Below are positions 1-64,000 of a DNA stretch of 64,000 bases, piece after piece; within the stretch, counting starts at the first letter, position 1, and every line of letters starts with the position of its first letter. The notes under the pieces were generated by a model. The model was not told where the DNA came from and searched no databases. It saw only the letters and a list, made by a program, of their open reading frames with translations. The stretch covers positions 28,368 through 92,367 of the forward strand of contig JBEKMG010000009.1 in NCBI GenBank assembly GCA_050008635.1, read 5' to 3'. The DNA comes from Rhizomicrobium sp. GTDB lineage: Bacteria > Pseudomonadota > Alphaproteobacteria > Micropepsales > Micropepsaceae. The translations under genes were made by a program, and so were the position numbers.

Positions 1-2
1 CG

Positions 3-575
3 ATCCTGATCGCGGTTTCCGCCTTCGGCTTCGCGGTGTGGCCGGCGGTCGTTTTCGGCCCCAAGTACCTGCAGGACACGCTGCATTTCACGCCGCCGCA
101 AACCAGCTTGCTGATTGTTCTGGGTGGGCTTCTCGCCGTGATCTTCAACATTCTGGCGGGACGGCTCAGCGATAAAATCGGGCGCAAGAGCGTTACCATC
201 GCCACCGCTCTGATCGCGATGCTGTGCTACGGGACGTTCTACAGCGGGATTCACTGGCAGTACCTGGCCTTGATGTGGGTGCCGGGGTTCTTCGGATTCT
301 TGTGCTCCGACGCATTGATTGCGAGCTTATCCGCCGAGCTGTTTCCGACTGCCTATCGCGCCACGGTTTCGGGCTTGCGCTATCTGGTGGGGATTCTGTC
401 CGGTGCCGTCAGCCTGGCTTTGGAAGGCCCACTCTACGATCTGTTCCACGCGCACGGCCCGGCGCTGATGCTTTTGCTGGCGGCGATGCCGGTGGCGGCG
501 ATCGCGATCCTGCGCCTGCCCGAACCCGCCGGGCGGACCCTGGAAGACATCGCGGCCCAACCGGATAGGAAATAA
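3..575 (+). CDS. MFS transporter, C-terminal part (start lies before the window)
   Basis: Open frame from the window edge. Multiple TM segments, MFS loop motif GRLSDKIGRK, and ELFPTAYRAT motif. Confidence 0.85.
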   Translation: MLIAVSAFGFAVWPAVVFGPKYLQDTLHFTPPQTSLLIVLGGLLAVIFNILAGRLSDKIGRKSVTIATALIAMLCYGTFYSGIHWQYLALMWVPGFFGFLCSDALIASLSAELFPTAYRATVSGLRYLVGILSGAVSLALEGPLYDLFHAHGPALMLLLAAMPVAAIAILRLPEPAGRTLEDIAAQPDRK

Positions 576-624
576 AACCCCCATACCGCACTATTGACAA
601 TTGTTTTCTGATGATATTTTATAG

Positions 625-973
625 CTTCGAACACTGGATAGTTCGTTAGGGACGAGAACGCTCATTTCGAGAATGCTCGTTTGAGGCGAAATAGCCGGTG
701 TCTGTAAAGGTAGGCGGATCGGGTTTGCCGGGTTTTTCAGACCCTATTCCGCGATTGTAACTTCTGGTCTCTTCGAGACCGCTAACTAATGAAAGCAACG
801 TAGTCAGGAACCATCGGTCGCAAGCCACTGGTAGCCCGGATCAGAAAATCTGGTGGCCGAAACACCCTGACTTCGTTGGCATGCAAAACACTCTCGGAGT
901 TCCGAGGGGTGTTGCAGGTCGACGAAGTCAATGGACCCGCAACACCTAAAAATTAGGCGAGGTTGCGTGTCCA
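625..973 (+). ncRNA. Candidate structured non-coding RNA or long 5' leader, family unknown
   Basis: Consecutive hairpins with G-U pairs: 628-645, 651-681, 714-752, 766-780, 796-878 or alternatively 868-930, and 932-973. Upstream TTGACA at 594-599. No credible ORF. Strand assumed from G-U pairing and the downstream genes. Confidence 0.5.
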
Positions 974-1297
974 ATGAAATACTTGGTCGTCCACTACGAA
1001 TTTGAAGGCTTACGGTGCGATTTAGATTCTTCGGTGCCGCCCCCCGCTGTGCCTACGAGTGCAGTGAACTCAGTAGTCCTGATTTTTCTCGTCAGTTCGC
1101 TCGCGGCACTTTTCGGGACTGGAATCTACGGCATCGTCTTCAAAGACTATGTGCCAATCCTATGCGTTTGGGCCGTTTGTGGTCCGGTGCTAACGCCAAT
1201 TGTCAAACGCTATGTCGGGCCGTTTGATGGGTGGAACTTTGATGCTGGATCAATCGGGAAAAGTGGAATTCAAGCGGGTCCAAATCGACCTTCCTAA
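974..1297 (+). CDS. Small membrane protein with two predicted TM helices
   Basis: ORF with two hydrophobic stretches (VVLIFLVSSLAALFGTGIYGIVF; YVPILCVWAVCGPVLTPIV). Start codon uncertain. Confidence 0.55.
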   Translation: MKYLVVHYEFEGLRCDLDSSVPPPAVPTSAVNSVVLIFLVSSLAALFGTGIYGIVFKDYVPILCVWAVCGPVLTPIVKRYVGPFDGWNFDAGSIGKSGIQAGPNRPS

Positions 1298-1478
1298 ACG
1301 TGCATACGAGCGCCTAGTGAAGCTAAAGGGCGCAACAGAATCCTCTTCATATGCGGATGTCCTCAGAAACGCATTATCGATTTATGCAGCCATCGTTTCG
1401 ATTATGGATGGTGGCGGCGCAATAATGGTGAAACAACCAGACGGAAGCGTCGTGCCGGCATATTTCATTTCGCGGTAA
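1242..1478 (+). CDS. Ribbon-helix-helix (CopG-like) DNA-binding protein
   Basis: [35 protein letters not shown] has the alternating beta-strand plus two-helix RHH pattern. ATG at 1242 chosen within ORF 1200..1478. Confidence 0.65.
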
Positions 1479-1552
1479 CCACCACGAAACTTGTGCGCCG
1501 AACCACGTGCCGCTTGCCCCCTCCCCCCGGCTTGCTTATAAGCCGGGTTTTG

Positions 1553-2524
1553 ATGAGCCCGGCCGACGCCGCCCTTCCGATCCTCAAAACCAGCCATCTG
1601 CTTGGCATCGAAGGCCTTTCGGTCGGCGAGATCACCGGCCTGCTCGATTTGGGTGACGAATACGTCACGCTCGGCCGCGCCAAAGAGAAGAAGTCGCCCC
1701 TGCTCAAGGGCCGCACGGTCATCAACCTGTTCTTCGAAGCCTCCACGCGCACCCAAAGCTCGTTCGAGCTGGCGGGCAAGCGGCTGGGCGCCGACGTGAT
1801 GAACATGTCGGTGCGTACCTCGTCGGTTTCCAAGGGCGAAACGCTGATCGACACGGCCACCACCCTCAATGCCATGCGCCCGGACATCCTCATCGTGCGC
1901 CATCAGGATTCGGGCGCGGCCGAGATGCTGGCGCGCAAGCTCGATTGCTGCGTGGTGAACGCCGGCGACGGCAGCCACGAACATCCGACGCAGGCCTTGC
2001 TCGACGCGCTTACCATCCGTCGGCGGCGGCGTTCTCTCGCAGGGCTGACGGTGGCGATTTGCGGCGACGTGGCGCACAGCCGCGTGGCGCGCTCCAACAT
2101 CCATCTGCTGTCGAAGATGGGTGCGCGGGTCCGCCTGATTGCGCCGCGCACCTTATTGCCCGCCGCGGCGGAGCGCTTCGGCGTCGAAATCTTCACCGAC
2201 ATGCGCGAAGGGCTGAATGGCGTGGACATCGTGATGATGCTGCGCCTGCAGATGGAGCGCATGACCGGTGCCTTCATCCCTTCCACCCGCGAATATTTCC
2301 GCTTCTGGGGGCTGGACCGCGAGAAGCTCGCCTTCGCCAAGCCGGGCGCGCTGGTGATGCATCCGGGGCCGATGAACCGCGGTGTGGAAATCGACTCCGC
2401 CGTCGCCGACGACATCGAAGTCAGCCTGATCCACGAACAGGTAGAGATGGGCGTCGCCATCCGCATGGCGGTGCTGGACGCGCTGTCGCGCGGGCTCTCG
2501 GCCGAGGGGCGCAACGCGCCATGA
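1553..2524 (+). CDS. pyrB: Aspartate carbamoyltransferase catalytic subunit
   Basis: Motifs [16 protein letters not shown] and HPGP; ATG at 1553. Confidence 0.97.
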
Positions 2525-3831
2525 GCAACCGGCGAACCGTTTTCTGCAATGCGCGGCTGATCGATCCGGCCAGCGGACTGGACGCCAAGGGCGGGCTGCT
2601 GGTGGAAAATGGCAAGATCGCCGACATCGGTCCGCGCCTGTTCGGCGACACCGAGCGCAACGATCCCGAGACCGTCGACTGCAAGGGACTGGTGCTGGCG
2701 CCCGGCCTGATCGACATGCGCGTGTTCACCGGCGAGCCGGGCAGCGAACATCGCGAGACGCTGGAATCCGCCAGCCGCGCGGCCGCGGCGGGCGGCGTCA
2801 CCACCATCGTCGTCATGCCGAACACCGATCCGGTGATCGACGAGCCGTCGCTGGTGGATTTCATCCGCCGCCGGGCGCAGGCGACGGCTTCAGTGCGCGT
2901 CGCGCCAATGGCCGCGCTGACCCGCCATCTGGCGGGCGAAGTAATGACCGAGATGGGTCTGCTCAAGGAAGCGGGCGCAGTGGCGTTCACCGACGGCGAC
3001 CGCACCATCGCCAACACGCGCGTGCTGCGCCGGGCGCTGGCCTACGCCTCGACCTTCGGCGTGCTGGTGGTGGGCCATGCGGAAGATCCCGATCTCACCG
3101 AAGGCGCTTCGCTGACCGAAGGCGAATATGCGATGCGGCTGGGCCTTCCCGCCGCCCCCGCCGCCGCCGAGACGATGATCGTGGAGCGCGACATCCGCCT
3201 CGTGGAGCTGACCGGCGCGCGCTATCATTTCGGGCAGATTTCCTGCCGCGCCTCGCTGGAGGCGATTGCGGCGGCGAAAGGGCGCGGCCTGCCGATCACT
3301 TGCGGCGTCGCGGCCCATCATCTGGCGCTGAACGAGTTGGACGTCGGCCCCTACTACACCTTCATGAAAGTGAAGCCGCCGCTGCGCTCGGAAGCCGACC
3401 GCGCCGCGATGGTGGAAGGCGTCGCCTCCGGCGCCATCGACGTGATCGTCTCCAGCCATGATCCGCAGGCCGCCGACACCAAGCGCCAGCCGTTCGCTCA
3501 AGCCGCTTTCGGCGCGGTGGGACTGGAAACGCTGCTGCCCGTGGCGCTCGGCCTTTATCACGACGGCCGCGCCAGCCTTGACCATGTGCTGAAGGCGCTG
3601 ACGCAGACGCCCGCGTCCATCCTCGGGCTCAATGCGGGGACGCTGGCCAAGGGGGCGCCGGCGGACCTGGTGCTGATCGATCCGGATGCGCCCTTCGTCG
3701 TCGATCCCGACAAGCTTCATTCCCGTGCGCGCAACACGCCGTTCGAAGGCCGCAAGTTCCAGGGCCGGACGATGAAGACCTTCGTCGGCGGCGAATGCGT
3801 GTTCGACCGTTCCGCCGGGACCAGAAAATGA
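2521..3831 (+). CDS. pyrC: Dihydroorotase (or PyrC'-type)
   Basis: PGLIDM, PNTDP, KVKPPLR and SSHDP amidohydrolase motifs. Overlaps the pyrB stop (ATGA). The canonical HxH metal site reads MRV, so it may be the inactive structural type. Confidence 0.9.
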
Positions 3832-4448
3832 TAGCAAACGCGCAGATCGCTTGGCTTGGCGCGCTGTTGTGCCTGGCGCTCGGCTATCTGCTGGGCTCGA
3901 TTCCATTCGGCCTGATCGTCACGCGGCTCGCCGGCCTGGGCGACGTGCGCAAGATCGGCTCGGGCAACATCGGCGCCACCAATGTGTTGCGCACGGGCAA
4001 GAAATGGGCGGCCGCCCTTACCTTGCTGCTCGATGGCGGAAAAGGCGCGACAGCCGTCCTGATTGCACATACCTACTATGGAATCGAAGGCGGAGCGGTC
4101 GCCGGAATCGCCGCTGTCCTTGGCCATATCTTTCCCGTCTGGCTTCGCTTCAAGGGCGGCAAGGGCGTGGCGACGTTCGTCGGCGTGATGCTCGCCGCCT
4201 ATTGGCCGACCGGAGTGCTGGTGATCGCGACCTGGCTTGTCGTCGCCTACTTCTCGAAAATCTCGTCGTTGTCGGCCCTGGTCGCCGCCGCGCTGGCGCC
4301 TGCTTATACCATCGCATTTGGCCGCCTGAGCGAAGCCCTGCTGGCGTTTTTCCTCACGGTCGTGATCTTCATCACCCACCACGATAACCTCCATCGGCTC
4401 TGGCGCGGGGAAGAACCGCGCATCGGCGGCAGGAAGAACGAAGCCTGA
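3828..4448 (+). CDS. plsY: Glycerol-3-phosphate acyltransferase
   Basis: Motifs GSGNIGATN, GHIFP and GGKGVAT. Confidence 0.96.
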   Translation: MIANAQIAWLGALLCLALGYLLGSIPFGLIVTRLAGLGDVRKIGSGNIGATNVLRTGKKWAAALTLLLDGGKGATAVLIAHTYYGIEGGAVAGIAAVLGHIFPVWLRFKGGKGVATFVGVMLAAYWPTGVLVIATWLVVAYFSKISSLSALVAAALAPAYTIAFGRLSEALLAFFLTVVIFITHHDNLHRLWRGEEPRIGGRKNEA

Positions 4449-4450
4449 CG

Positions 4451-5020
4451 ATGCCGCACAATCTTTCGGACGGCGAACGGCGCGCCTGGCTCAGACTGGC
4501 GCATTCGCCCAATGTCGGCCCGGTCACCTTTGCGCAGTTGCTGGCACGCTTCGGTTCGGCGTCCGCCGCGCTTGAGGAAGTCCCGCGCCTAGTGCGCCGC
4601 GGCGGCGGCGATGCAACCACACTGCCGAGCGACGCCGACGCGCGCCGCGAGATCGACGCTCTGGCGAAACTCGGCGGCCGTCTGATCGCCTCGGTCGAAC
4701 CGGAGTTTCCGCGCGGATTAGCGGCCCTTGAAGCGCCGCCGCCCGTCATCGCCGTGCTCGGCCATGAGGCGCTTCTGGCGCGCGACATGATCGCCATCGT
4801 CGGCGCGCGCAATGCTTCGGCGTTGGGGCGCAAGCTGGCGGGCCGATTGGCCGCCGATCTGGGCGCCGCCGGCCTTGTCGTGGTCTCCGGCATGGCACGC
4901 GGCATCGACACCGCCGCGCACGAAGGCGCGCTGACGAGCGGCACCTGCGCGGTCGTCGCCGGCGGGATCGACATCGTCTATCCGCCGGAGAACGCAGAAC
5001 TTCGTATGGCTATGAATTAG
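4451..5020 (+). pseudogene. dprA: DNA-processing protein DprA, 3'-truncated (189 aa)
   Basis: N-terminal SAM region plus IAIVGARNAS, VVSGMARGIDTAAH and GGIDIVYPPEN. It then stops in AT-rich DNA; the C-terminal half is not found before topA. Confidence 0.8.
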
Positions 5021-5210
5021 CTGTGTTATTTTGAACGTTTTATTTTGGTGAATGATTGGTGAACATCATTTATCGATCAACGGTAGCGTGGATAAAAACT
5101 ATGTGTTGGCCTCTGAAGGGCCCTTCGGACACAGAGGACCGGCCAGAGAATAGATTCAACTATTGATAGCTGTCACGATAGGATTCGCCACATTTTAGAG
5201 GGATTCTAGG

Positions 5211-5477
5211 ATGTTTCGGAAGGCCATAGTTCTAGCCCTCTTCGGGATTCTTGCTCTTTCCGGTCCCGCCGTCGCCCGAGGGCACGGCGGCGGCCATTCG
5301 TACCATTCAAGCTACCACGCCAGTTCGCATTCCTCCTTCAGCGTTCGCCCCTACTACGGCGGAGGCCATCATACGATCAGCCACGGCGGATACTATGCGG
5401 GTGGTAGTGGTTCTTCGCACAAGGGCGGTCACTACGTGAATGCGAAAACGGGCAATCACTACGGACGGCACAAGTAA
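5211..5477 (+). CDS. Small secreted Gly/His/Ser/Tyr-rich protein
   Basis: Signal peptide (…SGPAVA) followed by a low-complexity G/H/S/Y tail. AGAGGGA SD-like sequence upstream. Confidence 0.65.
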   Translation: MFRKAIVLALFGILALSGPAVARGHGGGHSYHSSYHASSHSSFSVRPYYGGGHHTISHGGYYAGGSGSSHKGGHYVNAKTGNHYGRHK

Positions 5478-5628
5478 CACGCGACCGACGATTGGAGAGA
5501 TTAGTTTGCGGACGGCGCTTATCGTCACTCTGTTTTTCGTCGCGGCCACTTCGGCGCTCGGAGGTGTAAAGAATATGCAGCACGCCAGGCCCCAACGAAC
5601 CTTGGTGAAATGGAACCGGCCGGCAGGC

Positions 5629-5859
5629 TCACTCGGGCGGCAAGATCTCCTGGCTCTGGGCTTTGCTCAGCGCCTTCGCCTCCACCGCTGCTAGTTCCAG
5701 CAGATGGGCGAGCAGAATCTGCCTTTGTTGGAGCGCAATTTTCCTAAGAGAGTCGAGGGTATCTTTGGTGTACAGCGCCGTTTCGGCTGGCCCTAACTCT
5801 GGCTGGAGCGCGCCACTGCTTTGAAGCGGTATTGCCCTCATTGGTAGCATCCCGTTCAT
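5629..5859 (-). CDS. Small hypothetical helical protein
   Basis: ORF with amphipathic helical composition; no family recognised. Confidence 0.4.
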   Translation of the reverse strand: MNGMLPMRAIPLQSSGALQPELGPAETALYTKDTLDSLRKIALQQRQILLAHLLELAAVEAKALSKAQSQEILPPE

Positions 5860-6147
5860 AACTGTCCGATAAATAACGTATGGCTATTATATCACCACAG
5901 CAACCGTAGGTTAAGTTTGAAAAATATCCACACATCACAAATTGCGAATCACATGCAAAAAGGTGCCGATAGGGCGCCAACAAGAAGAAAATCGGTTGAC
6001 CGCACTCGATCCCACTCTAAATCACGCGTTGACACCGCTCCGCGGCTTACATCAGTGTCCGCCGACCCTAAGAGGCGCTGAGTTTGGCGGTTTTCGCGGT
6101 TCCCGGCCCTGCCGCGGGACCCGGAGGCCGCGTGAGCACCGTATCGC

Positions 6148-8745
6148 ATGAACGTTCTCGTTGTTGAATCCCCGGCCAAAGCCAAGACCATCAACAAGTA
6201 TCTGGGCCCCGGCTACAAAGTCCTCGCCAGCTTCGGCCATATCCGCGACCTCCCCTCCAAGGACGGTTCGGTCAAGCCGGACGACGATTTCGCCATGACC
6301 TGGCACGTCGACGAGCGCGCGCAAAAGCGCATCAACGAGATCGCCGACGCCGTCAAGCATGCCGACAAGCTGATCCTGGCTACCGACCCCGACCGCGAAG
6401 GCGAGGCAATTTCCTGGCACGTGCTGGAGGTCCTCCGGCAGAAGAAGGCGCTGGGCAAGGCCCATATCGAGCGCGTGGTGTTCAATGCCGTGACCAAGGC
6501 GGCCGTGCTCGAAGCCATCGCCAACCCGCGCGAGATTAATGGAGAACTGGTCGACGCTTATCTGGCGCGCCGCGCGCTCGATTATCTGGTGGGCTTCACC
6601 CTGTCGCCGGTGCTGTGGCGCAAGCTGCCCGGCGCGCGCTCGGCGGGGCGCGTGCAGTCGGTGGCGCTGAGACTGGTCTGCGAGCGCGAAATCGAGATCG
6701 AGCTATTTCGGGCCCAGGAATACTGGACCATCGACGCACAACTGCGCGCGCCGGCCGGCGGCTTCCCTGCAAGGCTCACCCATCTGGACGGCAAGAAGCT
6801 GGATAAGCTTTCGCTTGCCCACGAAGCCGACGCCAAGCGCGCGGTAGCGGCGATCGAGAAAAACCGGTTCGTCATCGGCAGCGTCGAGAGCAAACCGGTC
6901 AAGCGCCACCCCTCGCCACCCTTCATCACCTCGACGCTGCAACAGGAAGCTTCGCGCAAGCTGGGCTTCGCCGCCAAGCACACGATGCAGATCGCCCAAC
7001 AGCTTTACGAGGGCGTCGATGTGGGCGGCGAGTCGGTTGGCCTTATCACCTATATGCGTACCGACGGCGTGACGATGGACGGCGCCGCCGTCCACGAGGC
7101 GCGCGAGACGATAGGCCAACGCTACGGCAAGAAGTACGTGCCGCACGTCCCGCGCGCCTATTCCAGCAAGGTCAAGAACGCGCAGGAAGCGCACGAAGCC
7201 ATCCGTCCCACGAGCTTCTCTCGCGCGCCCGACACCGTGTCGCGCCATCTCGATTCCGACCAGGCGCGGCTCTACGAGCTGATCTGGAAGCGCGCCATCG
7301 CCAGCCAGATGGAAAGCGCGGAGCTGGAGCGCACCACCGTTGACGTCGTCTCCGCCGACCGGCAGATCACGCTGCGCGCGACCGGCACGGTGACCTTGTT
7401 CGACGGCTTCCTCACCCTTTACCAGGAAGGCCACGACGACGAGGTGGATGAAAACAGCGCCAAGCTGCCGCGTGTGGCGGCCGGCGACGCCGCCGAGATC
7501 GAAAAGATCCTGCCGGCGCAGCATTTCACCGAACCGCCGCCGCGCTATTCCGAAGCCAGCCTGGTGCACAAGCTGGAGGAACTGGGCATCGGCCGGCCTT
7601 CCACCTATGCCACCATTCTGTCGGTGCTGCGCGACCGCCTCTATGTGCGCATGGACCGCGGGCGCTTCATTCCGGAAGACAAAGGCCGGCTCGTCACCGC
7701 GTTTCTCACCAGCTTCTTCCGCCATTATGTCGAATACGGCTTCACCGCCGACCTTGAAGAGAAGCTCGACGAGGTTTCCGCCGGCGAGCTCGACTGGAAA
7801 CAGCTGCTGCGCGATTTCTGGACGCATTTCTCCGCGGCCGTCGCCGAAACCAAGGACCTGAAAATCTCCCAGGTCATCACCGAAATCGATGGGATTCTCG
7901 GCCCGCACATCTTTCCGGCTAGCGACAACGGCGGCGATCCGCGCGTCTGTCCGACCTGCGGCACCGGCCGGCTGAGCCTGAAGCTCGGCAAGTTCGGCGC
8001 CTTCGTCGGCTGCTCGAACTATCCCGAATGCCGCTACACGCGCCAGCTCGGCCAGAAGCCGGGCGAAGGCAATGGCGAACCACGCGTGCTCGGCACCTTA
8101 CCCGAGACCGGCGAAGAGATCACACTGCGCAGCGGCCGCTTTGGGCCCTACGTACAGCTCGGCAGCGGCGACAAGCCCAAGCGTGGCAGCCTTCCCAAAG
8201 GCACCGATGCGGCGAACGTCGATCTGGAACTGGCCATCAGGCTGCTCTCCCTGCCGCGCGAAATCGGCAAGCATCCCGAAAGCGGCGAAACGATCACGGC
8301 GAATTTCGGCCGCTACGGACCTTACGTCGCCCATAACGGGCAATATGCCTCGCTGGAAACGCCGGAAGACGTCTTCACCGTCGGTCTCAACCGGGCGGTC
8401 ACGCTGCTGGCGGAGAAAAAGGCGCGCGGCGGCGCCCGGCGCGGCGGGCCGGAGCCGCTGAAGAAACTGGGCGCCGATCCGAACAGCGGGGCGACGGTCA
8501 AGCTGATGCGCGGACGCTTCGGTCCCTACGTGACGGACGGTTCCGTCAACGCGACGGTTCCCAAGGGCAGCGATCCGCTCGCGCTCACGCTCGAGGAAGC
8601 GCTGACGCTGATCGCCGAGCGCGCGGCCAAAGGCCCGTCGAAGAAAGACGGCAAGGTCCAAAAGGCGGCGAAGGCGAAGCCGGAAAAGGCCCCACCCAAG
8701 AAGAAAACCGCCAAGCGCAAACCCGCGCCGGTGGCCGGCGAATAA
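6148..8745 (+). CDS. topA: DNA topoisomerase I
   Basis: VVESPAKAKTI, ATDPDREGE, SAGRVQS and catalytic ITYMRTD; zinc ribbon; C-terminal repeats. Confidence 0.98.
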   Translation: MNVLVVESPAKAKTINKYLGPGYKVLASFGHIRDLPSKDGSVKPDDDFAMTWHVDERAQKRINEIADAVKHADKLILATDPDREGEAISWHVLEVLRQKKALGKAHIERVVFNAVTKAAVLEAIANPREINGELVDAYLARRALDYLVGFTLSPVLWRKLPGARSAGRVQSVALRLVCEREIEIELFRAQEYWTIDAQLRAPAGGFPARLTHLDGKKLDKLSLAHEADAKRAVAAIEKNRFVIGSVESKPVKRHPSPPFITSTLQQEASRKLGFAAKHTMQIAQQLYEGVDVGGESVGLITYMRTDGVTMDGAAVHEARETIGQRYGKKYVPHVPRAYSSKVKNAQEAHEAIRPTSFSRAPDTVSRHLDSDQARLYELIWKRAIASQMESAELERTTVDVVSADRQITLRATGTVTLFDGFLTLYQEGHDDEVDENSAKLPRVAAGDAAEIEKILPAQHFTEPPPRYSEASLVHKLEELGIGRPSTYATILSVLRDRLYVRMDRGRFIPEDKGRLVTAFLTSFFRHYVEYGFTADLEEKLDEVSAGELDWKQLLRDFWTHFSAAVAETKDLKISQVITEIDGILGPHIFPASDNGGDPRVCPTCGTGRLSLKLGKFGAFVGCSNYPECRYTRQLGQKPGEGNGEPRVLGTLPETGEEITLRSGRFGPYVQLGSGDKPKRGSLPKGTDAANVDLELAIRLLSLPREIGKHPESGETITANFGRYGPYVAHNGQYASLETPEDVFTVGLNRAVTLLAEKKARGGARRGGPEPLKKLGADPNSGATVKLMRGRFGPYVTDGSVNATVPKGSDPLALTLEEALTLIAERAAKGPSKKDGKVQKAAKAKPEKAPPKKKTAKRKPAPVAGE

Positions 8746-8746
8746 C

Positions 8747-10960
8747 GTGCCCCGCAAGCGACAAGGAAAAACCGCGCCGCCCATCGACAGGACGCGTGTG
8801 CTCGAAGCGCTGGCCGCACGGCCCGGCGCGACCAAGCGCGATCTCTCGCGCCTGCTAAGCATCAAAGGCTCGGACCGCATCCTGCTGAAGCGCATCCTGA
8901 AGGAACTGGAAGCCGAAGGACTGCTGGAAGGCAACCGCAAGCGCGGCTACATCCAGCCCGGCGCGTTGCCCGAGGTGGCGGTCCTGGAAATCTCCGGACA
9001 GGATCCCGACGGCGAATTGCTGGCGCGCCCGCAACGCTGGGAGTCGAACGAGGAACCGCCGCAGATCGTGGTCGTGCTGGGACGCGAAGCCGAGGCCGGT
9101 TCGGCATTGGGAAAAGGCGAACGCATCCTCGCGCGCCTGTCGAAAACCGGCGACGGCTACGAGGCGCGCGTCATCAAGCGGCTGGGCGCCAGCGCCCATC
9201 ACGTGCTGGGCGTGGTGCGCGTGTCGGGACAAGGCGTGCGCATCGCGCCCATCGACCGCAAGAGCCGAACCGAATTCACCGTCGATCCGCGCGACCGCGC
9301 GGGCGCCGAGAACAACGAACTGGTGCTGGCCGAGCCTATTGCAGGCCGCGCCTCGGGTTTTCCGCGCGCGCGTGTGGTAGAGCGCATCGGCAGCATGGAT
9401 GCGCCCAAGGCCGTCAGCCTGATCGCCATTCATGCGCACGGTATTCCAACGGATTTTCCCAAAGAGGTTCTCGACGAGGCGGCACACGCCGCTCCCGCCG
9501 ATCCGCGCGGACGCACCGATCTGCGCGCCATTCCGCTGGTGACCATCGATCCCGAAGACGCGCGCGATCACGACGATGCCGTGTGGGCCGGTCCCGATCC
9601 CGACAACAAGGGCGGACACATCTGCCTGGTGGCGATTGCCGATGTCGCCCATTACGTGCGGCCTGGTTCACCGCTCGACCGCGAAGCCTACAAGCGCGGC
9701 AATTCCGTCTATTTTCCCGACCGCGTGGTGCCGATGCTGCCCGAAAAACTTTCGGCCGATTTGTGCTCGCTGAAGGAAGGCGTGGACCGGCCGTGTCTCG
9801 CCGTGCGCATGGTGTTCGACGCGGGCGGCAAGAAGCGCCACCACGAATTTCTGCGCGGGGTGATGCGCTCCGCCGCGCGGCTGACCTATGCGCAGGCCCA
9901 GCGTGCCTTCGACGGCAAGCCGGATGCGGCGCTATCCGCGACGGCGAGGGATACGCTGGCCGCGCTGTGGAAGGCTTACGGCGCGCTGGTGAAAGCGCGC
10001 GAGGCGCGCGATCCGCTCGATCTCGATCTGCCGGAGCGGCGCATCGAGATCGGCGCCGACGGCAAGATTTCCTCCATCGCTTTCCGCGAGCGGCTGGAAT
10101 CCATGCGCCTGATCGAAGAGTTCATGGTGCTCGCCAACGTGTCGGCGGCGGAGACGTTGGAAAAAGCACGCATGCCGCTCGTTTATCGCGTGCACGAGGA
10201 GCCTTCCAAGGAAAAGCTGTTCGCGTTCGCCGATTATCTGCGCACCATCGGCGTGAATTTCGCCAAAGGCCAGGTGATGAAGCCCGCCGTCTTCAACCGC
10301 ATCCTGGCGAATGCGAAAGACGGCCCCCACGAGAAGGTGATGAACGACGTGGTGCTGCGCACTCAGGCGCAAGCGATTTACGATCCCAACAATCTGGGCC
10401 ATTTCGGCTTGAACCTGGCGCGTTACGCGCACTACACCTCGCCCATCCGGCGTTACGCGGATCTGATCGTGCATCGCGCACTGATCCGCGCGCTGAAGCT
10501 GGGCGACGGCGGATTGAACGACCGCGAGGTTTCGCACCTCGGCGAGATTGCCGAACACATCTCCATGACCGAGCGCCGCGCCATGGCGGCCGAGCGCGAC
10601 TCCAACGACCGCTATGTCGCCGCTTTCATGCAGGACCGCATCGGCGCGACCTTCGACGCGCGCATCACCGGCGTCACGCGCTTCGGCCTCTTCGTGCGGC
10701 TGGCGGAAACAGGCGCGGAAGGTTTGCTGCCCGCGCGCGTGCTGGGTACCGAATACTTTCGCCATGACGAACGCCGCCATGCGCTGGTCGGCGAACGTAC
10801 CGGTACGGTCTACAGCCTCGGCGCCATCGTGGCGGTGCGGCTGGCCGAAGCGGCGCCGCTCACCGGCGGACTGCGCTTCGATCTGGCGGAAGCGGAGTCT
10901 TCCGCGCCGAGAACGCGCCGCCCCGCTCCCATCCACCTGCGGAGCAAGCGGAGGCGTTAA
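8747..10960 (+). CDS. rnr: Ribonuclease R
   Basis: TIDPEDARDHDDAV, YAHYTSPIRRYADL and a C-terminal S1 domain; GTG start. Confidence 0.96.
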   Translation: MPRKRQGKTAPPIDRTRVLEALAARPGATKRDLSRLLSIKGSDRILLKRILKELEAEGLLEGNRKRGYIQPGALPEVAVLEISGQDPDGELLARPQRWESNEEPPQIVVVLGREAEAGSALGKGERILARLSKTGDGYEARVIKRLGASAHHVLGVVRVSGQGVRIAPIDRKSRTEFTVDPRDRAGAENNELVLAEPIAGRASGFPRARVVERIGSMDAPKAVSLIAIHAHGIPTDFPKEVLDEAAHAAPADPRGRTDLRAIPLVTIDPEDARDHDDAVWAGPDPDNKGGHICLVAIADVAHYVRPGSPLDREAYKRGNSVYFPDRVVPMLPEKLSADLCSLKEGVDRPCLAVRMVFDAGGKKRHHEFLRGVMRSAARLTYAQAQRAFDGKPDAALSATARDTLAALWKAYGALVKAREARDPLDLDLPERRIEIGADGKISSIAFRERLESMRLIEEFMVLANVSAAETLEKARMPLVYRVHEEPSKEKLFAFADYLRTIGVNFAKGQVMKPAVFNRILANAKDGPHEKVMNDVVLRTQAQAIYDPNNLGHFGLNLARYAHYTSPIRRYADLIVHRALIRALKLGDGGLNDREVSHLGEIAEHISMTERRAMAAERDSNDRYVAAFMQDRIGATFDARITGVTRFGLFVRLAETGAEGLLPARVLGTEYFRHDERRHALVGERTGTVYSLGAIVAVRLAEAAPLTGGLRFDLAEAESSAPRTRRPAPIHLRSKRRR

Positions 10961-10979
10961 GGCCCAAAACCGTCCATCC

Positions 10980-11007
10980 TTGACATCCCAGGCCGCGCGG
11001 CTAGGTT
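10980..11007 (+). promoter_or_regulatory. Putative sigma70 promoter for rpmG
   Basis: TTGACA (10980-10985), 16-nt spacer, TAGGTT (11002-11007). Confidence 0.5.
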
Positions 11008-11044
11008 ACGGCCCCTTTGACGCGCCTTTCTCAGGAGTACCCCC

Positions 11045-11212
11045 ATGGCGAAGCCGACAACGGCCAAAATCCGGCTCAATTCCGAGGGCGGTACCGGCTA
11101 TTTCTACGTCACCAAGAAGAACACGCGCACCATGACGGAGAAGTTCTCCATCAAGAAATACGACCCCGTCCTGCGCAAGCATGTCGAGTTCAAGGAAGGC
11201 AAGATTAAGTAG
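11045..11212 (+). CDS. rpmG: 50S ribosomal protein L33 (not in the supplied ORF track)
   Basis: Own translation: [62 protein letters not shown] upstream. Confidence 0.97.
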
Positions 11213-11222
11213 CTTCCTCATT

Positions 11223-11474
11223 TTCGTCATGGCCGGGCGTGTCTGCCCCCCACACCAACCCTTCGTCATGGCCGCCCTTGAGGCGGCCATCCAGTTTCTG
11301 CGTGATCGAGGATGCCTTTGTTTTCCTGGATGGCCGGGTCCCGCCTACGCTAAGGCTTCGGCGGGCGAGAGCGGGCTCACTCGGCCGCCGTAGCTTCAGC
11401 GAAGGCGGCAGGCCCGGCCATGACGAAAGTGGGGGAGTATCGCGTTTCAGCCGCCTCAAGGGCGGCCATGACGA
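11223..11474. repeat. Nested REP/RIME-like palindromic elements
   Basis: TTCGTCATGGCCG…CGGCCATGACGA arms at 11223, 11262, 11427 and 11474. Inverted CCGCCTACGCTAAGGCTTCGGCGG-type copies at 11341-11364 and 11385-11408. Confidence 0.85.
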
Positions 11475-12373
11475 GCGGTGGGTGATTCCGCTTCCACCTT
11501 CTCAATGAACGGCAGCATGAACCCGTGCAGCAGCGGGATCACGCCGAGCGGCATGTCGTGCCCCCAGCCGGCGATCTCGTGATATTCCGCCCCTTGAATG
11601 CAGTCGGCGATGTAGCGGCCGTGCGCGCAAGGCAGCAGCGTATCGGCCGTCCCGTGCAGCACCAGCGCCGGCAGTTTCAGTGCACGCAACCGTTTGCCGC
11701 GCGGCGGACTGGCGACGATCGCCGACCAATGGCGCAGCGCGCCTTCGGGATAGAAGCAGCGGTCGTAAGCGAGCCCGACATGTTCGGCCCTCCTCACCTC
11801 GTCGATCGCAAACCCGGTCGAGGCGTAAGCGCGGGCCGATTTCAGCGTATGGGCGATCACCGAGGCGCGGACGTTCGCCGGCGAAGGCGTCGTCAGCGCC
11901 AGATGCGCCTCGGCCGACGACGGCGGCAGGCCGATGTCGTTGGTGGTGGAAAAAATCGCGATCAGCGAACGCGTTTTCTTGGGATGATCGAGCGCTACGA
12001 GCTGCGCGATCATGCCGCCCATCGAGGCGCCGCAGATGTGCGCGCTGTCGATGCCAAGCGCGTCGAGCAGGCCGGCGGCATCCGCCGCCATGTCGCTCAG
12101 GAAATAGGGAACCTCGGGCTTGCGCCGCTCGCGCAAGGCCGCCATCACCGCGCCGAGGTCGGGAATCTGCCCGTCCCATTTCTGCGACAGGCCGACGTCG
12201 CGATTGTCGAAGCAGATGACGCTGAGGCCCGCCTTCGTCAAGCCGTCTATGAACTCCTCCGGCCAAGCGATCAGCTGCTGGCCGAAGCCGTGGATCAGGA
12301 GCAGCGGCACCCCGTCCTTCGGCCCAAACGTTTCATATTCGATGTCGATGCCGTTCGCGCGGATTCTGGCCAT
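11456..12373 (-). CDS. Alpha/beta fold hydrolase
   Basis: HGFG oxyanion region, GASMGG nucleophile elbow, HGTAD acid region and WGHD His region. Confidence 0.9.
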   Translation of the reverse strand: MARIRANGIDIEYETFGPKDGVPLLLIHGFGQQLIAWPEEFIDGLTKAGLSVICFDNRDVGLSQKWDGQIPDLGAVMAALRERRKPEVPYFLSDMAADAAGLLDALGIDSAHICGASMGGMIAQLVALDHPKKTRSLIAIFSTTNDIGLPPSSAEAHLALTTPSPANVRASVIAHTLKSARAYASTGFAIDEVRRAEHVGLAYDRCFYPEGALRHWSAIVASPPRGKRLRALKLPALVLHGTADTLLPCAHGRYIADCIQGAEYHEIAGWGHDMPLGVIPLLHGFMLPFIEKVEAESPTARHGRP

Positions 12374-12472
12374 GATTTCCTCTGGACGGTTGTTATCGGG
12401 CCGCGCCGGTTCCTTGACAAGATGTCAGCCGCGCCGGAGCCTATGTTCTCCCAACTGCACCCGGGACGCCGC

Positions 12473-13399
12473 ATGAGCGCCTTCGTCGTCGTCAATCCGC
12501 GTTCCGGCAGTACCCGCCGCGAATGGCGCAGCATGGAGAAGGCGCTGTCGGCGACCTATCCTTACATGTCGGTCGCGTTCACGCGGGGCCGCGGCCACGC
12601 GGCCGCGCTGGTGGCGAGCGCCTTGCGCGAGGGCGTTGATGAGATCGTCGCGGTCGGCGGCGACGGCACGATCAACGAAGCGGTGAACGGGTTCTTCGAC
12701 GTGGGCGGCGCGATTTCGCCTGACGCCGTGCTGGCCTTCGTCTGCACCGGCGGCAATTTCAAGAAGGCGTTCGGCATCGCCGAGAGCGGCACGGACGCCG
12801 CCCTGCGCTTGAAAAATGCCGGCGTGCGCGCGATCGATGTGGGCCGGGTTTTGTTCCTGTCCAAGGACGGCATGGCGCGCAGCCGCATCTTCGCCAACAT
12901 CGCCTCGTTCGGCCTGTCGGGCAAGATCGTCGATTCCCTCAACCGGGCGATCGTTTCGAAACTGTTCGGCGGCCAATTCGCCTTCGCGTTCCACAGCGCG
13001 CTCGGGCTTCTGACCTATCGCGGCCGCGCCGTGCGCCTGATCGTCGACGACGCCTACGACGAGATCGTCACGATTTCGACCGTCGCCGTCGCCAACGGAC
13101 GCTGTTTCGCCGGCGGCATGCAGGTGGCGCCCGATGCCAAGCCCGACGACGGGTTGTTCGACGTGGTCGTCATCGCCGATGCGCCGAAGAGACAGATGCT
13201 GGCCGACATGAAGCTCATCTACACGGGCGAACATCTTGGAAATCCGAATGTGCGGGTGATCCGCGGCCGCAAGGTCGTCGCCGCGCCCGTCGCCGAAACC
13301 CGCGGCCGGGCAGTGCTGATCGAAACCGACGGCGAAGGCGTGGGCCGACTGCCCGCCACTTTCGAGATTCTGCCCCGCGCCCTGAATGTGCGATGCTGA
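12473..13399 (+). CDS. Diacylglycerol/lipid kinase family protein
   Basis: VNPRSG, GGDGTINE, VANG..FAGGM and ETDGE motifs. Start could be 12422 or 12473. Confidence 0.88.
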   Translation: MSAFVVVNPRSGSTRREWRSMEKALSATYPYMSVAFTRGRGHAAALVASALREGVDEIVAVGGDGTINEAVNGFFDVGGAISPDAVLAFVCTGGNFKKAFGIAESGTDAALRLKNAGVRAIDVGRVLFLSKDGMARSRIFANIASFGLSGKIVDSLNRAIVSKLFGGQFAFAFHSALGLLTYRGRAVRLIVDDAYDEIVTISTVAVANGRCFAGGMQVAPDAKPDDGLFDVVVIADAPKRQMLADMKLIYTGEHLGNPNVRVIRGRKVVAAPVAETRGRAVLIETDGEGVGRLPATFEILPRALNVRC

Positions 13400-13415
13400 C
13401 GAAATGGGAGGGGGC

Positions 13416-15089
13416 ATGAGCGTCGATCGCACGAAAATCCGCTGGAACGGATGGGGCTGGGCCGCCCACAAGGATGAGCTGGGCGGGCGCGAGGCCGTCT
13501 GGGCTTGGCTGGCCGGCGAGCTGGGCATGCCGGCCTTGCTGGCGACGCCGCCCCGTCCGCTGGAGGAATTGTCGCTTGCGGCCCCGGCGCTATACGTCGA
13601 GGACCGCAAGGCACTGAACGACATCGTCGGCGCCGATCGCGTGCGCGACGACACCTACGAGCGCGCGTTCCATGCGCTCGGCCGCAGCTATTACGACCTG
13701 TTGCGGCTGCGCGCGGGCGATCTGTCGCTGGCGCCCGACGCCGTCGTGTATCCGCGCGGAACCGAGGAAGTGCTGGCGTTGCTGGCATTAGCGGCCGAGC
13801 GCGGCCTCGCAGTTATCCCGTACGGCGGCGGTACCAGCGTGGTGGGCGGCGTCAGCGCCGCGCGCGGCGCGTTTCACTCCGCGATCACCCTCGACCTGTC
13901 GGCGATGGATCGTTTGATCGAAATCGACCCGGTTTCCGCAACCGCGACGGCGGAAGCGGGCATCTACGGCCCGGCGCTGGAAAAGGCGCTGCAAGCGAAA
14001 GGCTTCACGCTCGGCCATTATCCGCAATCCTTCGAATTCTCGACACTGGGCGGCTGGATCGCCCATCGCGGCGCAGGCCAGGGCTCGAACCGCTATGGGC
14101 GCGCGGAGGATTGGCTGGTGGGCGCGAGACTGGCGACGCCGCGCGGCCTGCTCAACACCGGCGATTTCCCCGCCTCCGCCGCCGGCCCGCAATTGAAGGA
14201 TCTGGTGCTCGGCTCCGAAGGCATCTTCGGAATCATCACCGAAGCGACGGTGCGCATGCACGCGGTGCCCGCGGCCAGCGACTATCGCGGCTATCTGTTC
14301 AAAGATTTCGAGAGCGGCACGGCGGCGATCCGTACAGCGGCGCAAGAAGGCGTGGCGGCCACGATGCTGCGCCTATCGGACGCCGAGGAAACGCGGTTCA
14401 CCCGCCTTTACGGCGGAGTGGAGAAAAGCCGCAGCCTAGCGCAACGGCTGGCGGAGATTTATCTCGAGATGCGCGGCTTCGACGACAAGGCCTGCGCGCT
14501 GATTGCCGGGTTCGAAGGCGATGCGCCGGCGGTTGCACGGGCGCAAGAACAATTCGGCGCCATCGCGCGCAAGCTCGGCGCGCTGCCATTGGGACGCGGT
14601 ATCGGCGAGCATTGGCGGCAATTTCGCTTTACGGCGCCTTATCTGCGCGACCCGATGATGGACCGCGGCCTGGGCGTCGATACGCTGGAGACGGCCGCGA
14701 GCTGGTCGAAGCTCGGCGCGCTATATGCCGCGACACGCGCGGCGCTCGAAGCCGCGATCCTCAAGACCGTTCCGCGCGAGGGCGCCAAGGGCATCGTGAT
14801 GTGCCACGTCAGCCATTCCTACGCGGACGGCGCAAGTCTCTATTTCACCTATGTCTTCCCGCGCGCGCTCGACGGCGACATCGCGCAGTGGAAAACGATC
14901 AAGCGGGCGGCGAGCGAGGCGATCGTGGCGAACGGCGGAACGATCAGCCACCATCACGGTGTCGGCGAAGATCACCTGCCCTGGATCGCGCAGGAAAAAG
15001 GCGTGCTCGGCATCGAGGTGTTGCGCGCGGTCAAGCAGGCGCTCGATCCGGCCGGCGTGCTCAATCCGGGCAAGCTGCTGCCGGGATAG
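13416..15089 (+). CDS. FAD-binding oxidoreductase, alkyl-DHAP-synthase-like
   Basis: PYGGGTSVVGG, GHYPQSFEFSTLGGWIA, GSEGIFGII, TISHHHGVG and LNPGKL motifs. Confidence 0.88.
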   Translation: MSVDRTKIRWNGWGWAAHKDELGGREAVWAWLAGELGMPALLATPPRPLEELSLAAPALYVEDRKALNDIVGADRVRDDTYERAFHALGRSYYDLLRLRAGDLSLAPDAVVYPRGTEEVLALLALAAERGLAVIPYGGGTSVVGGVSAARGAFHSAITLDLSAMDRLIEIDPVSATATAEAGIYGPALEKALQAKGFTLGHYPQSFEFSTLGGWIAHRGAGQGSNRYGRAEDWLVGARLATPRGLLNTGDFPASAAGPQLKDLVLGSEGIFGIITEATVRMHAVPAASDYRGYLFKDFESGTAAIRTAAQEGVAATMLRLSDAEETRFTRLYGGVEKSRSLAQRLAEIYLEMRGFDDKACALIAGFEGDAPAVARAQEQFGAIARKLGALPLGRGIGEHWRQFRFTAPYLRDPMMDRGLGVDTLETAASWSKLGALYAATRAALEAAILKTVPREGAKGIVMCHVSHSYADGASLYFTYVFPRALDGDIAQWKTIKRAASEAIVANGGTISHHHGVGEDHLPWIAQEKGVLGIEVLRAVKQALDPAGVLNPGKLLPG

Positions 15090-15153
15090 GGGTCCGAAGT
15101 CGCGAACGAATCGCATATGTTCACCCCCGGATTCGCGCCACGGGGATTATTCG

Positions 15154-15945
15154 ATGCCATTCGTTCCGAAGGCATCCTTTGCTTGGAGGGCGTACCGGCG
15201 ACTGGTGCGAACGGACATTCAGTTCTTCACGCCACCGGACGCGTTCCCCCGTGCCGACATCCTGAAGCTATGCAATTTGGCCGCGCCTTATCCGGGCGTC
15301 GAGAACGCAAGCTGCCCGACCGTCGTGATCGACCTTGGGCAACCGGAGGACGCACTGTGGAATGGCGTGGAGCCAAAAACTAGAAAAGTGATCCGGCAGG
15401 CGACCCGCGACGGCGTCAAAATCGAGCGCGTGTCCGAACTATCGGCGGAAACCTGGAATTCATTTCTTGCGGACTATCAGAAACTGAGAAGCCGCAAGAA
15501 AGGCGCGGACCCGCTGGGAATCGGGCAGATCGGCGAGCTGATCGAGAAAGGTTTTTACGTGGTGACCAGGAGCCGCGACGCCAACGGGAATGTGCTGTCA
15601 TGGCACGGCTACGTCCGCTGCCACGGCCGCGCCCGTTTGATCAACACAGTTTCGGCCCTCGATCCGGCACGGGACACGCAGTGGAACAATCTGGTCGGGC
15701 GCGCGCACCGTCTGCACCATTGGAAGGACATGCTCTCCTTCAAGGAAGAAGGTGTTGGAATCTACGATCTCGGCGGGGTCTATCGCGGAACACAGGACCA
15801 GGAGCAAGCCAACATCGCCAGGTTCAAGACGAGTTTCGGCGGCGAACCGGCTGAGACCTACGATGCCGTCTTGCCGCTCACGGTCAAAGGGCGTCTTGCT
15901 CTGTCTCTCCTGGCGAAGGTCGGCGCCGAGGCGCGCTCCGGGTGA
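15154..15945 (+). CDS. GNAT/FemAB-like acyl- or aminoacyl-transferase family protein
   Basis: RKVIRQA…G, YDLGG and IARFKTSFGG resemble FemABX-type GNAT proteins. Confidence 0.6.
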   Translation: MPFVPKASFAWRAYRRLVRTDIQFFTPPDAFPRADILKLCNLAAPYPGVENASCPTVVIDLGQPEDALWNGVEPKTRKVIRQATRDGVKIERVSELSAETWNSFLADYQKLRSRKKGADPLGIGQIGELIEKGFYVVTRSRDANGNVLSWHGYVRCHGRARLINTVSALDPARDTQWNNLVGRAHRLHHWKDMLSFKEEGVGIYDLGGVYRGTQDQEQANIARFKTSFGGEPAETYDAVLPLTVKGRLALSLLAKVGAEARSG

Positions 15946-16643
15946 TAAAGGAATTCGAGTCGATGAAAATCTGTTTGATGCTGCATGGATTGGGTCCGCC
16001 GCCGCCAAATACTTCCGAAGGCGAAGCGCGCTATTGGCTGCCGGCAGAAAGATTCGCATACATCCTCGAAATTGTCCGGCGCACTCACAACCCGGTGCAC
16101 CTCACGATCGACGACGCAAACGATTCCGACGTGCGGATCGCACTGCCAGCGTTGCGGGACGCAGGGCTTTTCGCGTCCTTCTTCATGCCGTCGGACCGCA
16201 TCGGCCAGGCGGGGTATGTAAGTGAGGCCGACGTCCGCGAATTGCGCGCGGCGGGAATGGAGATCGGATCGCATGGCTGCGCGCATATCACCTGGACGGA
16301 GATTCCGGACGAGACGATTGCGGAGGATGTCACCCGCTCCATCGGCAGATTGAGTTCGATCCTGGGCGAAAAAGTCGAGACGGTGGCGGTGCCGTTCGGC
16401 GAATGCGATTTGCGGGTCCTGCGCATCTTGCGGACGCTCGGCATCCGGCGCGTCTACACGAGTTTCAGGGGACCTTGCCGCGAAGACGCATGGCTCGTGC
16501 GGCGGGACTGCATCACCGCGGACATGCCGGAGGCCACGATCCGCGAGCTGCTCACGAAGAACTATACCGCCATCGACGCGGCGGCGGCGTTCCTGCGCGA
16601 GTGGCGGCATGCCGGCCGGGCATCCCTGTGGGCGGCGAATTAG
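15942..16643 (+). CDS. Polysaccharide deacetylase (NodB-like)
   Basis: LTIDDA (TFDDG-like), ASFF, GMEIGSHG..H and VAVPFG. Confidence 0.8.
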   Translation: MIKEFESMKICLMLHGLGPPPPNTSEGEARYWLPAERFAYILEIVRRTHNPVHLTIDDANDSDVRIALPALRDAGLFASFFMPSDRIGQAGYVSEADVRELRAAGMEIGSHGCAHITWTEIPDETIAEDVTRSIGRLSSILGEKVETVAVPFGECDLRVLRILRTLGIRRVYTSFRGPCREDAWLVRRDCITADMPEATIRELLTKNYTAIDAAAAFLREWRHAGRASLWAAN

Positions 16644-16648
16644 CCGCG

Positions 16649-17593
16649 TCAGCTCACTTCCAGCATCTGGCGCAGCGCTTTCGCGGCGGCGGCCAGGGCT
16701 GTGTACGCCTGAGGCAGAACCGCCTGCAGATAGATGAAGCTGTGCAGCATGTCCGGATAATCAGCGACCGTCACCGCGACGCCGGCGGCACGCAGTTTCT
16801 GCGCATAGGCGAGGCCTTCGTCGTGCAATGGATCGCAGCCGCCGAGCATCACATAAGCGGGCGGCAACCCGCTGACGTCTTCCGCCAGGAGCGGCGATAG
16901 GCGCGGGTCAGCGAAATCGGAACCGGGCGGCACGTAATTGCGGTAAAACCATTCCATCGATTGCTTGTCGAGAAAGTGGCCGACCGCGAATTCGCGCAGA
17001 GAGGCGAACGTTCCACCCAATTGCGTCATGGGGAACATCAGCAGCTGGCCGGCGATCTTGGGGCCGTCCGCTTCCTTCGCGCGCTGGCAGACGACAGCCG
17101 ACAAGGTTCCGCCGGCGGAGTCGCCGCCTACCGCGATCCGGTTGGCGTCGACGCCGAGCCGCGCTGCATTCTCTTCGACCCAGCTCACGGCGGCATAGGA
17201 GTCTTCCACCGCCGCAGGGAATTTGTGCTCCGGCGCCAGTCGGTAATCGACGGCCACAACGCGCGCGCCGCTCTCCGACGCCAGCAGCCGGCAGAGGCCA
17301 TCATGGCTGTCGAGATCGCCGATCGCAAAGCCGCCGCCATGGAAGAACACCAGCGCCGGCAAGGCCTCGCCGCCGGCCGCCACAGGCGTGTAGACTCGCA
17401 GCTTCATGTCGCCGCCCGGGCCCGGCATCGCGATGTTCTCGATCCTGCCGATGGGCACGTCTTTCGGTCCCACGAGCGCCATCAACGCCGTGAAAGCTTG
17501 GCGCGCGCCCGCGGGCGGCAATTCCCAAAGCTTGGGCGTAGGCGCCGCGGCCAACTGGTCCAGGAACGCTTTCGCGAGCGGATCGAGGGGCAT
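16649..17593 (-). CDS. HSL-family esterase/lipase
   Basis: HGGGF, GDSAGG, DPL and H catalytic motifs. Confidence 0.92.
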   Translation of the reverse strand: MPLDPLAKAFLDQLAAAPTPKLWELPPAGARQAFTALMALVGPKDVPIGRIENIAMPGPGGDMKLRVYTPVAAGGEALPALVFFHGGGFAIGDLDSHDGLCRLLASESGARVVAVDYRLAPEHKFPAAVEDSYAAVSWVEENAARLGVDANRIAVGGDSAGGTLSAVVCQRAKEADGPKIAGQLLMFPMTQLGGTFASLREFAVGHFLDKQSMEWFYRNYVPPGSDFADPRLSPLLAEDVSGLPPAYVMLGGCDPLHDEGLAYAQKLRAAGVAVTVADYPDMLHSFIYLQAVLPQAYTALAAAAKALRQMLEVS

Positions 17594-17654
17594 CGAATCC
17601 CTTAAAGGACGTTACGGCGGGAGTTTGGACGGAGCGGCAAACGCCGCGCAAGTC

Positions 17655-17876
17655 TCAGTGGATCGTCGGCGTGTGGTCGGGATCGAGACGATGCAGCGCG
17701 ATGTCGTCCAAAAGAACTGATAGTGCGAACCAGAAACGGGCGCGCTCAGCCTCGCCTTCCGCTGTGAGCGACACGAAAGCGCGCCGGGCATAATCGCGCG
17801 CCACCAAGCCGTGCTCTGCGGCCAGTTCGGCTGCCAGAAAGCAAAGATCACCGGCTGAGATGCGCATTGCGGCCAA
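17655..17876 (-). CDS. Small hypothetical protein
   Basis: Helical ORF (AELAAEHG.VARDYA…FW); no family assigned. Confidence 0.5.
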   Translation of the reverse strand: MAAMRISAGDLCFLAAELAAEHGLVARDYARRAFVSLTAEGEAERARFWFALSVLLDDIALHRLDPDHTPTIH

Positions 17877-18027
17877 CTTCTTGACAACGCTACCATCTGA
17901 CCAGAACGGGGTAATCGTCCGGTTAAGGGCGTACCGGCCGCTAGAATCGCTTGAAACTACACTTCGCTTTCGTTATTTTCTGGAAATACCTTGTTTGAGT
18001 CTGTATTTCCCGGTACGGGAGGTTCCC

Positions 18028-19227
18028 ATGCGCAGCCAAAGCGTCCTACTCGTTATCGGCGGCGGCATTGCCGCCTACAAATCGCTGGAGCTGATCCGAC
18101 GGCTCAAGGAGCGTGGCATCGCCACCCGCGCTATTCTGACTAAGGCCGGCACTGAATTCGTCACCCCCCTGTCGGTGTCCGCCCTGACCGGCGAAAAGGT
18201 CTATTCGGATCTGTTCAGCCTGACCGACGAAGCCGAGATGGGCCACATCCAGCTCTCGCGCAGCGCCGACCTTGTCGTCGTGGCGCCGGCAACGGCCGAC
18301 CTGATGGCCAAGCTAGCGAATGGGCTGGCGAACGATCTGGCTTCCACCGCACTGCTCGCGACCGACAAGCAAGTGCTGATGGCGCCGGCGATGAACGTGC
18401 GGATGTGGAACCAGCCGGCCACGCGCCGCAACCACGAGACCCTGAAGAGCGACGGCGTGATCTTCGTTGGGCCGAACGACGGCGAAATGGCGTGCGGCGA
18501 ATACGGGCCCGGGCGCATGGCCGAACCGGAAGAAATCGCGGCGGCCGTGGAAACGGCGCTGGCGGCGCAAGCGTCAGGGCCGTTGGCCGGATTCAAGGCT
18601 CTGGTGACGGCCGGTCCGACGCGCGAACCGCTCGATCCCGTGCGGTTCATCGCCAACCGTTCCTCGGGCAAGCAAGGCTATGCGATCGCCGACGCTCTCG
18701 CGAAGGCCGGTGCCGATACCGTTCTGGTATCGGGCCCCGTCGAAATCGCGGCGCCAGGACGCGTAAAACTACTGCGCGTGGAAACGGCGCGCGAGATGCT
18801 GGCGGCGTGCGAATCCGCCTTGCCGGTGGATGTGGCGGTATGCACGGCGGCGGTCGCCGATTGGCGCCCGGAAATCCTGGCCAACAACAAGATCAAAAAA
18901 ACTGATGCCGCGCCCGCACTCAAGCTGACGGCCAATCCGGATATCCTGTCGACGCTCGCTCATGGCCCGCGCCGCCCCGCCCTGTTGATCGGCTTCGCCG
19001 CCGAAACCGAGAACGTCGTCGCCTACGCTGCGGAAAAGCGGTTGAAGAAAGGCTGCGACTGGATCGTCGCCAACGATGTCGGCGGCGGCGTCCTGGGCGG
19101 CGACCGCAACAAGGTCCATCTCATCACCGCGGGTGGCGCGGAAAACTGGCCGGAGATGAAGAAAAGCGAAGTCGGCGCCCGGCTTGCCGCGCGCATCGCC
19201 GCCGCCTTGAAGGGCAAAGCCGCATGA
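18028..19227 (+). CDS. coaBC: Bifunctional phosphopantothenoylcysteine decarboxylase/ligase
   Basis: GGIAAYK, APAMN, TAGPTRE.LDPVRFI.N.SSGKQG and GFAAET. Confidence 0.97.
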   Translation: MRSQSVLLVIGGGIAAYKSLELIRRLKERGIATRAILTKAGTEFVTPLSVSALTGEKVYSDLFSLTDEAEMGHIQLSRSADLVVVAPATADLMAKLANGLANDLASTALLATDKQVLMAPAMNVRMWNQPATRRNHETLKSDGVIFVGPNDGEMACGEYGPGRMAEPEEIAAAVETALAAQASGPLAGFKALVTAGPTREPLDPVRFIANRSSGKQGYAIADALAKAGADTVLVSGPVEIAAPGRVKLLRVETAREMLAACESALPVDVAVCTAAVADWRPEILANNKIKKTDAAPALKLTANPDILSTLAHGPRRPALLIGFAAETENVVAYAAEKRLKKGCDWIVANDVGGGVLGGDRNKVHLITAGGAENWPEMKKSEVGARLAARIAAALKGKAA

Positions 19228-19691
19228 CGAAGCTTGAAATCATGCGCCTGCCGCATGCAACCGATCTGCCCTTGCCCTCTTATGCGACCGAAGGTTCGGC
19301 CGGCCTCGACCTGCTCGCCGCCGTCGATGCGGAGATCGAGTTGAAACCGGGCGCGTGGGTTTGCGTGCCGTGCGGCATTGCCATTGCACTACCGCCCGGT
19401 TTCGAAGCGCAGGTGCGCCCGCGCTCAGGCTTGGCGCTGCATCACGGCGTCACCCTGCTCAACGCGCCGGGCACGATCGACAGCGACTACCGCGGCGAGG
19501 TGAAAGCCACGCTCATCAATCATGGCGAGGCCGCGTTCCGCATCGTGCGCGGCATGAAGATCGCCCAGCTTGTGATCGCGCGGCACGAAACAGTGGAACT
19601 GCGCGAAGTCGGCGAATTGCCCGCGAGCGAACGCGGCGACGGCGGCTTCGGCTCGACCGGCCTTCACATCGCGGCCGAAAGGAGGGCCTGA
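19224..19691 (+). CDS. dut: dUTP diphosphatase
   Basis: AGLDL, RSGLA, GTIDSDYRGE and RGDGGFGSTG. Confidence 0.97.
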   Translation: MTKLEIMRLPHATDLPLPSYATEGSAGLDLLAAVDAEIELKPGAWVCVPCGIAIALPPGFEAQVRPRSGLALHHGVTLLNAPGTIDSDYRGEVKATLINHGEAAFRIVRGMKIAQLVIARHETVELREVGELPASERGDGGFGSTGLHIAAERRA

Positions 19692-19694
19692 TCC

Positions 19695-20147
19695 ATGCTC
19701 AAGCTTTCCAGAAAGACGTTACTGGCGCTCGAAGCGGTGATCGACATCGCCTTCAACGCGCGCCCCGAGCCGGTCCAGGCCAAGGAAATCACCGCGCGCC
19801 AAGGCGTCCCGCAGCGCTATCTGGAGCAGGTCATGCAACAACTGGTGCGTGCCGGCATCCTCAGAGGCGTGCGCGGGCCGCGCGGCGGCTATCGCCTCGC
19901 CAAGGAGCGCAGGCGAATCTCGGTGGGCGACATCGTGCGTGCGGCCGAGAGCATCGAAGAGGAAAACCCAGAAGACACGACGCCCCGCTCCGAACTCGGC
20001 GCCCATATCGTGACGCCGTTCATCCAGTCTCTGCAAGGCGACGTCATGGCGAAGCTGGACTCCATCACCGTCGACGAGCTGTGCCAGCGCGCTCGCGCCG
20101 CAGGTGTCGATAGTGGCGAGAAAATCACCGCCGATTTCACGATCTAG
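19695..20147 (+). CDS. Rrf2 family transcriptional regulator (CymR-like position)
   Basis: [23 protein letters not shown] wHTH motif; directly upstream of cysK. Confidence 0.9.
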
Positions 20148-20157
20148 GAGAACCATA

Positions 20158-21117
20158 ATGACCGATCACAAGCCCGGCCGCGGCCGCATCTACAATTCCA
20201 TCACCGAGACCATCGGCGATACGCCCCTTGTGCGACTGGCGCGACTGCCCGGGCAGGCGGGCGTCAAGGCGGACATCCTGCTCAAGCTCGAATTCTTCAA
20301 TCCGATCTCCAGCGTCAAGGATCGCATTGGCGTTTCGATGATCGAAGCGCTGGAACGCCAGGGCAAGATTTCGCCGGGGAAATCAACGCTGGTGGAACCG
20401 ACAAGCGGCAACACCGGTATCGCGCTCGCCTTCGTGGCCGCCGCCAAGGGCTACAAGCTCATCCTGGTGATGCCCGAAACCATGTCGATCGAACGGCGCA
20501 AGATGCTGGCGCTCATGGGCGCGCAGGTCGTCTTGACCGAAGGCCCCAAGGGCATGAAAGGCGCCATCGCCAAGGCGCAGGAAATCGTGGCCTCGACGCC
20601 CGGCGCGGTCATTCCGCAGCAATTCGAAAATCCGGCCAATCCGGAGATCCACCGCCGCACCACGGCCGAGGAAATCTGGAACGATACCGACGGCAAGGTC
20701 GATGTCGTTATCTCCGGCGTCGGCACCGGCGGTACGATCACCGGCATCGGCCAGGTGCTGAAGGCGCGCAAGCCTAGCGTGAAGATGATCGCGCTGGAGC
20801 CGGAGGATTCGCCGGTGCTGTCCGGCGGCCAGCCCGGCCCGCACAAAATCCAAGGCATCGGCGCGGGCTTCGTTCCAGCGATCCTCGACCGCAAGGTGAT
20901 CGACGAGATCATCACCATCTCCAACGAAACGGCTTTCGAGACCGCGCGCAAACTGGCGCGGCTGGAAGGCATTCCCGTCGGCATCTCGTCCGGCGCGGCG
21001 GTGGCGGCGGCGCTCGAAGTGGGCGCACGATCCGAGATGGCGGGCAAGGTCATCGTGGCGATCATCCCGTCGTTCGCGGAACGTTATTTGTCGACGGCGC
21101 TGTTCGAGGGGCTTTAA
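20158..21117 (+). CDS. cysK: Cysteine synthase A
   Basis: SSVKDRI (PLP lysine), PTSGNTG, GVGTGGT and HKIQGIG. Confidence 0.97.
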
Positions 21118-22073
21118 GCGAGCGCGGCGAGTAAATCCGGCCGGTCGGTGCAGATCGCGTTCAGCCCGCGCGCGAGGAGTGCGCGCATCTGAGCCGGATC
21201 GTCAACGGTCCAGGCGCCGACCTTGAGGCCGAAGCCGCGCGCTTCGCGCACCGCCTCGCCGGTGGCATCGCTCCAGGCGGGAAACCAGCCATCACCGCCC
21301 GCCGCATCAATCGCCGCGATGATCGAGCCGCCATGCTTGATCGCGTCGTGGCCGGCGGCCCAGGGTGAGCTGCCTTCCCGCGCCCAAGTGCGCAGAATTT
21401 GCAACGCCGGTTCGGGGGGCGGATCGTCTTCCGGCGGCGGCGCGCCTTCGCCAAACCAGCTTTGCGGCAGCGTCGAGAACCAGCATTGCGCTTCCGGCGC
21501 GATCTTCTTGACGTGCAACAAACCCGGCCAGTCGAAGCCAATGAAGATCGCGCGGTCGAGATAATCGTTGGCTTTCAGCACCGCCACGGCGCGCTCCGCC
21601 AGTTCTTCCGGCTGCGCCGAAATTGCGCGATCCGAATACGACGTTTTTAACTCGACGAACAGATAAAACGGCGCGCGCACTTTCTTCGCGGTCGCCGCCA
21701 CCTCGTCCAGCGTCGGGATGCGTTCGCGGTCCCGCCAGACGACATAGGGATGTTCGCGCGCGTATGCGCTGGCCGGATCGGCGCGGCCGACGTCGAAACG
21801 CTTGAGTTCGGCGAGCGACAAATCCTTGAGGCGCGGCGTCGGCGGGACGAGCCATCGCCCGTTCTCGTCGCGGCAGAGTTCCGGCTTCAGGCGGTAATCG
21901 TGGAATACCATCACCTCGCCACCGCGCGCGAGCTGCACGTCGAGTTCGACACCGTCGTAGCCGCATGTCGCGGCATAGCCGAAGGCCGCCAGCGTATTCT
22001 CGGGACGCGACTGTGCGCCGCCGCGATGGGCGATGTTCCAGGTCCGCATGGATGTGATCTTAGACTTGTCCAA
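21114..22073 (-). CDS. Glycerophosphodiester phosphodiesterase family
   Basis: IAHRGG, PENTL, ELDV, HD, WTVD and ICTD. Alternative start at 22049. Confidence 0.9.
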
Positions 22074-22076
22074 GGA

Positions 22077-22580
22077 CTAACTGAAATAGAAGAGTCCCAC
22101 GAGCACCCATTTGCTGACCCGGTCCGGCGCGAAGACGGGCAGGATGACGACTTCCAGATGCAGCGTCTCGACTGCGCCGTTGGTCAGGTGCGAATCGACA
22201 ATCGTCGCCGTTCCCGATTTTAAGTTTGCGAGAGTCGTTTCCAGATGCTCCCGAAACTCGTCCGGCGGAAACAGTTCCGACATCAGCATGCCGGTGACCT
22301 CGCGGCCGAAGCGCCGCCGGACCGAAGTTCCGGCGAGCCGCACTTTAAGGTCGCTGCCGCCGTTCACGGGCTCGTATATGGTGATGTTGTTCAGTATGGC
22401 CGCGATTGCCCGCGACGGCACATCACGTCCGATGACGATGCCGTCAGCCGGGCGCGCCTCCCAAAAAGCGAGCAGCTTCTGCGCCTTGGGATGATTGGCC
22501 GCCGACAAAAGCCGGTACTCATCACGGAGGTCGCCGTTTGCGTCGCTGACGCCTTTCGACATGTTGAAACCATGTGGCAA
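22077..22580 (-). CDS. PAS-domain (PAS_5-like) protein
   Basis: Pattern LL.FW…R…VRLAGT…FGREVTG typical of stand-alone alphaproteobacterial PAS proteins. Confidence 0.7.
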   Translation of the reverse strand: MPHGFNMSKGVSDANGDLRDEYRLLSAANHPKAQKLLAFWEARPADGIVIGRDVPSRAIAAILNNITIYEPVNGGSDLKVRLAGTSVRRRFGREVTGMLMSELFPPDEFREHLETTLANLKSGTATIVDSHLTNGAVETLHLEVVILPVFAPDRVSKWVLVGLFYFS

Positions 22581-22842
22581 GGTTAGGCTCCTTTGGCGTG
22601 CCTTATGATCCGCACCTCACCGCCGGATAGGAGTATAGAAGATTTCGATTAGACGACCGTTAAGCGCCTCCTTCGCTTTTTAGCGACCCCCGGCGGTAGC
22701 GGCAGGTTTGTGGCGCGGCGGCCACGTCCGATAATGAATAAATGTCATGTCCGGTGCGCGCGTTGACTTCGCGTGCGCTCCATCGTACCCACCCGTTCCG
22801 CGCGAAGCATGGGGCTTCGCTCGCTGCGAACGGACCTGTGGC

Positions 22843-22938
22843 ATGAAATACGATATTCGCGCCAAAGCTGCGGCCGCGCCGTTCGACCCTTGCGAACTCG
22901 GTCCTGCCGCATCGGCTCTCGAGGAGACGCCCGCGTAG
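22843..22938 (+). CDS. Putative 31-aa leader peptide (MKYDIRAKAAAAPFDPCELGPAASALEETPA)
   Basis: Short ORF between a putative promoter (TTGACT 22763, TACCCA 22786) and a terminator upstream of the MATE gene. SD is weak. Confidence 0.35.
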   Translation: MKYDIRAKAAAAPFDPCELGPAASALEETPA

Positions 22939-22965
22939 CCTGTTCCATACGCTTGCGAATGTTCA

Positions 22966-23002
22966 CCCTCCGGAGCCCTGCTTCGGAGGGTTTGTTGTTT
23001 TT
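22966..23002 (+). terminator. Intrinsic terminator-like hairpin upstream of the MATE gene
   Basis: CCCTCCG (22966-22972)/CGGAGGG (22984-22990) stem followed by TTTGTTGTTTTT. Confidence 0.55.
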
Positions 23003-23047
23003 GCCCCGCCGCGGCAGGGTTCCAGTCCAAAAAGATAAGCTCAAATC

Positions 23048-24451
23048 ATGACCGAAATCGCAGACATGACCGACGCCGGAGTGCGGATCGAGACCAGCGG
23101 TGCAGCCGCCTGGATTGCCGAAACGCGCGAGCTGATGAAGCTCGCGGGGCCGCTGGTCGTCACCCAGCTGGCGCAAATGGCGATCATGACCACCGACGTG
23201 GTCATGCTCGGGCGGCTGGGAAAAGAGGCGCTGGCGGGCGCCGCGCTGGGCAATACGGTTTTCTTCTTCACCTGGCTGATCGGCCTTGGTCCGACCGCGG
23301 CCATTTCGCCGATGATCGCGCACATCCTGGGTGCCAGTCCGAGCAACCGCGCCGGCGTGCGCGCGGTGATGCGCATGGGTATGTGGTCGGTGCTGTTGCT
23401 TTCGCTGCCACTAGCGATGTTCCTGCTGTTCACCAAAGATCTGCTGCTGGCCTTCGCCCAACAGCCGGCGCTCGCCGAAGCGGCAGGCCGTTTCGTGATG
23501 CCGCTGTGTCTGGGCCTGCCCTGCTCGCTCGGCTTCCAGGTGCTGCGCAATTATGCCACCGCGCTCGGCAAGCCCAATACGTCGCTATGGGTGATGGCGG
23601 CGACGATCGCGTTCAATGCGTTTGGCGACTACGCACTGATCTTCGGTCATTTCGGCATGCCGAGGCTGGAGTTGTTCGGTTCCGGCACGGCCAGCGCTTG
23701 TTCCTATGCGTTCAGCTTCCTGGCGATGACGGCCGTCGTCTTCGTCACGCCGGCTTTGCGCAAATACCGCATCTTCCGCCGCTTCGCGCGGCCGGATTGG
23801 GGCAAGTTCGCCGAACTGTTCCGGCTGGGTATGCCGATCGGACTGACCATGATCTTCGAAGCTTCGCTGTTCAACACCGCGACGTTGTTGATGGGCACTT
23901 TCGGCACGGCGTCGGTGGCCGCGCACCAGATCGCGCTCAACGTCGCTTCGATCACCTTCATGGTGCCGCTCGGCGTCGCCATGGCGGCGACGGTGCGCGT
24001 CGGCTTGGCCGCGGGAGCGGGAGACCGGGACGGCGTGCGCCGCGCGGGCACCTCGGCGCTCGCGGTTTCGGCGGCGTTCATGGGTCTTTGTGCCGTGACG
24101 ATCGCGCTTTTCCGCTATCGGATCGCCGCCCTCTACTTCGCGGCGAACGTGGCCTCGAACGCCGACGCCATCGCGCTGACCGCGATTTTCCTGCAGGTGG
24201 CGGCCGCGTTCCAGATTTTCGACGGCATCCAGGTCACGGCGGCGTTAAGCTTGCGCGGGCTCAAGGACGCCCACATGCCGATGTGGATTGCCGGGGGCTG
24301 CTATTGGCTGGTCGGTTTTCCGGTCTGCTTCGGTTTGGGCGTCCAACTGGGCCTGAAGGGTCTTGGCGTGTGGATCGGCCTTGCTTTTGCCTTATTTGTG
24401 GCAGCCATTTCCATGTGCTGGCGCTTCTATCATCTGGCGCGCGAGCAATAA
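23048..24451 (+). CDS. MATE family efflux transporter (NorM-like)
   Basis: About 12 TM segments, DVVMLGRLG, ELFRLGMPIG, AAHQIA and RVGLAAG. Confidence 0.93.
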   Translation: MTEIADMTDAGVRIETSGAAAWIAETRELMKLAGPLVVTQLAQMAIMTTDVVMLGRLGKEALAGAALGNTVFFFTWLIGLGPTAAISPMIAHILGASPSNRAGVRAVMRMGMWSVLLLSLPLAMFLLFTKDLLLAFAQQPALAEAAGRFVMPLCLGLPCSLGFQVLRNYATALGKPNTSLWVMAATIAFNAFGDYALIFGHFGMPRLELFGSGTASACSYAFSFLAMTAVVFVTPALRKYRIFRRFARPDWGKFAELFRLGMPIGLTMIFEASLFNTATLLMGTFGTASVAAHQIALNVASITFMVPLGVAMAATVRVGLAAGAGDRDGVRRAGTSALAVSAAFMGLCAVTIALFRYRIAALYFAANVASNADAIALTAIFLQVAAAFQIFDGIQVTAALSLRGLKDAHMPMWIAGGCYWLVGFPVCFGLGVQLGLKGLGVWIGLAFALFVAAISMCWRFYHLAREQ

Positions 24452-24511
24452 CTGCTTTGGCAGGACCTGGGACGGATTCACACTGGACTGGTTGCGAGGG
24501 GGGAGTCACCC

Positions 24512-24940
24512 ATGCGGCTTTGGTTCGTTGGTTGTGTTGCGTGTGCGGCGGTGCTGGGCGCGGCGATGGCGTCGCCACCCATTTCGAGCGAATTGATGCT
24601 GCCGCTTGCCGGCAAGTCTGCGGGCTACGCCCCACTCGACGATCACGGCGGCAGCGTGCCGAGCGTGGCGCGCGGCCAAACGCTCGGCATCGCCTGCGCC
24701 GACATCCACCAGGCGGGCGCAGTGGTGCAGGTCGTCATGCTGATTGCCAAAACCTTGGGCGAAACGGCGACCGGTTACAGTGCCGTCCTGGCGACGGAGC
24801 AAATACTCACCGACGGCGCGGTGCACGTGCGCGTGCCCAACGTGCCCGGCCTGTCCCAGCACACCGTCAACGTCAGAGTGTACGTGACCGATTCCAAAGG
24901 CACGCATAGCTGCGACGGCGGCCGGGTGCGGATCGTCTAG
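24512..24940 (+). CDS. Hypothetical exported protein
   Basis: Signal-like N-terminus, beta-rich body and GGGGGAG SD. Confidence 0.6.
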   Translation: MRLWFVGCVACAAVLGAAMASPPISSELMLPLAGKSAGYAPLDDHGGSVPSVARGQTLGIACADIHQAGAVVQVVMLIAKTLGETATGYSAVLATEQILTDGAVHVRVPNVPGLSQHTVNVRVYVTDSKGTHSCDGGRVRIV

Positions 24941-26496
24941 AAAACCAAGACCATCCCAAGGATGCCCAGCGCGCCGGCCGCGAGCCATAAGGCGATGCGC
25001 AGGTGATGCGTGCGGTCGAGCTGCGCCTGAGCGATCTGGCGCGCCGTGTCGGGATGCAGCCGCAGGCCGCCGCCGGCCAGCATCGCCGAAATGACCTCCG
25101 CGTTGCGCAGCAATTGCGGCAGCTGCTGCGCCACGCGCCCTAGCACGCCCATGCCTTCCGCCGCTTCGCGCAGACGTGCCTCCGGCCCCAGTCGGTCGAG
25201 CATCCAGCGCTCGACCACGGGTCGCGACGCCGCCCAGATGTCGAAATCGGGATCGAGGCCGCGCGCCACGCCTTCCACCACCACCATCGTCTTCTGCAGC
25301 AGCAGGAGTTGCGGTTGGGCTTGCATGTCAAAGCGCCGCGTGGTGTCGAACAATTGCTGCAGCAGCTTGGCCATCGAAACCTCGCGCGCCGGCCGGCCGA
25401 AGATCGGCTCGCCGACGGCCCGCAAGGCCTGTGCGAACGTCTCTATCGGATAGTGACGGGGAACGAAGTTCGCGTCGTAATGCACCTGCGCCACGCGCAT
25501 GTAGTCGCGCGCCAGGAAGCCCGCCAAGGTCTCCGCCATGAAGCGTCGCATCGGCGCATCGAGGCGCCCCATGATGCCGAAATCGACCGCCACCAAGTGC
25601 CCTTCGTTATCCACGAACAGATTTCCGGGGTGCAGGTCGGCGTGGAAGAATCCTTCGCGCAGCGCCTGGGTGAGGAAGCTGCGCATCAGCGTCAGCGCCA
25701 CCTCCTTGGGATCGCGGCCGGCGGCGCGTAGCGCTTCGACATCGCGCACCGGGACACCTTCGATCCATTCCGTCGTCAGCACACGCTCGGCGGTGCGGCT
25801 CCAGTCAATGGCAGGCACGCGGAAATCCGTTTCGTTCTGCGTGCGTTCGGCCAATTCGGAGGCCGCCGCCGCCTCCATCCGCAGATCGAGTTCGAGCGCC
25901 GTGGACTCGGCCAGCGTGTCGATCAGCGCCACCGGCCGCAGCCGCCGCGCTTCGGACGAAACCCGCTCGGCCAGCCGCGCGGCGAGAGCCAGCGCCGAAA
26001 GGTCGCGCGCGAATGCGGCCTCGATGCCGGGTCGCAAAACCTTGACTGCCACGCGCCGCGGCGGAATCTCCGTCGTCGTCGCCTCGTGCACTTGAGCGAT
26101 GGAGGCCGCGGCCACCGGCTCGCCGAAGCTGGAAAACAGTTCTTCCACCGGACGGCCGAGCGAAGCCGCAACCGCGGCGCGCGCCTCGGCCGTCGGAAAC
26201 GGCGGCAAGCGGTCCTGCAATCCTTCCAGCGCGGTGGCGATTTCATTGCCGACGATATCGGGGCGCGTCGCCAGCACCTGACCGAGCTTGATATGCGCAG
26301 GGCCCAGGCTTTCCAGAGCGCGCGCCAGCCGCTCGCCCGGTGCGCCCTCTGCGCGCCTGCTACCGAGCAACCGGCGCGCCAGCTTCAATGGAGTCGGAAT
26401 GGCCGCTAGATATTCGCGCGGGATCAGCGCGTCGTGGTGGCCCAGCGTGCGGGCGACGGTCCAAAGCCGGAAGAAATTGGAAAGCGAACCAGCCAT
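24937..26496 (-). CDS. ubiB: Ubiquinone biosynthesis regulatory kinase UbiB
   Basis: GPAHIKLGQ, AASIAQVH, AVKVLRP, FHADLHPGN and DFGIMG; follows ubiE. Confidence 0.95.
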   Translation of the reverse strand: MAGSLSNFFRLWTVARTLGHHDALIPREYLAAIPTPLKLARRLLGSRRAEGAPGERLARALESLGPAHIKLGQVLATRPDIVGNEIATALEGLQDRLPPFPTAEARAAVAASLGRPVEELFSSFGEPVAAASIAQVHEATTTEIPPRRVAVKVLRPGIEAAFARDLSALALAARLAERVSSEARRLRPVALIDTLAESTALELDLRMEAAAASELAERTQNETDFRVPAIDWSRTAERVLTTEWIEGVPVRDVEALRAAGRDPKEVALTLMRSFLTQALREGFFHADLHPGNLFVDNEGHLVAVDFGIMGRLDAPMRRFMAETLAGFLARDYMRVAQVHYDANFVPRHYPIETFAQALRAVGEPIFGRPAREVSMAKLLQQLFDTTRRFDMQAQPQLLLLQKTMVVVEGVARGLDPDFDIWAASRPVVERWMLDRLGPEARLREAAEGMGVLGRVAQQLPQLLRNAEVISAMLAGGGLRLHPDTARQIAQAQLDRTHHLRIALWLAAGALGILGMVLVF

Positions 26497-26497
26497 G

Positions 26498-27247
26498 TTA
26501 GATTTTCCACGCCGAATGCATCGCCGCGACGCCGCCCGTCAGGTTGCGGAACTGAACGCGCGACAGGCCCGCCTCTCCAATCATCTTGGCGAATTTCGCC
26601 TGCGGCGGAAACCGGCGGATGCTTTCCACCAGATAGCGATAGGCCTCGCCGTCGCCGGCAACAATCTGCCCGAGGGCCGGCAGCACGTTGAAGGAGAATT
26701 TGTCGTAGAGAAAATCCAGGCCCGGCGCCTGCACCTGCGAGAATTCCAGGCAGAGGAAGCGCCCGCCCGGCTTCAGCACGCGCCGCGCCTCGGCTAGCGC
26801 CTTGTCGATGTGGGTCACGTTGCGGATGCCGAAGGCGATCGTATAGGCGTCGAAGCTGGCGTCGGGAACCGGTAGCGCTTCGGCGTCGCCGGCGATCCAA
26901 CTTATGGCGCCCTCGCCTTTCGCCCGCCGCACGCCTTCGGTCAGCATGTCGGGATTGATGTCGCACACCGTGATGTCGACCTCTCTGCCGCGTACCGCGC
27001 GCGCGATCCTGAGCGCGATGTCGCCGGTGCCGCCCGCCACATCGAGCACGCGCCAGCCGGGTTGCGGGTTCAGCCATTCGACCATGGCGTCCTTCCACAA
27101 CCGGTGGACGCCGGCGCTCATCAGATCGTTCATCAGGTCATAATTGCGCGCGACCGAGGAAAATACCTCGCGCACCAGGCCCTGCTTCTGGTCCTCCGGC
27201 ACGTCGCGGTAGCCGAAAGAGGCGGTATGATGGGGGTCGTTCGTCAT
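26498..27247 (-). CDS. ubiE: UbiE/MenG C-methyltransferase
   Basis: [24 protein letters not shown] and FGIRNV. Confidence 0.96.
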
Positions 27248-27307
27248 GGCGTGACACTGTATGTCATCCCGGACGCAGAGCGAAGCGCGGCCGACAAGGA
27301 TTAACGA

Positions 27308-28144
27308 ATGCCTGAATTGCCCGAAGTGGAAACCGTGCGGATGGGACTTTTGCCCGTGCTGGAGGGCCACAAATTCGTCAAGGTGGAATTAAGGCGCGGC
27401 GATTTGCGCGCGCCTTTCCCCAAGGATTTCGCCAAGCGGCTGACCGGGCGGCGTGTGCGGCGGCTCAGGCGGCGGGCGAAATACCTGCTGGCCGAACTCG
27501 ACGGCGGCGAAACGCTGGTGATCCATCTGGGCATGAGCGGACGCATGAGCGTTTATACGGACGGGCGCGGGCGCGCCGGCCGCGGCAAGCACGATCATGT
27601 GGTGATGGAGACCGACGCGCCTGCGCGCATCGTCTTCACCGACCATCGCCGCTTCGGTCTGATGACACTGATCGACACCGCAAGGATCGACGACGACAAG
27701 CTGTTCAAGGGATTGGGGGCCGAGCCGCTGTCCGACGAATTCGGCGCGGCTCACCTCGCCGGTGCCCTGAAGGGAAAAAAGACGCCGATCAAATCGGCGC
27801 TGCTCGACCAGCGGGTGATCGCCGGCATCGGCAACATCTATGCCTGCGAAGCGCTGTTCCGCGCCGGGATTTCGCCCAAACGGCTCGCTGCGAAAGTTCA
27901 GAAGCCGGCCATTGCCCCGCTCGTCCACGCGATCAAGACCGTGCTGAAAGACGCCATCAAGGCCGGAGGCTCCTCCTTGCGCGATTATCAGAAAGCCGAT
28001 GGCGCGCTGGGCGAATTTCAGCACCATTTCGCCGTCTACGACCGCGAAGGCGAGCGGTGCCCGAAAAAGGGCTGCGGCGGAACCGTCAAACGCATCGTAC
28101 AATCCGGCCGCTCGACCTTCTATTGCCCGAAGTGCCAGCGATAG
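27308..28144 (+). CDS. mutM: Formamidopyrimidine-DNA glycosylase
   Basis: N-terminal PELPEVE, HLGMSG, GIGNIY and a C-terminal zinc finger. Confidence 0.97.
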
Positions 28145-28145
28145 G

Positions 28146-28592
28146 TCAGAGGCTTTTCGGCCGTTCCAGCGCCTTGCCGGTTTCGAGCAGGCTTTTCAGG
28201 CTCGCGAGGATCTTGGGCCAGCCTTCGGAAACGCCTGCGATGAATTTCGAGCCCGTCTTGTCGATCTCGTGGAAGATGGTCAGTTTCACGGCTTCGCCCG
28301 CCTGCTCGATGTCGAAGGTGCAGCGCGAATAGCCGTCCGCCTTCATTTCCGGCATGAATTCGTTGCGCCATTTGAGGACCAGCCGGCGCGGCGGATCGAT
28401 TTCGAGAACCTCGCCGCTATCGGCGACGCGGCCGTCTTGGAACATCAACTTCCAGGGCGATCCAACTTTCCATTCGCAATCGGGCGTGACGCCGAACCAA
28501 TAGGCGCGCGTGAATTCGGATTTGGTCAGCGCATCCCACAGCTTTTCCGGCGTCGTGCGGATATAGGTGACGTAGACGAATTTCTCAGCCAT
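28146..28592 (-). CDS. SRPBCC/AHA1-domain protein
   Basis: TTPEKLWDALT…W, GEVLE.DPPRRL and GW..IL..LK.LLE; follows an ArsR gene. Confidence 0.88.
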   Translation of the reverse strand: MAEKFVYVTYIRTTPEKLWDALTKSEFTRAYWFGVTPDCEWKVGSPWKLMFQDGRVADSGEVLEIDPPRRLVLKWRNEFMPEMKADGYSRCTFDIEQAGEAVKLTIFHEIDKTGSKFIAGVSEGWPKILASLKSLLETGKALERPKSL

Positions 28593-28908
28593 CGCTCTTC
28601 CCTTCCAGGTTTTTTTTGAGATCCGCGAGCGCCCTTACCCTATGGCGCTCGTATTTGCCGATCCACCGCTCGGCGATTTCGTTGATGGGAACGGGATTGA
28701 GATAGTGCAGCTTCTCGCGCCCACGTTTTTGCGTCGCCACAAGGTTCGCCGCTTCCAGTAACGCCAGATGCTTGGTCACAGCCTGGCGCGTCATTTCCAT
28801 CTCCTTGCACAACGCTCCCAGCGTTTGTCCGTTCCTGGCAAAGAGACGGTCGAGCAATTGCCGCCGTGTGGCATCGGCAAGCGCTTTGAACACCGCATCC
28901 ATGCTCAT
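28585..28908 (-). CDS. ArsR/SmtB family transcriptional regulator
   Basis: VFKALAD.TRRQLLDRL, MTRQAV.KHL..LE.A.LV and GREKLHYLN. Confidence 0.9.
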   Translation of the reverse strand: MSMDAVFKALADATRRQLLDRLFARNGQTLGALCKEMEMTRQAVTKHLALLEAANLVATQKRGREKLHYLNPVPINEIAERWIGKYERHRVRALADLKKNLEGKSDG

Positions 28909-28966
28909 ATAGGTAATATGCAACTAATTGGTTGCATGTCAAGCCACAGCGTAGAATGTTCTCGTC

Positions 28967-29392
28967 ATGGGCAAGATTCGCATCACTGCACACATCGCGA
29001 TCGACGAAAGCGAGATCAAGGAGAGCTTCGTTCTGGCGGCGGGACCGGGCGGGCAGAACGTCAACAAAGTCGCCAGCGCGGTGCAGTTGCGTTTCGATGT
29101 CGGCCGCTCGCCTTCATTGCTCGAACCGGTGCGCCAGCGACTGGCCGCGCTCGTCGGCCACCGGCTGACCAAGGACGGCGTTCTGGTGCTGATGGGACGG
29201 CAATTTCGCGACCAGATCCGCAACCGCGCCGAGGTGCGCGAGCGGCTCGTGAGCCTGATCCGCGCCGCCGCCGTGACGCCGAAGAAGCGCCGCCCCACCA
29301 AGCCGCCGCGCGCCGCCAAGGAAAAACGCTTGCAGCACAAAAAGAAACATGCGGAGCTTAAGCGTGCGCGCGCCAAGCCACACGGCGATTGA
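28967..29392 (+). CDS. arfB: Alternative ribosome-rescue peptidyl-tRNA hydrolase
   Basis: GPGGQNVNK motif and basic C-terminal tail. Confidence 0.93.
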   Translation: MGKIRITAHIAIDESEIKESFVLAAGPGGQNVNKVASAVQLRFDVGRSPSLLEPVRQRLAALVGHRLTKDGVLVLMGRQFRDQIRNRAEVRERLVSLIRAAAVTPKKRRPTKPPRAAKEKRLQHKKKHAELKRARAKPHGD

Positions 29393-29410
29393 TTTTTCGA
29401 GAGAGCGACA

Positions 29411-30187
29411 ATGGATCCGCAGAACATTCTGGTGAAGACCGAAGGCGCCGTCGGCGTCGTCACCCTCAACCGGCCCAAGGCGCTGAACGCGCTCAGCTTG
29501 GAATTGCTGGACGAGCTGGCAACCGCACTGGAAGGCTTCGATGCCGATCCGGCCATCCACGTGTCCGTCGTCACCGGTTCGGCCCGCATCTTCGCCTCCG
29601 GCGCGGACATCAAGGAGATGACCTCGCAATCCTATATGGACATGTTCAAGAAGAATTTCTTTGCGGACGCGACGGACCGCATCGCCGCCATCCGCAAGCC
29701 GGTCATCGCGGCCGTGGCGGGCTATGCGCTGGGCGGGGGTTGCGAGCTGGCTATGATGTGCGATTTCATCATCGCCGCCGACACCGCTAAGTTCGGCCAG
29801 CCGGAAATCACGCTGGGCGTCATGCCTGGCATGGGCGGCAGCCAGCGGCTCACCCGCTTTGTCGGCAAGTCCAAGGCGATGGACATGTGCCTGACGGGCC
29901 GGACGATGGACGCGGCCGAGGCGGAACGCGCCGGCCTCGTCAGCCGCGTTGTGCCTGCTGCGGATCTTATGGCCGAAGCGATGAAGGCTGCCGCCAGGAT
30001 CGCCGAGCAGTCCCTGCCCATCCTGATGATGACGAAGGAAAGCGTGAACCGCGCCTACGAAACGACGTTGGCCGAAGGCATCCGCTTCGAGCGGCGGCTA
30101 TTCCACGCCATGTTCGCGACCGAAGACCAGAAGGAAGGCATGGCCGCGTTTTCGGAGAAGCGGAAGCCAACGTTCAAGGACAAATAA
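29411..30187 (+). CDS. Enoyl-CoA hydratase
   Basis: [26 protein letters not shown] and FGQPEI. Confidence 0.94.
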
Positions 30188-30190
30188 GTT

Positions 30191-30460
30191 GGCCCTGCTT
30201 ACATAGTCGTCACGGCCGCGACGCTGCCGATTTTGCCCCGATCCGGCAGAAGCCGCGCGCAGCGCGATGCGGGGACATCGGGCAAGCGCGGCGACGAACC
30301 GGGCGGGCAAAATCGGCGCGTCCCGAAGGGTTTCGGCGAAAATCGCCCTCTGGGGCGTCGAAGCGCTCGACCGTACTCCCCGGTACGCTCTTCGCGCTTC
30401 TCCTGCCATAGAACGATTTTCGCACGAAACGCGGCTCGTGAGGACTATGTAAACAGGGCC
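30191..30460. mobile_element. MITE-like element with 24-bp terminal inverted repeats
   Basis: GGCCCTGCTTACATAGTCGTCACG (30191-30214) versus the reverse complement of 30437-30460 is 22/24 identical. Internal IR pairs at 30226-30238/30305-30317 and 30336-30345/30414-30423. No ORF. Confidence 0.65.
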
Positions 30461-30467
30461 TCAGGAT

Positions 30468-30496
30468 TTGACCCCGGCGCGGGCGCGGGCTATACG
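30468..30496 (+). promoter_or_regulatory. Putative sigma70 promoter of rpsT
   Basis: TTGACC, 17-nt spacer, TATACG. Confidence 0.6.
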
Positions 30497-30528
30497 CCCC
30501 GGCTCCAAGCGGAATTACAGGAAGACCT

Positions 30529-30795
30529 ATGCCCAACATCGCCTCCGCCAAAAAGCGCGTGCACACCTCGGCCAAACGGGCCGCCATCAACCATTCCCGC
30601 AAGACCCGCATCCGCGGCTTGGTGCGCAATGTTGAAGAGGCCATCGAATCCGGCGACCAGAAGGCGGCCCTGGCGGCACTGAAGGCGGCCGAGCCCGAGA
30701 TCATGCGCGGCGTCTCCAAAGGCGTGGTCCATAAGAATACCGGCAGCCGGAAGGTGTCGCGGCTGACCAAGCGCGTGGCCAAGCTGGGCAAGTGA
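30529..30795 (+). CDS. rpsT: 30S ribosomal protein S20
   Basis: [10 protein letters not shown]…[16 protein letters not shown]. Confidence 0.97.
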
Positions 30796-30840
30796 GGCTT
30801 TCAGATTAGTTCTCTGGATTCTTTGCGGAATCTGGTCCAG

Positions 30841-30872
30841 AATGGGTCTGAAGGCGTTTCGGACCCGTTTTT
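30841..30872 (+). terminator. Intrinsic terminator after rpsT
   Basis: AATGGGTCTGAA/TTCGGACCCGTT stem followed by a T-run. Confidence 0.7.
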
Positions 30873-31282
30873 ATTTGTCCGTGGACTGAGCAACCGACCG
30901 TGCGACCGTTGTGCAGTGCGGCAAAAATGCGGTTGTCACGTAAGTGTCTGATTCGTTAAGGTTAGTGACCGTCAGTCTATTTTCCGCATGAAGAACATAG
31001 AGTTAGTACGGGTACGGATGAAAATTTTTCGACATAAAAGCGTCATGTTCATCTTTCGTTCCCTTGAACTCGAAACAGACTTGCGCTTATGGTTACCGCG
31101 TGGTGGCGGTACGAGAACAAAGATATGCCAAAGAAAATTAAAAATAAAACTGTAGTATTCGCCAGTTCTCGGCGTATGTCTCGGGCGAGTATCAAGTCTA
31201 ACCCTTTGTGAAATCTTGAAAAGGTGAGTTCGGGCCGCGGGCGGATGATCGCGACCGCGATCTTTGTCGCAGGGCTGGGGCC

Positions 31283-31723
31283 ATGGCGTCTGAGAACCTT
31301 TCTTCTGGATATGCCGGAGACCTGAGCGCGGCCGAGGCCTGGACCTTGCTCAGCGGCGACGAGACTGCCCGGTTGGTGGACGTCCGCACCGAGGCGGAAT
31401 GGAGTTTCGTCGGCGTGCCGGACCTGTCGGGTCTCGGCCGCAAGGTTCATTTCGTGGAGTGGCAAGGCTTTCCCTCCATGGTGCAGAACTCGGACTTCGT
31501 GGCCAAGACCGGCGCCGCGCTGGGGCCCGACAAGAACGCCCCTGTGCTTTTCCTCTGCCGTTCGGGAGGACGCTCGCGGGCGGCAGCCATGGCCATGACG
31601 GCGGCGGGCTATGCACGCGCTTACAACATTGCGGGCGGCTTCGAAGGCGATCTCGATCGCGACCGCCACCGCGGCAGCAAAAGCGGATGGAAGGTCAGCG
31701 GCCTTCCCTGGACACAGACATAG
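31283..31723 (+). CDS. Rhodanese-like domain protein
   Basis: LVDVRT..EW, active loop LCRSGGRS and NIAGGFEG. Confidence 0.9.
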   Translation: MASENLSSGYAGDLSAAEAWTLLSGDETARLVDVRTEAEWSFVGVPDLSGLGRKVHFVEWQGFPSMVQNSDFVAKTGAALGPDKNAPVLFLCRSGGRSRAAAMAMTAAGYARAYNIAGGFEGDLDRDRHRGSKSGWKVSGLPWTQT

Positions 31724-31867
31724 GAGGAGGACATGCGACGAGGTGAGGCGCCGCGGGAACGGCGCACGGGAGGTCGATAATCCGGGCCACAGAAGCGTCC
31801 GGCACGACAACAACTAAAAAAATGGGCTTGCCGTACCGCAAGGGCGGACAAGCAGCGGGTGAGGGAC

Positions 31868-33292
31868 ATGGGACAATATTCAAGCAAGCCGACGGCAATG
31901 GACTGGTATGCGGTATGGGCGTGCGTGCGCGAAAGGCTGCGCCGCGAATTGGGCGACCCGGTGTTTGACGCCTGGATCGGACCGCTGACGCTGGATGGCG
32001 TCGATAAGGACGAGCTGCGCATCGGCGCGGCCAAGCCTTTCGTGCGCAACTGGGTGGCCAACCATTACGTGACGCGCATCGAGCGCGCCTTCAGCGCCGA
32101 AGGCGCCGAACCGGCTTCCTTGTCGATCGTGGTCTCCAATCCGCCCGCCGTCGCCGCCGGCGTCTCCAAGGAGCCCGTGCGCGTCGAGCCGCCGCCGGCG
32201 CCGGTTTCCTATCTGCCGCGCGGCGAGACCGAAGACGGCGCCGCGCCCAAAGGCCTGTGGACGCGAATGCTGCATCCCCAGCAGACCTTCGACAGCTTCA
32301 TTCCGGGCACCGCCAACGAGTTCGGCCACGGCGCCGCGCGGGCTTTCGCGGAAGGCCACGGCGGCGACATTCCGCTGCTCTACATCCATGGCGGCTTCGG
32401 CTTCGGCAAGACGCATCTGCTGAACGCGGCAGCGCTCGAATTCCGCAAGCGCGGCAAGCGCGTGTTGTTCCTCCGCGCCGAGGATTTCATGCGCCATTTC
32501 CTGGGCGCGCTCTACCGCAAGGACACGCTCGCCTTCAAGGAAGAGCTGCGCAGCGCCGACGTGATGATCATCGACGATCTGCAGCACATCTGCCGCTCCA
32601 CCGCGACGGCGTCGGAGTTCCTCTACACCGTCAACGCCTTCGCCGATCTGCGCCGCCGCGTGGTGATCGCCGCCGACCGCTCGCCTGCCGCCTTGGAAGG
32701 ACTGGGCGCCGACATCAAATCGCGCATGACCGGCGGACTGGTGATCCAGCTCGACAAGCCGGACCGCGAAACGCGCCTCGCGATCCTGAAATCGCGCGCC
32801 GCGGAATTCACCCGGCTGCGGCCGGAGGTCATCCTGCCGGACTGCGTCCTCGAACGCATCGCCGACATCGACGACGCCAGCCCGCGCGAGATGATCGGCG
32901 TGCTCACGAAGCTGGCGACCTATGCCGACCTGACCAAGAAGCCGGTGACGCCGGAGATGGCCGAGGAAGCCGTGGGGCTGCGCAGCTCGCCGGGCGCCAA
33001 AACCTCGATCGAAGACATCCAGCGCAAGACCGCCGAGTTCTACAAACTCGACGTGAAGGACTTCTATTCGCCGCAGCGGGCGCGCCGGGTGGCGCGGCCG
33101 CGGCAGGTGGCGATGTATCTCGCGCGCAAGCTGACGACGCGGTCGCTGCCCGAGATCGGGCGGCGCTTCGGCGGACGCGACCACACCACCGTGCTGCACG
33201 CCTGCCGGCGCATCGAGGCGCTGTGCTCGGAGGATCCGCTGTTCAAGCAGGAGGTCGATTTCCTCAGCCAGATGCTGTCGAAGAGGATGTGA
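31868..33292 (+). CDS. dnaA: Chromosomal replication initiator DnaA
   Basis: Walker A GGFGFGKT, Walker B IIDD and domain IV RPRQVAMYL…GGRDHTTVLHA. Confidence 0.95.
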   Translation: MGQYSSKPTAMDWYAVWACVRERLRRELGDPVFDAWIGPLTLDGVDKDELRIGAAKPFVRNWVANHYVTRIERAFSAEGAEPASLSIVVSNPPAVAAGVSKEPVRVEPPPAPVSYLPRGETEDGAAPKGLWTRMLHPQQTFDSFIPGTANEFGHGAARAFAEGHGGDIPLLYIHGGFGFGKTHLLNAAALEFRKRGKRVLFLRAEDFMRHFLGALYRKDTLAFKEELRSADVMIIDDLQHICRSTATASEFLYTVNAFADLRRRVVIAADRSPAALEGLGADIKSRMTGGLVIQLDKPDRETRLAILKSRAAEFTRLRPEVILPDCVLERIADIDDASPREMIGVLTKLATYADLTKKPVTPEMAEEAVGLRSSPGAKTSIEDIQRKTAEFYKLDVKDFYSPQRARRVARPRQVAMYLARKLTTRSLPEIGRRFGGRDHTTVLHACRRIEALCSEDPLFKQEVDFLSQMLSKRM

Positions 33293-33298
33293 CGACGC

Positions 33299-33321
33299 GC
33301 GAGTAGCGAGTAGCGAATAGC
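33299..33321 (+). repeat. Short heptamer tandem repeat (GCGAGTA)2 GCGAATA GC
   Basis: Read directly, just after the dnaA stop. Confidence 0.6.
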
Positions 33322-33334
33322 ACCTGACCCCTTG

Positions 33335-33400
33335 CCTCCCCCCTTGCGGGGGAGGCGGATTTTCTCGCGCCACTTTGCGCAGGAAAATCGGTGGGGGGTG
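33335..33400. repeat. REP/RIME-like half element (left arm)
   Basis: CCTCCCCCCTTGCGGGGGAGG hairpin, second hairpin, then TCGGTGGGGGG. Confidence 0.75.
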
Positions 33401-33908
33401 ATGCCGCATCACTCGTCCGCTCTATCTTGTGTCCTTCGCTGTGACTTCACATCTCCCTGTGTAGTTGTTTTCGATTTTTCGAGGGTCCCCCCCTGACTCC
33501 ACAAACTCGAATTCAAATCGAGATTTTTCGTGCTAACGCCTTGACGCAAAATCCGGATCGCCTTCGTACATTTCGCTCCTCAACCTGCATTTTCGCGACA
33601 CCTGTTCGGCACGATAATTGTTGCGGAGTTTTTTTTGCAGGCCCCGGCACGCACGACTCCCGTTTCGCGAAATGCGAACTGCAAGGTTTGTGAGAATGCG
33701 TTCGTGTCGTAGTGCTCTCGGCCTCTGTTTTCCCGACCTCCAATCGTTCGTGCGGCCACTCGTGGCCAACGGCTTGAGGTAGGAATTAAAACCGCCATTT
33801 CAAGATGGTGCGGCAAAAAGTGCACGAGGTAACTGCGCAGCTAAGCGGGCGTGACGACAACTGCCCTCTAGCATAACGTGCAAGAGGGCAATTTGAGTTA
33901 TCCGCCGA

Positions 33909-36905
33909 ATGTCAGCAAAGCCCGTCATCTTCATCAGCTACAGCCACAAGGACGAGCCGGACGAAGTTCGTGACGACGAGGTCAAATGGCTGACTTACGT
34001 CCAAAAGTATCTTGCTGCGGCCGTAAAGGATGGAAGATTTGAAGTCTGGGTAGATCGCAACATGCCCTGCGGAACCGGATGGGATGCCGAAATCGAACGA
34101 AACCTGCATATTTGCGACGTGTTTGTTCTGCTTGTTTCGGAAAACTCGACGGCCTCGGACTACATCTTGGACAAAGAGATCAAGATCACCCGCGAACGGC
34201 AAGGCAAGGGTCAAAGCGTTCACTTCTACCCGATCCTATTGAAACCCACGCCGGAGGCTGGTCTCAGGAAAGTCACCGACAAGAACCTTCGCCCGCGCGA
34301 CGGCAATGATTTGTGGAACTTCCCGCCACCCCAACGCGCAAAACAGATGAAGGAAATCGCCGACGAAATAGCGGAACTTGTCGAGCAAATTGGCAAAGCA
34401 AAGACTGCCGCTACACCGCCGAAGCCGCGTCCGTCTTCGGCAATCCTCGTCGATATTTCCAAACTTCCCGAAACGCCCTATGTCCGTCTTGTCGGCCGCG
34501 ACGATGAGCTTGCACGGCTCGATGCCGCATGGGTTGATCCGAAGATCGACATCATTTCCGCTATTGCTGAAGGTGGCGCCGGCAAATCGGCGCTGGTCAA
34601 CGAATGGCTCGCGCGGCTCCAGGCGCGCAACTATGGCGGCGCGGAAGAAGTGCTCGGCTGGTCTTTCTACAGCCAGGGCTCGAAGCAGCGCGCGACGTCC
34701 GCGGACAGCTTTCTCAACTGGGCGCTCGACAGGCTCAAGGTCGCCGTAGCCTCCAACAACGCGGAGGCCAAGGGCGAAGCCATTGCCGAGGCGCTGGCGA
34801 ATCGCCGCATCCTTCTGGTGCTCGATGGGGTCGAACCGTTGCAGCATGGATTGGGTCCGGAATTCGGCAAGCTGAAAGACCCGGGCCTGCGCGCCTTGTT
34901 GCGCCGCTATGCGGCCATGCCGCCCAGCACCGGCCACAGCCTCATCGTCGTCACCAGCCGGGCCGCGATTGCCGATCTCGCCAAATGGAAAGCGACCGCC
35001 GCGCCCATCATCGATCTCGACAAACTGTCGGACGACGCCGGCGCCGACCTGCTCAAGGACAACGGCGTCTGGGGCACCGACAAGGACTTGAAAGCGGCGG
35101 TGACGGCGTTCGGCGGACACGCCCTCGCGCTCTCCCTGCTTGCCGGCTACCTCAAGGAAGCCCAGAACGGCGATGTGCGCCGCCGGGATCATATTCGCGG
35201 GCTGTTGGCGGATGCCGACAATCCGCGCCATGACCACGCGACACGCGTGATGGAATCTATTTCCAAAGAATGGCTCGGTCAGGACAGGGTGCTGAACGCG
35301 ATCATGAACCTGATCGGCCTGTTTGACCGGCCGGCGGATGCGGGATGCCTGAACGCCTTGCGGCGCAAGCCCGAGATCGAAGGTTTGACGGAGCCGTTGA
35401 TCGAATTGAGCGAGGAGGAATGGAACAAATCGGTCAACCGCCTGCGCGCGGCGCGGCTCCTGCTGCCGGCGGACCCGAAGGCGCCGGATGCGCTCGATGC
35501 TCACCCACTGGTGCGCGAGTGGTTCGGCGAACGACTGCGGCAGGCGAACGAGGCGGCGTGGCGCGCCTCGCATGGGCGGCTTTATGAACATCTGCGCGAT
35601 ACGACAAAGGAAGGAAAGAAGCCGACACTGGACGATCTCGCGCCGCTCTATCAGGCAATCCCTCATGGTTGTCGCGCCGGACGTCATCAGGAGGCGCTCA
35701 AGGAAATCTATATGAACCGCATCTGCCGCGCGAGGCCGGACGGCAGAATCGAATTCTATGCAACCAAGAAACTTGGCGCGTTTGGTAGCGATCTTGCGGC
35801 CATATTCTGGTTCTTCGACAAGCCATATGAAACGCCGGTGTCTTCTCTTGTACTAGGATACCAGTCTTGGGTGCTTGGTTTAGCCGGATACTCACTTCGG
35901 GCACAGGGGCGGTTCTCTGAATCGCTGCTGGCGAACCAAACAGGGCTGCGCATGGACGAAGACGCGGAAGATTGGTCCAACGCCGCTATAACTGCGTCAA
36001 ATCTCAGTGAAACTCAATTGGTTCTCGGCGAAGTCGTCGCTGCTATCGATACAGCCGCACGTTCGGTCAAGAATGCCGATTGTAGCAAAGATTACTTTCA
36101 GATGATGAGCAAACGTACAACACACGCCGACGCTTTGCATGCCGCCGGACAGCGCAATGCCGCTGAGCGCCTGTTCGCTGATGCGGAGCAGCGACAACGT
36201 GAGCAGCAGACGGAATATCCCCTGCTCTATTCAATACAAGGCTATCAGTATTGCGACCTACTTATCGCCAAAGGTGATTGGACTGGTGCATGTGATCGGG
36301 CTATCCAGGCATTGGAATTGGCCAGGGCTGAGAGTCAGCTTCTCGACATCGCCTGCAATGGGCTTACCCTCGGCCGCGTTCATCTTGCGCTCGCACTTCA
36401 CAACAAAGAGCGATCTTTGTCGAATTCCTGTGACGACGTGCGCACTGTCCTTATGCTACTCGATGGGACTGTCGAGGGTCTCCGCGCCGCTGGGCAACAA
36501 CAAGAACTTCCCCGCGGTCTCCTCTCTCGCGCTGCGTTCCGTCGCAGCATTGCGGATTGGAAGGGTGCCACACGCGATCTCGATGAGGTCGAGGAGATCG
36601 CGGAGCCCGGGCCGATGAGGCTTCACCTGTGCGACCTGGCGCTCGAACGCGCGCGGCTGGATTTTGCGCACATCGAAGCTTTTGCTCCGCTTAACGGACT
36701 GCTGGAAGCGAACAATCCGCCAAAGCCAACAATGCTGAGCGACCAAGAAATCACGACTTTACGAGAGGACGCGACGAAACAACTCGCCATCGCGAGCGAC
36801 CTGATCGCAAAATGCGGCTACCACAGGCGCGACGAAGAACTAACCGAGCTTCAGTTCGTCCTGCGCGGCGAGCGCCACTTCGCCGACTTGCCGCCGCGGG
36901 TTTAG
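33909..36905 (+). CDS. TIR domain + STAND (NB-ARC/NACHT-like) NTPase + TPR-like repeats; NLR-like protein
   Basis: TIR motifs IFISYSHKD and FVLLVS..S.ASDYI..KEI; P-loop AEGGAGKS; Walker B LLVLDGVE; VVTSR; GHALAL; HPLVREWF; C-terminal helical repeats (AITASNLSE.QL..G, DALHAAG). Confidence 0.85.
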   Translation: MSAKPVIFISYSHKDEPDEVRDDEVKWLTYVQKYLAAAVKDGRFEVWVDRNMPCGTGWDAEIERNLHICDVFVLLVSENSTASDYILDKEIKITRERQGKGQSVHFYPILLKPTPEAGLRKVTDKNLRPRDGNDLWNFPPPQRAKQMKEIADEIAELVEQIGKAKTAATPPKPRPSSAILVDISKLPETPYVRLVGRDDELARLDAAWVDPKIDIISAIAEGGAGKSALVNEWLARLQARNYGGAEEVLGWSFYSQGSKQRATSADSFLNWALDRLKVAVASNNAEAKGEAIAEALANRRILLVLDGVEPLQHGLGPEFGKLKDPGLRALLRRYAAMPPSTGHSLIVVTSRAAIADLAKWKATAAPIIDLDKLSDDAGADLLKDNGVWGTDKDLKAAVTAFGGHALALSLLAGYLKEAQNGDVRRRDHIRGLLADADNPRHDHATRVMESISKEWLGQDRVLNAIMNLIGLFDRPADAGCLNALRRKPEIEGLTEPLIELSEEEWNKSVNRLRAARLLLPADPKAPDALDAHPLVREWFGERLRQANEAAWRASHGRLYEHLRDTTKEGKKPTLDDLAPLYQAIPHGCRAGRHQEALKEIYMNRICRARPDGRIEFYATKKLGAFGSDLAAIFWFFDKPYETPVSSLVLGYQSWVLGLAGYSLRAQGRFSESLLANQTGLRMDEDAEDWSNAAITASNLSETQLVLGEVVAAIDTAARSVKNADCSKDYFQMMSKRTTHADALHAAGQRNAAERLFADAEQRQREQQTEYPLLYSIQGYQYCDLLIAKGDWTGACDRAIQALELARAESQLLDIACNGLTLGRVHLALALHNKERSLSNSCDDVRTVLMLLDGTVEGLRAAGQQQELPRGLLSRAAFRRSIADWKGATRDLDEVEEIAEPGPMRLHLCDLALERARLDFAHIEAFAPLNGLLEANNPPKPTMLSDQEITTLREDATKQLAIASDLIAKCGYHRRDEELTELQFVLRGERHFADLPPRV

Positions 36906-36928
36906 GCATCCAACCGGACGATCAGGCA

Positions 36929-37152
36929 ATCCCCCCACCCAATCCGCCAACGGCGGATCGACCTCCCCGCCAGGGGGAGGTGAAAGGTGGGGCCGAGCGC
37001 TTGACGCCCCCTCCGGCTCGCCGCAAACGGCTCGTCACCTCCCCCGCTTCCGCCTTCGCCAAGGCTACGGCGGACAAGTCGCGGGGGCGGAAAGACATCT
37101 CGCGGACGCCAAAATGCCCCCTCCCTAACCCTCCCCTTTCAGGGGAGGGAAA
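36929..37152. repeat. Cluster of three REP/RIME-like right-half elements
   Basis: CCCCCCACCC…ACCTCCCC..GGGGGAGG (36929-36982); a second half carrying a CCGCCTTCGCCAAGGCTACGGCGG insert (37050-37073); CCCCTCCCTAACCCTCCCC..GGGGAGGG (~37116-37150). Confidence 0.75.
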
Positions 37153-37307
37153 CCCTTGCCAAAGCTGGCCTCTTGGGCCCGTGCCTGATATAATTTCGCA
37201 CTTGAGTCCTTGGCTTTTAGAAGCTCAAGGAAATCAAGGGCTTCCGGGCACGCCGCGAGGGGACCGGAAGGGGCTTTTCTAGGAACCGCACGGCAGTCGA
37301 AAGAGCC

Positions 37308-38429
37308 ATGAAAATCAACGTCGAACGGGGCGCTTTTTTGAAGGCGCTGAGCCATGTGCAAAGCGTCGTCGAACGGCGCAACACCATCCCCATTCTCTCG
37401 AACGTGATGATCGAGGCGGCCAAGGGCACGCTGAAGCTCACCGCCACCGATCTGGACATCGAGATCGTCGAAGCCATCCCGGCCGACGTGCTGAGGGGCG
37501 GCGCGGCCACCGCGCCCGCGCACATGCTCTACGACATCGTGCGCAAGCTGCCGGAAGGCGCGCAGGTGCAGGCCGAACTTCTTACAAGCGAAGGCGGACG
37601 GCTCGCGGTTTCCGCCGGCACGGTGCGTTTCGAGTTGGCTTGTCTGCCCAAGGAGGATTTCCCGCAGATGGCGGCGGGCGCCCTGCCCCACAAATTCCGC
37701 CTGGCGGCCGACGATCTGAAACGGCTGATCGACAAGACGCGCTTCGCCATTTCCACCGAGGAGACGCGCTTCTATCTCAACGGCATCTACGTCCACGCGG
37801 CGAAGGAAGCCAAGGCGAAGACCTTGCGCGCCGTGGCGACCGACGGCCACCGGCTGGCGCGCTACGAGCTGGAGCTGCCCGACGGCGCCACCGACATGCC
37901 CGGCGTGATCGTGCCGCGCAAGACGGTGCAGGAGCTGCGCCGCCTGCTCGACGACGCCGACGGCGCCATCGAGGTTTCGCTGTCCGACACCAAGATCCAG
38001 TTCGCCATGGGCGGCGTGGAGCTGACCTCCAAGCTGATCGACGGCACCTTCCCCGATTACCAGCGCGTCATTCCCGCCGGCAACGACAAGGTGCTGGCGC
38101 TGGAATCCAAGGAGTTCGGCCAGGCGGTCGATCGCGTTTCGACCATCTCGGCCGACAAGACGCGCGCGGTGAAGCTGGTGCTCGCCAAGGACAAGGTGAC
38201 GCTGTCGGTGGTCAATCCGGAGTCCGGCACGGCAACGGAAGACCTCGGCGCCACCTACAGCGCCGCGCCGCTGGAGATCGGCTTCAACGCCCGCTATCTG
38301 CTCGACATCACCGGCCAGATCGAAGGCAAGTCGGTGCGCCTGCTGCTCTCCGACGCCGGCTCGCCCACCCTCATCGAGGACACGGACGACTCCCGCACGC
38401 TCTACGTCCTCATGCCCATGCGGGTGTGA
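37308..38429 (+). CDS. dnaN: DNA polymerase III beta clamp
   Basis: VERRNTIPILSN, ATDLD, ETRFYLNG, ATDGHRLA, FPDYQRV and YVLMPMRV. Confidence 0.98.
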   Translation: MKINVERGAFLKALSHVQSVVERRNTIPILSNVMIEAAKGTLKLTATDLDIEIVEAIPADVLRGGAATAPAHMLYDIVRKLPEGAQVQAELLTSEGGRLAVSAGTVRFELACLPKEDFPQMAAGALPHKFRLAADDLKRLIDKTRFAISTEETRFYLNGIYVHAAKEAKAKTLRAVATDGHRLARYELELPDGATDMPGVIVPRKTVQELRRLLDDADGAIEVSLSDTKIQFAMGGVELTSKLIDGTFPDYQRVIPAGNDKVLALESKEFGQAVDRVSTISADKTRAVKLVLAKDKVTLSVVNPESGTATEDLGATYSAAPLEIGFNARYLLDITGQIEGKSVRLLLSDAGSPTLIEDTDDSRTLYVLMPMRV

Positions 38430-39613
38430 GTTTGAACCGCGCGTCCGATCAGCGTACCCAGGTGTCGCCGGTTCCCGCGGCGCGCCTCGCCGTCACGCGC
38501 GTGCAGCTCACCAACTTCCGCTCTTATGCGAATGTGGAGCTCGCCGTCGGCATGCGCCCCGTCGTGCTCGCCGGGCCGAACGGCGCGGGCAAGACGAACA
38601 TCCTCGATGCGATCTCGTTGCTCGCGCCAGGCCGCGGCTTGCGCGGTGCCAAGCTGTCGGAGCATATCCGCCGCGGGCCTTCCGCTCCTGGCGAAGCGCT
38701 GTGGGCGGTGGCGGCTACCGTGTCGCGCGGCGCGGAAGCCTACGACGTCGGAACCGGATTGATGCTCGGCGGCGAACGGCGCGCCGTGCGGCTCAACGGC
38801 GTGCCGGCGCAAAGCTCGGCGGATTTGGGCGAGATCGTTCAGATGACCTGGCTGACGCCCGCCATGGACCGGCTGTTCAGCGAGGGCGCGAGCGGACGGC
38901 GGCGCTTCCTCGACCGTCTGGTGCTCGGCTTCGATGCCGGCCACGCGCGGCGCGCGGCGCGCTACGAGACCGCGATGCGCGAACGCGCGCGCCTCCTGAA
39001 ATTCGGCCCGCGCGATCCGCTGTGGCTGGACGGCCTGGAAGCCGAGATGGCCGAGGCCGGCTCTGCCATCGCCGCCTCGCGCGCGAAAACCGTGGCGCGG
39101 CTGAACGCGATGTTGTCCGAACGCGGCGAAGCGGGCGCCTTTCCCTGCGCTCTGTTGGCGCTGGAAGGCGAAGCCGATGCGCTGCTCGCCGAAGTGGGCG
39201 AAAGCACAGAGGCTGAGATGCGCGCGCGCTTCCAGCGTTTGCGCATCAACGACGCGGAAGCCGGCCGCACCACCTTCGGGCCGCATCTGAGCGACCTAGC
39301 CGTGCGCCACACGCAAAAGCGTGCCGACGCCCGCGAATGCTCCACCGGCGAGCAGAAGGCGCTGCTGGTTTCCATCGTGCTGGCCGACGCTTGGGAGCTG
39401 ACGCGGGCGCGCGACGGGCTGGCGCCGCTGCTGCTGCTCGACGAAATTGCCGCACATCTGGATGTGCGCCGCCGTGCCGCCTTATTTGAGGAGATTATCG
39501 CGCTCGGCGCGCAAGCCTGGATGACGGGCACCGATCTGTCGCTGTTCGACAGTCTTTCGTCGCGCGCCGACATCTTCACGGTCGACAGCGGCCGTTTCGC
39601 GCATCAGGAGTAA
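38426..39613 (+). CDS. recF: DNA replication/repair protein RecF
   Basis: NFRSY, GPNGAGKTN, STGEQK and LLLLDE..AHLD; GTG start overlapping the dnaN stop. Confidence 0.95.
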   Translation: MSLNRASDQRTQVSPVPAARLAVTRVQLTNFRSYANVELAVGMRPVVLAGPNGAGKTNILDAISLLAPGRGLRGAKLSEHIRRGPSAPGEALWAVAATVSRGAEAYDVGTGLMLGGERRAVRLNGVPAQSSADLGEIVQMTWLTPAMDRLFSEGASGRRRFLDRLVLGFDAGHARRAARYETAMRERARLLKFGPRDPLWLDGLEAEMAEAGSAIAASRAKTVARLNAMLSERGEAGAFPCALLALEGEADALLAEVGESTEAEMRARFQRLRINDAEAGRTTFGPHLSDLAVRHTQKRADARECSTGEQKALLVSIVLADAWELTRARDGLAPLLLLDEIAAHLDVRRRAALFEEIIALGAQAWMTGTDLSLFDSLSSRADIFTVDSGRFAHQE

Positions 39614-39617
39614 CCAT

Positions 39618-40226
39618 ATGCTTTCGTTGCATGCGTATCTTCTTTATTGCGGTCTTTATGCCATCGCCATCGCGGTGCCGGGACCGGGCGTCGTGGCCAT
39701 CGTGGCGCGGGCGCTGGGCAGCGGTTTCCGCGCCACCGTTCCGGCGGCGATCGGAACCGCGGTCGGCGATCTCGTCTGGGTGTCGATGTCGGCATTCGGA
39801 CTGGCAGTCGTCGCGCATGCCATGGGCGAATTCTTCCTGATCGTGAAGCTGGCGGGCGCGGCGTACTTGGTTTACCTCGGCTACAAATATTGGACGGCGC
39901 CGGTTTCCGAGATGGAAACGATCGTTCCGGCGAGCGCAAGTCAGGGGTTCTTTTCACAGCTTTCACTGACGCTGGGCAATCCCAAGGCGATCGCGTTCTT
40001 CCTTGCGCTGCTTCCGACGGTGGTCGATCTGAACCGGCTGAACGCCTTTGGCTTTCTGCAGTTATGCGCAGCGACCATCGTGCTGATTCCGGCGATCATG
40101 TTGTCCTACGCGGCGCTTGCTTCGCGCGTGCGCGGTTTCCTGGCCAGCAGAAAAGCGCGCGGCCGCCTGAACAAGGGCGCCGCCGTCGTCATGGTGGGCG
40201 CCGGCATCGGCGTAGCGGTGAGCTGA
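39618..40226 (+). CDS. LysE/RhtB family translocator
   Basis: PGPG…ARALG.GF…G…GD and LGNPKA..FF. Confidence 0.9.
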   Translation: MLSLHAYLLYCGLYAIAIAVPGPGVVAIVARALGSGFRATVPAAIGTAVGDLVWVSMSAFGLAVVAHAMGEFFLIVKLAGAAYLVYLGYKYWTAPVSEMETIVPASASQGFFSQLSLTLGNPKAIAFFLALLPTVVDLNRLNAFGFLQLCAATIVLIPAIMLSYAALASRVRGFLASRKARGRLNKGAAVVMVGAGIGVAVS

Positions 40227-40837
40227 TGAACATGCTTCCACTGCATTCCTATTTGGTTTTTCTTGGCGTCTATATCGTTGCCGCGGCGACGCCGGGCCCT
40301 GCCGTCATGGCCATCACGGCCCGCGCGCTGGGCAGCGGATTTCGCGCCGCACTTCCCATGGTCCTGGGTACGGCCGTGGGCGACATGGCCGTCCTGACGC
40401 TTTCGGTCTGTGGGCTGGCAGTGGTGGCGCAAGCGATGGGCCATCTGTTCGTGGCCGTGAAGATCGCCGGCGCGCTCTATCTGATTTACCTCGGATACAA
40501 GTACTGGACCGCGCCGGTGACAGAGCTTTTGGACAAGCCGGTGGACGCGCGCCGCGGCTTCCTGGCGCAGTTCGCGCTGACCATCGGCAATCCCAAAGCC
40601 ATTGCCTTCTGGGTCGCCTTGTTGCCGGCCGTCGTCGATTTGCGCCAACTGAATTTGGCCGTCTATCTGCAGCTTGCGTTGGCTTGCTTCACGCTGACCC
40701 CTCTCATCATGGCGGCTTATGCGGCATTGGCCTCGCGGGTGCGCGGATTTCTGACCGGCATCAAAGCGCGGCGGCGCATCAACAAGGGCGCCGGCGTCAT
40801 CATGGTGGGCGCCGGCGTCGGCGTGGCGGTGAGTTAA
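40226..40837 (+). CDS. LysE/RhtB family translocator (tandem paralogue)
   Basis: Same motifs; start overlaps the previous stop (TGATG). Confidence 0.9.
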   Translation: MNMLPLHSYLVFLGVYIVAAATPGPAVMAITARALGSGFRAALPMVLGTAVGDMAVLTLSVCGLAVVAQAMGHLFVAVKIAGALYLIYLGYKYWTAPVTELLDKPVDARRGFLAQFALTIGNPKAIAFWVALLPAVVDLRQLNLAVYLQLALACFTLTPLIMAAYAALASRVRGFLTGIKARRRINKGAGVIMVGAGVGVAVS

Positions 40838-43309
<2,472 letters not shown>

Positions 43310-43331
43310 GCGGACACCGCGTTCTCTTTTG

Positions 43332-43438
43332 TTCGTCATGGCCGGGCTTTAGACCCGGCCATCCGGCGAAACAAACAAGTCTACCGCCGTGCGGACGCAC
43401 GGCGACTGGATGGCCGCCTCGAGGGCGGCCATGACGAA
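43332..43438. repeat. REP-like doublet (TCGTCATGGCCG family)
   Basis: TTCGTCATGGCCGGGCTTTAGACCCGGCCATCC…GGATGGCCGCCTCGAGGGCGGCCATGACGAA. Confidence 0.85.
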
Positions 43439-43768
43439 TTAGGGGGAATGCTGCTTCACCACCGTGACGTGTAGCTCGATCTTTGCGTCCTTTTGCAGCG
43501 CTGCGATCACGGCAAAGAAGTTCCTAGCCTGTGGGTTTCCTTTCGGTCCAAACATTCGCATCAAGCTTTTGGGCGGCAGGCCGACCTTCTTGCCGAGCTT
43601 CTCAAAGCCGATGGTGGCGTTGATGTAGTCGCGTATGATGCTCTTGCCGACGTTGAACTCGTTCTGAAGAAACGAGTTTATTCCTTCGACGAACATGGCT
43701 TTGGCGAATCCCGGCTTACGCCGCATGTCCTCCAGGATGGTCGCCTTGAATTTGCGCGTCAGGGGCAT
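43439..43768 (-). CDS. HTH protein of the addiction-module antidote (HigA-like) type, with no adjacent toxin
   Basis: MPLTR.F..TI….RR.P.FA, IRDYINATIGFE.L and KSLMRMFGP.GNP.A.N.F.VI..LQ resemble this antidote family. Confidence 0.7.
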   Translation of the reverse strand: MPLTRKFKATILEDMRRKPGFAKAMFVEGINSFLQNEFNVGKSIIRDYINATIGFEKLGKKVGLPPKSLMRMFGPKGNPQARNFFAVIAALQKDAKIELHVTVVKQHSP

Positions 43769-43795
43769 CTTTCGCCCAAGTGCTTCACTCGTACT

Positions 43796-43819
43796 ATTGG
43801 TACCGTATATGGTACCAAT
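43796..43819. promoter_or_regulatory. Palindromic operator upstream of the antidote gene
   Basis: ATTGGTACC-N6-GGTACCAAT perfect 9-bp inverted repeat. Confidence 0.65.
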
Positions 43820-43877
43820 GGTCAAGGCTTACTTTTCGTCTTCCTCTTCCGCATCGCGCAACGCAGGCTTTGCACCC

Positions 43878-45602
43878 TCACGGCGGCGGCGGCAGCTTTT
43901 TCTCGCCCGCCTTCGCGCAAGCATAAATCGGCTCCGTTGTGCCGACCGCCTTCGAATCCCGCAGAAAGGCCAAGACACTCCGATTGCAGAAAAAGGCGCT
44001 GCTGCCGGCCTTGACCAGCGCATCGACCTCAGGCCCCGAGAAATCGAGGCTCGTTCCGCTGCGGGCGACGTCGCTCATCATGCAGTCGCCCTCGCTCTTG
44101 CCGCAGGCGGCGGGATCAAGCGCCGTCGCCTCACTCAAATCGTGGAAGGACACATGCGCGAAATAGTGTTTGACCTCGGTGTCCGCCTGCGGCGCGGCGC
44201 CCGCTGCCGGCGGCGTGCCGCAATGAAGCTTGGCCATCTTCGCCGCGATTCTCCTGGTCATGTTCTCGGCGGCCAGCATCGTCTCGAAGCCGTTCGCGTC
44301 GATCGCGGCACTGGTCGCCGAATTGAGGATGATGCCGAGGTCGGAGAGGGAGGACAAAGTGGAAACCTCGTTGTTGGGCCGTGCCTCGCCGTCAACGACA
44401 ACGACGAGAAGTCTGCGCATCTGGTCGAGATGGACCCGGCAGGCGATGGCGGCGGACCGTTCCGTCCAGCCGCTCGAGCCGGGATCGCTGCCGAGACTCA
44501 TGGTTACGGTGTTCATCAGGCCGCGCAGCGCCATGTTGTCCGCAATGCCGCCGTCCGCCAGATAGAGATATTTCGGCGGGCCCTGTTGCGGACCGGCGCC
44601 GCTGCCCCGGCTATAGGGATTGGCGCCACGCCCCTTATGCGCGGGGGACGAAGGCAGATAAGCGTCGGCGACTTCGGCGCGGGAATAGCGGCGCGACAAT
44701 TCCTCCGGCTCCCCCGCATCCAGCGCGGCATCCACCCATGGGAGGCGGTGGCTATGGCAATAGCCCTGCAGATCGGCCTTATTTGCCGTGAAGTGGCGGT
44801 TTTTCAGCCGAATGGGAGAGAAGAGAAGCGGAAAGGCGCTCGATGCCGCAATGGCGTTCGACACCGGATAATCATCCACATCGGAACAGATGAGATCGAA
44901 ATCGTCCTGGGTGAAGGTGAACGGTTGTTCGTTGCCGTAATCGGTCGCCTGGACGATCAAAAGCGGCCGCCCCTTCCTGGCAAGATCGCCGAAGCTGCGC
45001 GCGAAGAGCTTGTCGGAGTCGGACGAGAAATTGACCTCACCATAGATCTTCGCCATCTCGTCGTTGGTGCCGTAGTTCGGCAGCATCCACTGCCAATGCC
45101 AGGGTTCGAGGTAGATGGCGAAGAGATCGGCGAAGAAATCGTGCGTCAGGAAATTGTCGCGGTAATAATCGGGCGCGCCGGGCGCAGGAAACAGCGCATC
45201 GCGCTTGCTGGCATAGGCGGCAGCTGTGTACGAACCGCCGGAGACGCCGGAGATAACGTCGATCTCAGAGTCCAAGGGGCGGAGTGCACCCTCATCGTTC
45301 GGGACCTGCATGGCATGCGCCGCCTTCAGCGCGCCGTAGCCGAACGAGGCGGAGCGGATGCCACCCCCCGAAAAAGCGAAGACCACAAAGGTCTGTTGGG
45401 AGGTGCAATCCTTGATGTGATCGAGATCGTAACGCGGCGTGGCGGCGCGCTCGGTGCAGCTCGGGTCGCCGGGCGGGGCGTCCGCGGTGAGCGGCGCGTT
45501 CCGGACAGGCTTGTAGATGTGCTGGAGATTCGCACAGTTCGAGAGAAACACGCCCAGCGCCGCCACAGCGGCAAGGCGCAGTACTGGCCCGAGTTTCGTC
45601 AT
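43878..45602 (-). CDS. Patatin-like phospholipase family lipoprotein
   Basis: Lipobox-like FLSNC, SGGGIRS, GVSGG nucleophile elbow and DGG motif. Confidence 0.85.
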   Translation of the reverse strand: MTKLGPVLRLAAVAALGVFLSNCANLQHIYKPVRNAPLTADAPPGDPSCTERAATPRYDLDHIKDCTSQQTFVVFAFSGGGIRSASFGYGALKAAHAMQVPNDEGALRPLDSEIDVISGVSGGSYTAAAYASKRDALFPAPGAPDYYRDNFLTHDFFADLFAIYLEPWHWQWMLPNYGTNDEMAKIYGEVNFSSDSDKLFARSFGDLARKGRPLLIVQATDYGNEQPFTFTQDDFDLICSDVDDYPVSNAIAASSAFPLLFSPIRLKNRHFTANKADLQGYCHSHRLPWVDAALDAGEPEELSRRYSRAEVADAYLPSSPAHKGRGANPYSRGSGAGPQQGPPKYLYLADGGIADNMALRGLMNTVTMSLGSDPGSSGWTERSAAIACRVHLDQMRRLLVVVVDGEARPNNEVSTLSSLSDLGIILNSATSAAIDANGFETMLAAENMTRRIAAKMAKLHCGTPPAAGAAPQADTEVKHYFAHVSFHDLSEATALDPAACGKSEGDCMMSDVARSGTSLDFSGPEVDALVKAGSSAFFCNRSVLAFLRDSKAVGTTEPIYACAKAGEKKLPPPP

Positions 45603-45733
45603 GATTGCCCCCCGACAATTCGCGTCATGATACCGCGAAAGCGGCGGGCCGTTCAATTTGCGCGGCCGAGCCGGCCGGCAAGGCGATGTCTTCGGGCAAA
45701 TTGCAACTGACTATCAGATAGGCGGGCCGCGCC

Positions 45734-46969
45734 CTACTTCTTGCCCAGCTTCCGCTTCCGCATCGCCAGCGTGCGCAGGCGAAGGGCGTTCAATTTGATA
45801 AACCCGGCCGCGTCCTTCTGGTCGTAAGCGCCCTGATCGTCCTCGAAGGTCACGAGGTCCTTGGCGTACAGCGAATAGGGCGACGAGCGGCCGATGACGA
45901 TGACGTTGCCCTTGTAGAGCTTCAGCCGAACGGTGCCGGCGACGAACTCCTGCGATTTGTCGATGGCCGCTTGCAACATTTCGCGCTCGGGCGCGAACCA
46001 GAAGCCGTAATAGATTAACTCGGCATAGCGCGGCATCAACTCGTCCTTCAGGTGCGCCGCGCCACGGTCGAGCGTGATCGATTCCATCGCGCGATGCGCC
46101 GTGAGCAAAATCGTGCCGCCGGGCGTTTCGTACACGCCGCGCGATTTCATGCCGACGAAGCGGTTCTCCACCAGATCGATGCGCCCGATGCCGTTGGCCT
46201 TGCCCAACTCGTTCAGCCTGGTCAGCAATGCGGCGGGCGAAAGTGCAACGCCGTCGATGGAGACCGCATCGCCCTTGTCGAAGCCGATTTCCACCACCGT
46301 CACCTTGTCAGGCGCTTCCTCGGGTGACAGCGTGCGCTGATAGACGATGGCGTCAGGTTCCAGTGCGGGGTCTTCCAGAACTTTCCCCTCCGAAGAGGAA
46401 TGCAGCAGGTTGGCGTCCACCGAGAACGGCGCCTCGCCGCGCTTGTCCTTGGCGATGGGAATCTGGTGGCGCTCGGCGAACTCGATCAGCTTGGTGCGGC
46501 TGGTCAGGTTCCATTCGCGCCACGGCGCGATCACCTTGATGTCCGGCTTCAGCGCGTAATAGGTGAGTTCGAAGCGCACCTGATCGTTGCCCTTGCCGGT
46601 GGCGCCGTGACACACCGCGTCGGCGCCGACCTTTTCCGCGATCTCGATCTGCTTCTTGGCGATCAACGGCCGCGCGATGGAGGTGCCGAGCAGGTACACG
46701 CCCTCGTACACCGCATTGGCGCGGAACATGGGGAAGACGTAATCGCGGACGAATTCCTCGCGCAAGTCCTCCACGAAAATGTTCTGCGGCTTGATGCCGA
46801 GCAGCTCCGCCTTGGCGCGCGCCGGCGCCAGCTCCTCGCCCTGGCCGAGATCGGCGGTGAAGGTGACGACCTCCGCGCCGTATTCGGTCTGCAGCCATTT
46901 CAGGATCACCGAGGTGTCCAGCCCGCCCGAATAGGCCAGCACCACTTTCTTCACGCTTTTCGCAGCCAC
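45734..46969 (-). CDS. argG: Argininosuccinate synthase
   Basis: [23 protein letters not shown] and [18 protein letters not shown]; GTG start. Confidence 0.98.
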
Positions 46970-47069
46970 GATCTCATGTCCTTAAGGAATGGCGGGAATA
47001 TACGGACCGCCGCCCGAAATGCCAGCGCCCTTTGCAAGGGCCGCAACAGTCACTATCTCTATTGCCGTC

Positions 47070-47501
47070 ATGACCAGCCTGAAATTCGCCACCGCCGTCC
47101 ACGTCATGCTGCTTCTGGCGCACGAAGGCGCGGATGCGCCCGAGCGCGCGGCGGCCTCGAGCCGTCTGGCGGGCAGCATCGGGGCCAATGCGGTGGTGGT
47201 GCGCCGGGTGTTGGCCGCGCTGGCCGCCGCCGGGCTGATCGCCACCAAGGCGGGCGCGAGCGGCGGTGCTTGGCTGGCCCGCAAGCCCGCCAAAATCCGC
47301 ATAAGCGAGGTCTATGCCGCGGTGAAGGAGCCGCCCGGCCCGGGCTTTCGCCCCAAAGGGAACGCGGCTTGCCCGGTGGGCCGCGCCGCGCCCGGCGTGA
47401 TCTGCGGCGTCATCGCTGCCATGCGCAAAGCTTCGGAAGGCGCGCTTTCCAAGCTGACCCTGGCGGATTTGCTGAAAAGGTTGGAAGCCGCGGCGCGGTG
47501 A
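47070..47501 (+). CDS. Rrf2 family transcriptional regulator
   Basis: KFATAVHVM.LLA, N.VVVRRVL..L..AGLI….GA.GG and CPVG. Confidence 0.85.
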   Translation: MTSLKFATAVHVMLLLAHEGADAPERAAASSRLAGSIGANAVVVRRVLAALAAAGLIATKAGASGGAWLARKPAKIRISEVYAAVKEPPGPGFRPKGNAACPVGRAAPGVICGVIAAMRKASEGALSKLTLADLLKRLEAAAR

Positions 47502-47535
47502 TGCTGGCCGCAGGCGGCAGCGCCCGCGCGGGCGA

Positions 47536-47790
47536 TCAGCGACTCTTCTTGCGGCGGGGCGGCTGCGACGCCGCAAGGAGCCCAAGCGAAATCGCAATAT
47601 CGTCAGCCTCCGCCGCACCAACCAGGATTGCATTCTCGATCCGCTTGAGCGTGCTTTCGGATTTCTTCGCAATAGCTTTCTTGCGGCGAACGATCTTCTT
47701 TCGCGGCGCGGCGGCGCGCTTGGTCTTGGGCGGCTTGACGGCTCTGCGCTTGGCAACGGACTTGCGAGGCAGCTTTGTCTTCCTAGCCAT
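47536..47790 (-). CDS. Small Lys/Arg-rich basic protein
   Basis: MARKTKLPRKSVAKRRAVKPPKTKR…; GGAG SD upstream. Confidence 0.6.
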   Translation of the reverse strand: MARKTKLPRKSVAKRRAVKPPKTKRAAAPRKKIVRRKKAIAKKSESTLKRIENAILVGAAEADDIAISLGLLAASQPPRRKKSR

Positions 47791-47835
47791 GTCAGTCTCC
47801 AGAATGGAATCGCTATTGACGCATAGCATAGCGCG

Positions 47836-48963
47836 CTACGATGGCATCCGTGCCAATTCGGCCGAACGCAGCTGCGCCATGCGTTCGCTCGCCCGCTGTT
47901 TGACGCTTTCGCTCTTGAGCTGGCCGCAGGCGGCCATGATGTCGCGGCCGCGCGGCGTGCGCACCGGCGAGGCGTAACCCGCGCGGTTGACGATCTCGGC
48001 GAACTTTTCGATCTGCGCCCAATCGGAACATTCGTACGGCGCGCCGGGCCAGGGATTGAACGGGATCAGGTTGATCTTTGCCGGAATGCCGCGAATGACG
48101 CGGACCAATTCCTTCGCATCGGCGAGGCTGTCGTTGACGCCTTTCAGCATCACATATTCGAAGGTGATGCGCCGCGCGTTCGACACGCCGGGATAAGCGC
48201 GGCAGGCGTCGAGCAATTCCTTGAGCGGATATTTCTTGTTGAGCGGCACCAGCACGTCGCGCACCTCGTCGCGCGCGGCGTGCAGTGAAATCGCCAGCGC
48301 CGAGCCGATCTCCTCGCCCGCCCGCTTGATCATCGGCACCACGCCCGCGGTGGACAGCGTCACGCGCCGCTTCGACAACGCCAGCGCGTCGCCGTCGGCC
48401 ACGATGGCCAGCGCCGCCTTGACGTTCTCGAAATTGTAGAGCGGCTCGCCCATGCCCATCATCACCACATTGGTGACGCGTCTGTTTTCTCCGGTTGAGG
48501 GCCAATCGCCCAAGGTATCGCGCGCCACCATCACCTGGCCGACGATCTCGCCCGGCGTCAGGTTGCGCACCAGCCTTTGCGTGCCGGTATGGCAGAAGCG
48601 GCAATTCAGCGTGCAGCCGACCTGGGAGGAAACGCACAGCGTGCCGCGTCCCGGCTCAGGGATAAAAACGGTCTCGAATTCCTGCCCGCCCTCGCCGCGC
48701 AGCAGCCATTTGCGGGTGCCGTCGGAGGAAACCTGTTCGGTCACCACCTCCGGTCGCGCCAGCGAGAAGCGCGCGGCCATCTGGCCACGAAAATCCTTGG
48801 CGAGATTGGTCATCGACGCGAAATCGCGCGCGCCGTGGACATAGATCCAGTTCCAAAGCTGGCGCGTGCGCATCGCCGCCGCCTTCTGCGGCACGCCGAC
48901 CGCAAGCAGCGCGTCTTTCAGAGCGTCAGGCGAAAGGCCGAGGATATTTGCTGCGGTGGTCAT
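47836..48963 (-). CDS. rlmN: 23S rRNA/tRNA m2A methyltransferase RlmN
   Basis: [32 protein letters not shown] and AACGQL. Confidence 0.97.
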
Positions 48964-49010
48964 TGCACTTATAATGTCATCTGTGGGTGGTGATGTAATC
49001 TGGATATTTC

Positions 49011-49109
49011 TTCGTCATGGCCGCCCTTGAGGCGGCCATCCAGTCTTTGCCGTTCACTCCGCAAAGTGACTTGTCGCTGGATGGCCGGGTCAAGCCCGGC
49101 CATGACGAA
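49011..49109. repeat. REP-like doublet (TCGTCATGGCCG family)
   Basis: TTCGTCATGGCCGCCCTTGAGGCGGCCATCC…GGATGGCCGGGTCAAGCCCGGCCATGACGAA. Confidence 0.88.
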
Positions 49110-49136
49110 CTAAATGGGTTCTCAAACCGAACCACC

Positions 49137-49190
49137 GTCCATTCCCGGTCACGCAATGCCGCAGCTTCGACGCGGCTCGCCGGGGATGAC
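49137..49190. repeat. Degenerate palindromic element (GTC.ATTCCCGG…CCGGGGATGAC)
   Basis: Outer and inner imperfect inverted repeats read directly. Confidence 0.5.
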
Positions 49191-49198
49191 AACCGCGG

Positions 49199-49738
49199 TT
49201 ATTTCGCGCAAGCGTCATGCACCTTGTCGAGCATGGCCGACATGCCGCCGAGCGAATAGGTGTCCTTGGTGTGCGTGCCGCGCCGGGAAATGCCGCTGAT
49301 CGTGATCGTGGAGCCGTGGCGCATCGTCTCCAACAGATTTGCTTCGTCGCCGGGGTCCTTGACCCAGGCGGAACCGCTCTTGCCGTCGTTGCGGGTGAAG
49401 AATTCCGTCTTCGAAGAGCCCACCTGCGCGATCACCGGCGCGCCGTCCTTGTAGGAGTAGCCGGGCACGACTTCCAGTTCGCCCTGCACCTTGCGGTCGG
49501 GCCAATCGCTGATCAGCAGATAGATCGGATCGCGCGTGACCTTCTTGGGCGCGATCGTCTTGGGCTTCGACAGCGCGTAGCAGACCCTGCCGCTGTCAGT
49601 CGTCGCCTGATAGGCGGACCAGCCCTTCGACACGCCCAGAAGGGTGGGCTTTTCGTCGGCTGCCGCGGGCGCGAAACTCGCGGCAATACAGCTGCCTGCC
49701 AAGGCAAGAATCGATGCAATGCGCGAAAAATCGGACAT
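49199..49738 (-). CDS. Invasion-associated locus B (IalB)-like exported protein
   Basis: Signal peptide; W.AY….CYALS.P; TKDTYSL.G…LD…AC. Confidence 0.7.
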   Translation of the reverse strand: MSDFSRIASILALAGSCIAASFAPAAADEKPTLLGVSKGWSAYQATTDSGRVCYALSKPKTIAPKKVTRDPIYLLISDWPDRKVQGELEVVPGYSYKDGAPVIAQVGSSKTEFFTRNDGKSGSAWVKDPGDEANLLETMRHGSTITISGISRRGTHTKDTYSLGGMSAMLDKVHDACAK

Positions 49739-49865
49739 AAGACGCCGTCTCCCAAACTGACATGCCGCTGCCGCGCGGGTCGGCGCGGAGAATAGGGTCG
49801 CGGGCCGGGCCCGTCCATGCCAGAGGCCAAAAAAGTCGCAAGGCCGGTGTTAGAGCCTGCTGCGC

Positions 49866-50642
49866 CTATTCGCGCAAGCCATAGCCTATCGAAAACAACC
49901 GCCAGACGGTCACCGCCAGGATCGCGCACAGCGCCAGCGTGAGGGCCGCGCCGAAGGCTTCCGATCCTTCGCTGAAGCCGATCATCGCGTGGCGCAGCCC
50001 GTTTATGAAATAAAAGAAAGGATTTCCATAGGCGAGCCAGCGCAGCCAGGGCGGCAGCATGTTCACGGTGTTGAAGACGCCGCCGACGAAGGACAGCGGC
50101 GCGATGAAAAAGACGTTGAGCACGGTGAGCTGCTCGAAATTCTTCGCCCACAGGCCGACGATGATGCCCAGAAGACCGAAGATCGTCGATACGGCGATCA
50201 CCCAGAACAGGAACTCCCAGATATTGTGGATCGTGGTCACGCCGAAAGCGGCGGCGATGACGAGGATGCCCAGCGCGGTCGCCACCGAACGCAGGATCAC
50301 CACCGTCAGCGAACCCGCGATCATCTCCGCATAGGACAGCGGAGAAACTAGGGTTTCCTCGATGTAGCGCTGGAAACGCTGGAAATAGATCTGCGAGGTG
50401 GACTGCAGGAAGGCGGCGTTGATGACGTTCATCATCAGAATGCCAGGCAGCACGAACTCCAAATAGCGGTGACCGCCGATCGTGGCGATGCGCGGGCCGA
50501 CGACGAAACCGAAAATGAAAATGAACAGCAGCGCGGAAATCCACGGCGCCAGGAAGACCTGGATCGGCACGCGCAGGAGGCGCGCCATCTCCCGGCGGAT
50601 AATCGTCCAAAGACCGATCCAGTTGACCGTCATCGGAATCAT
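49866..50642 (-). CDS. ABC-2 type transporter permease (YadH-like)
   Basis: Six TM segments, YLEFVLPGILMM and NPFFYFINGLR. Confidence 0.9.
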   Translation of the reverse strand: MIPMTVNWIGLWTIIRREMARLLRVPIQVFLAPWISALLFIFIFGFVVGPRIATIGGHRYLEFVLPGILMMNVINAAFLQSTSQIYFQRFQRYIEETLVSPLSYAEMIAGSLTVVILRSVATALGILVIAAAFGVTTIHNIWEFLFWVIAVSTIFGLLGIIVGLWAKNFEQLTVLNVFFIAPLSFVGGVFNTVNMLPPWLRWLAYGNPFFYFINGLRHAMIGFSEGSEAFGAALTLALCAILAVTVWRLFSIGYGLRE

Positions 50643-51385
50643 GCGGCCCCCGCGATGTGTTCAGGTTCGGCCCCGGTGGCGGCGAGATAAGCGGATTCCA
50701 GCCCCTCGCCCGTCAGGAATTCCGCTTTCGGGCCGTTGCGCACGATCTTGCCCCTGCTGATGATGGCGATGTTGCGGCACAGCCGTTCCACCTCTTCCAG
50801 GTAATGCGAGGTCAAGAGGATCGTGGTTCCGTCGCGGTTGAGTTCCTGCAGATAGCGCCACAGGTCGCGGCGCAGCTCCACGTCCACGCCGGCCGTCGGC
50901 TCGTCGAGAATCAGCAGTTTGGGATCGTGGATCAAGGCGCGGGCCAGAATCACCCGCCGCTTGAGGCCGCCCGACAATTCGCGAAATTGCTTCTTCTGAT
51001 GCTCGACGAGGTCGAAGCGCTCCATCAACTCGTCGGTGCGGCGCTTGCGCCGGGCGGCGTGCAGGCCGAAATAACCGCCCATCCATTCCACGATCTGGCG
51101 CGGCGTGGCGAACGGATCGACATTGTACTCCTGCGGCGACAAGCCGATCAGCCGGCGCGCCTCGCGATAGTCCTTCACGGCGTCGATGCCGAAGATTTCG
51201 ATGGTGCCCGATGTCGGGGTGGCGATGCCGGTGACGCAATGGATGGTCGTGGATTTGCCGGCGCCGTTGGGCCCCAGAAAGCCGAAGAAATCACCCGGCT
51301 CGATGGTCATGGACAGGTCGTCCACCGCGAGCGTGCCGCGGCGATATACCTTACGCAGATGAGAGATGGAGAGGGCTGGAGTCAT
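50639..51385 (-). CDS. ABC transporter ATP-binding protein (YadG-like)
   Basis: GPNGAGKST, LSGGLKRR, LDEPT and TSHY. Confidence 0.93.
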   Translation of the reverse strand: MTPALSISHLRKVYRRGTLAVDDLSMTIEPGDFFGFLGPNGAGKSTTIHCVTGIATPTSGTIEIFGIDAVKDYREARRLIGLSPQEYNVDPFATPRQIVEWMGGYFGLHAARRKRRTDELMERFDLVEHQKKQFRELSGGLKRRVILARALIHDPKLLILDEPTAGVDVELRRDLWRYLQELNRDGTTILLTSHYLEEVERLCRNIAIISRGKIVRNGPKAEFLTGEGLESAYLAATGAEPEHIAGAA

Positions 51386-51429
51386 GGGCCGCAGGGAGTA
51401 TCATGGCTACGCAGTATTTGGAAACGGCC

Positions 51430-52413
51430 ATGCAAATTATACGCATCGGAATTCTTGGGGCGGCGCGCATAGCTCCCAAGGCGGTCATCGGGCCGGCACG
51501 AGACAATCCCGAATTCCAGGTCGTCGCGGTGGCCGCGCGGGACAAGGATCGCGCCAAGGCTTTCGCGGCCGAGAACGGCATCCCTTTTGTCGCGGACAGC
51601 TATTCCGCGTTGATCGCGCGCAACGACGTCGATCTTGTTTACGTAGCGTTACCGCCCGCCGGCCACGCGCTATGGTCCGTTGCAGCGGTGAAATCCGGCA
51701 AGGCCGTGCTGTGCGAAAAGCCGTTCGCCATGAACGCGGCCGAGGCGCGCACGATGGTTGCCGCCGCTGCGGACGCAAAGCAGCCGCTTGTGGAAGCCTT
51801 CCACAACCGCTTCCACAAGGTCATGCGGCGCGCCGTCGAGATCGCCGCGTCGGGGGAGTTGGGGCGGCTTGTCGAGGCCGAATCCGTGTTCGACGTGGAG
51901 ATTCCCTACACGCCGAAGGAGCTGCGCTGGATCCCGGCGCAGGGCGGCGGCGGGTTGATGGACCTTGGCTGTTATTGCGTCCATGCGCTGCGCACAATTG
52001 CAGGGAGTGAACCCAAGGTCACGAGCGCAGACTGCACCATCGTGCGCGGCGTGGACGAAAGCACGCGCGCGGAGCTTCTCTTTCCCAACGGCCTGCGCGC
52101 CAAGCTGCGCACCTCGATGAAAGCTCCGGCATTCAAGGCGACATTGCGGCTCAAGGGCGAGAAGGGGTCGATGGACATCTCCAATTTCCTTGCGCCGCAG
52201 ATGGGGTGCCGGTTCGCGGTGGAGGCCCAAGGCAAAACGCGCAGCGAGCCGACGGATGGGCCAGCGACCTATGACGCCCAACTCGCCCATGTCGGCGATG
52301 TGATGCTGCGCGGCGCCGTGCCGTTGACCGGCGGCGCCGATGCGATAGCGAATATGGCGTGCATCGACGCGATTTATGCAGCGGCGGGCTTCACGCGCGC
52401 GATTGAAGGCTAG
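51430..52413 (+). CDS. Gfo/Idh/MocA family oxidoreductase
   Basis: GILGAARIA, LCEKP, EAFH and GGGLMDLGCY. Confidence 0.92.
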   Translation: MQIIRIGILGAARIAPKAVIGPARDNPEFQVVAVAARDKDRAKAFAAENGIPFVADSYSALIARNDVDLVYVALPPAGHALWSVAAVKSGKAVLCEKPFAMNAAEARTMVAAAADAKQPLVEAFHNRFHKVMRRAVEIAASGELGRLVEAESVFDVEIPYTPKELRWIPAQGGGGLMDLGCYCVHALRTIAGSEPKVTSADCTIVRGVDESTRAELLFPNGLRAKLRTSMKAPAFKATLRLKGEKGSMDISNFLAPQMGCRFAVEAQGKTRSEPTDGPATYDAQLAHVGDVMLRGAVPLTGGADAIANMACIDAIYAAAGFTRAIEG

Positions 52414-52563
52414 CGGTCAGAATCTGACGGAATCACGACCCAGTTTGCGGGGCCGCTTTGCGCCGTCCATCGCGCGCGTCGGCCGATGGATCTCAGACGG
52501 ACTAGCAGACGCATGCCAATGTGGCTGCAAATGCCCGCAATTCGACCTTCTTTTGTTCCATCG

Positions 52564-52588
52564 GGAACCAAGGGGCTCTTCGCGCGTT
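52564..52588 (+). promoter_or_regulatory. EcfG/sigmaT-type (general stress) promoter motif
   Basis: GGAAC-N16-CGTT matches the established alphaproteobacterial EcfG consensus. Confidence 0.55.
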
Positions 52589-52617
52589 TCCTCTTTACGC
52601 AGGAGAAAGAGTTCAGG

Positions 52618-52860
52618 CAGGAGACAGCGATGAGCGATCTACGAGAATACGAGACGACCGGGGTGGAAACAGGAAGCTCCGGAAAGAGCGTCGGCACGCA
52701 GGAGACAACGACGAGCGGTCTGCGCGGATTCGAGACGCCTAAGGCGGAAACCGGAAACACCGGAAAGATCGTCGGCGCGCAGGAGACAACGATAGGAAAT
52801 ATGCGCGGATTCGAGCCGTCTGAGGGTGAATCGGGAAACACCGGAAAGATCGTCGGCGCA
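52618..52860 (+). repeat. Three tandem 81-bp imperfect repeats
   Basis: CAGGAGAC at 52618, 52699 and 52780 (period 81). Confidence 0.9.
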
Positions 52861-53310
52861 GCTCTCGTTGCGCTCATGATTGGCGCGGCAGGTGCTTACA
52901 CCTATGCGACGGGAATGTGGAATTCGCCGCCCAAGCAAGTCGTGGCATCCCTCGTGCCCCCGGCAACAAGCTTGCCGCCCAGTGAGGTGCCGATGCAGCA
53001 AACCGTCCTTCCGCCGCTTACACCGGTGGAGAACACTACCGAACAAGCTTCGCCGCCGGTCAGAGCCACGCGGACGCATGTTCTCGCGCATGCGTCGCCG
53101 CACTCTCCAACTGTGCAGCCGTCCGAGAATTTCTCCGAGCAAGCCGCGCCGGCGTCCGTACCGCCGGCCGTGATTGTTCCCGTACAACCCGCACTGCTGG
53201 ACACCAACATAGCGCCGCCCGCGATTGCGCCGTCACTGGATGCGCCGACGCAACCTGTGACCGAGCAACCGGCACAGACAGTGCCTGTGCAACCAGCGCC
53301 CCAGCCGTAA
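52630..53310 (+). CDS. Single-pass membrane protein with N-terminal 27-aa repeats and a Pro-rich tail
   Basis: ATG after an AGGAG SD; TM segment IVGAALVALMIGAAGAYTYA; P/Q/T-rich C-terminus. Confidence 0.7.
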   Translation: MSDLREYETTGVETGSSGKSVGTQETTTSGLRGFETPKAETGNTGKIVGAQETTIGNMRGFEPSEGESGNTGKIVGAALVALMIGAAGAYTYATGMWNSPPKQVVASLVPPATSLPPSEVPMQQTVLPPLTPVENTTEQASPPVRATRTHVLAHASPHSPTVQPSENFSEQAAPASVPPAVIVPVQPALLDTNIAPPAIAPSLDAPTQPVTEQPAQTVPVQPAPQP

Positions 53311-53381
53311 TCGGGTAGTTGCCATCGATCTACGCCGCGGCGAATCTGCGCCGCGGCGATTTTCATGCGCGCGATTGAAAC

Positions 53382-53912
53382 CTAGCGGCCCTTCGTGCGC
53401 ATCATCGGCGCGCCCCATTTGTGCGGCGGGGGAATTTCGGGCGCTCGTCCGGGCGCGACCGGCCGACCCGGATAACCGCCGAGGCTGATCAGCCGGTCGT
53501 AGAGCACGATGGCGCCCGCCATGCCGACATTGATCGAAAAGCGCGTCGGGATTTTCACGACGAACTCGCAGCGCTTGAGCATGGCGTCCGACAGCGACGT
53601 GCGCTCTCCGCCGAAGACATAGGCCGCGCGCGGCGGATGACGGAAGCGCGGCAGCTCGGTCGCGTCCTCGGTGATCTCCACCCCCACCAGCCGGCAGCCG
53701 ATAGGCAGGCGGAACTCTTCCACAGTGCGGAACTTATAGACCGGCAGGTCGCCTTGCGCGCGCGAGGTGTCGGATTGGGCATCCGACAGCTTCAGCTGGG
53801 CGTTGACGGTGAAGAAGAAACTTGCGTCGAACGCATGAGCGATGCGCAGGAGATTGCCGAGGTTCATCGGCTTGGAGATGCCGTCCACGCCCGCCGCGAA
53901 ATAGCCGCGCAT
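53382..53912 (-). CDS. SpoU/TrmH family RNA methyltransferase
   Basis: NLGNLLR.AHAF, YVFGGE and SINVGMAGAIVLYDR. Confidence 0.88.
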   Translation of the reverse strand: MRGYFAAGVDGISKPMNLGNLLRIAHAFDASFFFTVNAQLKLSDAQSDTSRAQGDLPVYKFRTVEEFRLPIGCRLVGVEITEDATELPRFRHPPRAAYVFGGERTSLSDAMLKRCEFVVKIPTRFSINVGMAGAIVLYDRLISLGGYPGRPVAPGRAPEIPPPHKWGAPMMRTKGR

Positions 53913-53954
53913 GTCGCCTCCGGTTGCGCTATGTAGCGTTCATAGCCCTCGGAG

Positions 53955-54950
53955 ATGTTCTTGGCCAATCCCATCCTCGTCGAAATCACGCGTGGGTCGC
54001 TGGTGGAAAGCATCCACCGCGGGTCCATCGCCATTGCCGATGCCGAGGGCGCGATCCGATTCGCGCTGGGCGACATCGAGACGCCGATCTATCCGCGCTC
54101 CTCGCTCAAGCCCATCCAGGCGCTGGCGCTGGTCGAATCGGGGGCGGCGGAAGCGTTCGGGCTGAGCGATGAGGAAGTAGCGCTGGCCTGCGCCTCCCAT
54201 TCCGGCGAGCCGATACATACGGAGCGCATCGCGGCTTGGCTGGCGCGTATCGGCTGTAGCGAGAGCGATCTGGCCTGCGGACCCCAGCCCCCGCGCCATG
54301 AACCTACTTTAGAGGACATGGTAAGACGCGGCGATAAGCCTACGAGAATCCACAACAATTGCTCCGGCAAGCATACCGGATTCCTGACCGTAGCGCGGCA
54401 CTGGAACGTAGCGACCGCCGGTTACGAGCGCGTCGATCATCCCGTCCAGCAGGCGGTTGCCAAGGCGCTGCGCGATCTGTCCGGTGTCAATGAACTGCCT
54501 TGGGGCGTCGACGGCTGCGCCGCGCCGAACTTCGCCCTGCCGCTCGGCGGCTTTGCGCGCGCGCTGGCGAAGCTGGCGGGTGGACGGACGCCGGGGGCGG
54601 CCCGCATCCTTCGTTGCATGATCGCCCATCCCGAACTCGTCGGCGGAACCGGGCGTGCCTGCACGGTGCTGATGCGCGCCGCGGCCGGCCGCGCAGTGGT
54701 GAAGATCGGCGCCGAGGGCGTCTATGCCGGGATCGTCCCAGAGCGCGAACTGGGCATCGCACTCAAGATCGACGACGGCGCGCCGCGCGCTGCCGAGACC
54801 GCCATCGCCGCGATCCTCGACAAGCTTGGCGTGCTCGGCGACGGCGCGCGCGAATTTCTACGCGCGCCCGTCGTCAACACGCGCGGTGCGACCGTCGGCG
54901 AACGCCGGCCGGCACCGGCGCTTTCGGGGGCCGATCTTGCCGGACTTTAG
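53955..54950 (+). CDS. L-asparaginase II (rhizobial type)
   Basis: RSSLKPIQA, ASHSGE, NNCSGKH and KIGAEGV. Confidence 0.9.
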   Translation: MFLANPILVEITRGSLVESIHRGSIAIADAEGAIRFALGDIETPIYPRSSLKPIQALALVESGAAEAFGLSDEEVALACASHSGEPIHTERIAAWLARIGCSESDLACGPQPPRHEPTLEDMVRRGDKPTRIHNNCSGKHTGFLTVARHWNVATAGYERVDHPVQQAVAKALRDLSGVNELPWGVDGCAAPNFALPLGGFARALAKLAGGRTPGAARILRCMIAHPELVGGTGRACTVLMRAAAGRAVVKIGAEGVYAGIVPERELGIALKIDDGAPRAAETAIAAILDKLGVLGDGAREFLRAPVVNTRGATVGERRPAPALSGADLAGL

Positions 54951-55342
54951 GGCGCGGGTTGGTTTTTCTTGGCGTCAAGCGCCGCCTGGTAGGCCTTCTC
55001 CATGTCCGGCGTATAGCGCTCGATCTTGGTGACCCAGCAGCTATCGCCGCCCATCATTCCGGATCCGCGCATGACGATCTTGTCGCCGCGTTCCACGCAC
55101 GAATCCCCCCCGCCACCGGGCGAACGGATTCCGACGGCCATGCTGTAATCGAGGTCCGCGCAATAGCCCGCCAAACCGAGCAGGTATTTGCGTCCGAACC
55201 TGTCGTTGACCACCAGCGAATGGTCGCCGTGCGTGCCCCATCCGTCGACATAGCGTTGCATCAAGCAAGCATCGTCGGCGGCGAACGCAGGCGCGGCCGC
55301 CGCCGCAAGAAACAGTGTCGCTGCGAAAAGTACGGTCTTCAT
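54947..55342 (-). CDS. Exported hypothetical protein with four Cys
   Basis: Signal peptide (…APAFA); C…C…C…C pattern; GGAG SD. Confidence 0.65.
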   Translation of the reverse strand: MKTVLFAATLFLAAAAAPAFAADDACLMQRYVDGWGTHGDHSLVVNDRFGRKYLLGLAGYCADLDYSMAVGIRSPGGGGDSCVERGDKIVMRGSGMMGGDSCWVTKIERYTPDMEKAYQAALDAKKNQPAP

Positions 55343-55598
55343 GGCTCCCAATCCTTCTTGCACGTGGGCGCCCCTCTCCCATTCAGCATACAACGAATGC
55401 CGCGCTGTTTCGATCACTTTCAGGGCGCGGGCGTCACACCGTCTGCCGCCTTGGCGCAGCCGCGCGTTGTTCGCAAACTTGCCGTTACGTCGGGAAGACT
55501 TCATGATAACCCGCCCTTCGCGCCAGGGGGATCGGCGCGAGCCTTGCACTTCGCAAGTCGTCCACCCATTTTGACAAAAAAGGCATCAGGAGCGCCCC

Positions 55599-55859
55599 AT
55601 GTCCATTCTCGGCTGGATCTTTTTCGGACTGATCACCGGCTTCATCGCCAGCAAGATCGTCAACGCCCGCGGCGAAGGCTGCTTCCTCAACATCGCGCTG
55701 GGCGTCGCCGGCGCGGTGCTGGGCGGCGCGATCTTCGCCTTCCTCGGCGAACCGGTGTTCTTCCATTTCAGCCTGTGGTCGATGTTCGTGGCCGTGCTGG
55801 GCGCGGTGATCGTGCTTTACATCTGGCACGCCGTGACGGGACGCACGACGCTCAAATAG
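55599..55859 (+). CDS. GlsB/YeaQ/YmgE family membrane protein
   Basis: MSILGWI.FGLI.G.IA…G…NI.LG..GA..GG pattern. Confidence 0.9.
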   Translation: MSILGWIFFGLITGFIASKIVNARGEGCFLNIALGVAGAVLGGAIFAFLGEPVFFHFSLWSMFVAVLGAVIVLYIWHAVTGRTTLK

Positions 55860-55873
55860 GTTCTGGGGGGACC

Positions 55874-56215
55874 GTGAAGCACGATTTCGCCCGCCAGCTC
55901 CGCCGCGATCAAACCGATGTCGAACGCAAGCTTTGGTTCGCGCTGCGCGACCGCCGTTTCCACGGCTTCAAATTCCGGCGCCAACAACCCATCGGACCTT
56001 ATGTTGCCGATTTCATATGCTTCGAAGCCAAGCTCGTCATCGAACTCGACGGCGGCCAACACGGTCTCGCCGAGAATGAAGCCGCAGACCGCGCCCGCAC
56101 CAAACGCCTCGAAGCAGACGGCTTCCGCGTCCTGCGCTTCTGGAACAACGAATTGAATGACAATTTCGACGGCGTCCTCGATAGCATCTCATTGGCGCTT
56201 GGATTGCCGATTTAG
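55874..56215 (+). CDS. DUF559 (Vsr-like PD-(D/E)XK) endonuclease domain protein
   Basis: ARQLRR.QTD.ER.LW, FRRQ.PIGPY.ADF, IELDGGQH, D..R…L…GFRVLRFWN; GTG start. Confidence 0.9.
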   Translation: MKHDFARQLRRDQTDVERKLWFALRDRRFHGFKFRRQQPIGPYVADFICFEAKLVIELDGGQHGLAENEAADRARTKRLEADGFRVLRFWNNELNDNFDGVLDSISLALGLPI

Positions 56216-56224
56216 CGCCTCTTT

Positions 56225-56350
56225 CCTTCTTCCCTTGTGGGAGAAGGTGGCGAGCGAAGCGAGCCGGATGAGGGGTTCGTTCCATACCCCTCACCCTCGA
56301 AGCGCTCGCAAACGCGCGCTTTCTCTGCTCTCTCCCACAAGGGGAGAGGG
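56225..56350. repeat. Complete REP/RIME-like doublet
   Basis: CCTTCTTCCCTTGTGGGAGAAGG…GATGAGGGG spacer CCCCTCACC…CTCTCCCACAAGGGGAGAGGG. Confidence 0.85.
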
Positions 56351-56351
56351 C

Positions 56352-58240
<1,889 letters not shown>

Positions 58241-58415
58241 TCTTTATGGGATACAAGCGCCCCTGGGATAAGACGATCATCCGCCGAAGGCCGTCGGTGT
58301 CAAGTCGCCACTTGAGCCGGTTGGTGTAACAATAAACCGGCATAGCAACTAGCTCCGACGCGAGGCGACCGGCAGCCGCCACGCGCCACCTAACGCGGCA
58401 ATCTGGCAGCGCCGG

Positions 58416-58787
58416 CTAATGCGAGATTAGCGCGCCGTTGTCGCAGGTCGCATACATGGGCTGATAGCAGCCGCCTTTTCCCTTCGGGCCAGGCGCGCAG
58501 AACGACATGTCGGTCGTGCACATCATGCCGTTCGTGCAACGGACGTGGGCGATGTCGTAACATCCTCCGGCGCCCCACCCGCCAGGCGCGCAGGCTGACA
58601 TGCCCGTACTGCAGACCATGCCGTTCGTGCAATTGGCATAGCCCGGCGTGTAGCAGCCGCCTTTGCCCCACGCGCCGGAACTGCACACTGACATGCCGCT
58701 CGGGCACGTCTGGCCAGACTGAGATAGTGCCGGCGCGGCTAAGAACGCAACTGCCGCTATTGCTGCCATTAGTTTGATGAAATGCAT
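58416..58787 (-). CDS. Secreted Cys/Gly-rich protein with three 31-aa repeats
   Basis: GGAGG SD, signal peptide, then three copies of C..(G/D)MS.C..G..G.GGCY……C.NG.. Confidence 0.8.
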   Translation of the reverse strand: MHFIKLMAAIAAVAFLAAPALSQSGQTCPSGMSVCSSGAWGKGGCYTPGYANCTNGMVCSTGMSACAPGGWGAGGCYDIAHVRCTNGMMCTTDMSFCAPGPKGKGGCYQPMYATCDNGALISH

Positions 58788-58870
58788 TGGAGCCTCCACC
58801 CTAGTCCAAAGGAAGAAGGTTCCATGCTCGCCGTGCTCGATTCATTGACTTGCATCAACATTCACGGGCG

Positions 58871-59617
58871 TCACGACTGCGCGAATTGCTTGAACTCCGC
58901 GATCACGGCGCTGACCGCCGCGGCGACGAGCTTTTCGCCCGCTTCGGGATTGGCTTGCGACGGATCGGAGCCGATGCGCCCGTCGGGAAAGCGGCGGCGG
59001 TAATCCTTGGCGTCGGTGATCGGTCCGGTCGGCGCGATCTTCGGCGACATCGCCACGCGCTTGATCGCTTCGGGATAAGCGAACCAGGTGACGGAGACTT
59101 CGCTGGGCGTAGCGTGGTTGCCCTCGCCCTCCGGGAAAAGCTGTTTGCACAGATCCGTCACACCGGAAAGCTCCCACCAGTTGCGCAGCAGGCAGCGCAG
59201 CGGCGGCCGGCCCGATATTTCCGTGCCGAAGGTCACGCCGTGATGCATCGCCGAAAACGCCGCATCGATGGTGGCGATGTTGCCGCCGTGGCCGTTCAGC
59301 CAATAGATGCGCTCGAAACCGTGGCGCGCCAGCGATTGCGCCCAGTCGGTCATCGCCGCGATCATGGTGGAGGGGCGCAAAGTCATCGTTCCGGGAAAGC
59401 TCATGTGATGCTGCGATTGGCCCACATTGAATGTCGGGCCGATCAGGATGCCCGCCTCGTCGCCCGCGCGCCGCGCGATGATCTCCGCGCACAAGGCATC
59501 GGTGCCGAGCAGGCCGTTCGGCCCATGCTGCTCGGTCGAGCCGATGGGAATGAGAATGGCCTTGGATGACGCCAGGTAAGCTTCGATTTCGGGCCAGGAA
59601 GAGAGATGCAGTTGCAT
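58871..59617 (-). CDS. Creatininase/amide hydrolase family protein
   Basis: PIGSTEQHGP, GTD, NGHGGN and HA..SE.S motifs. Confidence 0.88.
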   Translation of the reverse strand: MQLHLSSWPEIEAYLASSKAILIPIGSTEQHGPNGLLGTDALCAEIIARRAGDEAGILIGPTFNVGQSQHHMSFPGTMTLRPSTMIAAMTDWAQSLARHGFERIYWLNGHGGNIATIDAAFSAMHHGVTFGTEISGRPPLRCLLRNWWELSGVTDLCKQLFPEGEGNHATPSEVSVTWFAYPEAIKRVAMSPKIAPTGPITDAKDYRRRFPDGRIGSDPSQANPEAGEKLVAAAVSAVIAEFKQFAQS

Positions 59618-60174
59618 CACTTGCCCATTAAGGATTCGAGTCTTGCGAGCGCTCTCTTCCACGCCGCGCGTTCGCGTTCGACGTCGGACTTCTTCGCCAG
59701 CTTACCCACCTGGACCGCGATCTGCGCCTTGCCGCCAGGCTTCGAAGTGAAGTTGATCTCGAGCCGCGCGTTGTCGTTCCAGCTTGCGCGGAAGTATTTG
59801 TTGTCGGTCAGCGACGAAATCTTCAACGCGCCTGCCGGAAACCATTTCCTGCGCCGGTTGGCCTCGACCGTGGCGGCGTAAAGCGCGGCGACATTGCCCG
59901 CCACGGTTTTCGACACGCCGACCGAAAACCCGCCGGCGGCTTCGTGCTTGGCGCGCAGGCCCCGCGCGCGCTCGTATTCCACCGCCACCATCTGCTGCCA
60001 CCAGGGACCGACGCGGCGGGTCTCCGCCAGCAACTTCGCGATTCCCTTGTGATCGAGCTTGGACGCACCAGCCTTGTCGAGCGTCTCGAACCACTGGTCC
60101 CAGCTCTTTCCGGTTTTGGCGATGACGGCAAGGTCGGACATCGCCGGAGGCTGTGCGCGCACCTGTTTTGCCAT
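59617..60174 (-). CDS. Hypothetical protein (DUF4287-like N-terminal motif)
   Basis: KTGKSWDQWF..LD…H..IA..L…WWQQM..V.YE.ARG.R. Confidence 0.65.
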   Translation of the reverse strand: MAKQVRAQPPAMSDLAVIAKTGKSWDQWFETLDKAGASKLDHKGIAKLLAETRRVGPWWQQMVAVEYERARGLRAKHEAAGGFSVGVSKTVAGNVAALYAATVEANRRRKWFPAGALKISSLTDNKYFRASWNDNARLEINFTSKPGGKAQIAVQVGKLAKKSDVERERAAWKRALARLESLMGK

Positions 60175-60281
60175 TCTCGAATTTCCTTCCGCCGGACTGC
60201 TCATGGGCGTCTTGAAGCCTCGGCTCCGCTCCGCCACAATGGAGTTAGAATAAGAGAAAGTAACAACCCAAGGAAAGTGCC

Positions 60282-62222
60282 ATGAGTGATATCGTATTGC
60301 GCGTTCCGAAGGAATGGCAAAGCCGGGCGTTCATCGACGACGCCAAATACCAGGAAATGTACGCGCGCTCGATAGCCGACCCGGAAGGCTTCTGGCGCGA
60401 GCAGGCGGCGCGGCTGGATTGGATCAAGCCCTTCACCAAGGTGAAAAATGTTTCCTGGGACCCGGACAACCTTTTCATCAAATGGTTCGAGGACGGCACG
60501 CTGAACGTCACGGTCAACTGCATCGACCGCCATCTGCCGGCCCATGCCGACCGCGTCGCGATCATCTGGGAAGGTGATGACCCCAAAGACTCCAGGGCCA
60601 TTACCTACCGGGAACTACACGATGAGGTCTGCCGCTTCGCCAATGTGCTGCGCCGCCACGGCGTCAAGAAAGGCGACCGCGTCACCATCTATCTGCCGAT
60701 GATCCCCGAAGCCGCCTATGCGATGCTGGCCTCAGCCCGCATCGGCGCGGTGCATTCCGTCGTCTTTGCCGGCTTCTCGCCCGATAGCCTGGCGAACCGC
60801 ATCCTCGATTGCGCCAGCACGGTCGTCATCACCGCCGACGAAGGCCTGCGCGGCGGCAAGACTGTGCCACTGAAAATCAACACCGATCTGGCGCTCACCC
60901 AATGCCCCGACGTGCGCCACGTGATCGTCGTGCGCCGCACCGGCAAGCACGAGCTGAAACATCCCGGCCGCGACGTCTGGTACCACGAAGCGGCGGCGCA
61001 GGTGCCCGCCGAGTGCGCGCCGGTGGAGATGAACGCGGAGGACCCGCTGTTCATCCTCTACACCTCCGGTTCGACGGGAAAGCCCAAGGGCGTGCTGCAC
61101 ACGACCGGCGGTTATCTTCTCTACGCCGCGTTCACCCACCAATATGTGTTCGATTACCACCCGGGCGACATCTTCTGGTGCACGGCCGACGTCGGCTGGG
61201 TGACGGGCCACAGCTACATCGTCTATGGTCCGCTGGCGAACGGCGCCACCACGCTGATGTTCGAAGGCGTGCCGAACTATCCGACGGCCTCGCGCTTCTG
61301 GGAGGTGATCGACAAGCACAAGGTCAACATCTTCTACACGGCGCCGACCGCGATCCGCGCGCTGATGCGCGACGGCGAAGCGCCGGTGAAGAAAACCTCT
61401 CGCAAGTCGCTGCGCCTGCTGGGTTCCGTTGGCGAACCGATCAACCCGGAAGCCTGGCTGTGGTACCACCGCGTCGTCGGCGACGGCCGCTGCCCCATCG
61501 TAGACACGTGGTGGCAGACCGAGACCGGCGGAATTCTGATTTCGCCGCTGCCCGGCGCGACCGACCTCAAGCCTGGTTCCGCTTGCCTGCCTTTGTTCGG
61601 CATCCTGCCGCAGATCGTCGACGCCGCAGGCACACCGCTGGAAGGTGCGGCCAGCGGCAATCTCGTGCTGCTCGATTCCTGGCCGGGGCAGATGCGCACC
61701 GTCTACGGCGATCACCAGCGCTTCGCGAACACCTATTTCCGCACCTATCGCGGCAGGTATTTCACCGGCGACGGCTGCCGGCGCGACGAGGACGGCTATT
61801 ACTGGATCACCGGCCGCGTCGACGACGTTATCAACGTCTCCGGCCACCGGCTGGGAACGGCGGAAGTGGAATCCGCTCTGGTGGAAAACACCAAGGTCGC
61901 CGAGGCCGCCGTGGTGGGCTTCCCGCACGACCTCAAGGGCCAGGGTATTTATGCTTTCGTCACGCTGAAAGCGACCGAGCACGGATCGGCTACGTTGAAC
62001 GAAGAACTGAAGCAGTTCGTGTCCCAGCATCTGTCGGCGATCGCCAAGCCGGATGTGATCCAGTTCGCGCCCAGCCTGCCCAAGACGCGCTCGGGCAAAA
62101 TCATGCGACGCATTCTGCGCAAGATCGCTGAGGGCGATACCTCCAACCTTGGCGACACCTCGACGCTTGCCGATCCGGCCGTGGTGGACGATCTGGTCCA
62201 GCACGCCAAACACACGACTTAG
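60282..62222 (+). CDS. acs: Acetyl-CoA synthetase
   Basis: [32 protein letters not shown] and [11 protein letters not shown]. Confidence 0.97.
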
Positions 62223-62512
62223 TATCCTTTGGAATATTCCTCCATCGCCTTGGCCATCGCGATGTCTTTTTCGGTCACGCCGCCCGCGTCGTGGGTAGAG
62301 AGCGTCACTTCGATCCTGTTGTAGACGTTGAACCATTCGGGGTGGTGGTCGAGCTTTTCCGCCAGCAGCGCCACCCGCGTCATGAAGGCGAAGGCCTGGT
62401 TGAAATCCTGGAATTGAAACAGTCGGGCGATGGCGTCGCGGCCCTTGACCTCGCGCCATTCGGGAAAATCCCGTAAAAAGGCGGCGCGGGCGGCGGAATC
62501 GAGTTTTTTCAT
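62219..62512 (-). CDS. phhB: 4a-hydroxytetrahydrobiopterin dehydratase
   Basis: [23 protein letters not shown] and THDAGG. Confidence 0.93.
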
Positions 62513-62536
62513 GCTTACTCCTTTGGGCTAGAGGCC

Positions 62537-62935
62537 ATGGACTGGGTCGGCATCGAAGCACCTTCCATCGATGAGATCGAGCGGCTCGCGCGCGAGGCCT
62601 ATGCCAAGCTGCCCGAGAAATTCCGCACCTTGTGCGGCGATGTCCTGTTCCTGGTGCAGGAATTTCCCAGCGACGAGGTCATGCGCGACCTGGACCTCGA
62701 ATCGGAGTTCGATCTGTTGGGCCTATACCAGGGCTCGACCCTCGCCGACCGGATCGGCAACCGAGATCGGCCGGAACCGACGATGATCTTCCTCTATCGC
62801 CGTCCGATCCTGGATTATTGGGCGGAGCATCGCGGCACGCTCGGAGCCATCGTGCGTCATGTGATCGTGCACGAGATCGGCCATCATTTCGGCCTTTCCG
62901 ACGACGACATGGAAGCGATCGAGGACGAGCCCTAA
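62537..62935 (+). CDS. Zincin-like metallopeptidase family protein
   Basis: LLGLY.G, I.LYRRPI and HEIGHHFG. Confidence 0.85.
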   Translation: MDWVGIEAPSIDEIERLAREAYAKLPEKFRTLCGDVLFLVQEFPSDEVMRDLDLESEFDLLGLYQGSTLADRIGNRDRPEPTMIFLYRRPILDYWAEHRGTLGAIVRHVIVHEIGHHFGLSDDDMEAIEDEP

Positions 62936-62938
62936 GAG

Positions 62939-63469
62939 CTATTTCAGCCGATAGGCCTTCTCGGCCCGGTAGATGCTGCCGTTGGCGGTGAGCAGGCTGG
63001 AATAGAGAATGAAACCATCGACCGCAAACGGCGCGCTCGCATACAGCGCGTGATCGGTGAGGAAATCCAGCACGTGCCCGTTCTGCGTTCCCTTGAGTTT
63101 GGCGAGCGAGACATGCGGCGTGTATTTGCGACCGTCCGCTTCCAGGCCGATGCGCTGCAGCGCGCTTTCGATCTTGCGTTGCAGATGGAGGAGCGCGTCG
63201 TTGGCCGCCACGCCCACCCATAAAGCATGAGGCCGCCTGCCGCCGAACGAGCCCACGCCCTTCAATTCCACCGAAAAAGCCGGCGCGGATATCGAGGCCA
63301 GTGCATCGTCGATGGCGGCCTTGTCGCGCCCGTCGACCTCGCCGATGAAGCGCAGGGTCAGATGAAGCTGCTCGCGCGTCTGCCAGCGCGCGCCCGGCAC
63401 GCCGGTCTGCAGCAGCGCCAGCGACTGCGCCACGTCGTCGGGAAGCGCGATGGCCACGAACAGCCGCAT
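62939..63469 (-). CDS. thpR: RNA 2',3'-cyclic phosphodiesterase
   Basis: MRLFVAI plus two HxT/S motifs (HLTL, PHVSL). Confidence 0.92.
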   Translation of the reverse strand: MRLFVAIALPDDVAQSLALLQTGVPGARWQTREQLHLTLRFIGEVDGRDKAAIDDALASISAPAFSVELKGVGSFGGRRPHALWVGVAANDALLHLQRKIESALQRIGLEADGRKYTPHVSLAKLKGTQNGHVLDFLTDHALYASAPFAVDGFILYSSLLTANGSIYRAEKAYRLK

Positions 63470-63999
63470 TACCGCGTCCTCGCCAACTGTCCGAGCGGAA
63501 GCAGGCGGCGGAATAGGGCGACGACTAGCAGGTAGCCTGTGCCGCCCGCCGCAACCGCCGTTCCAAGCGTCGTCACGTCGTGCAGGAGCCCCAAATGCGG
63601 AACGATCTGTCGGCCCAGTTCCTCGCCGAACAAGGCGCCCGCGCCGGTCAAGACGGACGCCAACAAGATGGGACCGAGCGAGCGCCAGAAGACCGGGCTT
63701 ACGGTCAACTGACCGCGACCCAAAGCCATCCAGACCAGCATGCCGACGTTCGCCCAGGCGCCCAGTGCGGTGCCGAGCGCGATGCCGACGGCGCCCAGAT
63801 GGACGCCCCACACCAAGATAATCTTGAGCGCGATGTTGACGGCCACGGCGAGGATCGTCGCGCGCACCGGGCTTGCCGTGTCGCCTCGCGCGTAGAACGT
63901 GGCGCTGGTGACGCGCACCAGAACGAAGGCCGGCAGGCCGACGCCGTAAGCCGCCAAGGCGGCGGCGGACACGTCCGCGGCTGCGGCGTTGAAGGCGCC
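63469..63999 (-). CDS. murJ: Lipid II flippase MurJ, C-terminal part (runs off the window)
   Basis: YGVGLPAFVL…FYARGDT..PV, N..L and GIALGT. Confidence 0.85.
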   Translation of the reverse strand, partial: GAFNAAAADVSAAALAAYGVGLPAFVLVRVTSATFYARGDTASPVRATILAVAVNIALKIILVWGVHLGAVGIALGTALGAWANVGMLVWMALGRGQLTVSPVFWRSLGPILLASVLTGAGALFGEELGRQIVPHLGLLHDVTTLGTAVAAGGTGYLLVVALFRRLLPLGQLARTR

Positions 64000-64000
64000 A

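Follow-up and report, generated by a model that had tools for sequence, protein, structure and literature searches.

Type I toxins are usually under 60 aa (about 30-50 aa) with one transmembrane (TM) helix, and in hok/sok of plasmid R1 and aapA/IsoA of Helicobacter pylori the mRNA of a membrane protein is kept inert by folding that buries its Shine-Dalgarno (SD) sequence. A prophage 'moron' is a gene with its own promoter that sits at the end of a prophage, exclusion genes being an example. For membrane-depolarising TM toxins, neutralisation by a protein antitoxin through contact with the segment that precedes the TM helix has precedents in PanT-D11:PanA and the RosmerTA toxin RmrT-D5 (PMC10440598). 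The locus described here is an islet in a stretch of 64,000 nucleotides of Rhizomicrobium sp. DNA (the window), and its parts are co-oriented in the order promoter, leader RNA, gene for a two-TM protein and gene for a ribbon-helix-helix (RHH) protein (Table 1). We read this cassette, with a confidence somewhat short of an even chance, as a mobile module of toxin-antitoxin or exclusion type whose translation is gated by RNA.

The islet is a low-GC insertion of 0.9 kb at about 577-1484 (GC 0.46-0.53 over 601-1500) between an MFS gene (GC 0.60-0.65), of which a fragment stops at 575, and pyrB/pyrC (GC 0.63-0.71), the pyrB ATG being at 1553. Its left edge falls between 576 and about 590 and its right edge at or before 1485, the position at which the alignment with a relative (G018) picks up again. 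The sequence-only reading had described such an islet with three co-oriented parts at this site, and all of them are where it placed them. DNA of 590-1500 was not found in 24 genomes of the same genus and 16 of the same class, the synteny of the MFS gene and pyrB is retained among relatives with a variable spacer between them, and the islet is horizontally acquired. The sole terminator-like site downstream of the cassette is the hairpin with a U run ahead of pyrB, which belongs to the host DNA. ARAGORN detects no tRNA or tmRNA, the list of open reading frames (ORFs) has no RT ORF within the islet, and no regulated target gene adjoins the cassette in the window.

Table 1. Features of the cassette and its surroundings (positions in the window)
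Feature	Position	Strand	Description
Islet, whole cassette	577..1484	.	GC profile, absence in relatives and resumed homology
Sigma-70-type promoter	594..622	+	-35 TTGACA 594-599, 17-nt spacer, -10 TTTTAT 617-622
TGATGATAT box, candidate RHH operator	609..617	+	In promoter spacer
Leader 5' domain	629..795	+	Stable hairpins; sequence and length vary between loci
P1 domain	796..878	+	Segment 0 (796-808) pairs with segment 1 (866-878)
H2, long conserved hairpin	871..927	+	RNAalifold consensus
Alternative helix 2:3	908..946	+	GGUGUUGCAGGU (908-919) with ACCCGCAACACC (935-946)
H3 hairpin	933..972	+	Holds SD GAGG (959-962); ends two nt before start codon
Two-TM protein gene, 107 aa	974..1297	+	Same-frame ORF in 10 other loci
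RHH gene, 78 aa	1242..1478	+	Homologs, phrog_8557, paralog and AlphaFold model
Host hairpin and U run ahead of pyrB	1526..1547	+	Outside islet; in DNA aligning with relatives

The promoter of the cassette appears strong and of constitutive type, and transcription would start near 629. The pattern ATTGACA-N17-TAnnAT is equally placed in eight loci (the window, L002, L004, L006, L012, L015, L016 and L019), preceding the TM start by 220-380 nt; a consensus scanner misses the islet promoter because it demands A at position 2 of the -10 element. A CTGA(T/G) box occupies the same position of the promoter spacer in the window, L006, L016 and L012, and L015 has TTGAG there. The promoters of the paralogous chromosomal RHH operons carry arrays of two to five TGATGAT/ATCATCA repeats of 7 bp, at a spacing of about 11 bp, round the -35 and -10 elements, and the islet promoter has one box of this TGATGAT type matching those arrays. 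Since the box is shared with the promoters of the paralog, autorepression by the RHH protein through it is plausible. No sigma-70-like promoter was found on the minus strand of the eight loci in an antisense scan, which used sequence only and is a weak test.

The claim that the islet holds a structured RNA is upheld by folding: the + strand of 590-980 reaches -146 kcal/mol (z = -5.35, none of 100 shuffles being as good), the - strand of the same region gives z = -3.4, and the leader alone (~345 nt) gives z = -5.27. Whole leaders, which are 220-380 nt long across the loci, have z = -2.9 to -6.3 in all eight, each beating its own - strand; the divergent leader of L019 is also better folded than shuffles, and the SD is paired there too. 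The 5' domain shows little sequence conservation in alignments. A cmscan of positions 1-3000 against Rfam with permissive filters returned no family at E < 0.01, and a match of a miRNA model to H2 is a chance hit (26 bits against a gathering score of 80 bits). A mini-ORF of four codons (789-803) that overlaps CAACG in the window is not conserved and was rejected as a leader peptide.

Comparison of the loci shows the last ~180 nt of the leader as a predicted four-segment relay with two conserved, mutually exclusive folds, in which segment 1 would pair with 0 or 2, segment 2 with 1 or 3, and segment 3 with 2 or 4, segment 4 being the SD-bearing one that adjoins the AUG. In P1, the strands CAACG-UAG-UCAGG (segment 0) and CCUGA-CUU-CGUUG (segment 1) enclose a variable hairpin; CAACG/CGUUG is nearly invariant and the loop is free to vary in sequence and length. 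P1 comprises 12 pairs, with 86.5% of cells paired in the eight sequences and both sides changed in two pairs. H2 reuses segment 1 (CUUCGUUG...) as its 5' arm and has segment 2 (GGUGUUGCAGGUCGACGAAG) as its 3' arm; 83.9% of its cells are paired over 21 pairs, both sides are changed in seven of these, and the substitutions in the 3' arm are all wobble-compatible transitions. Because of its U-G pairs H2 is specific to the + strand, and a DNA cruciform or operator is ruled out for it, the variation preserving G-U pairs on that strand only. Helix 2:3, which is incompatible with both H2 and H3, has 12 pairs that are 87.2% paired, against 33-48% when the helix is slid, and its pair 147:182 is GC in five sequences, UA in two and AU in one. 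H3 occurs in the minimum free energy fold of all eight loci with the SD within it and the AUG adjoining; it is 68.7% paired in an imperfect alignment, with both sides changed in three pairs, and in the window copy the GAGG lies partly inside an internal loop.

The fold with H2 and H3 would bury the ribosome site (OFF) and that with P1 and helix 2:3 would expose the SD (ON). On a covariation sample of only eight related sequences, the OFF fold is 80% paired with both sides changed in 12 pairs (none of 500 shuffles being as good) and the ON fold is 86.8% paired, against 33-48% for slid controls; OFF is the more stable by 4-18 kcal/mol in seven of the eight loci. The sequence-only reading had placed the ATG of the TM gene at the foot of the last hairpin, which is accurate. 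Homologous gene pairs keep an upstream structured RNA, as the folds and covariation of the eight loci indicate. The term 'RNA-gated' of the sequence-only reading is a fair description, since the upstream structure is conserved with covariation and is predicted to sequester the ribosome-binding region.

The two-TM ORF proposed by that reading is conserved in ten other loci, and because pN is 0.36 against a pS of 0.75 (dN/dS 0.05 in the closest pair), it is judged to be a real gene under purifying selection. Its conserved core of ~86 aa consists of an N-terminal EFEGLRCDLD motif, TM1, a KDYVP turn, TM2 and RYVGPFDGW, a conserved N-terminal segment of 30 aa preceding the two predicted helices; the tail beyond the RHH start is not conserved. 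In the AlphaFold model (mean pLDDT 62) residues 28-56 and 60-81 each form a long helix. The protein has no match in Pfam, PHROG, PADLOC or NCBIfam, the holin families of Pfam and PHROGs included, and no dual-start motif is seen. A profile search with the family gave 64 matches among 1.84 billion representatives, and the six-frame reading of the loci together with this exhaustive search makes the outcome of a word-index search, which returned only the query itself, misleading: the family is real, yet it is often not called as a gene. A plasmid search with a family member found none.

The RHH ORF overlaps the TM ORF by 56 nt in a different frame, much as had been proposed; the TM stop abuts the RHH ATG in L004, L012, L015 and L016, and since the two genes overlap or abut in all loci, translation of the RHH gene is probably coupled to that of the TM gene. 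The homologs are all 77-78 aa, with 58-86% identity. The protein falls below Pfam threshold (RHH_1 E = 0.12; VAPB_antitox E = 0.03) and matches phrog_8557 with E = 1.8e-11; its AlphaFold model (pLDDT 84) has helices at 19-32 and 37-56 and a C-terminal beta hairpin. Its identity as an RHH protein is supported by this model, by weak Foldseek matches to the RHH domains of ParD2, PrpA and NikR, none of them significant, and by a paralog in the same genome (42% identical) that passes Pfam RHH_1 (23.4 bits against a cutoff of 20.5). Non-significant Foldseek matches are expected for a small RHH monomer. A PDB sequence search with the protein yielded noise only. PADLOC (PADLOC-DB 2.0) gave zero matches for the TM and RHH proteins at E <= 1, and no Pfam toxin or antitoxin matches the cassette proteins above threshold. 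Distant RHH relatives occur in jumbo phages and on ColE1-type plasmids of 3-5 kb, directly after a small membrane-anchored protein; the small ColE1-type plasmids with a phrog_8557 RHH are tiny enterobacterial plasmids, and by hhalign the TM family has no homology to the 93-aa plasmid partner.

That the three parts form one conserved unit is borne out by some ten further loci, all distinct and from metagenomes or MAGs, in which the order promoter, leader, TM gene and RHH gene is seen again (a count without P0011, P0012 and P0014, which are not placed on contigs), a recurrence far beyond chance. L004 lies at a prophage end with genes for a replication initiator and an S24 repressor, one locus is beside a serine resolvase, and another adjoins a CAP12-PCTIR TIR gene. 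Four loci, in Rhizomicrobium-like genomes with RHH identities of ~60-85%, share one metabolic site, ccr ... DUF1684/ecm, a fixed position that looks like stable vertical inheritance and not like a selfish element. The defence-island location raised in the sequence-only reading fails to recur, as just one of the ~11 loci is by a TIR gene, the others having metabolic, prophage or resolvase contexts, and PADLOC has no match. A peptide scan over 185,579 species yielded a single locus, and the RNA model matched one of 150 genomes of the family of the Rhizomicrobium MAG, namely that MAG itself. In IMG/VR the peptide scan found no cassette copy, and the 86 matches of an RNA pattern scan were all rejected by the covariance model. 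The cassette is rare, patchily distributed and horizontally moving, and its build is fixed.

On the tentatively favoured reading as a mobile module, the cassette mRNA would be made but held translationally silent, and both proteins would be produced only upon a reset of the fold, whether transiently while transcription proceeds or following processing or the binding of a factor. A dimer of the RHH protein would repress the promoter through the TGATGAT-type box, and its C-terminal hairpin may neutralise the membrane protein via the conserved acidic N-terminal segment EFEGLxCDLD. The effector would be the membrane protein, which may damage or alter the membrane, and the cassette could serve as an addiction, toxin-antitoxin or phage-exclusion ('moron') module that joins hok-like mRNA locking to a type II-like protein partner. 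Consistent with this are the conserved three-part order, the patchy distribution, the purifying selection on the TM gene, the paired OFF and ON folds, the greater stability of OFF, leaders that beat shuffles at every locus, the contexts at a prophage end, a resolvase and a TIR gene, the RHH relatives on plasmids and in jumbo phages, the shared promoter box, and the precedent of PanT-D11:PanA and RmrT-D5. Counting against it are the lack of any PADLOC match or above-threshold Pfam toxin or antitoxin, the fixed ccr-ecm site, the chromosomal RHH relative, the lack of a conserved antisense promoter, a TM protein (86-107 aa, two TM) that exceeds the size of type I toxins, covariation drawn from only eight related sequences, and the position of GAGG partly in the internal loop of H3. 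Toxicity and a role in defence we purely infer. A new hybrid toxin-antitoxin/exclusion class is unlikely in its full form, in which an RHH autorepressor would act on the TGATGAT operator, the RNA relay would be reset by a trigger (RNase processing, a phage factor or a stress signal being candidates), the co-translated RHH protein would neutralise a toxin via EFEGLxCDLD, and the RHH gene would have been captured from a lineage-specific chromosomal envelope operon (djlA-TM-RHH-amidase).

That operon also underlies the main alternative, itself rather unlikely, in which the cassette would be its mobile, diverged copy and would encode a non-toxic envelope or regulatory pair: an RHH transcription factor with a membrane-anchored partner (sensor, anti-repressor or regulated envelope factor), while the leader would only tune translation with, for example, temperature or growth state. 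The paralog that is 42% identical to the islet RHH lies between the gene of a membrane-anchored protein and an Amidase_2+PG_binding_1 gene, an operon found with conserved gene order in 33 of 60 genomes of the same genus and also in the Rhizomicrobium MAG. The nearest large relative of the islet RHH is a vertically inherited chromosomal gene, which suggests an origin as a regulator and not as part of an addiction system; the ccr-ecm position held by the islet type in four diverged genomes and the lack of matches in defence databases agree with such a pair. However, islet type and core operon have membrane partners with no detectable homology to each other (hhalign probability below 1%), the leader of the core operon is short, with a strong SD and no R1-type RNA, the islet type is distributed patchily and in some cases lies on mobile elements, and the window copy is foreign in composition and lacks an adjoining regulated target gene.

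A phage-derived holin-like or lysis-control cassette is improbable. The two-TM protein would then be a class II-type holin or antiholin that gates export of a peptidoglycan hydrolase lacking a signal, and the RHH protein a regulator of timing, as the small two-TM topology, the prophage end at L004 and the PG-binding amidase without evident signal peptide that closes the core paralog operon might suggest. In L002 a lone endolysin gene (phrog_7, E = 5e-42) follows the cassette at a distance of 500 nt, outside any prophage, but this is the single one of ~11 loci in which a hydrolase follows the islet type, a REP-like hairpin as well as the 500 nt set it apart from the cassette, the window copy has no hydrolase nearby, and neither a holin family of Pfam or PHROGs nor a dual-start motif backs the topology. 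Highly improbable is a stand-alone noncoding RNA in place of a 5' leader, whether a ribonucleoprotein partner of the OLE-OapA kind, a retron-like RNA or an RNA antitoxin; the sequence-only reading had drawn the analogies to OLE-OapA and retron-2TM. The region is ~345 nt long, highly structured in every locus and always found with both genes. Nevertheless, it has no Rfam match at E < 0.01 and comes with no reverse transcriptase gene, so that these analogies lapse; no terminator separates it from the TM start, no U runs follow H2 or H3, and repeats of the type III antitoxin kind are absent. What is conserved in it is the 3' end, overlapping the SD and running up to the AUG; the free variation of its 5' half and of the loop within P1 is unlike an aptamer or ribonucleoprotein core. 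The RNA acts like a 5' leader that carries an expression platform.

If the reading as a mobile module is right, the cassette is an undescribed small module that unites mRNA locking of type I with a protein partner of type II style, and three families are new: the switch-like leader of ~180 nt, which is outside Rfam, the two-TM family, which has no database model, and the RHH subfamily (phrog_8557). The relay of competing helices is compact and directly testable. The link to the operon of the paralog draws attention to an envelope-associated pair of regulators, so far unstudied, in a peat and soil group of Alphaproteobacteria, and if the cassette is a plain regulator pair, its value falls to that of a new cis-regulatory RNA motif.

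Among known systems, a holin-endolysin cassette has a small TM protein immediately ahead of an endolysin in a phage late region, a build that is not seen here, the sole locus with an endolysin (L002) being non-prophage. The cassette is like a prophage moron in being self-contained, promoter-driven and foreign in composition, with the L004 copy at a prophage edge, whereas most copies are outside prophages and the window copy lacks its own terminator. Translational riboswitches and RNA thermometers likewise have competing helices that hide or free the SD, as the expression platform of the leader is predicted to do, but the leader lacks a conserved ligand-binding core, its P1-enclosed region and 5' domain are variable, and Rfam has no counterpart. 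With hok/sok and aapA/IsoA it shares a predicted sequestered SD, and its mutually exclusive helices hint that refolding or processing would activate it; with its 86-107 aa and two TM helices the cassette protein stands apart from type I toxins, and in place of an antisense promoter, of which the sequence scan of eight loci found none, there is a protein partner that is probably co-translated. CopG, Arc/Mnt, ParD and omega resemble the islet RHH in small RHH fold, compact operon and a repeat box overlapping the gene's own promoter, yet the islet RHH belongs to a distinct family (phrog_8557), is marked by its specific C-terminal beta hairpin and has a membrane-anchored protein as its partner in every case. 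Type II toxin-antitoxin systems of the RHH-antitoxin class are matched in the small, adjacent, co-oriented and probably co-translated genes on mobile or patchily distributed DNA. The cassette differs from PanT and RosmerTA systems in that the TM gene comes first behind a long switch-like leader and in that the partner is an RHH protein with a short beta hairpin and not of the PanA/DUF4065 or RmrA type; with PanT-D11:PanA and RosmerTA it shares two small co-transcribed genes on mobile DNA, a small TM protein as putative effector, a patchy distribution and a partner for which contact with the N-terminal stretch ahead of the TM helix is predicted (PMC10440598).

The MFS-pyrB synteny is retained across the genus, and the spacer between the two genes (window 576-1552, compared with the loci L128, L129 and L130) is a variable slot that is occupied, depending on the genome, by an unrelated ORF of 226 aa, by one of 255 aa, or by some 400 nt of unrelated, non-coding DNA. 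Between the MFS transporter gene (stop codon at 573-575) and pyrB (ATG at 1553) of the Rhizomicrobium sp. window, the GC content drops from about 0.60-0.70 to 0.46-0.53, and the sequence-only reading of this region as a low-GC islet with a structured RNA, a two-transmembrane (two-TM) ORF and an overlapping 78-aa ORF was accurate in GC content, fold and ORF calls. The DNA of 590-1500 is present in a single copy in its own genome and absent from all 24 same-genus and all 16 same-class genomes searched. Homology to a relative (G018) picks up again at 1485, seven bases past the stop codon of the ribbon-helix-helix (RHH) gene, and so the islet extends from a point just 5' of the -35 element to the RHH stop codon (about 577-1484). 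It is a compact cassette that was acquired horizontally. The sole terminator-like site downstream is a hairpin in the host DNA, which could be a leader or attenuator element of pyrB.

Features of the cassette, its flank and the related chromosomal operon
Feature	Position	Strand	Remarks
Promoter	-35 594-599; -10 617-622	+	motif match
ON fold	full P1 796-808 with 866-878; helix 2:3 908-919 with 935-946	+	
OFF fold	H2 871-927; H3 933-972	+	with upper P1 stem; H3 reaches to the AUG and holds the SD GAGG (959-962)
Two-TM ORF, 107 aa	974-1297	+	start two nucleotides 3' of the last hairpin
RHH ORF, 78 aa	1242-1478	+	overlaps the two-TM ORF by 56 nt
Terminator-like hairpin	1526-1547		GC-rich, with U run; host DNA, common to relatives; the pyrB ATG follows after 5 nt
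Paralog operon	own genome (G000), contig 12, about 205.3-206.1 kb (L141 2274-4580)	-	

The two-TM protein, in which AlphaFold models residues 28-56 and 60-81 as long helices with modest confidence (pLDDT 62), matched only itself in a word-index search. This is an annotation gap, as shown by the DNA 5' of each RHH homolog that could be placed in its genomic context: an ORF in the same frame with the same motifs (M-K/R-Y, EFEGLRCDLD, TM1, KDYVP, TM2 and RYVGPFDGW) is present at loci L002, L004, L006, L007, L008, L011, L012, L015, L016 and L019, and in truncated form at L021. Outside the overlap, pN is 0.36 versus a saturated pS of 0.75, and dN/dS is 0.05 for the closest pair, which indicates that the gene is translated and constrained; the tail past the RHH start lacks conservation. 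An exhaustive profile search among 1.84 billion representatives found 64 relatives (E <= 1e-3), small proteins of 74-132 aa in which an acidic linker and two hydrophobic helices accompany the shared motif F-D/E-G-I/L-x-C-D-L-D. The RHH relatives are 58-86% identical, every one 77-78 aa long, and in four loci the two-TM stop codon abuts the RHH ATG, suggesting that translation of the two genes is coupled. Neither protein is matched by an NCBIfam or PADLOC model or, above threshold, by Pfam; phrog_8557 (function unknown) does match the RHH protein.

The sequence ATTGACA-N17-TAnnAT is found in every locus, 220-380 nt upstream of the two-TM start, and its position in the window gives a leader of about 345 nt. 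For 590-980, the predicted folding energy of the plus strand is -146 kcal/mol (z = -5.35; none of 100 dinucleotide shuffles as good), and the minus strand folds more weakly (z = -3.4). Homologous gene pairs keep a structured RNA upstream: with z between -2.9 and -6.3, all eight leaders fold better than their shuffles, and in every case better than the complement. The 5' half differs between loci in both sequence and length. Conservation lies in the last ~180 nt, and no Rfam family matches. The L019 leader is divergent in sequence and even more structured, with its SD also paired. The CAACG switch segment is overlapped in the window by a four-codon mini-ORF (AUG AAA GCA ACG UAG, 789-803) that the other loci do not conserve.

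Comparison of these eight distinct but related sequences gives moderate, not conclusive, support to two mutually exclusive folds. In the OFF fold, 80% of cells are paired (30-48% in slid controls), 12 pairs are altered on both sides, and none of 500 shuffles matches it. The 3' arm of H2 varies solely by transitions that preserve pairing, and U-G pairs make H2 specific to the plus strand, evidence against a feature of the DNA itself or of the minus strand. In the ON fold, 86.8% of cells are paired versus 33-48% when slid, and one position is G-C, U-A or A-U depending on the locus. Segments 1, 2 and 3 are nearly invariant because each has two partners. Under constrained folding, OFF lies 4-18 kcal/mol below ON in seven of the eight loci, so that the ribosome site of the finished mRNA is expected to be buried at rest. 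Neither H2 nor H3 is followed by a U run, and control is therefore probably translational rather than by termination. All three parts of the cassette are conserved; the stable fold of the leader is predicted to occlude the translation start, and the alternative fold appears conserved.

The cassette is rare and patchy: it occurs in only one of 150 genomes of the family of the Rhizomicrobium MAG that is the source of L012, and was not found in IMG/VR. Some copies lie on mobile DNA and others are stably inherited. The suggested location in defence islands is not typical. Only L019/L020 adjoins a CAP12-PCTIR TIR-domain gene, which at L019 (3967-5010) is divergently oriented 5' of the cassette, the most divergent full copy (100-aa two-TM and 85-aa RHH proteins); L004/L005 is at a prophage edge (replication initiator, S24 repressor), L021 adjoins a serine resolvase, L002 is 3' of an MFS gene, and L012 (= L018), L015 and L016 share a chromosomal position between a ccr-like reductase gene and DUF1684/methylmalonyl-CoA-mutase-type genes. 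Directly 3' of the L004 RHH gene is a 246-aa protein (5254-5994) with an acidic N-terminus, one hydrophobic segment and no family match. Downstream of the RHH gene at L002 (5237-6228) are a REP-like GC-rich hairpin and, after 500 nt, a lone phrog_7 endolysin gene outside any recognisable prophage. Jumbo phages (GAP32, CBB and the Ea35-70 group) carry more distant relatives of the RHH protein; there the phrog_8557 family is among many small early-type genes (L022/L023, a 356-kb contig; GAP32_021 in L114) without a two-TM partner. Others are on 3-5 kb ColE1-type plasmids, where a small single-TM protein again precedes them: at L112 (K. pneumoniae plasmid p72_5, 3 kb; 1-563) and L113 (5 kb plasmid; 419-978), an RHH relative of about 35% identity is directly 3' of an acidic protein of 93 aa that has a single hydrophobic helix at its C-terminus; both genes are annotated as hypothetical.

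The RHH-family profile also detects a further, more divergent copy within the window's own genome, which shares 42% identity with the islet RHH and passes Pfam RHH_1; it has counterparts in 33 of 60 same-genus genomes and only 2 of 252 other genera in the class. Its operon, likewise present in 33 of 60 same-genus genomes, has a conserved order: a djlA-like gene (TerB+DnaJ), a 120-aa protein (N-terminus MSKLGVGVGEEFPVDEE, one C-terminal TM helix), RHH, and an Amidase_2+PG_binding_1 protein without an evident signal peptide. A second such pair is also present in the Rhizomicrobium MAG. Between the islet type and the paralog type, the membrane partners show no detectable homology, and the paralog operons have short leaders, strong SDs and no RNA of the islet type. 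Their promoters are packed with TGATGAT/ATCATCA repeats (e.g., TTGACATTTGATGATATTATGATGATATTA; tandem TGATGATATTA in the own-genome operon), and the islet promoter has a single box of this type (TGATGATAT, 609-617), whose place in the spacer is conserved in five loci; these motifs offer comparative support, not proof, that the RHH protein represses its own promoter.

A toxin-antitoxin, addiction or exclusion module is our tentative preference, held at slightly less than even confidence and based on the foreign composition, patchy spread, mobile-element neighbours, plasmid and phage relatives, and extreme translational locking typical of membrane-toxin mRNAs. The main rival, a benign pair of regulator and membrane partner related to the chromosomal amidase operon, is rather unlikely, and draws on the fixed ccr-ecm location of the cassette in four genomes and the vertical inheritance of the RHH paralog. 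A holin-like role is improbable, and a stand-alone non-coding RNA slightly more so. As a toxin-antitoxin, addiction or exclusion module, the cassette would be autorepressed by RHH, both proteins would be made only upon resetting of the leader, and the membrane protein would be an effector restrained by RHH; neutralisation of TM toxins by protein antitoxins via the segment before the helix is documented (PMC10440598).

What the first reader, a model, noticed from the sequence alone, without database searches (positions are those of the whole stretch)
625..973. About 350-nt densely base-paired non-coding region: candidate novel structured RNA
Seen in sequence: stems cover most of the region: CGAAC/GTTCG (628-645); GACGAG…CATT/AATG…CTCGTT (651-681); GGC-GAAATA-GCC (685-696); GCGGA+GGGTTTG/CAGACCC+TCCGC (714-752); GGTCTC/GAGACC (766-780); a 63-nt rod (868-930, about 26 bp); and TGGAC+CGCAAC+CCTAA/TTAGG+GTTGCG+GTCCA (932-973). 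Many non-Watson-Crick positions are G-U on the + strand, there is no credible ORF, and TTGACA lies at 594-599. Inference: a transcribed structured RNA or long leader that I cannot match to tmRNA, RNase P, SRP, 6S or a common riboswitch. Alternative: a structured ssDNA origin or signal of a decayed mobile element.
Basis: partly seen in the sequence, partly recalled or inferred. Interest (0 to 1): 0.8.

Follow-up and report, generated by a model that had tools for sequence, protein, structure and literature searches.

The report
Translation-locking leader RNA of small operon
The stretch is the long 5' leader of a rare two-gene operon (a small two-helix membrane protein plus a DNA-binding-type protein), and its conserved 3' half can fold in competing ways that hide or expose the ribosome-binding site; it is a new RNA family working by a familiar mechanism.

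Summary
Only the 3' half (796-973) folds better than chance (z -6.95) or is conserved. The 5' half (629-795) scores z -1.9 and shares no motif with homologues.

The region lies between a conserved sigma-70-type promoter (TTGACA 594-599, N17, TTTTAT 617-622) and the ATG (974) of a conserved 2-TM protein gene. A ribbon-helix-helix-like gene (1242-1478) follows.

Nine further loci carrying this gene pair have the same RNA design:
- P1 (796-808 with 866-878)
- a 16-27 bp rod (868-930)
- a hairpin that buries the Shine-Dalgarno (932-973)
- an alternative helix, H2, between the rod's 3' arm (908-920) and the anti-SD arm (934-946)

These helices are mutually exclusive, are kept in 83-91% of cells, and show compensatory changes. 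Rod plus sequestering hairpin is the predicted ground state, so the mRNA should be translationally locked. Losing or occupying the rod's 5' arm should let H2 form and free the SD.

No Rfam family matches. There is no conserved aptamer, no U-tract terminator after the rod or D hairpin, and no conserved antisense promoter.

Verdict: a real, undescribed cis-regulatory leader. It resembles type I toxin mRNA leaders such as dinQ and timP, but is not a member of those families. The function is inferred; no transcript data could be obtained.

The parts
594..622 (+). Sigma-70-type promoter: -35 TTGACA (594-599), 17-nt spacer, -10 TTTTAT (617-622). The inferred transcription start is near 629.
   Evidence: Read from sequence. 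The same ATTGAC[AG]-N17-(-10) arrangement lies 270-390 nt upstream of the membrane-protein ATG in L003, L005, L007, L008, L010, L176 and L177. The L010 promoter is about 90% identical to the window's. The start site is inferred, not measured.
629..795 (+). Variable 5' domain of the leader. It is neither conserved nor significantly structured.
   Evidence: z -1.94 in the window and -1.65 to +1.1 in homologues. No k-mer is shared by all six. It holds a terminator-like hairpin at 709-729 followed by GGGTTTTT that is not conserved.
796..808 (+). Segment A (CAACGUAGUCAGG), the 5' strand of helix P1.
   Evidence: CAACG is conserved in all 7 aligned sequences apart from one A-to-G change in L005 (CAGCG) that keeps the pair as G-U. 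P1 is paired in 91.4% of cells, against 24-44% for slid controls, with 2 pairs changed on both sides. A is the best upstream partner of B in 7 of 9 sequences.
809..865 (+). Variable hairpin domain enclosed by P1.
   Evidence: Sequence and length differ in every homologue. It is predicted to be a hairpin in each.
866..878 (+). Segment B (CCUGACUUCGUUG). It is the 3' strand of P1 and also the base of the rod's 5' arm, so it has two alternative partners.
   Evidence: CGUUG pairs either with CAACG (796-800) or with the CGACG end of the rod's 3' arm (920-924 in the window).
868..930 (+). Rod hairpin. Folded as 874-924 it has 21 bp in the window (-28.1 kcal/mol) and 16-27 bp in homologues.
   Evidence: Inverted repeat I1. 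Twenty-two model pairs are 89.5% paired across 8 sequences, with 5 pairs changed on both sides. The base is conserved in sequence, while the apex varies in sequence and length but stays paired.
908..946 (+). Alternative helix H2 (anti-sequestering helix). The rod's 3' arm GGUGUUGCAGGUC (908-920) pairs with GACCCGCAACACC (934-946), which is the anti-SD arm of the next hairpin.
   Evidence: Inverted repeat I3, 13 nt, 92% complementary. It is 90.6% paired across 8 sequences against 38-49% for slid controls, with one column changed on both sides. It beats shuffles at 0-5 of 300 in each of 6 sequences. It is kept with different sequences in L007, L008, L176 and L177.
932..973 (+). Hairpin D, the sequestering hairpin. 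It encloses the Shine-Dalgarno GAGG (959-962) and ends one base before ATG 974.
   Evidence: -18.6 kcal/mol in the window. Every homologue has a hairpin pairing a CCUC-type anti-SD with its SD, for example L177 CGCAUUCCUUC with GAAGGAAUGCG. The predicted probability that the SD is unpaired is 0.00-0.03 in L003, L005 and L010. In the window the GAGG itself lies in an internal loop of the hairpin (0.74).
974..1297 (+). Gene for a small membrane protein. The conserved core is 974-1237 (88 aa): an N-terminal [DE]F[DE]G[ILV]xC[DNS]LD motif followed by a two-helix transmembrane hairpin.
   Evidence: Alignments A8 and A10. AF2 model shows helices at 28-56 and 60-80 with pLDDT 83-89. The family is rare: 34 cluster representatives among 1.84 billion proteins. 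No hit in Pfam, NCBIfam, PADLOC or PHROGs.
1242..1478 (+). Gene for a 78-aa ribbon-helix-helix-like protein. It overlaps the end of the membrane-protein gene.
   Evidence: Weak Pfam matches to VapB_antitox and RHH_1. phrog_8557 at E 1.4e-11. AF2 pLDDT 81, with the best-probability structural hits to ParD/TCP-type folds but none significant. Homologues follow the membrane-protein gene in 10 of the 11 other loci; L180 is the exception.
1526..1555 (+). Terminator-like hairpin CCCGGCUUGCUUAUAAGCCGGG followed by UUUU. It probably marks the end of the operon.
   Evidence: It lies 48 nt after the RHH stop codon and directly before the pyrB start, so a role in pyrB control is not excluded.

Best explanation
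Window 629-973 is the roughly 345-nt 5' untranslated leader of a self-contained operon of about 900 bp. The operon comprises a promoter, the leader, a 2-TM membrane-protein gene, an RHH-like gene and a terminator.

The leader's conserved 3' 180 nt is a cis-acting translational lock built from four mutually exclusive helices:
- P1 (796-808 with 866-878) shares the CGUUG of segment B with the base of the rod (868-930).
- The rod's 3' arm (908-920) is also complementary to the anti-SD arm (934-946) of hairpin D (932-973).
- Hairpin D buries the Shine-Dalgarno next to ATG 974.

The predicted ground state is rod plus D, so the primary transcript should be poorly translated. If the rod's 5' arm is removed by endonucleolytic processing (for example RNase III acting on the 21-27 bp duplex) or is occupied (by P1 extension or a trans factor), the 3' arm refolds with the anti-SD arm (helix H2). 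The SD is then freed and the membrane protein and the coupled RHH gene are translated.

Shown here: the helices, their conservation and covariation, the promoter, and the gene pair. Inferred: transcription, the OFF ground state in vivo, and the trigger.
For: Position: the region lies between a promoter conserved in position and form and a conserved start codon in the 9 loci where the upstream DNA is available; L017 is cut off upstream and L020 is partial.

Structure beyond chance, and better on the + strand in every homologue.

Pair counts:
- rod 89.5% paired, with 5 pairs changed on both sides
- H2 90.6% paired against 38-49% for slid controls
- P1 91.4% paired against 24-44%

H2 duplex energies beat shuffles at 0-5 of 300 in each of 6 sequences.

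Two divergent loci that were not used to build the model are found by it directly upstream of the homologous gene: L176 at 47 bits and L177 at 24.6 bits, E 7e-6. They keep all four helices with different sequences.

Energy hierarchy in all 9 sequences:
- rod -21.5 to -36.2 kcal/mol
- H2 -17.5 to -32.7
- D -9.8 to -25.3
- H2-enforced folds lie 2.5-15 kcal/mol above the MFE

The predicted SD accessibility rises when the RNA starts at the rod's 3' arm: L003 0 to 0.45, L010 0.03 to 0.78, L008 0.48 to 0.80.

The covariance model finds the motif only where the close gene pair occurs: 2 of 301 genomes of the order, and not at loci of the RHH paralogue.

Distant family members (L181, L182) also have a strong promoter, a long leader and an SD-sequestering hairpin.

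Literature analogues with the same logic: dinQ (PMC5066626) and timP (PMC13000454).
Against: - The start site and any processing are therefore inferred.
- In the window itself the GAGG sits in an internal loop of hairpin D. Its predicted unpaired probability is 0.74 regardless of the 5' end, so sequestration here depends on steric occlusion.
- In L005 and L007 truncation barely opens the SD.
- Enforcing P1 alone does not release the rod's 3' arm in most sequences, so the role of P1 in the switch is unclear.
- Only 10 distinct sequences exist, and the conserved helix cores are invariant, so they give no covariation. The shuffle controls do not correct for relatedness among the sequences.
- One natural locus (L180) carries the membrane-protein gene with only a ~35-nt leader and no RHH gene. 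The lock is therefore not indispensable.
Confidence: 0.7

Rival explanations
1. It is a DNA-level element. The conserved inverted repeats would be operators for the RHH protein, or hairpins of a single-stranded DNA intermediate of a small mobile element, rather than RNA structure.
For: The basal arms of the rod are conserved in sequence, not only in pairing. The module sits in a different genomic context in every locus and has lower GC than its flanks. RHH proteins bind repeated DNA sites (general knowledge). The - strand also folds better than shuffles, z -3.8.
Against: - Folding is better on the + strand in all 6 sequences.
- A U-G wobble in the rod is invariant in all 7 sequences with that position; it would be an A-C mismatch on the other strand.
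- The last hairpin pairs an anti-SD with the SD immediately before the ATG in every homologue, which only makes sense in mRNA.
- The repeats lie 250-300 bp downstream of the promoter, with arm centres about 40 bp apart. That is unlike usual RHH operators.
- There are no flanking direct repeats and no transposase or integrase gene.
Confidence: 0.07
2. It is a ligand-, tRNA- or protein-sensing riboswitch-like leader. P1 would close a sensor domain whose occupancy decides between the rod and H2.
For: The arrangement (P1, an enclosed domain, then competing helices ending in an SD-sequestering hairpin) is that of a translational riboswitch. The P1 state and the full-rod state differ by only 0-9 kcal/mol.
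Against: The domain enclosed by P1, and everything upstream of it, varies in sequence and length in every homologue. No k-mer is shared by all six 5' domains, and the alignments show no conserved unpaired core in the enclosed domain. There is no Rfam match even at E up to 10. Enforcing P1 leaves the upper rod intact.
Confidence: 0.07
3. It is an independent small RNA gene, or an RNA antitoxin acting on the downstream proteins, rather than a leader.
For: The 5' domain has a terminator-like hairpin followed by a U-run at 709-738. This could release a short RNA of about 100 nt.
Against: That hairpin is not conserved. No U-tract follows the rod or hairpin D. The conserved part ends at the start codon and includes the SD. 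No second promoter lies before 974.
Confidence: 0.06
4. It is chance structure in a non-functional spacer.
For: The 5' half is no better than shuffles.
Against: The 3' half has z -6.95. It is conserved in 10 distinct sequences with compensatory changes, and is re-found by a covariance model at the expected place in loci that were not used to build the model.
Confidence: 0.02

Closest known systems
dinQ mRNA leader (E. coli type I toxin-antitoxin system dinQ/agrB; Kristiansen et al. 2016, PMC5066626)
   Same: The primary transcript is translationally inert. The SD is held in a stem-loop. The switch is set by alternative interactions among four sequence elements. A stem acts as a lock, and removal of the 5' part activates translation (abstract). 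The window's chain of P1, rod, H2 and D follows the same logic.
   Different: - No sequence or Rfam relationship.
- The product here is an 86-107 aa two-helix membrane protein with a conserved N-terminal motif, not a peptide of about 27 aa.
- No antisense RNA gene is evident.
- A protein gene (RHH-like) is co-transcribed.
- The leader is about 345 nt.
- Processing has not been shown.
timP mRNA structural switch (timPR type I toxin-antitoxin system; Eleftheraki et al. 2026, PMC13000454) and Helicobacter pylori aapA1 metastable structures (Masachis et al. 2019, PMC6733600)
   Same: Translation of a membrane-protein mRNA is controlled only by competing RNA helices. These either sequester the SD or free it through a longer-range interaction, and an alternative interaction locks the inactive state (abstract; listing).
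   Different: Unrelated sequences and a different helix topology; no pseudoknot was identified here. The host is alphaproteobacterial (Rhizomicrobium-like). A partner protein is present instead of a known antisense RNA.
Translational riboswitch expression platforms and classical multi-helix leaders (the 1:2 / 2:3 / 3:4 logic of attenuators)
   Same: A chain of mutually exclusive adjacent helices ending in an SD-sequestering hairpin.
   Different: No conserved aptamer, no leader peptide, and no intrinsic terminator after the competing helices.
Type II toxin-antitoxin modules with RHH antitoxins (ParD, CopG, VapB-type)
   Same: A two-gene, self-contained islet of about 900 bp found in unrelated genomic contexts. 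One partner is a small RHH-like protein.
   Different: The partner protein is an unclassified membrane protein with no known toxin domain. The gene order is membrane protein first. The RHH assignment is weak, below the Pfam cut-offs. Toxicity is untested. Typical type II modules lack a leader of about 345 nt like this one (general knowledge).

Membership tests
Any Rfam 15 family | Covariance-model score at or above the family's gathering threshold | tested here: not met
   The only window hit is a TPP riboswitch at 58148-58274. In 500-1600 at E up to 10 there are only miRNA-hairpin look-alikes of the rod, at 26 bits against a gathering threshold of 80.
Type I toxin-antitoxin toxin mRNA | Toxin is a small hydrophobic peptide, usually under about 60 aa, with one transmembrane helix | tested here: not met
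   The ORF is 86-117 aa with a conserved soluble N-terminal motif and two predicted transmembrane helices.
Type I toxin-antitoxin toxin mRNA | Antisense or trans-encoded small RNA antitoxin | tested here: inconclusive
   No conserved antisense promoter in 9 loci. No second site in the genome is complementary to the rod's 5' arm. No RNA-seq data were available.
Type I toxin-antitoxin toxin mRNA | Primary transcript with a sequestered SD and an alternative, translatable fold | tested here: met
   Met in silico only: hairpin D, helix H2 and the energy hierarchy in 9 sequences.
Type I toxin-antitoxin toxin mRNA | The product is toxic when expressed | not testable with these tools
   Needs expression in a laboratory strain.
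Riboswitch | Conserved ligand-binding aptamer with invariant unpaired nucleotides | tested here: not met
   The domain inside and upstream of P1 varies in sequence and length. No k-mer is shared by all six 5' domains, and z is not significant there.
Transcription attenuator | Intrinsic terminator (GC-rich hairpin plus U-tract) as one of the alternative structures, often with a leader peptide | tested here: not met
   No U-tract follows the rod or hairpin D. No conserved upstream ORF (by reading).
Type II toxin-antitoxin module with RHH antitoxin | Recognisable RHH antitoxin together with a recognisable toxin domain | tested here: inconclusive
   RHH_1 and VapB_antitox match only below the cut-offs, and the fold search is not significant. 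The partner has no Pfam, NCBIfam or PADLOC match.
Integron attC or other single-stranded DNA recombination hairpin | Core sites RYYYAAC / GTTRRRY at the hairpin base, and an integron integrase nearby | tested here: not met
   The arms read CCGCAAC / GTTGCGT, which does not fit at the R/Y positions. No integrase ORF is nearby.

The most novel reading that the evidence does not exclude
The islet is an undescribed kind of addiction or defence module. It would combine a type I-like RNA lock on a membrane-damaging protein with a type II-like RHH partner. The conserved rod would act as the sensor: cleavage or unwinding of the rod under stress or phage infection (by RNase III or a phage nuclease or helicase) would unlock translation of the membrane protein.
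Probability: 0.15. Interest if true: 0.7.

Novelty: new variant of a known kind. Interest (0 to 1): 0.45.

Why it matters
This defines a new, compact leader RNA family. Ten distinct sequences are known and none is in Rfam. Four competing helices can be read directly from comparative data.

The RNA is tied to a rare, uncharacterised gene pair: 34 protein clusters among 1.84 billion proteins. The pair moves between genomic contexts in soil and peat Alphaproteobacteria.

If the lock works as predicted, it extends the toxin-mRNA style of post-transcriptional control beyond type I toxin peptides to a larger membrane protein with a protein partner. It also offers a tractable model for RNA switches that have no ligand. 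The function of the two proteins is unknown, and the RNA gives a handle for studying when they are made.

Tried and rejected
- DNA similarity searches of 576-1500 found nothing: own genome and 40 relatives, plasmids and phages.
- An IUPAC pattern scan of genome contigs for the rod core returned 120 chance hits in high-GC genomes. None had the genes or the motif, so that scan was wasted.
- A word-indexed protein search with the membrane protein found only the query itself.
- The viral-contig scan gave one distant RHH relative, which was not followed up.
- Searching the loci of the RHH paralogue with the RNA model gave no motif.
- A trans-encoded complement of the rod's 5' arm was sought in the own genome and none was found.
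- The conserved-uORF idea was rejected. The window has MKAT* at 788-802 overlapping segment A, but the other loci have unrelated upstream ORFs or none (by reading).
- An RHH operator at TTGACAATTG (594-603, inverted copy at 1197-1206) was judged to be chance. About 0.6 such pairs are expected, and the repeat is not conserved.
- The Foldseek search of the RHH model gave no significant hit.

Full report
**Observation.** The stretch 600-980 folds at -145.4 kcal/mol, z -5.26 on the + strand and z -4.0 on the - strand.

Splitting the region changes the picture:

| Part | Window, + strand | Window, - strand | Five homologues, + strand |
|---|---|---|---|
| 5' part, 629-795 | z -1.94 | z -1.71 | -1.65 to +1.1 |
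| 3' part, 796-976 | z -6.95 | z -3.83 | -3.4 to -5.5 |

The 3' part always folds better on the + strand. No k-mer is shared by the six 5' domains. The real feature is therefore about 180 nt long, not 350.

**Context.** The window belongs to a 2.69-Mb genome. A relative from the same genus that carries the element is labelled Rhizomicrobium sp..

Positions 576-1492 form a lower-GC islet (about 50% against 60-70%). It lies between an MFS transporter gene that ends at 575 and pyrB. The islet contains:
- TTGACA (594-599), a 17-nt spacer, then TTTTAT (617-622)
- the non-coding stretch
- an ORF at 974-1297
- an overlapping ORF at 1242-1478
- a terminator-like hairpin at 1526-1547 followed by U residues

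**The two proteins.**
- *Second ORF.* It is a 78-aa protein with sub-threshold RHH_1 and VapB_antitox matches. It has a phage-family match with no assigned function, phrog_8557 at E 1.4e-11. The AF2 model has pLDDT 81; its best-probability structural neighbours are ParD/TCP-type RHH folds, but none is significant.
- *First ORF.* It has a conserved 88-aa core with an N-terminal [DE]F[DE]G[ILV]xC[DNS]LD motif and a two-helix transmembrane hairpin. It matches nothing in Pfam, NCBIfam, PADLOC or PHROGs. It belongs to a rare family: 34 cluster representatives among 1.84 billion proteins.

**Homologues.** DNA searches found nothing. The RHH protein led to metagenomic loci L003/L004, L005/L006, L007, L010, L017 and L020, and to one MAG locus, L008. 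The exhaustive protein search added L176, L177-179, L180, L181 and L182/L184.

- In every locus except L180 the membrane-protein gene is followed by the RHH gene.
- The neighbours differ in every locus. The MFS gene next to L003 is not the orthologue of the window's.
- In each locus where upstream DNA is available, an ATTGAC[AG]-N17-(-10) promoter lies 270-390 nt upstream of the membrane-protein ATG.

The unit is therefore promoter, long leader, membrane-protein gene and RHH gene.

**The conserved RNA.** Alignments show that conservation starts at CAACGUAGUCAGG (796-808, segment A). It continues through CCUGACUUCGUUG (866-878, segment B), the rod (868-930) and the hairpin 932-973 (D) up to the ATG. 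The helices were counted on alignments:

| Helix | Cells paired | Slid controls | Pairs changed on both sides |
|---|---|---|---|
| Rod (22 model pairs) | 89.5% | not counted separately | 5 |
| P1 (A with B) | 91.4% | 24-44% | 2 |
| H2 (908-920 with 934-946 in the window) | 90.6% | 38-49% | 1 column |

- In the rod, the apex varies in sequence and length while the base is invariant, including one U-G wobble present in all 7 sequences with that position.
- A is the best upstream partner of B in 7 of 9 sequences.
- Hairpin D pairs a CCUC-type anti-SD with the SD in each sequence. The register differs between lineages, so the column counts are lower (68-75%), but each sequence has the hairpin.
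- H2 is also reported as inverted repeat I3, 92% complementary. It beats shuffles at 0-5 of 300 in each of six sequences.

**Independent test.** A covariance model was built from seven sequences (R1).
- It finds the partial L020.
- It finds two divergent loci that were not used to build it: L176 at 47 bits and L177 at 24.6 bits, E 7e-6. In both, the hit lies directly upstream of the homologous gene.
- L177 keeps all four helices with different letters:
  - P1: CAACGAAUUCC with GGAAUUUGUUG
  - rod base: GUUGGC with GCCAAC
  - H2: GCGGGC with GCCCGC, plus GGGA with UUCC
  - D: CGCAUUCCUUC with GAAGGAAUGCG
- Among 301 genomes of the order the model hits only the two genomes that carry the close gene pair.
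- It does not hit loci of a more distant RHH paralogue, which is a core gene in 163 of the 301 genomes.

**Logic of the helices.** B pairs either with A or with the end of the rod's 3' arm. The rod's 3' arm pairs either with the rod's 5' arm or with the anti-SD arm. The anti-SD arm pairs either with the rod's 3' arm or with the SD. The energies in nine sequences are:

| Structure | Energy (kcal/mol) |
|---|---|
| Rod | -21.5 to -36.2 |
| H2 | -17.5 to -32.7 |
| D | -9.8 to -25.3 |
| H2-enforced fold, relative to the MFE | +2.5 to +15 |

- The ground state is therefore rod plus D, with the SD hidden.
- H2 is at least as stable as D in six of nine sequences. An RNA lacking the rod's 5' arm should therefore refold and open the SD.
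- Predicted SD accessibility rises accordingly: L003 from 0 to 0.45, L010 from 0.03 to 0.78, L008 from 0.48 to 0.80. L005 and L007 barely change.
- In the window the GAGG lies in an internal loop of D whatever the 5' end.
- Enforcing P1 costs only 0-9 kcal/mol but leaves the upper rod intact, so the role of P1 is unresolved.

**What it is not.**
- No Rfam family matches.
- There is no conserved aptamer-like core.
- No U-tract follows the rod or D, so this is not a transcription attenuator.
- There is no conserved upstream ORF.
- There is no conserved antisense promoter.
- No trans-encoded complement of the rod arm exists in the genome.
- A DNA-level reading (RHH operator or single-stranded DNA hairpin) is disfavoured by the strand asymmetry, the invariant U-G wobble and the SD/anti-SD logic.

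**Comparison with known systems.** The closest functional analogues are the leaders of type I toxin mRNAs.
- *dinQ:* the primary transcript is inert, four elements interact alternatively, and removal of the 5' end activates translation (PMC5066626).
- *timP:* a purely structural switch frees the SD (PMC13000454).
- *aapA1:* listed in the same literature search (PMC6733600).

Membership in that family fails on protein size and architecture, and is untested for an antisense RNA and for toxicity. The RHH partner recalls type II modules, but that assignment is weak. Distant family members (L181, L182) also have strong promoters, long leaders and SD-sequestering hairpins, although their sequences cannot be aligned. 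RNA-level locking therefore seems to be a property of the whole gene family. One locus, L180, has lost the leader and the RHH gene but keeps an intact membrane-protein ORF. This argues against the lock being strictly required.

**Limits.**
- Only ten distinct sequences exist.
- The conserved helix cores give no covariation.
- The shuffle controls do not correct for phylogeny.

**Verdict.** This is a real, undescribed cis-regulatory leader RNA: a translational lock with competing helices, serving an uncharacterised membrane-protein/RHH operon. The mechanism is of a known kind; the family and its genetic context are new.

Noticed in passing
G000:C12:205407-205592 (-) = L171 2008-2193; also L143-L170: A more distant paralogue of the RHH protein (about 45-50% identity) is a core gene in 163 of 301 genomes of the order. 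In the two loci read (the window's own genome and L150) it follows a different small, Arg/Glu-rich membrane protein with one predicted TM segment near its C-terminus (MSKLGVGVGEEFP...). In the own genome it sits between a DjlA-like gene and an AmpD-like amidase gene. These loci have no R1 RNA motif.
   Followed up: partly
L180 1-1423: A natural variant in a relative of the L008 locus. It has an intact membrane-protein ORF (P0011) behind a promoter and only a ~35-nt leader. The first bases of the L008 leader (GCCUAGGGAGC) are retained, and no RHH gene follows.
   Followed up: partly
window 58148-58274 (-): TPP riboswitch, 61.8 bits, above the gathering threshold.
   Followed up: no
window 1526-1555: A terminator-like hairpin with a U-run ends just before the pyrB start codon (1553). 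It may terminate the islet's operon, or it may belong to a pyrB leader.
   Followed up: no
window 709-738: A weak terminator-like hairpin (GGUAGGCGGAUCGGGUUUGCC followed by GGGUUUUU) lies inside the variable 5' domain. U-runs at roughly similar places are seen in L003 and L177 but not in the other loci.
   Followed up: partly
L182 744-1787 (-): A distant member of the membrane-protein/RHH module lies next to a CAP12-PCTIR_TIR-domain gene, a domain associated with defence systems. The two are separated by a 713-nt non-coding stretch.
   Followed up: no
window 594-603 and 1197-1206: A perfect 10-nt inverted repeat, TTGACAATTG / CAATTGTCAA, links the -35 region with the end of the membrane-protein ORF. 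It is about what chance would give and is not conserved in homologues.
   Followed up: partly
window 788-802: A four-codon upstream ORF (AUG AAA GCA ACG UAG) overlaps segment A. The other loci have unrelated upstream ORFs or none.
   Followed up: yes

Follow-up and report, generated by a model that had tools for sequence, protein, structure and literature searches.

To our knowledge, control of translation by the order in which an RNA folds has been established experimentally in few cases, namely the MS2 maturation gene and the mRNAs of type I toxins. Type I toxins are small, hydrophobic proteins, usually of fewer than 60 amino acids, and in the hok/sok system the toxin mRNA carries metastable hairpins that sequester the Shine-Dalgarno (SD) sequence. 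The MS2 maturation gene is under delayed-folding control, which involves a long-distance interaction inside a cloverleaf of an RNA genome (PMC4615214). Metastable SD-sequestering hairpins have also been described for a type I toxin mRNA of Helicobacter pylori, aapA3/IsoA3 (PMC6733600).

The leader analyzed here lies in a stretch of 64,000 nucleotides of Rhizomicrobium sp. DNA (referred to as the window). A first-pass annotation had described three segments, A, B and C, of which B could pair either upstream with A (12 bp around one mismatch) or downstream with C (13 bp with two G-U), and had read them as a conformational switch controlling the downstream genes. The coordinates, sequences and pairings of these segments proved to be exactly as claimed. 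Together with three further segments (C', D and E) and the two genes, a ribbon-helix-helix (RHH) gene and one for a protein with two transmembrane (TM) segments, the features are as follows.

594-622, + strand: promoter-like site, with TTGACA at 594-599, a 17-nt spacer and a T/A-rich -10
630-973, + strand: structured 5' leader of the 2-TM/RHH operon, ~345 nt
796-808, + strand: segment A, CAACGTAGTCAGG, the upstream partner of B
809-865, + strand: domain inside A:B; in the window fold a three-way junction of CGGTCGC/GTGGCCG and two small hairpins
866-880, + strand: segment B, CCTGACTTCGTTGGC, the strand common to A:B and B:C
881-917, + strand: inner part of the long hairpin, made up of GCAAAACAC as its 5' arm, an apical hairpin at 892-907 and the first part of the 3' arm
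908-920, + strand: segment C', GGTGTTGCAGGTC, which pairs with the inner 5' arm or with D
918-930, + strand: segment C, GTCGACGAAGTCA, the downstream partner of B
933-948, + strand: segment D, which pairs with C' or E and has an anti-SD-like 3' end
952-973, + strand: segment E, with the SD GAGG (959-962) and a hairpin foot abutting the ATG
974-1297, + strand: 2-TM ORF, 107 aa, with the acidic N-terminal motif EFEGLRCDLD and two predicted TM segments
1242-1478, + strand: RHH protein, 78 aa, whose start overlaps the end of the 2-TM ORF

These segments make up a relay of four overlapping helices, in which A:B competes with B:C and C':D competes with D:E. The helices are probably a previously undescribed element of translational control, and we give about even weight to the model that the relay on the + strand acts as a gate, which would be closed by default and would open transiently or when triggered. 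In the closed default, B:C would extend the long hairpin and D:E would bury the SD region, so that neither the membrane protein nor the RHH protein coupled to it would be translated. In the open fold, C':D would remove D from E and free the ribosome-binding site (RBS). The open fold is accessible to a nascent chain, in which transcription delivers first A and B and later C' and D, each pair ahead of the segments that compete with it; translation might be allowed in a short window after transcription, or when a factor shifts the competition for B. What we infer in this model is that the helices are coupled to translation, the order in which they form over time, and any trigger; all of the evidence is computational, from six or seven sequences.

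Such a gate would resemble the MS2 maturation gene in several respects. The RBS is closed in the equilibrium fold (computed in 6/6 homologues), the context is that of a phage or mobile element, and an upstream competitor that is made first could delay closure, so that nascent chains alone would be translated. Predictions for the transiently open fold are divided, C':D appearing in 3/6 homologues once D has been made. Unlike MS2, the leader belongs to an mRNA encoded by DNA, its four helices are local and arranged as a linear relay, it shares no sequence or family relationship with MS2, and any delay is putative. Similarly, as in type I toxin mRNAs, the product is a small membrane protein, its gene lies on a selfish or mobile module and would be off by default, and successive exclusive hairpins occur, one of which pairs an anti-SD with the SD; in silico, the SD was sequestered in the stable fold with a D:E probability of 0.7-0.99. 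In contrast with type I systems, no antisense RNA gene was found, an overlapping RHH gene follows, and the protein, at 86-107 aa, exceeds the usual toxin size and carries two TM segments and an acidic N-terminal domain. Membership in either the MS2-type or the type I toxin family is not supported, and the leader motif is an undescribed one of a known general kind.

The two genes occupy an islet (576-1500) of ~50% GC in a genome of ~65% GC, with the end of an MFS transporter gene on one side and pyrB on the other. No match to the islet DNA was found in 24 genomes of the same genus and 16 of the same class, nor was a second copy found in its own genome; the 2-TM gene was present in one of 228 other genomes of the genus and in none of 400 of the class. 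These counts indicate that the cassette is sporadic and probably mobile. The RHH protein matched phrog_8557 (1.4e-11), with weak matches to RHH_1 and VapB; its relatives showed 58-86% identity, and a profile search extended the wider family to 657 representatives. For the 2-TM protein, no family was found in Pfam, PHROG, PADLOC or NCBIfam, and the Atlas gave no usable lead. A search with the RHH protein returned five further distinct loci with the leader + 2-TM + RHH layout (L002, L004, L005, L006 and L009), and the 2-TM ORF was kept at the protein level in all homologous loci (86-107 aa). L006 is a Rhizomicrobium MAG; the leader is complete in L004 and L009 and truncated at its 5' end in L005. 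A distant, low-GC locus (L132) has a 2-TM gene with EFxG..DLD, an overlapping RHH gene and a long structured leader, and L168 and L170 also pair a 2-TM gene with an RHH gene. Several cassettes lie next to genes of phage type: a replication initiator in L002 (6707-7648 of a 273-kb contig; phrog_16167 at 1e-24), a gene matching phrog_13435 in L132 and an integrase in L170 (1-446). These neighbours are consistent with carriage on prophages or other mobile elements. The comparisons below use six full leaders, those of the window, L002, L004, L009 and L006 (close) and L132 (distant), five of which come from one clade.

In the window, A:B consists of 5+7 bp around a 1x1 mismatch (-19.4 kcal/mol, RNAduplex) and B:C of 13 contiguous bp including two G-U (-21.5 kcal/mol). 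Both were listed independently by a repeat finder, A:B as repeat I4 (796-808 with 866-878, 92%) and B:C as repeat I2 (868-889 with 909-930, 82%). Because 11 nucleotides of B are used by both helices, the two are mutually exclusive and cannot fully coexist, as had been proposed; the minimum free energy (MFE) fold of the window splits B, with its 5' half paired to A and its 3' half to C. The region 780-945 folds better than its shuffles (z = -3.7). When the upstream 110 nt were dinucleotide-shuffled, a partner for B as good as A appeared in 44 of 1000 shuffles for the window, and in 106-543 of 1000 for the homologues. By energy alone A:B is thus unexceptional (in the window, slightly better than chance); what supports it is its conservation.

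The second half of the relay reaches the start codon. C lies directly 3' of C', and its pairing requires B. The complementarity between C' and D spans 12-14 nt (listed by the repeat finder as I5, 908-920 with 934-946), whereas the long hairpin instead pairs C' with the inner 5' arm. C' was nearly invariant in the close homologues, and in that close set an equally good downstream partner occurred in 3-41 of 1000 shuffles. D ends in CACCU in the window and in CACCUC in relatives; its core, ACCCGCAACACC, is almost invariant, whereas its partner E varies. D:E (933-948 with 952-973; -20.7 kcal/mol in the window) pairs this anti-SD-like CACCU(C) with the SD GAGG(UG) and ends at the ATG (974), although in the window the GAGG lies mostly in a bulge of D:E rather than in the stem. 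A pairing similar to C':D was also observed in the more distant L134, but its D is clear of its SD hairpin. Control of the downstream genes, as suggested by the first-pass annotation, is therefore plausible but indirect: it would run via C':D and the RBS-closing D:E, which were not listed there.

The pairings exist, exclude each other and are conserved at the RNA level. All four duplexes were found in 6/6 homologues at -11 to -27 kcal/mol (RNAduplex), although pairs were picked in each sequence by energy minimisation, which biases toward finding pairing. The strongest pairing that B can make upstream falls at the position homologous to A in all six sequences, and 7-11 nucleotides of B are used by both helices. 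With six full sequences, five of them from one clade, a covariation test such as R-scape has no power, and we therefore give the individual changes. No substitution seen in the shared nucleotides of B breaks A:B or B:C. The window carries C at B position -3, and its partners in segments A and C are both G; its relatives carry U there, opposite A or a wobble G; position -7 is U-A in L004 and C-G in the others, position -6 is C-G in L006 and U-A or U-G in the others, and position -1 is C-G in L002 and U-A or U-G in the others. In L132 the 5' half of B reads GUGGUGU and both partners are altered to match (ACGCCAC in A and AUACUAC in C); its A and C are unlike each other and pair with B via different wobbles. 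Thus the outcome that would have told against the first-pass annotation, one helix alone being conserved, was not seen: A:B and B:C are both kept in 6/6 homologues, and both show compensatory and wobble changes.

RNAalifold, applied to alignments cut so that only one competitor was present, recovered A:B with 10 pairs (4 with double changes), B:C and the inner stem with 22 pairs (7 with double changes) and C':D with 12 pairs (two with double changes). It detected no pairs from D to the AUG, where covariation in the E arm defeats the MAFFT alignment, and the case for D:E comes from the duplexes computed for each sequence. In these, the basal stem of D:E covaries strongly, being GGAC/GUCC in the window, CCACCC/GGGUGG in L004, GGCCCG/CGGGCC in L132 and CGAAC/GUUCG in L002 and L009, with a variant CGAAC/GUUUG also seen. 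The apical stem covaries as well (CTCGG/CCGAG in the window, TCGAC/GTCGA in relatives). Invariant islands in the six-way alignment were CAACG in A, CGUU in B, UUGCGGG in C' and CC in D. Over the four helices, 30 G-U oppositions were counted vs 6 A-C, and in B:C 17 vs 0. This excess of G-U points to selection on the + strand RNA rather than on DNA repeats.

Folding calculations then bear on whether the relay moves. The closed fold comprises B:C, the inner stem and D:E, and the open fold comprises A:B and C':D with E released. Under constrained folding, the open fold lay 3-16 kcal/mol above the closed one in every homologue, and the direct-path barrier between them was 14-20 kcal/mol. In full-length constructs, the probability of D:E was 0.7-0.99 (0.94-0.95 in the window) and that of C':D was 0-0.13. 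For transcripts cut after B, A:B reached 0.83-0.96 in 3/6 homologues; with longer upstream context and B made, it was not predicted in L002, L009 and L006. Once C was made, B:C replaced A:B in 6/6. For transcripts cut after D, C':D reached 0.65-0.84 in 3/6 and was not predicted in the window, L009 and L132; once E was made, D:E formed in 6/6. The balance between A:B and B:C was within 3.5 kcal/mol in the window, whereas in the other homologues one helix or the other was favoured by 6-8 kcal/mol. A:B and D:E can also form together, and this hybrid is the predicted minimum in L002, so that coupling of one half of the relay to the other, although plausible, is not a strict one.

The main rival to the gate is one static fold, in which B:C and D:E would serve as a constitutive translation brake or as a stabilising or processing element, with A:B and C':D as by-products; A would resemble C, and the inner 5' arm D, perhaps by an old duplication. 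This explanation agrees with the closed fold being the predicted ground state in 5/6 homologues, with an equilibrium probability of C':D of about zero, with an A:B no better than shuffles and with a C':D conserved mostly by invariance (two double changes). However, it leaves unexplained why CAACG of A is invariant even in L132 when its flanks are not, why A tracks the changes in B, and why C' and D hardly vary and keep perfect complementarity when the partners they have in the ground state, the inner arm and E, have drifted. We consider a static fold possible but rather unlikely. If the static hairpin pair were all there is, this would be an ordinary structured leader.

With regard to the leader as a transcript, the promoter-like site at 594-622 fell below a strict consensus scan; the block 592-622 is ~90% identical in L004, and ATTGAC is also present in L002 and L006. 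Judged from these letters, transcription would start near position 630. The region 576-975 folds on the + strand at -146 kcal/mol (z = -4.5), 19 kcal/mol more stable than the minus strand (-126.7 kcal/mol, z = -2.6). A 319-nt contig from a peat metatranscriptome library spans 668-982 at ~93% identity and a depth of ~3; its strand is undefined, DNA carry-over is possible, and its ends at 668 and 982, like the parts it leaves uncovered, are no evidence of transcript ends. This contig hints that the leader of a close relative accumulates as RNA. It differs from the window at six positions within 796-972, all outside A, B, C', C, D and E, and one of these converts a G-U of the variable domain to G-C. 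A terminator-like site was not found on the + strand at 796-974, and neither the B:C nor the D:E hairpin is followed by a U-run, so the GC hairpin with U-run that a transcription attenuator has as its alternative fold is lacking; attenuation of transcription is thereby excluded, and control would act on translation. Two other candidates were rejected: a leader peptide, since the ATG at 881 of the window is missing from relatives, and CsrA-type GGA loops, which are not kept across relatives.

The RNA-library contig also touches on the possibility that an RNA acting in trans (antisense or otherwise small), or processing of the long hairpin by an RNase, decides between the folds and thereby controls a toxic membrane protein, in the manner of a type I toxin-antitoxin system. 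The contig covers just 668-982, on an undefined strand; the first gene is a small membrane protein on a mobile cassette, and successive, metastable hairpins that sequester the SD are known from type I toxin mRNAs (PMC6733600). Nevertheless, no promoter-like site was found on the minus strand near the leader in a scan of 500-1700, and the single terminator-like site on that strand (906-893) is weak and, read by eye, missing from relatives. In addition, a protein of 86-107 aa with two TM segments is larger than typical type I toxins, and its partner is an RHH protein rather than an RNA gene. An RNA trigger of this kind therefore appears improbable.

Proteins of the RHH type recognise arrays of short repeats in direct or inverted orientation, and the leader has a 13-bp motif in three copies, direct in A and C and inverted in B. 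Since A and C agree at 10/13 bases, the three segments might be DNA operator sites for an RHH repressor. We regard this as very unlikely: the strand asymmetry (G-U vs A-C of 17:0 in B:C and 30:6 overall) is that expected for RNA, A and C of L132 differ and yet both pair with B, the repeat spacing of 44-82 bp shows no helical phasing, and the sites lie 170-300 nt 3' of the promoter. The conservation of DNA without strand bias that marks an RHH operator array was not found here. A separate observation concerns TTGACAATTG at 594-603, in the -35 region, whose exact reverse complement, CAATTGTCAA, occurs at 1197-1206. This inverted repeat (I7) matches at 10/10 positions, with copies 593 nt apart, the second just 5' of the RHH start; its palindromic CAATTG core overlapping the promoter could be a candidate RHH operator, judging by sequence. 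Another inverted repeat of 18 nt (553-570 and 1158-1175, 89% complementary) links the last codons of the MFS gene with the middle of the 2-TM ORF and is possibly due to chance.

A metabolite riboswitch, in which A:B would be the P1 stem of an aptamer at 796-880 and B:C the expression platform, is extremely unlikely: the layout does resemble a P1 stem whose 3' strand joins a downstream helix, but the enclosed domain has no conserved nucleotides or core (its 35-70 nt differ in sequence and shape in L002, L004, L009, L006 and L132 alike) and no Rfam family was found (cmscan of 1-5000, E<=1). The sole cmscan match, mir-9456 (26 bits vs a gathering score of 80), was discarded as a generic long-hairpin match. 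As in translational riboswitch platforms, B is common to a 5' closing stem and a 3' helix, and a downstream SD sequestrator faces an anti-sequestrator, so that exclusive helices (A:B/B:C and C':D/D:E) link the position of a sensor stem to the RBS; unlike them, the leader is without a conserved ligand-binding core or an Rfam match. Of the conformational switch proposed by the first-pass annotation, the switch-like competition therefore stands, with both helices conserved, and the riboswitch option falls, given the variable domain, the lack of an Rfam match and an A:B/B:C balance that is not consistently near-degenerate; a protein or antisense trigger, also named there, would be compatible with the data.

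Returning to the translational gate, a further and more speculative reading is that the leader represents a new class of cis-regulatory RNA of phages or mobile elements, in which a four-helix strand-displacement relay would act as a timer or as a sensor of a trans-acting factor and would gate a membrane-active 2-TM protein (a holin-like, exclusion or abortive-infection effector) and its RHH partner. We put this forward only tentatively and think it unlikely. If the relay does work as the gate proposed above, it would be a protein-coding, DNA-encoded case of translation gated by RNA folding order, attached to an uncharacterised 2-TM + RHH cassette on prophages, integrase-flanked islets and, distantly, small plasmids, and the leader would offer a concrete handle on the function of that cassette.

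Several minor observations were made along the way. A terminator-like hairpin with a T-run lies within the leader at 709-737 (+ strand); L002 retains its block GATCGGGTTTGCCGGGTT in part, and the hairpin may be an upstream attenuator or a coincidence. The decamer GCCGGGTTTT is seen again at 1542-1551, in a hairpin ahead of pyrB. Scanning genome contigs for the motif GGTGTTGCRGGTYGRCG gave 120 loci, all chance matches without the genes, and a longer three-part pattern gave 28, among which the only real one was the already known Rhizomicrobium MAG. In viral contigs, nothing was found with the three-part pattern, and protein-guided scans were also empty; a metagenome scan returned only the twin of the window and one known locus, and a monooxygenase carrying a similar peptide came up as the one false positive of the search for related loci. 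Near-identical copies of a ~100-nt stretch that fits the three-part pattern occur in one genome, an Anaerolineae MAG (L159 348-431 and L163 2172-2254), and this stretch is probably an unrelated repeat element. A serine resolvase is a neighbour of the cassette in L134 (1709-2248), and on contig P0003 a phage lysozyme gene lies 500 nt 3' of the RHH gene. Distant RHH proteins (35% identity) are also present on enterobacterial ColE1-type plasmids of 3-5 kb (L166 1-563; L167 419-978), where the gene ahead of them encodes a 93-aa protein whose one TM segment is C-terminal. A small membrane protein followed by this type of RHH protein seems to be a widespread, unnamed module.
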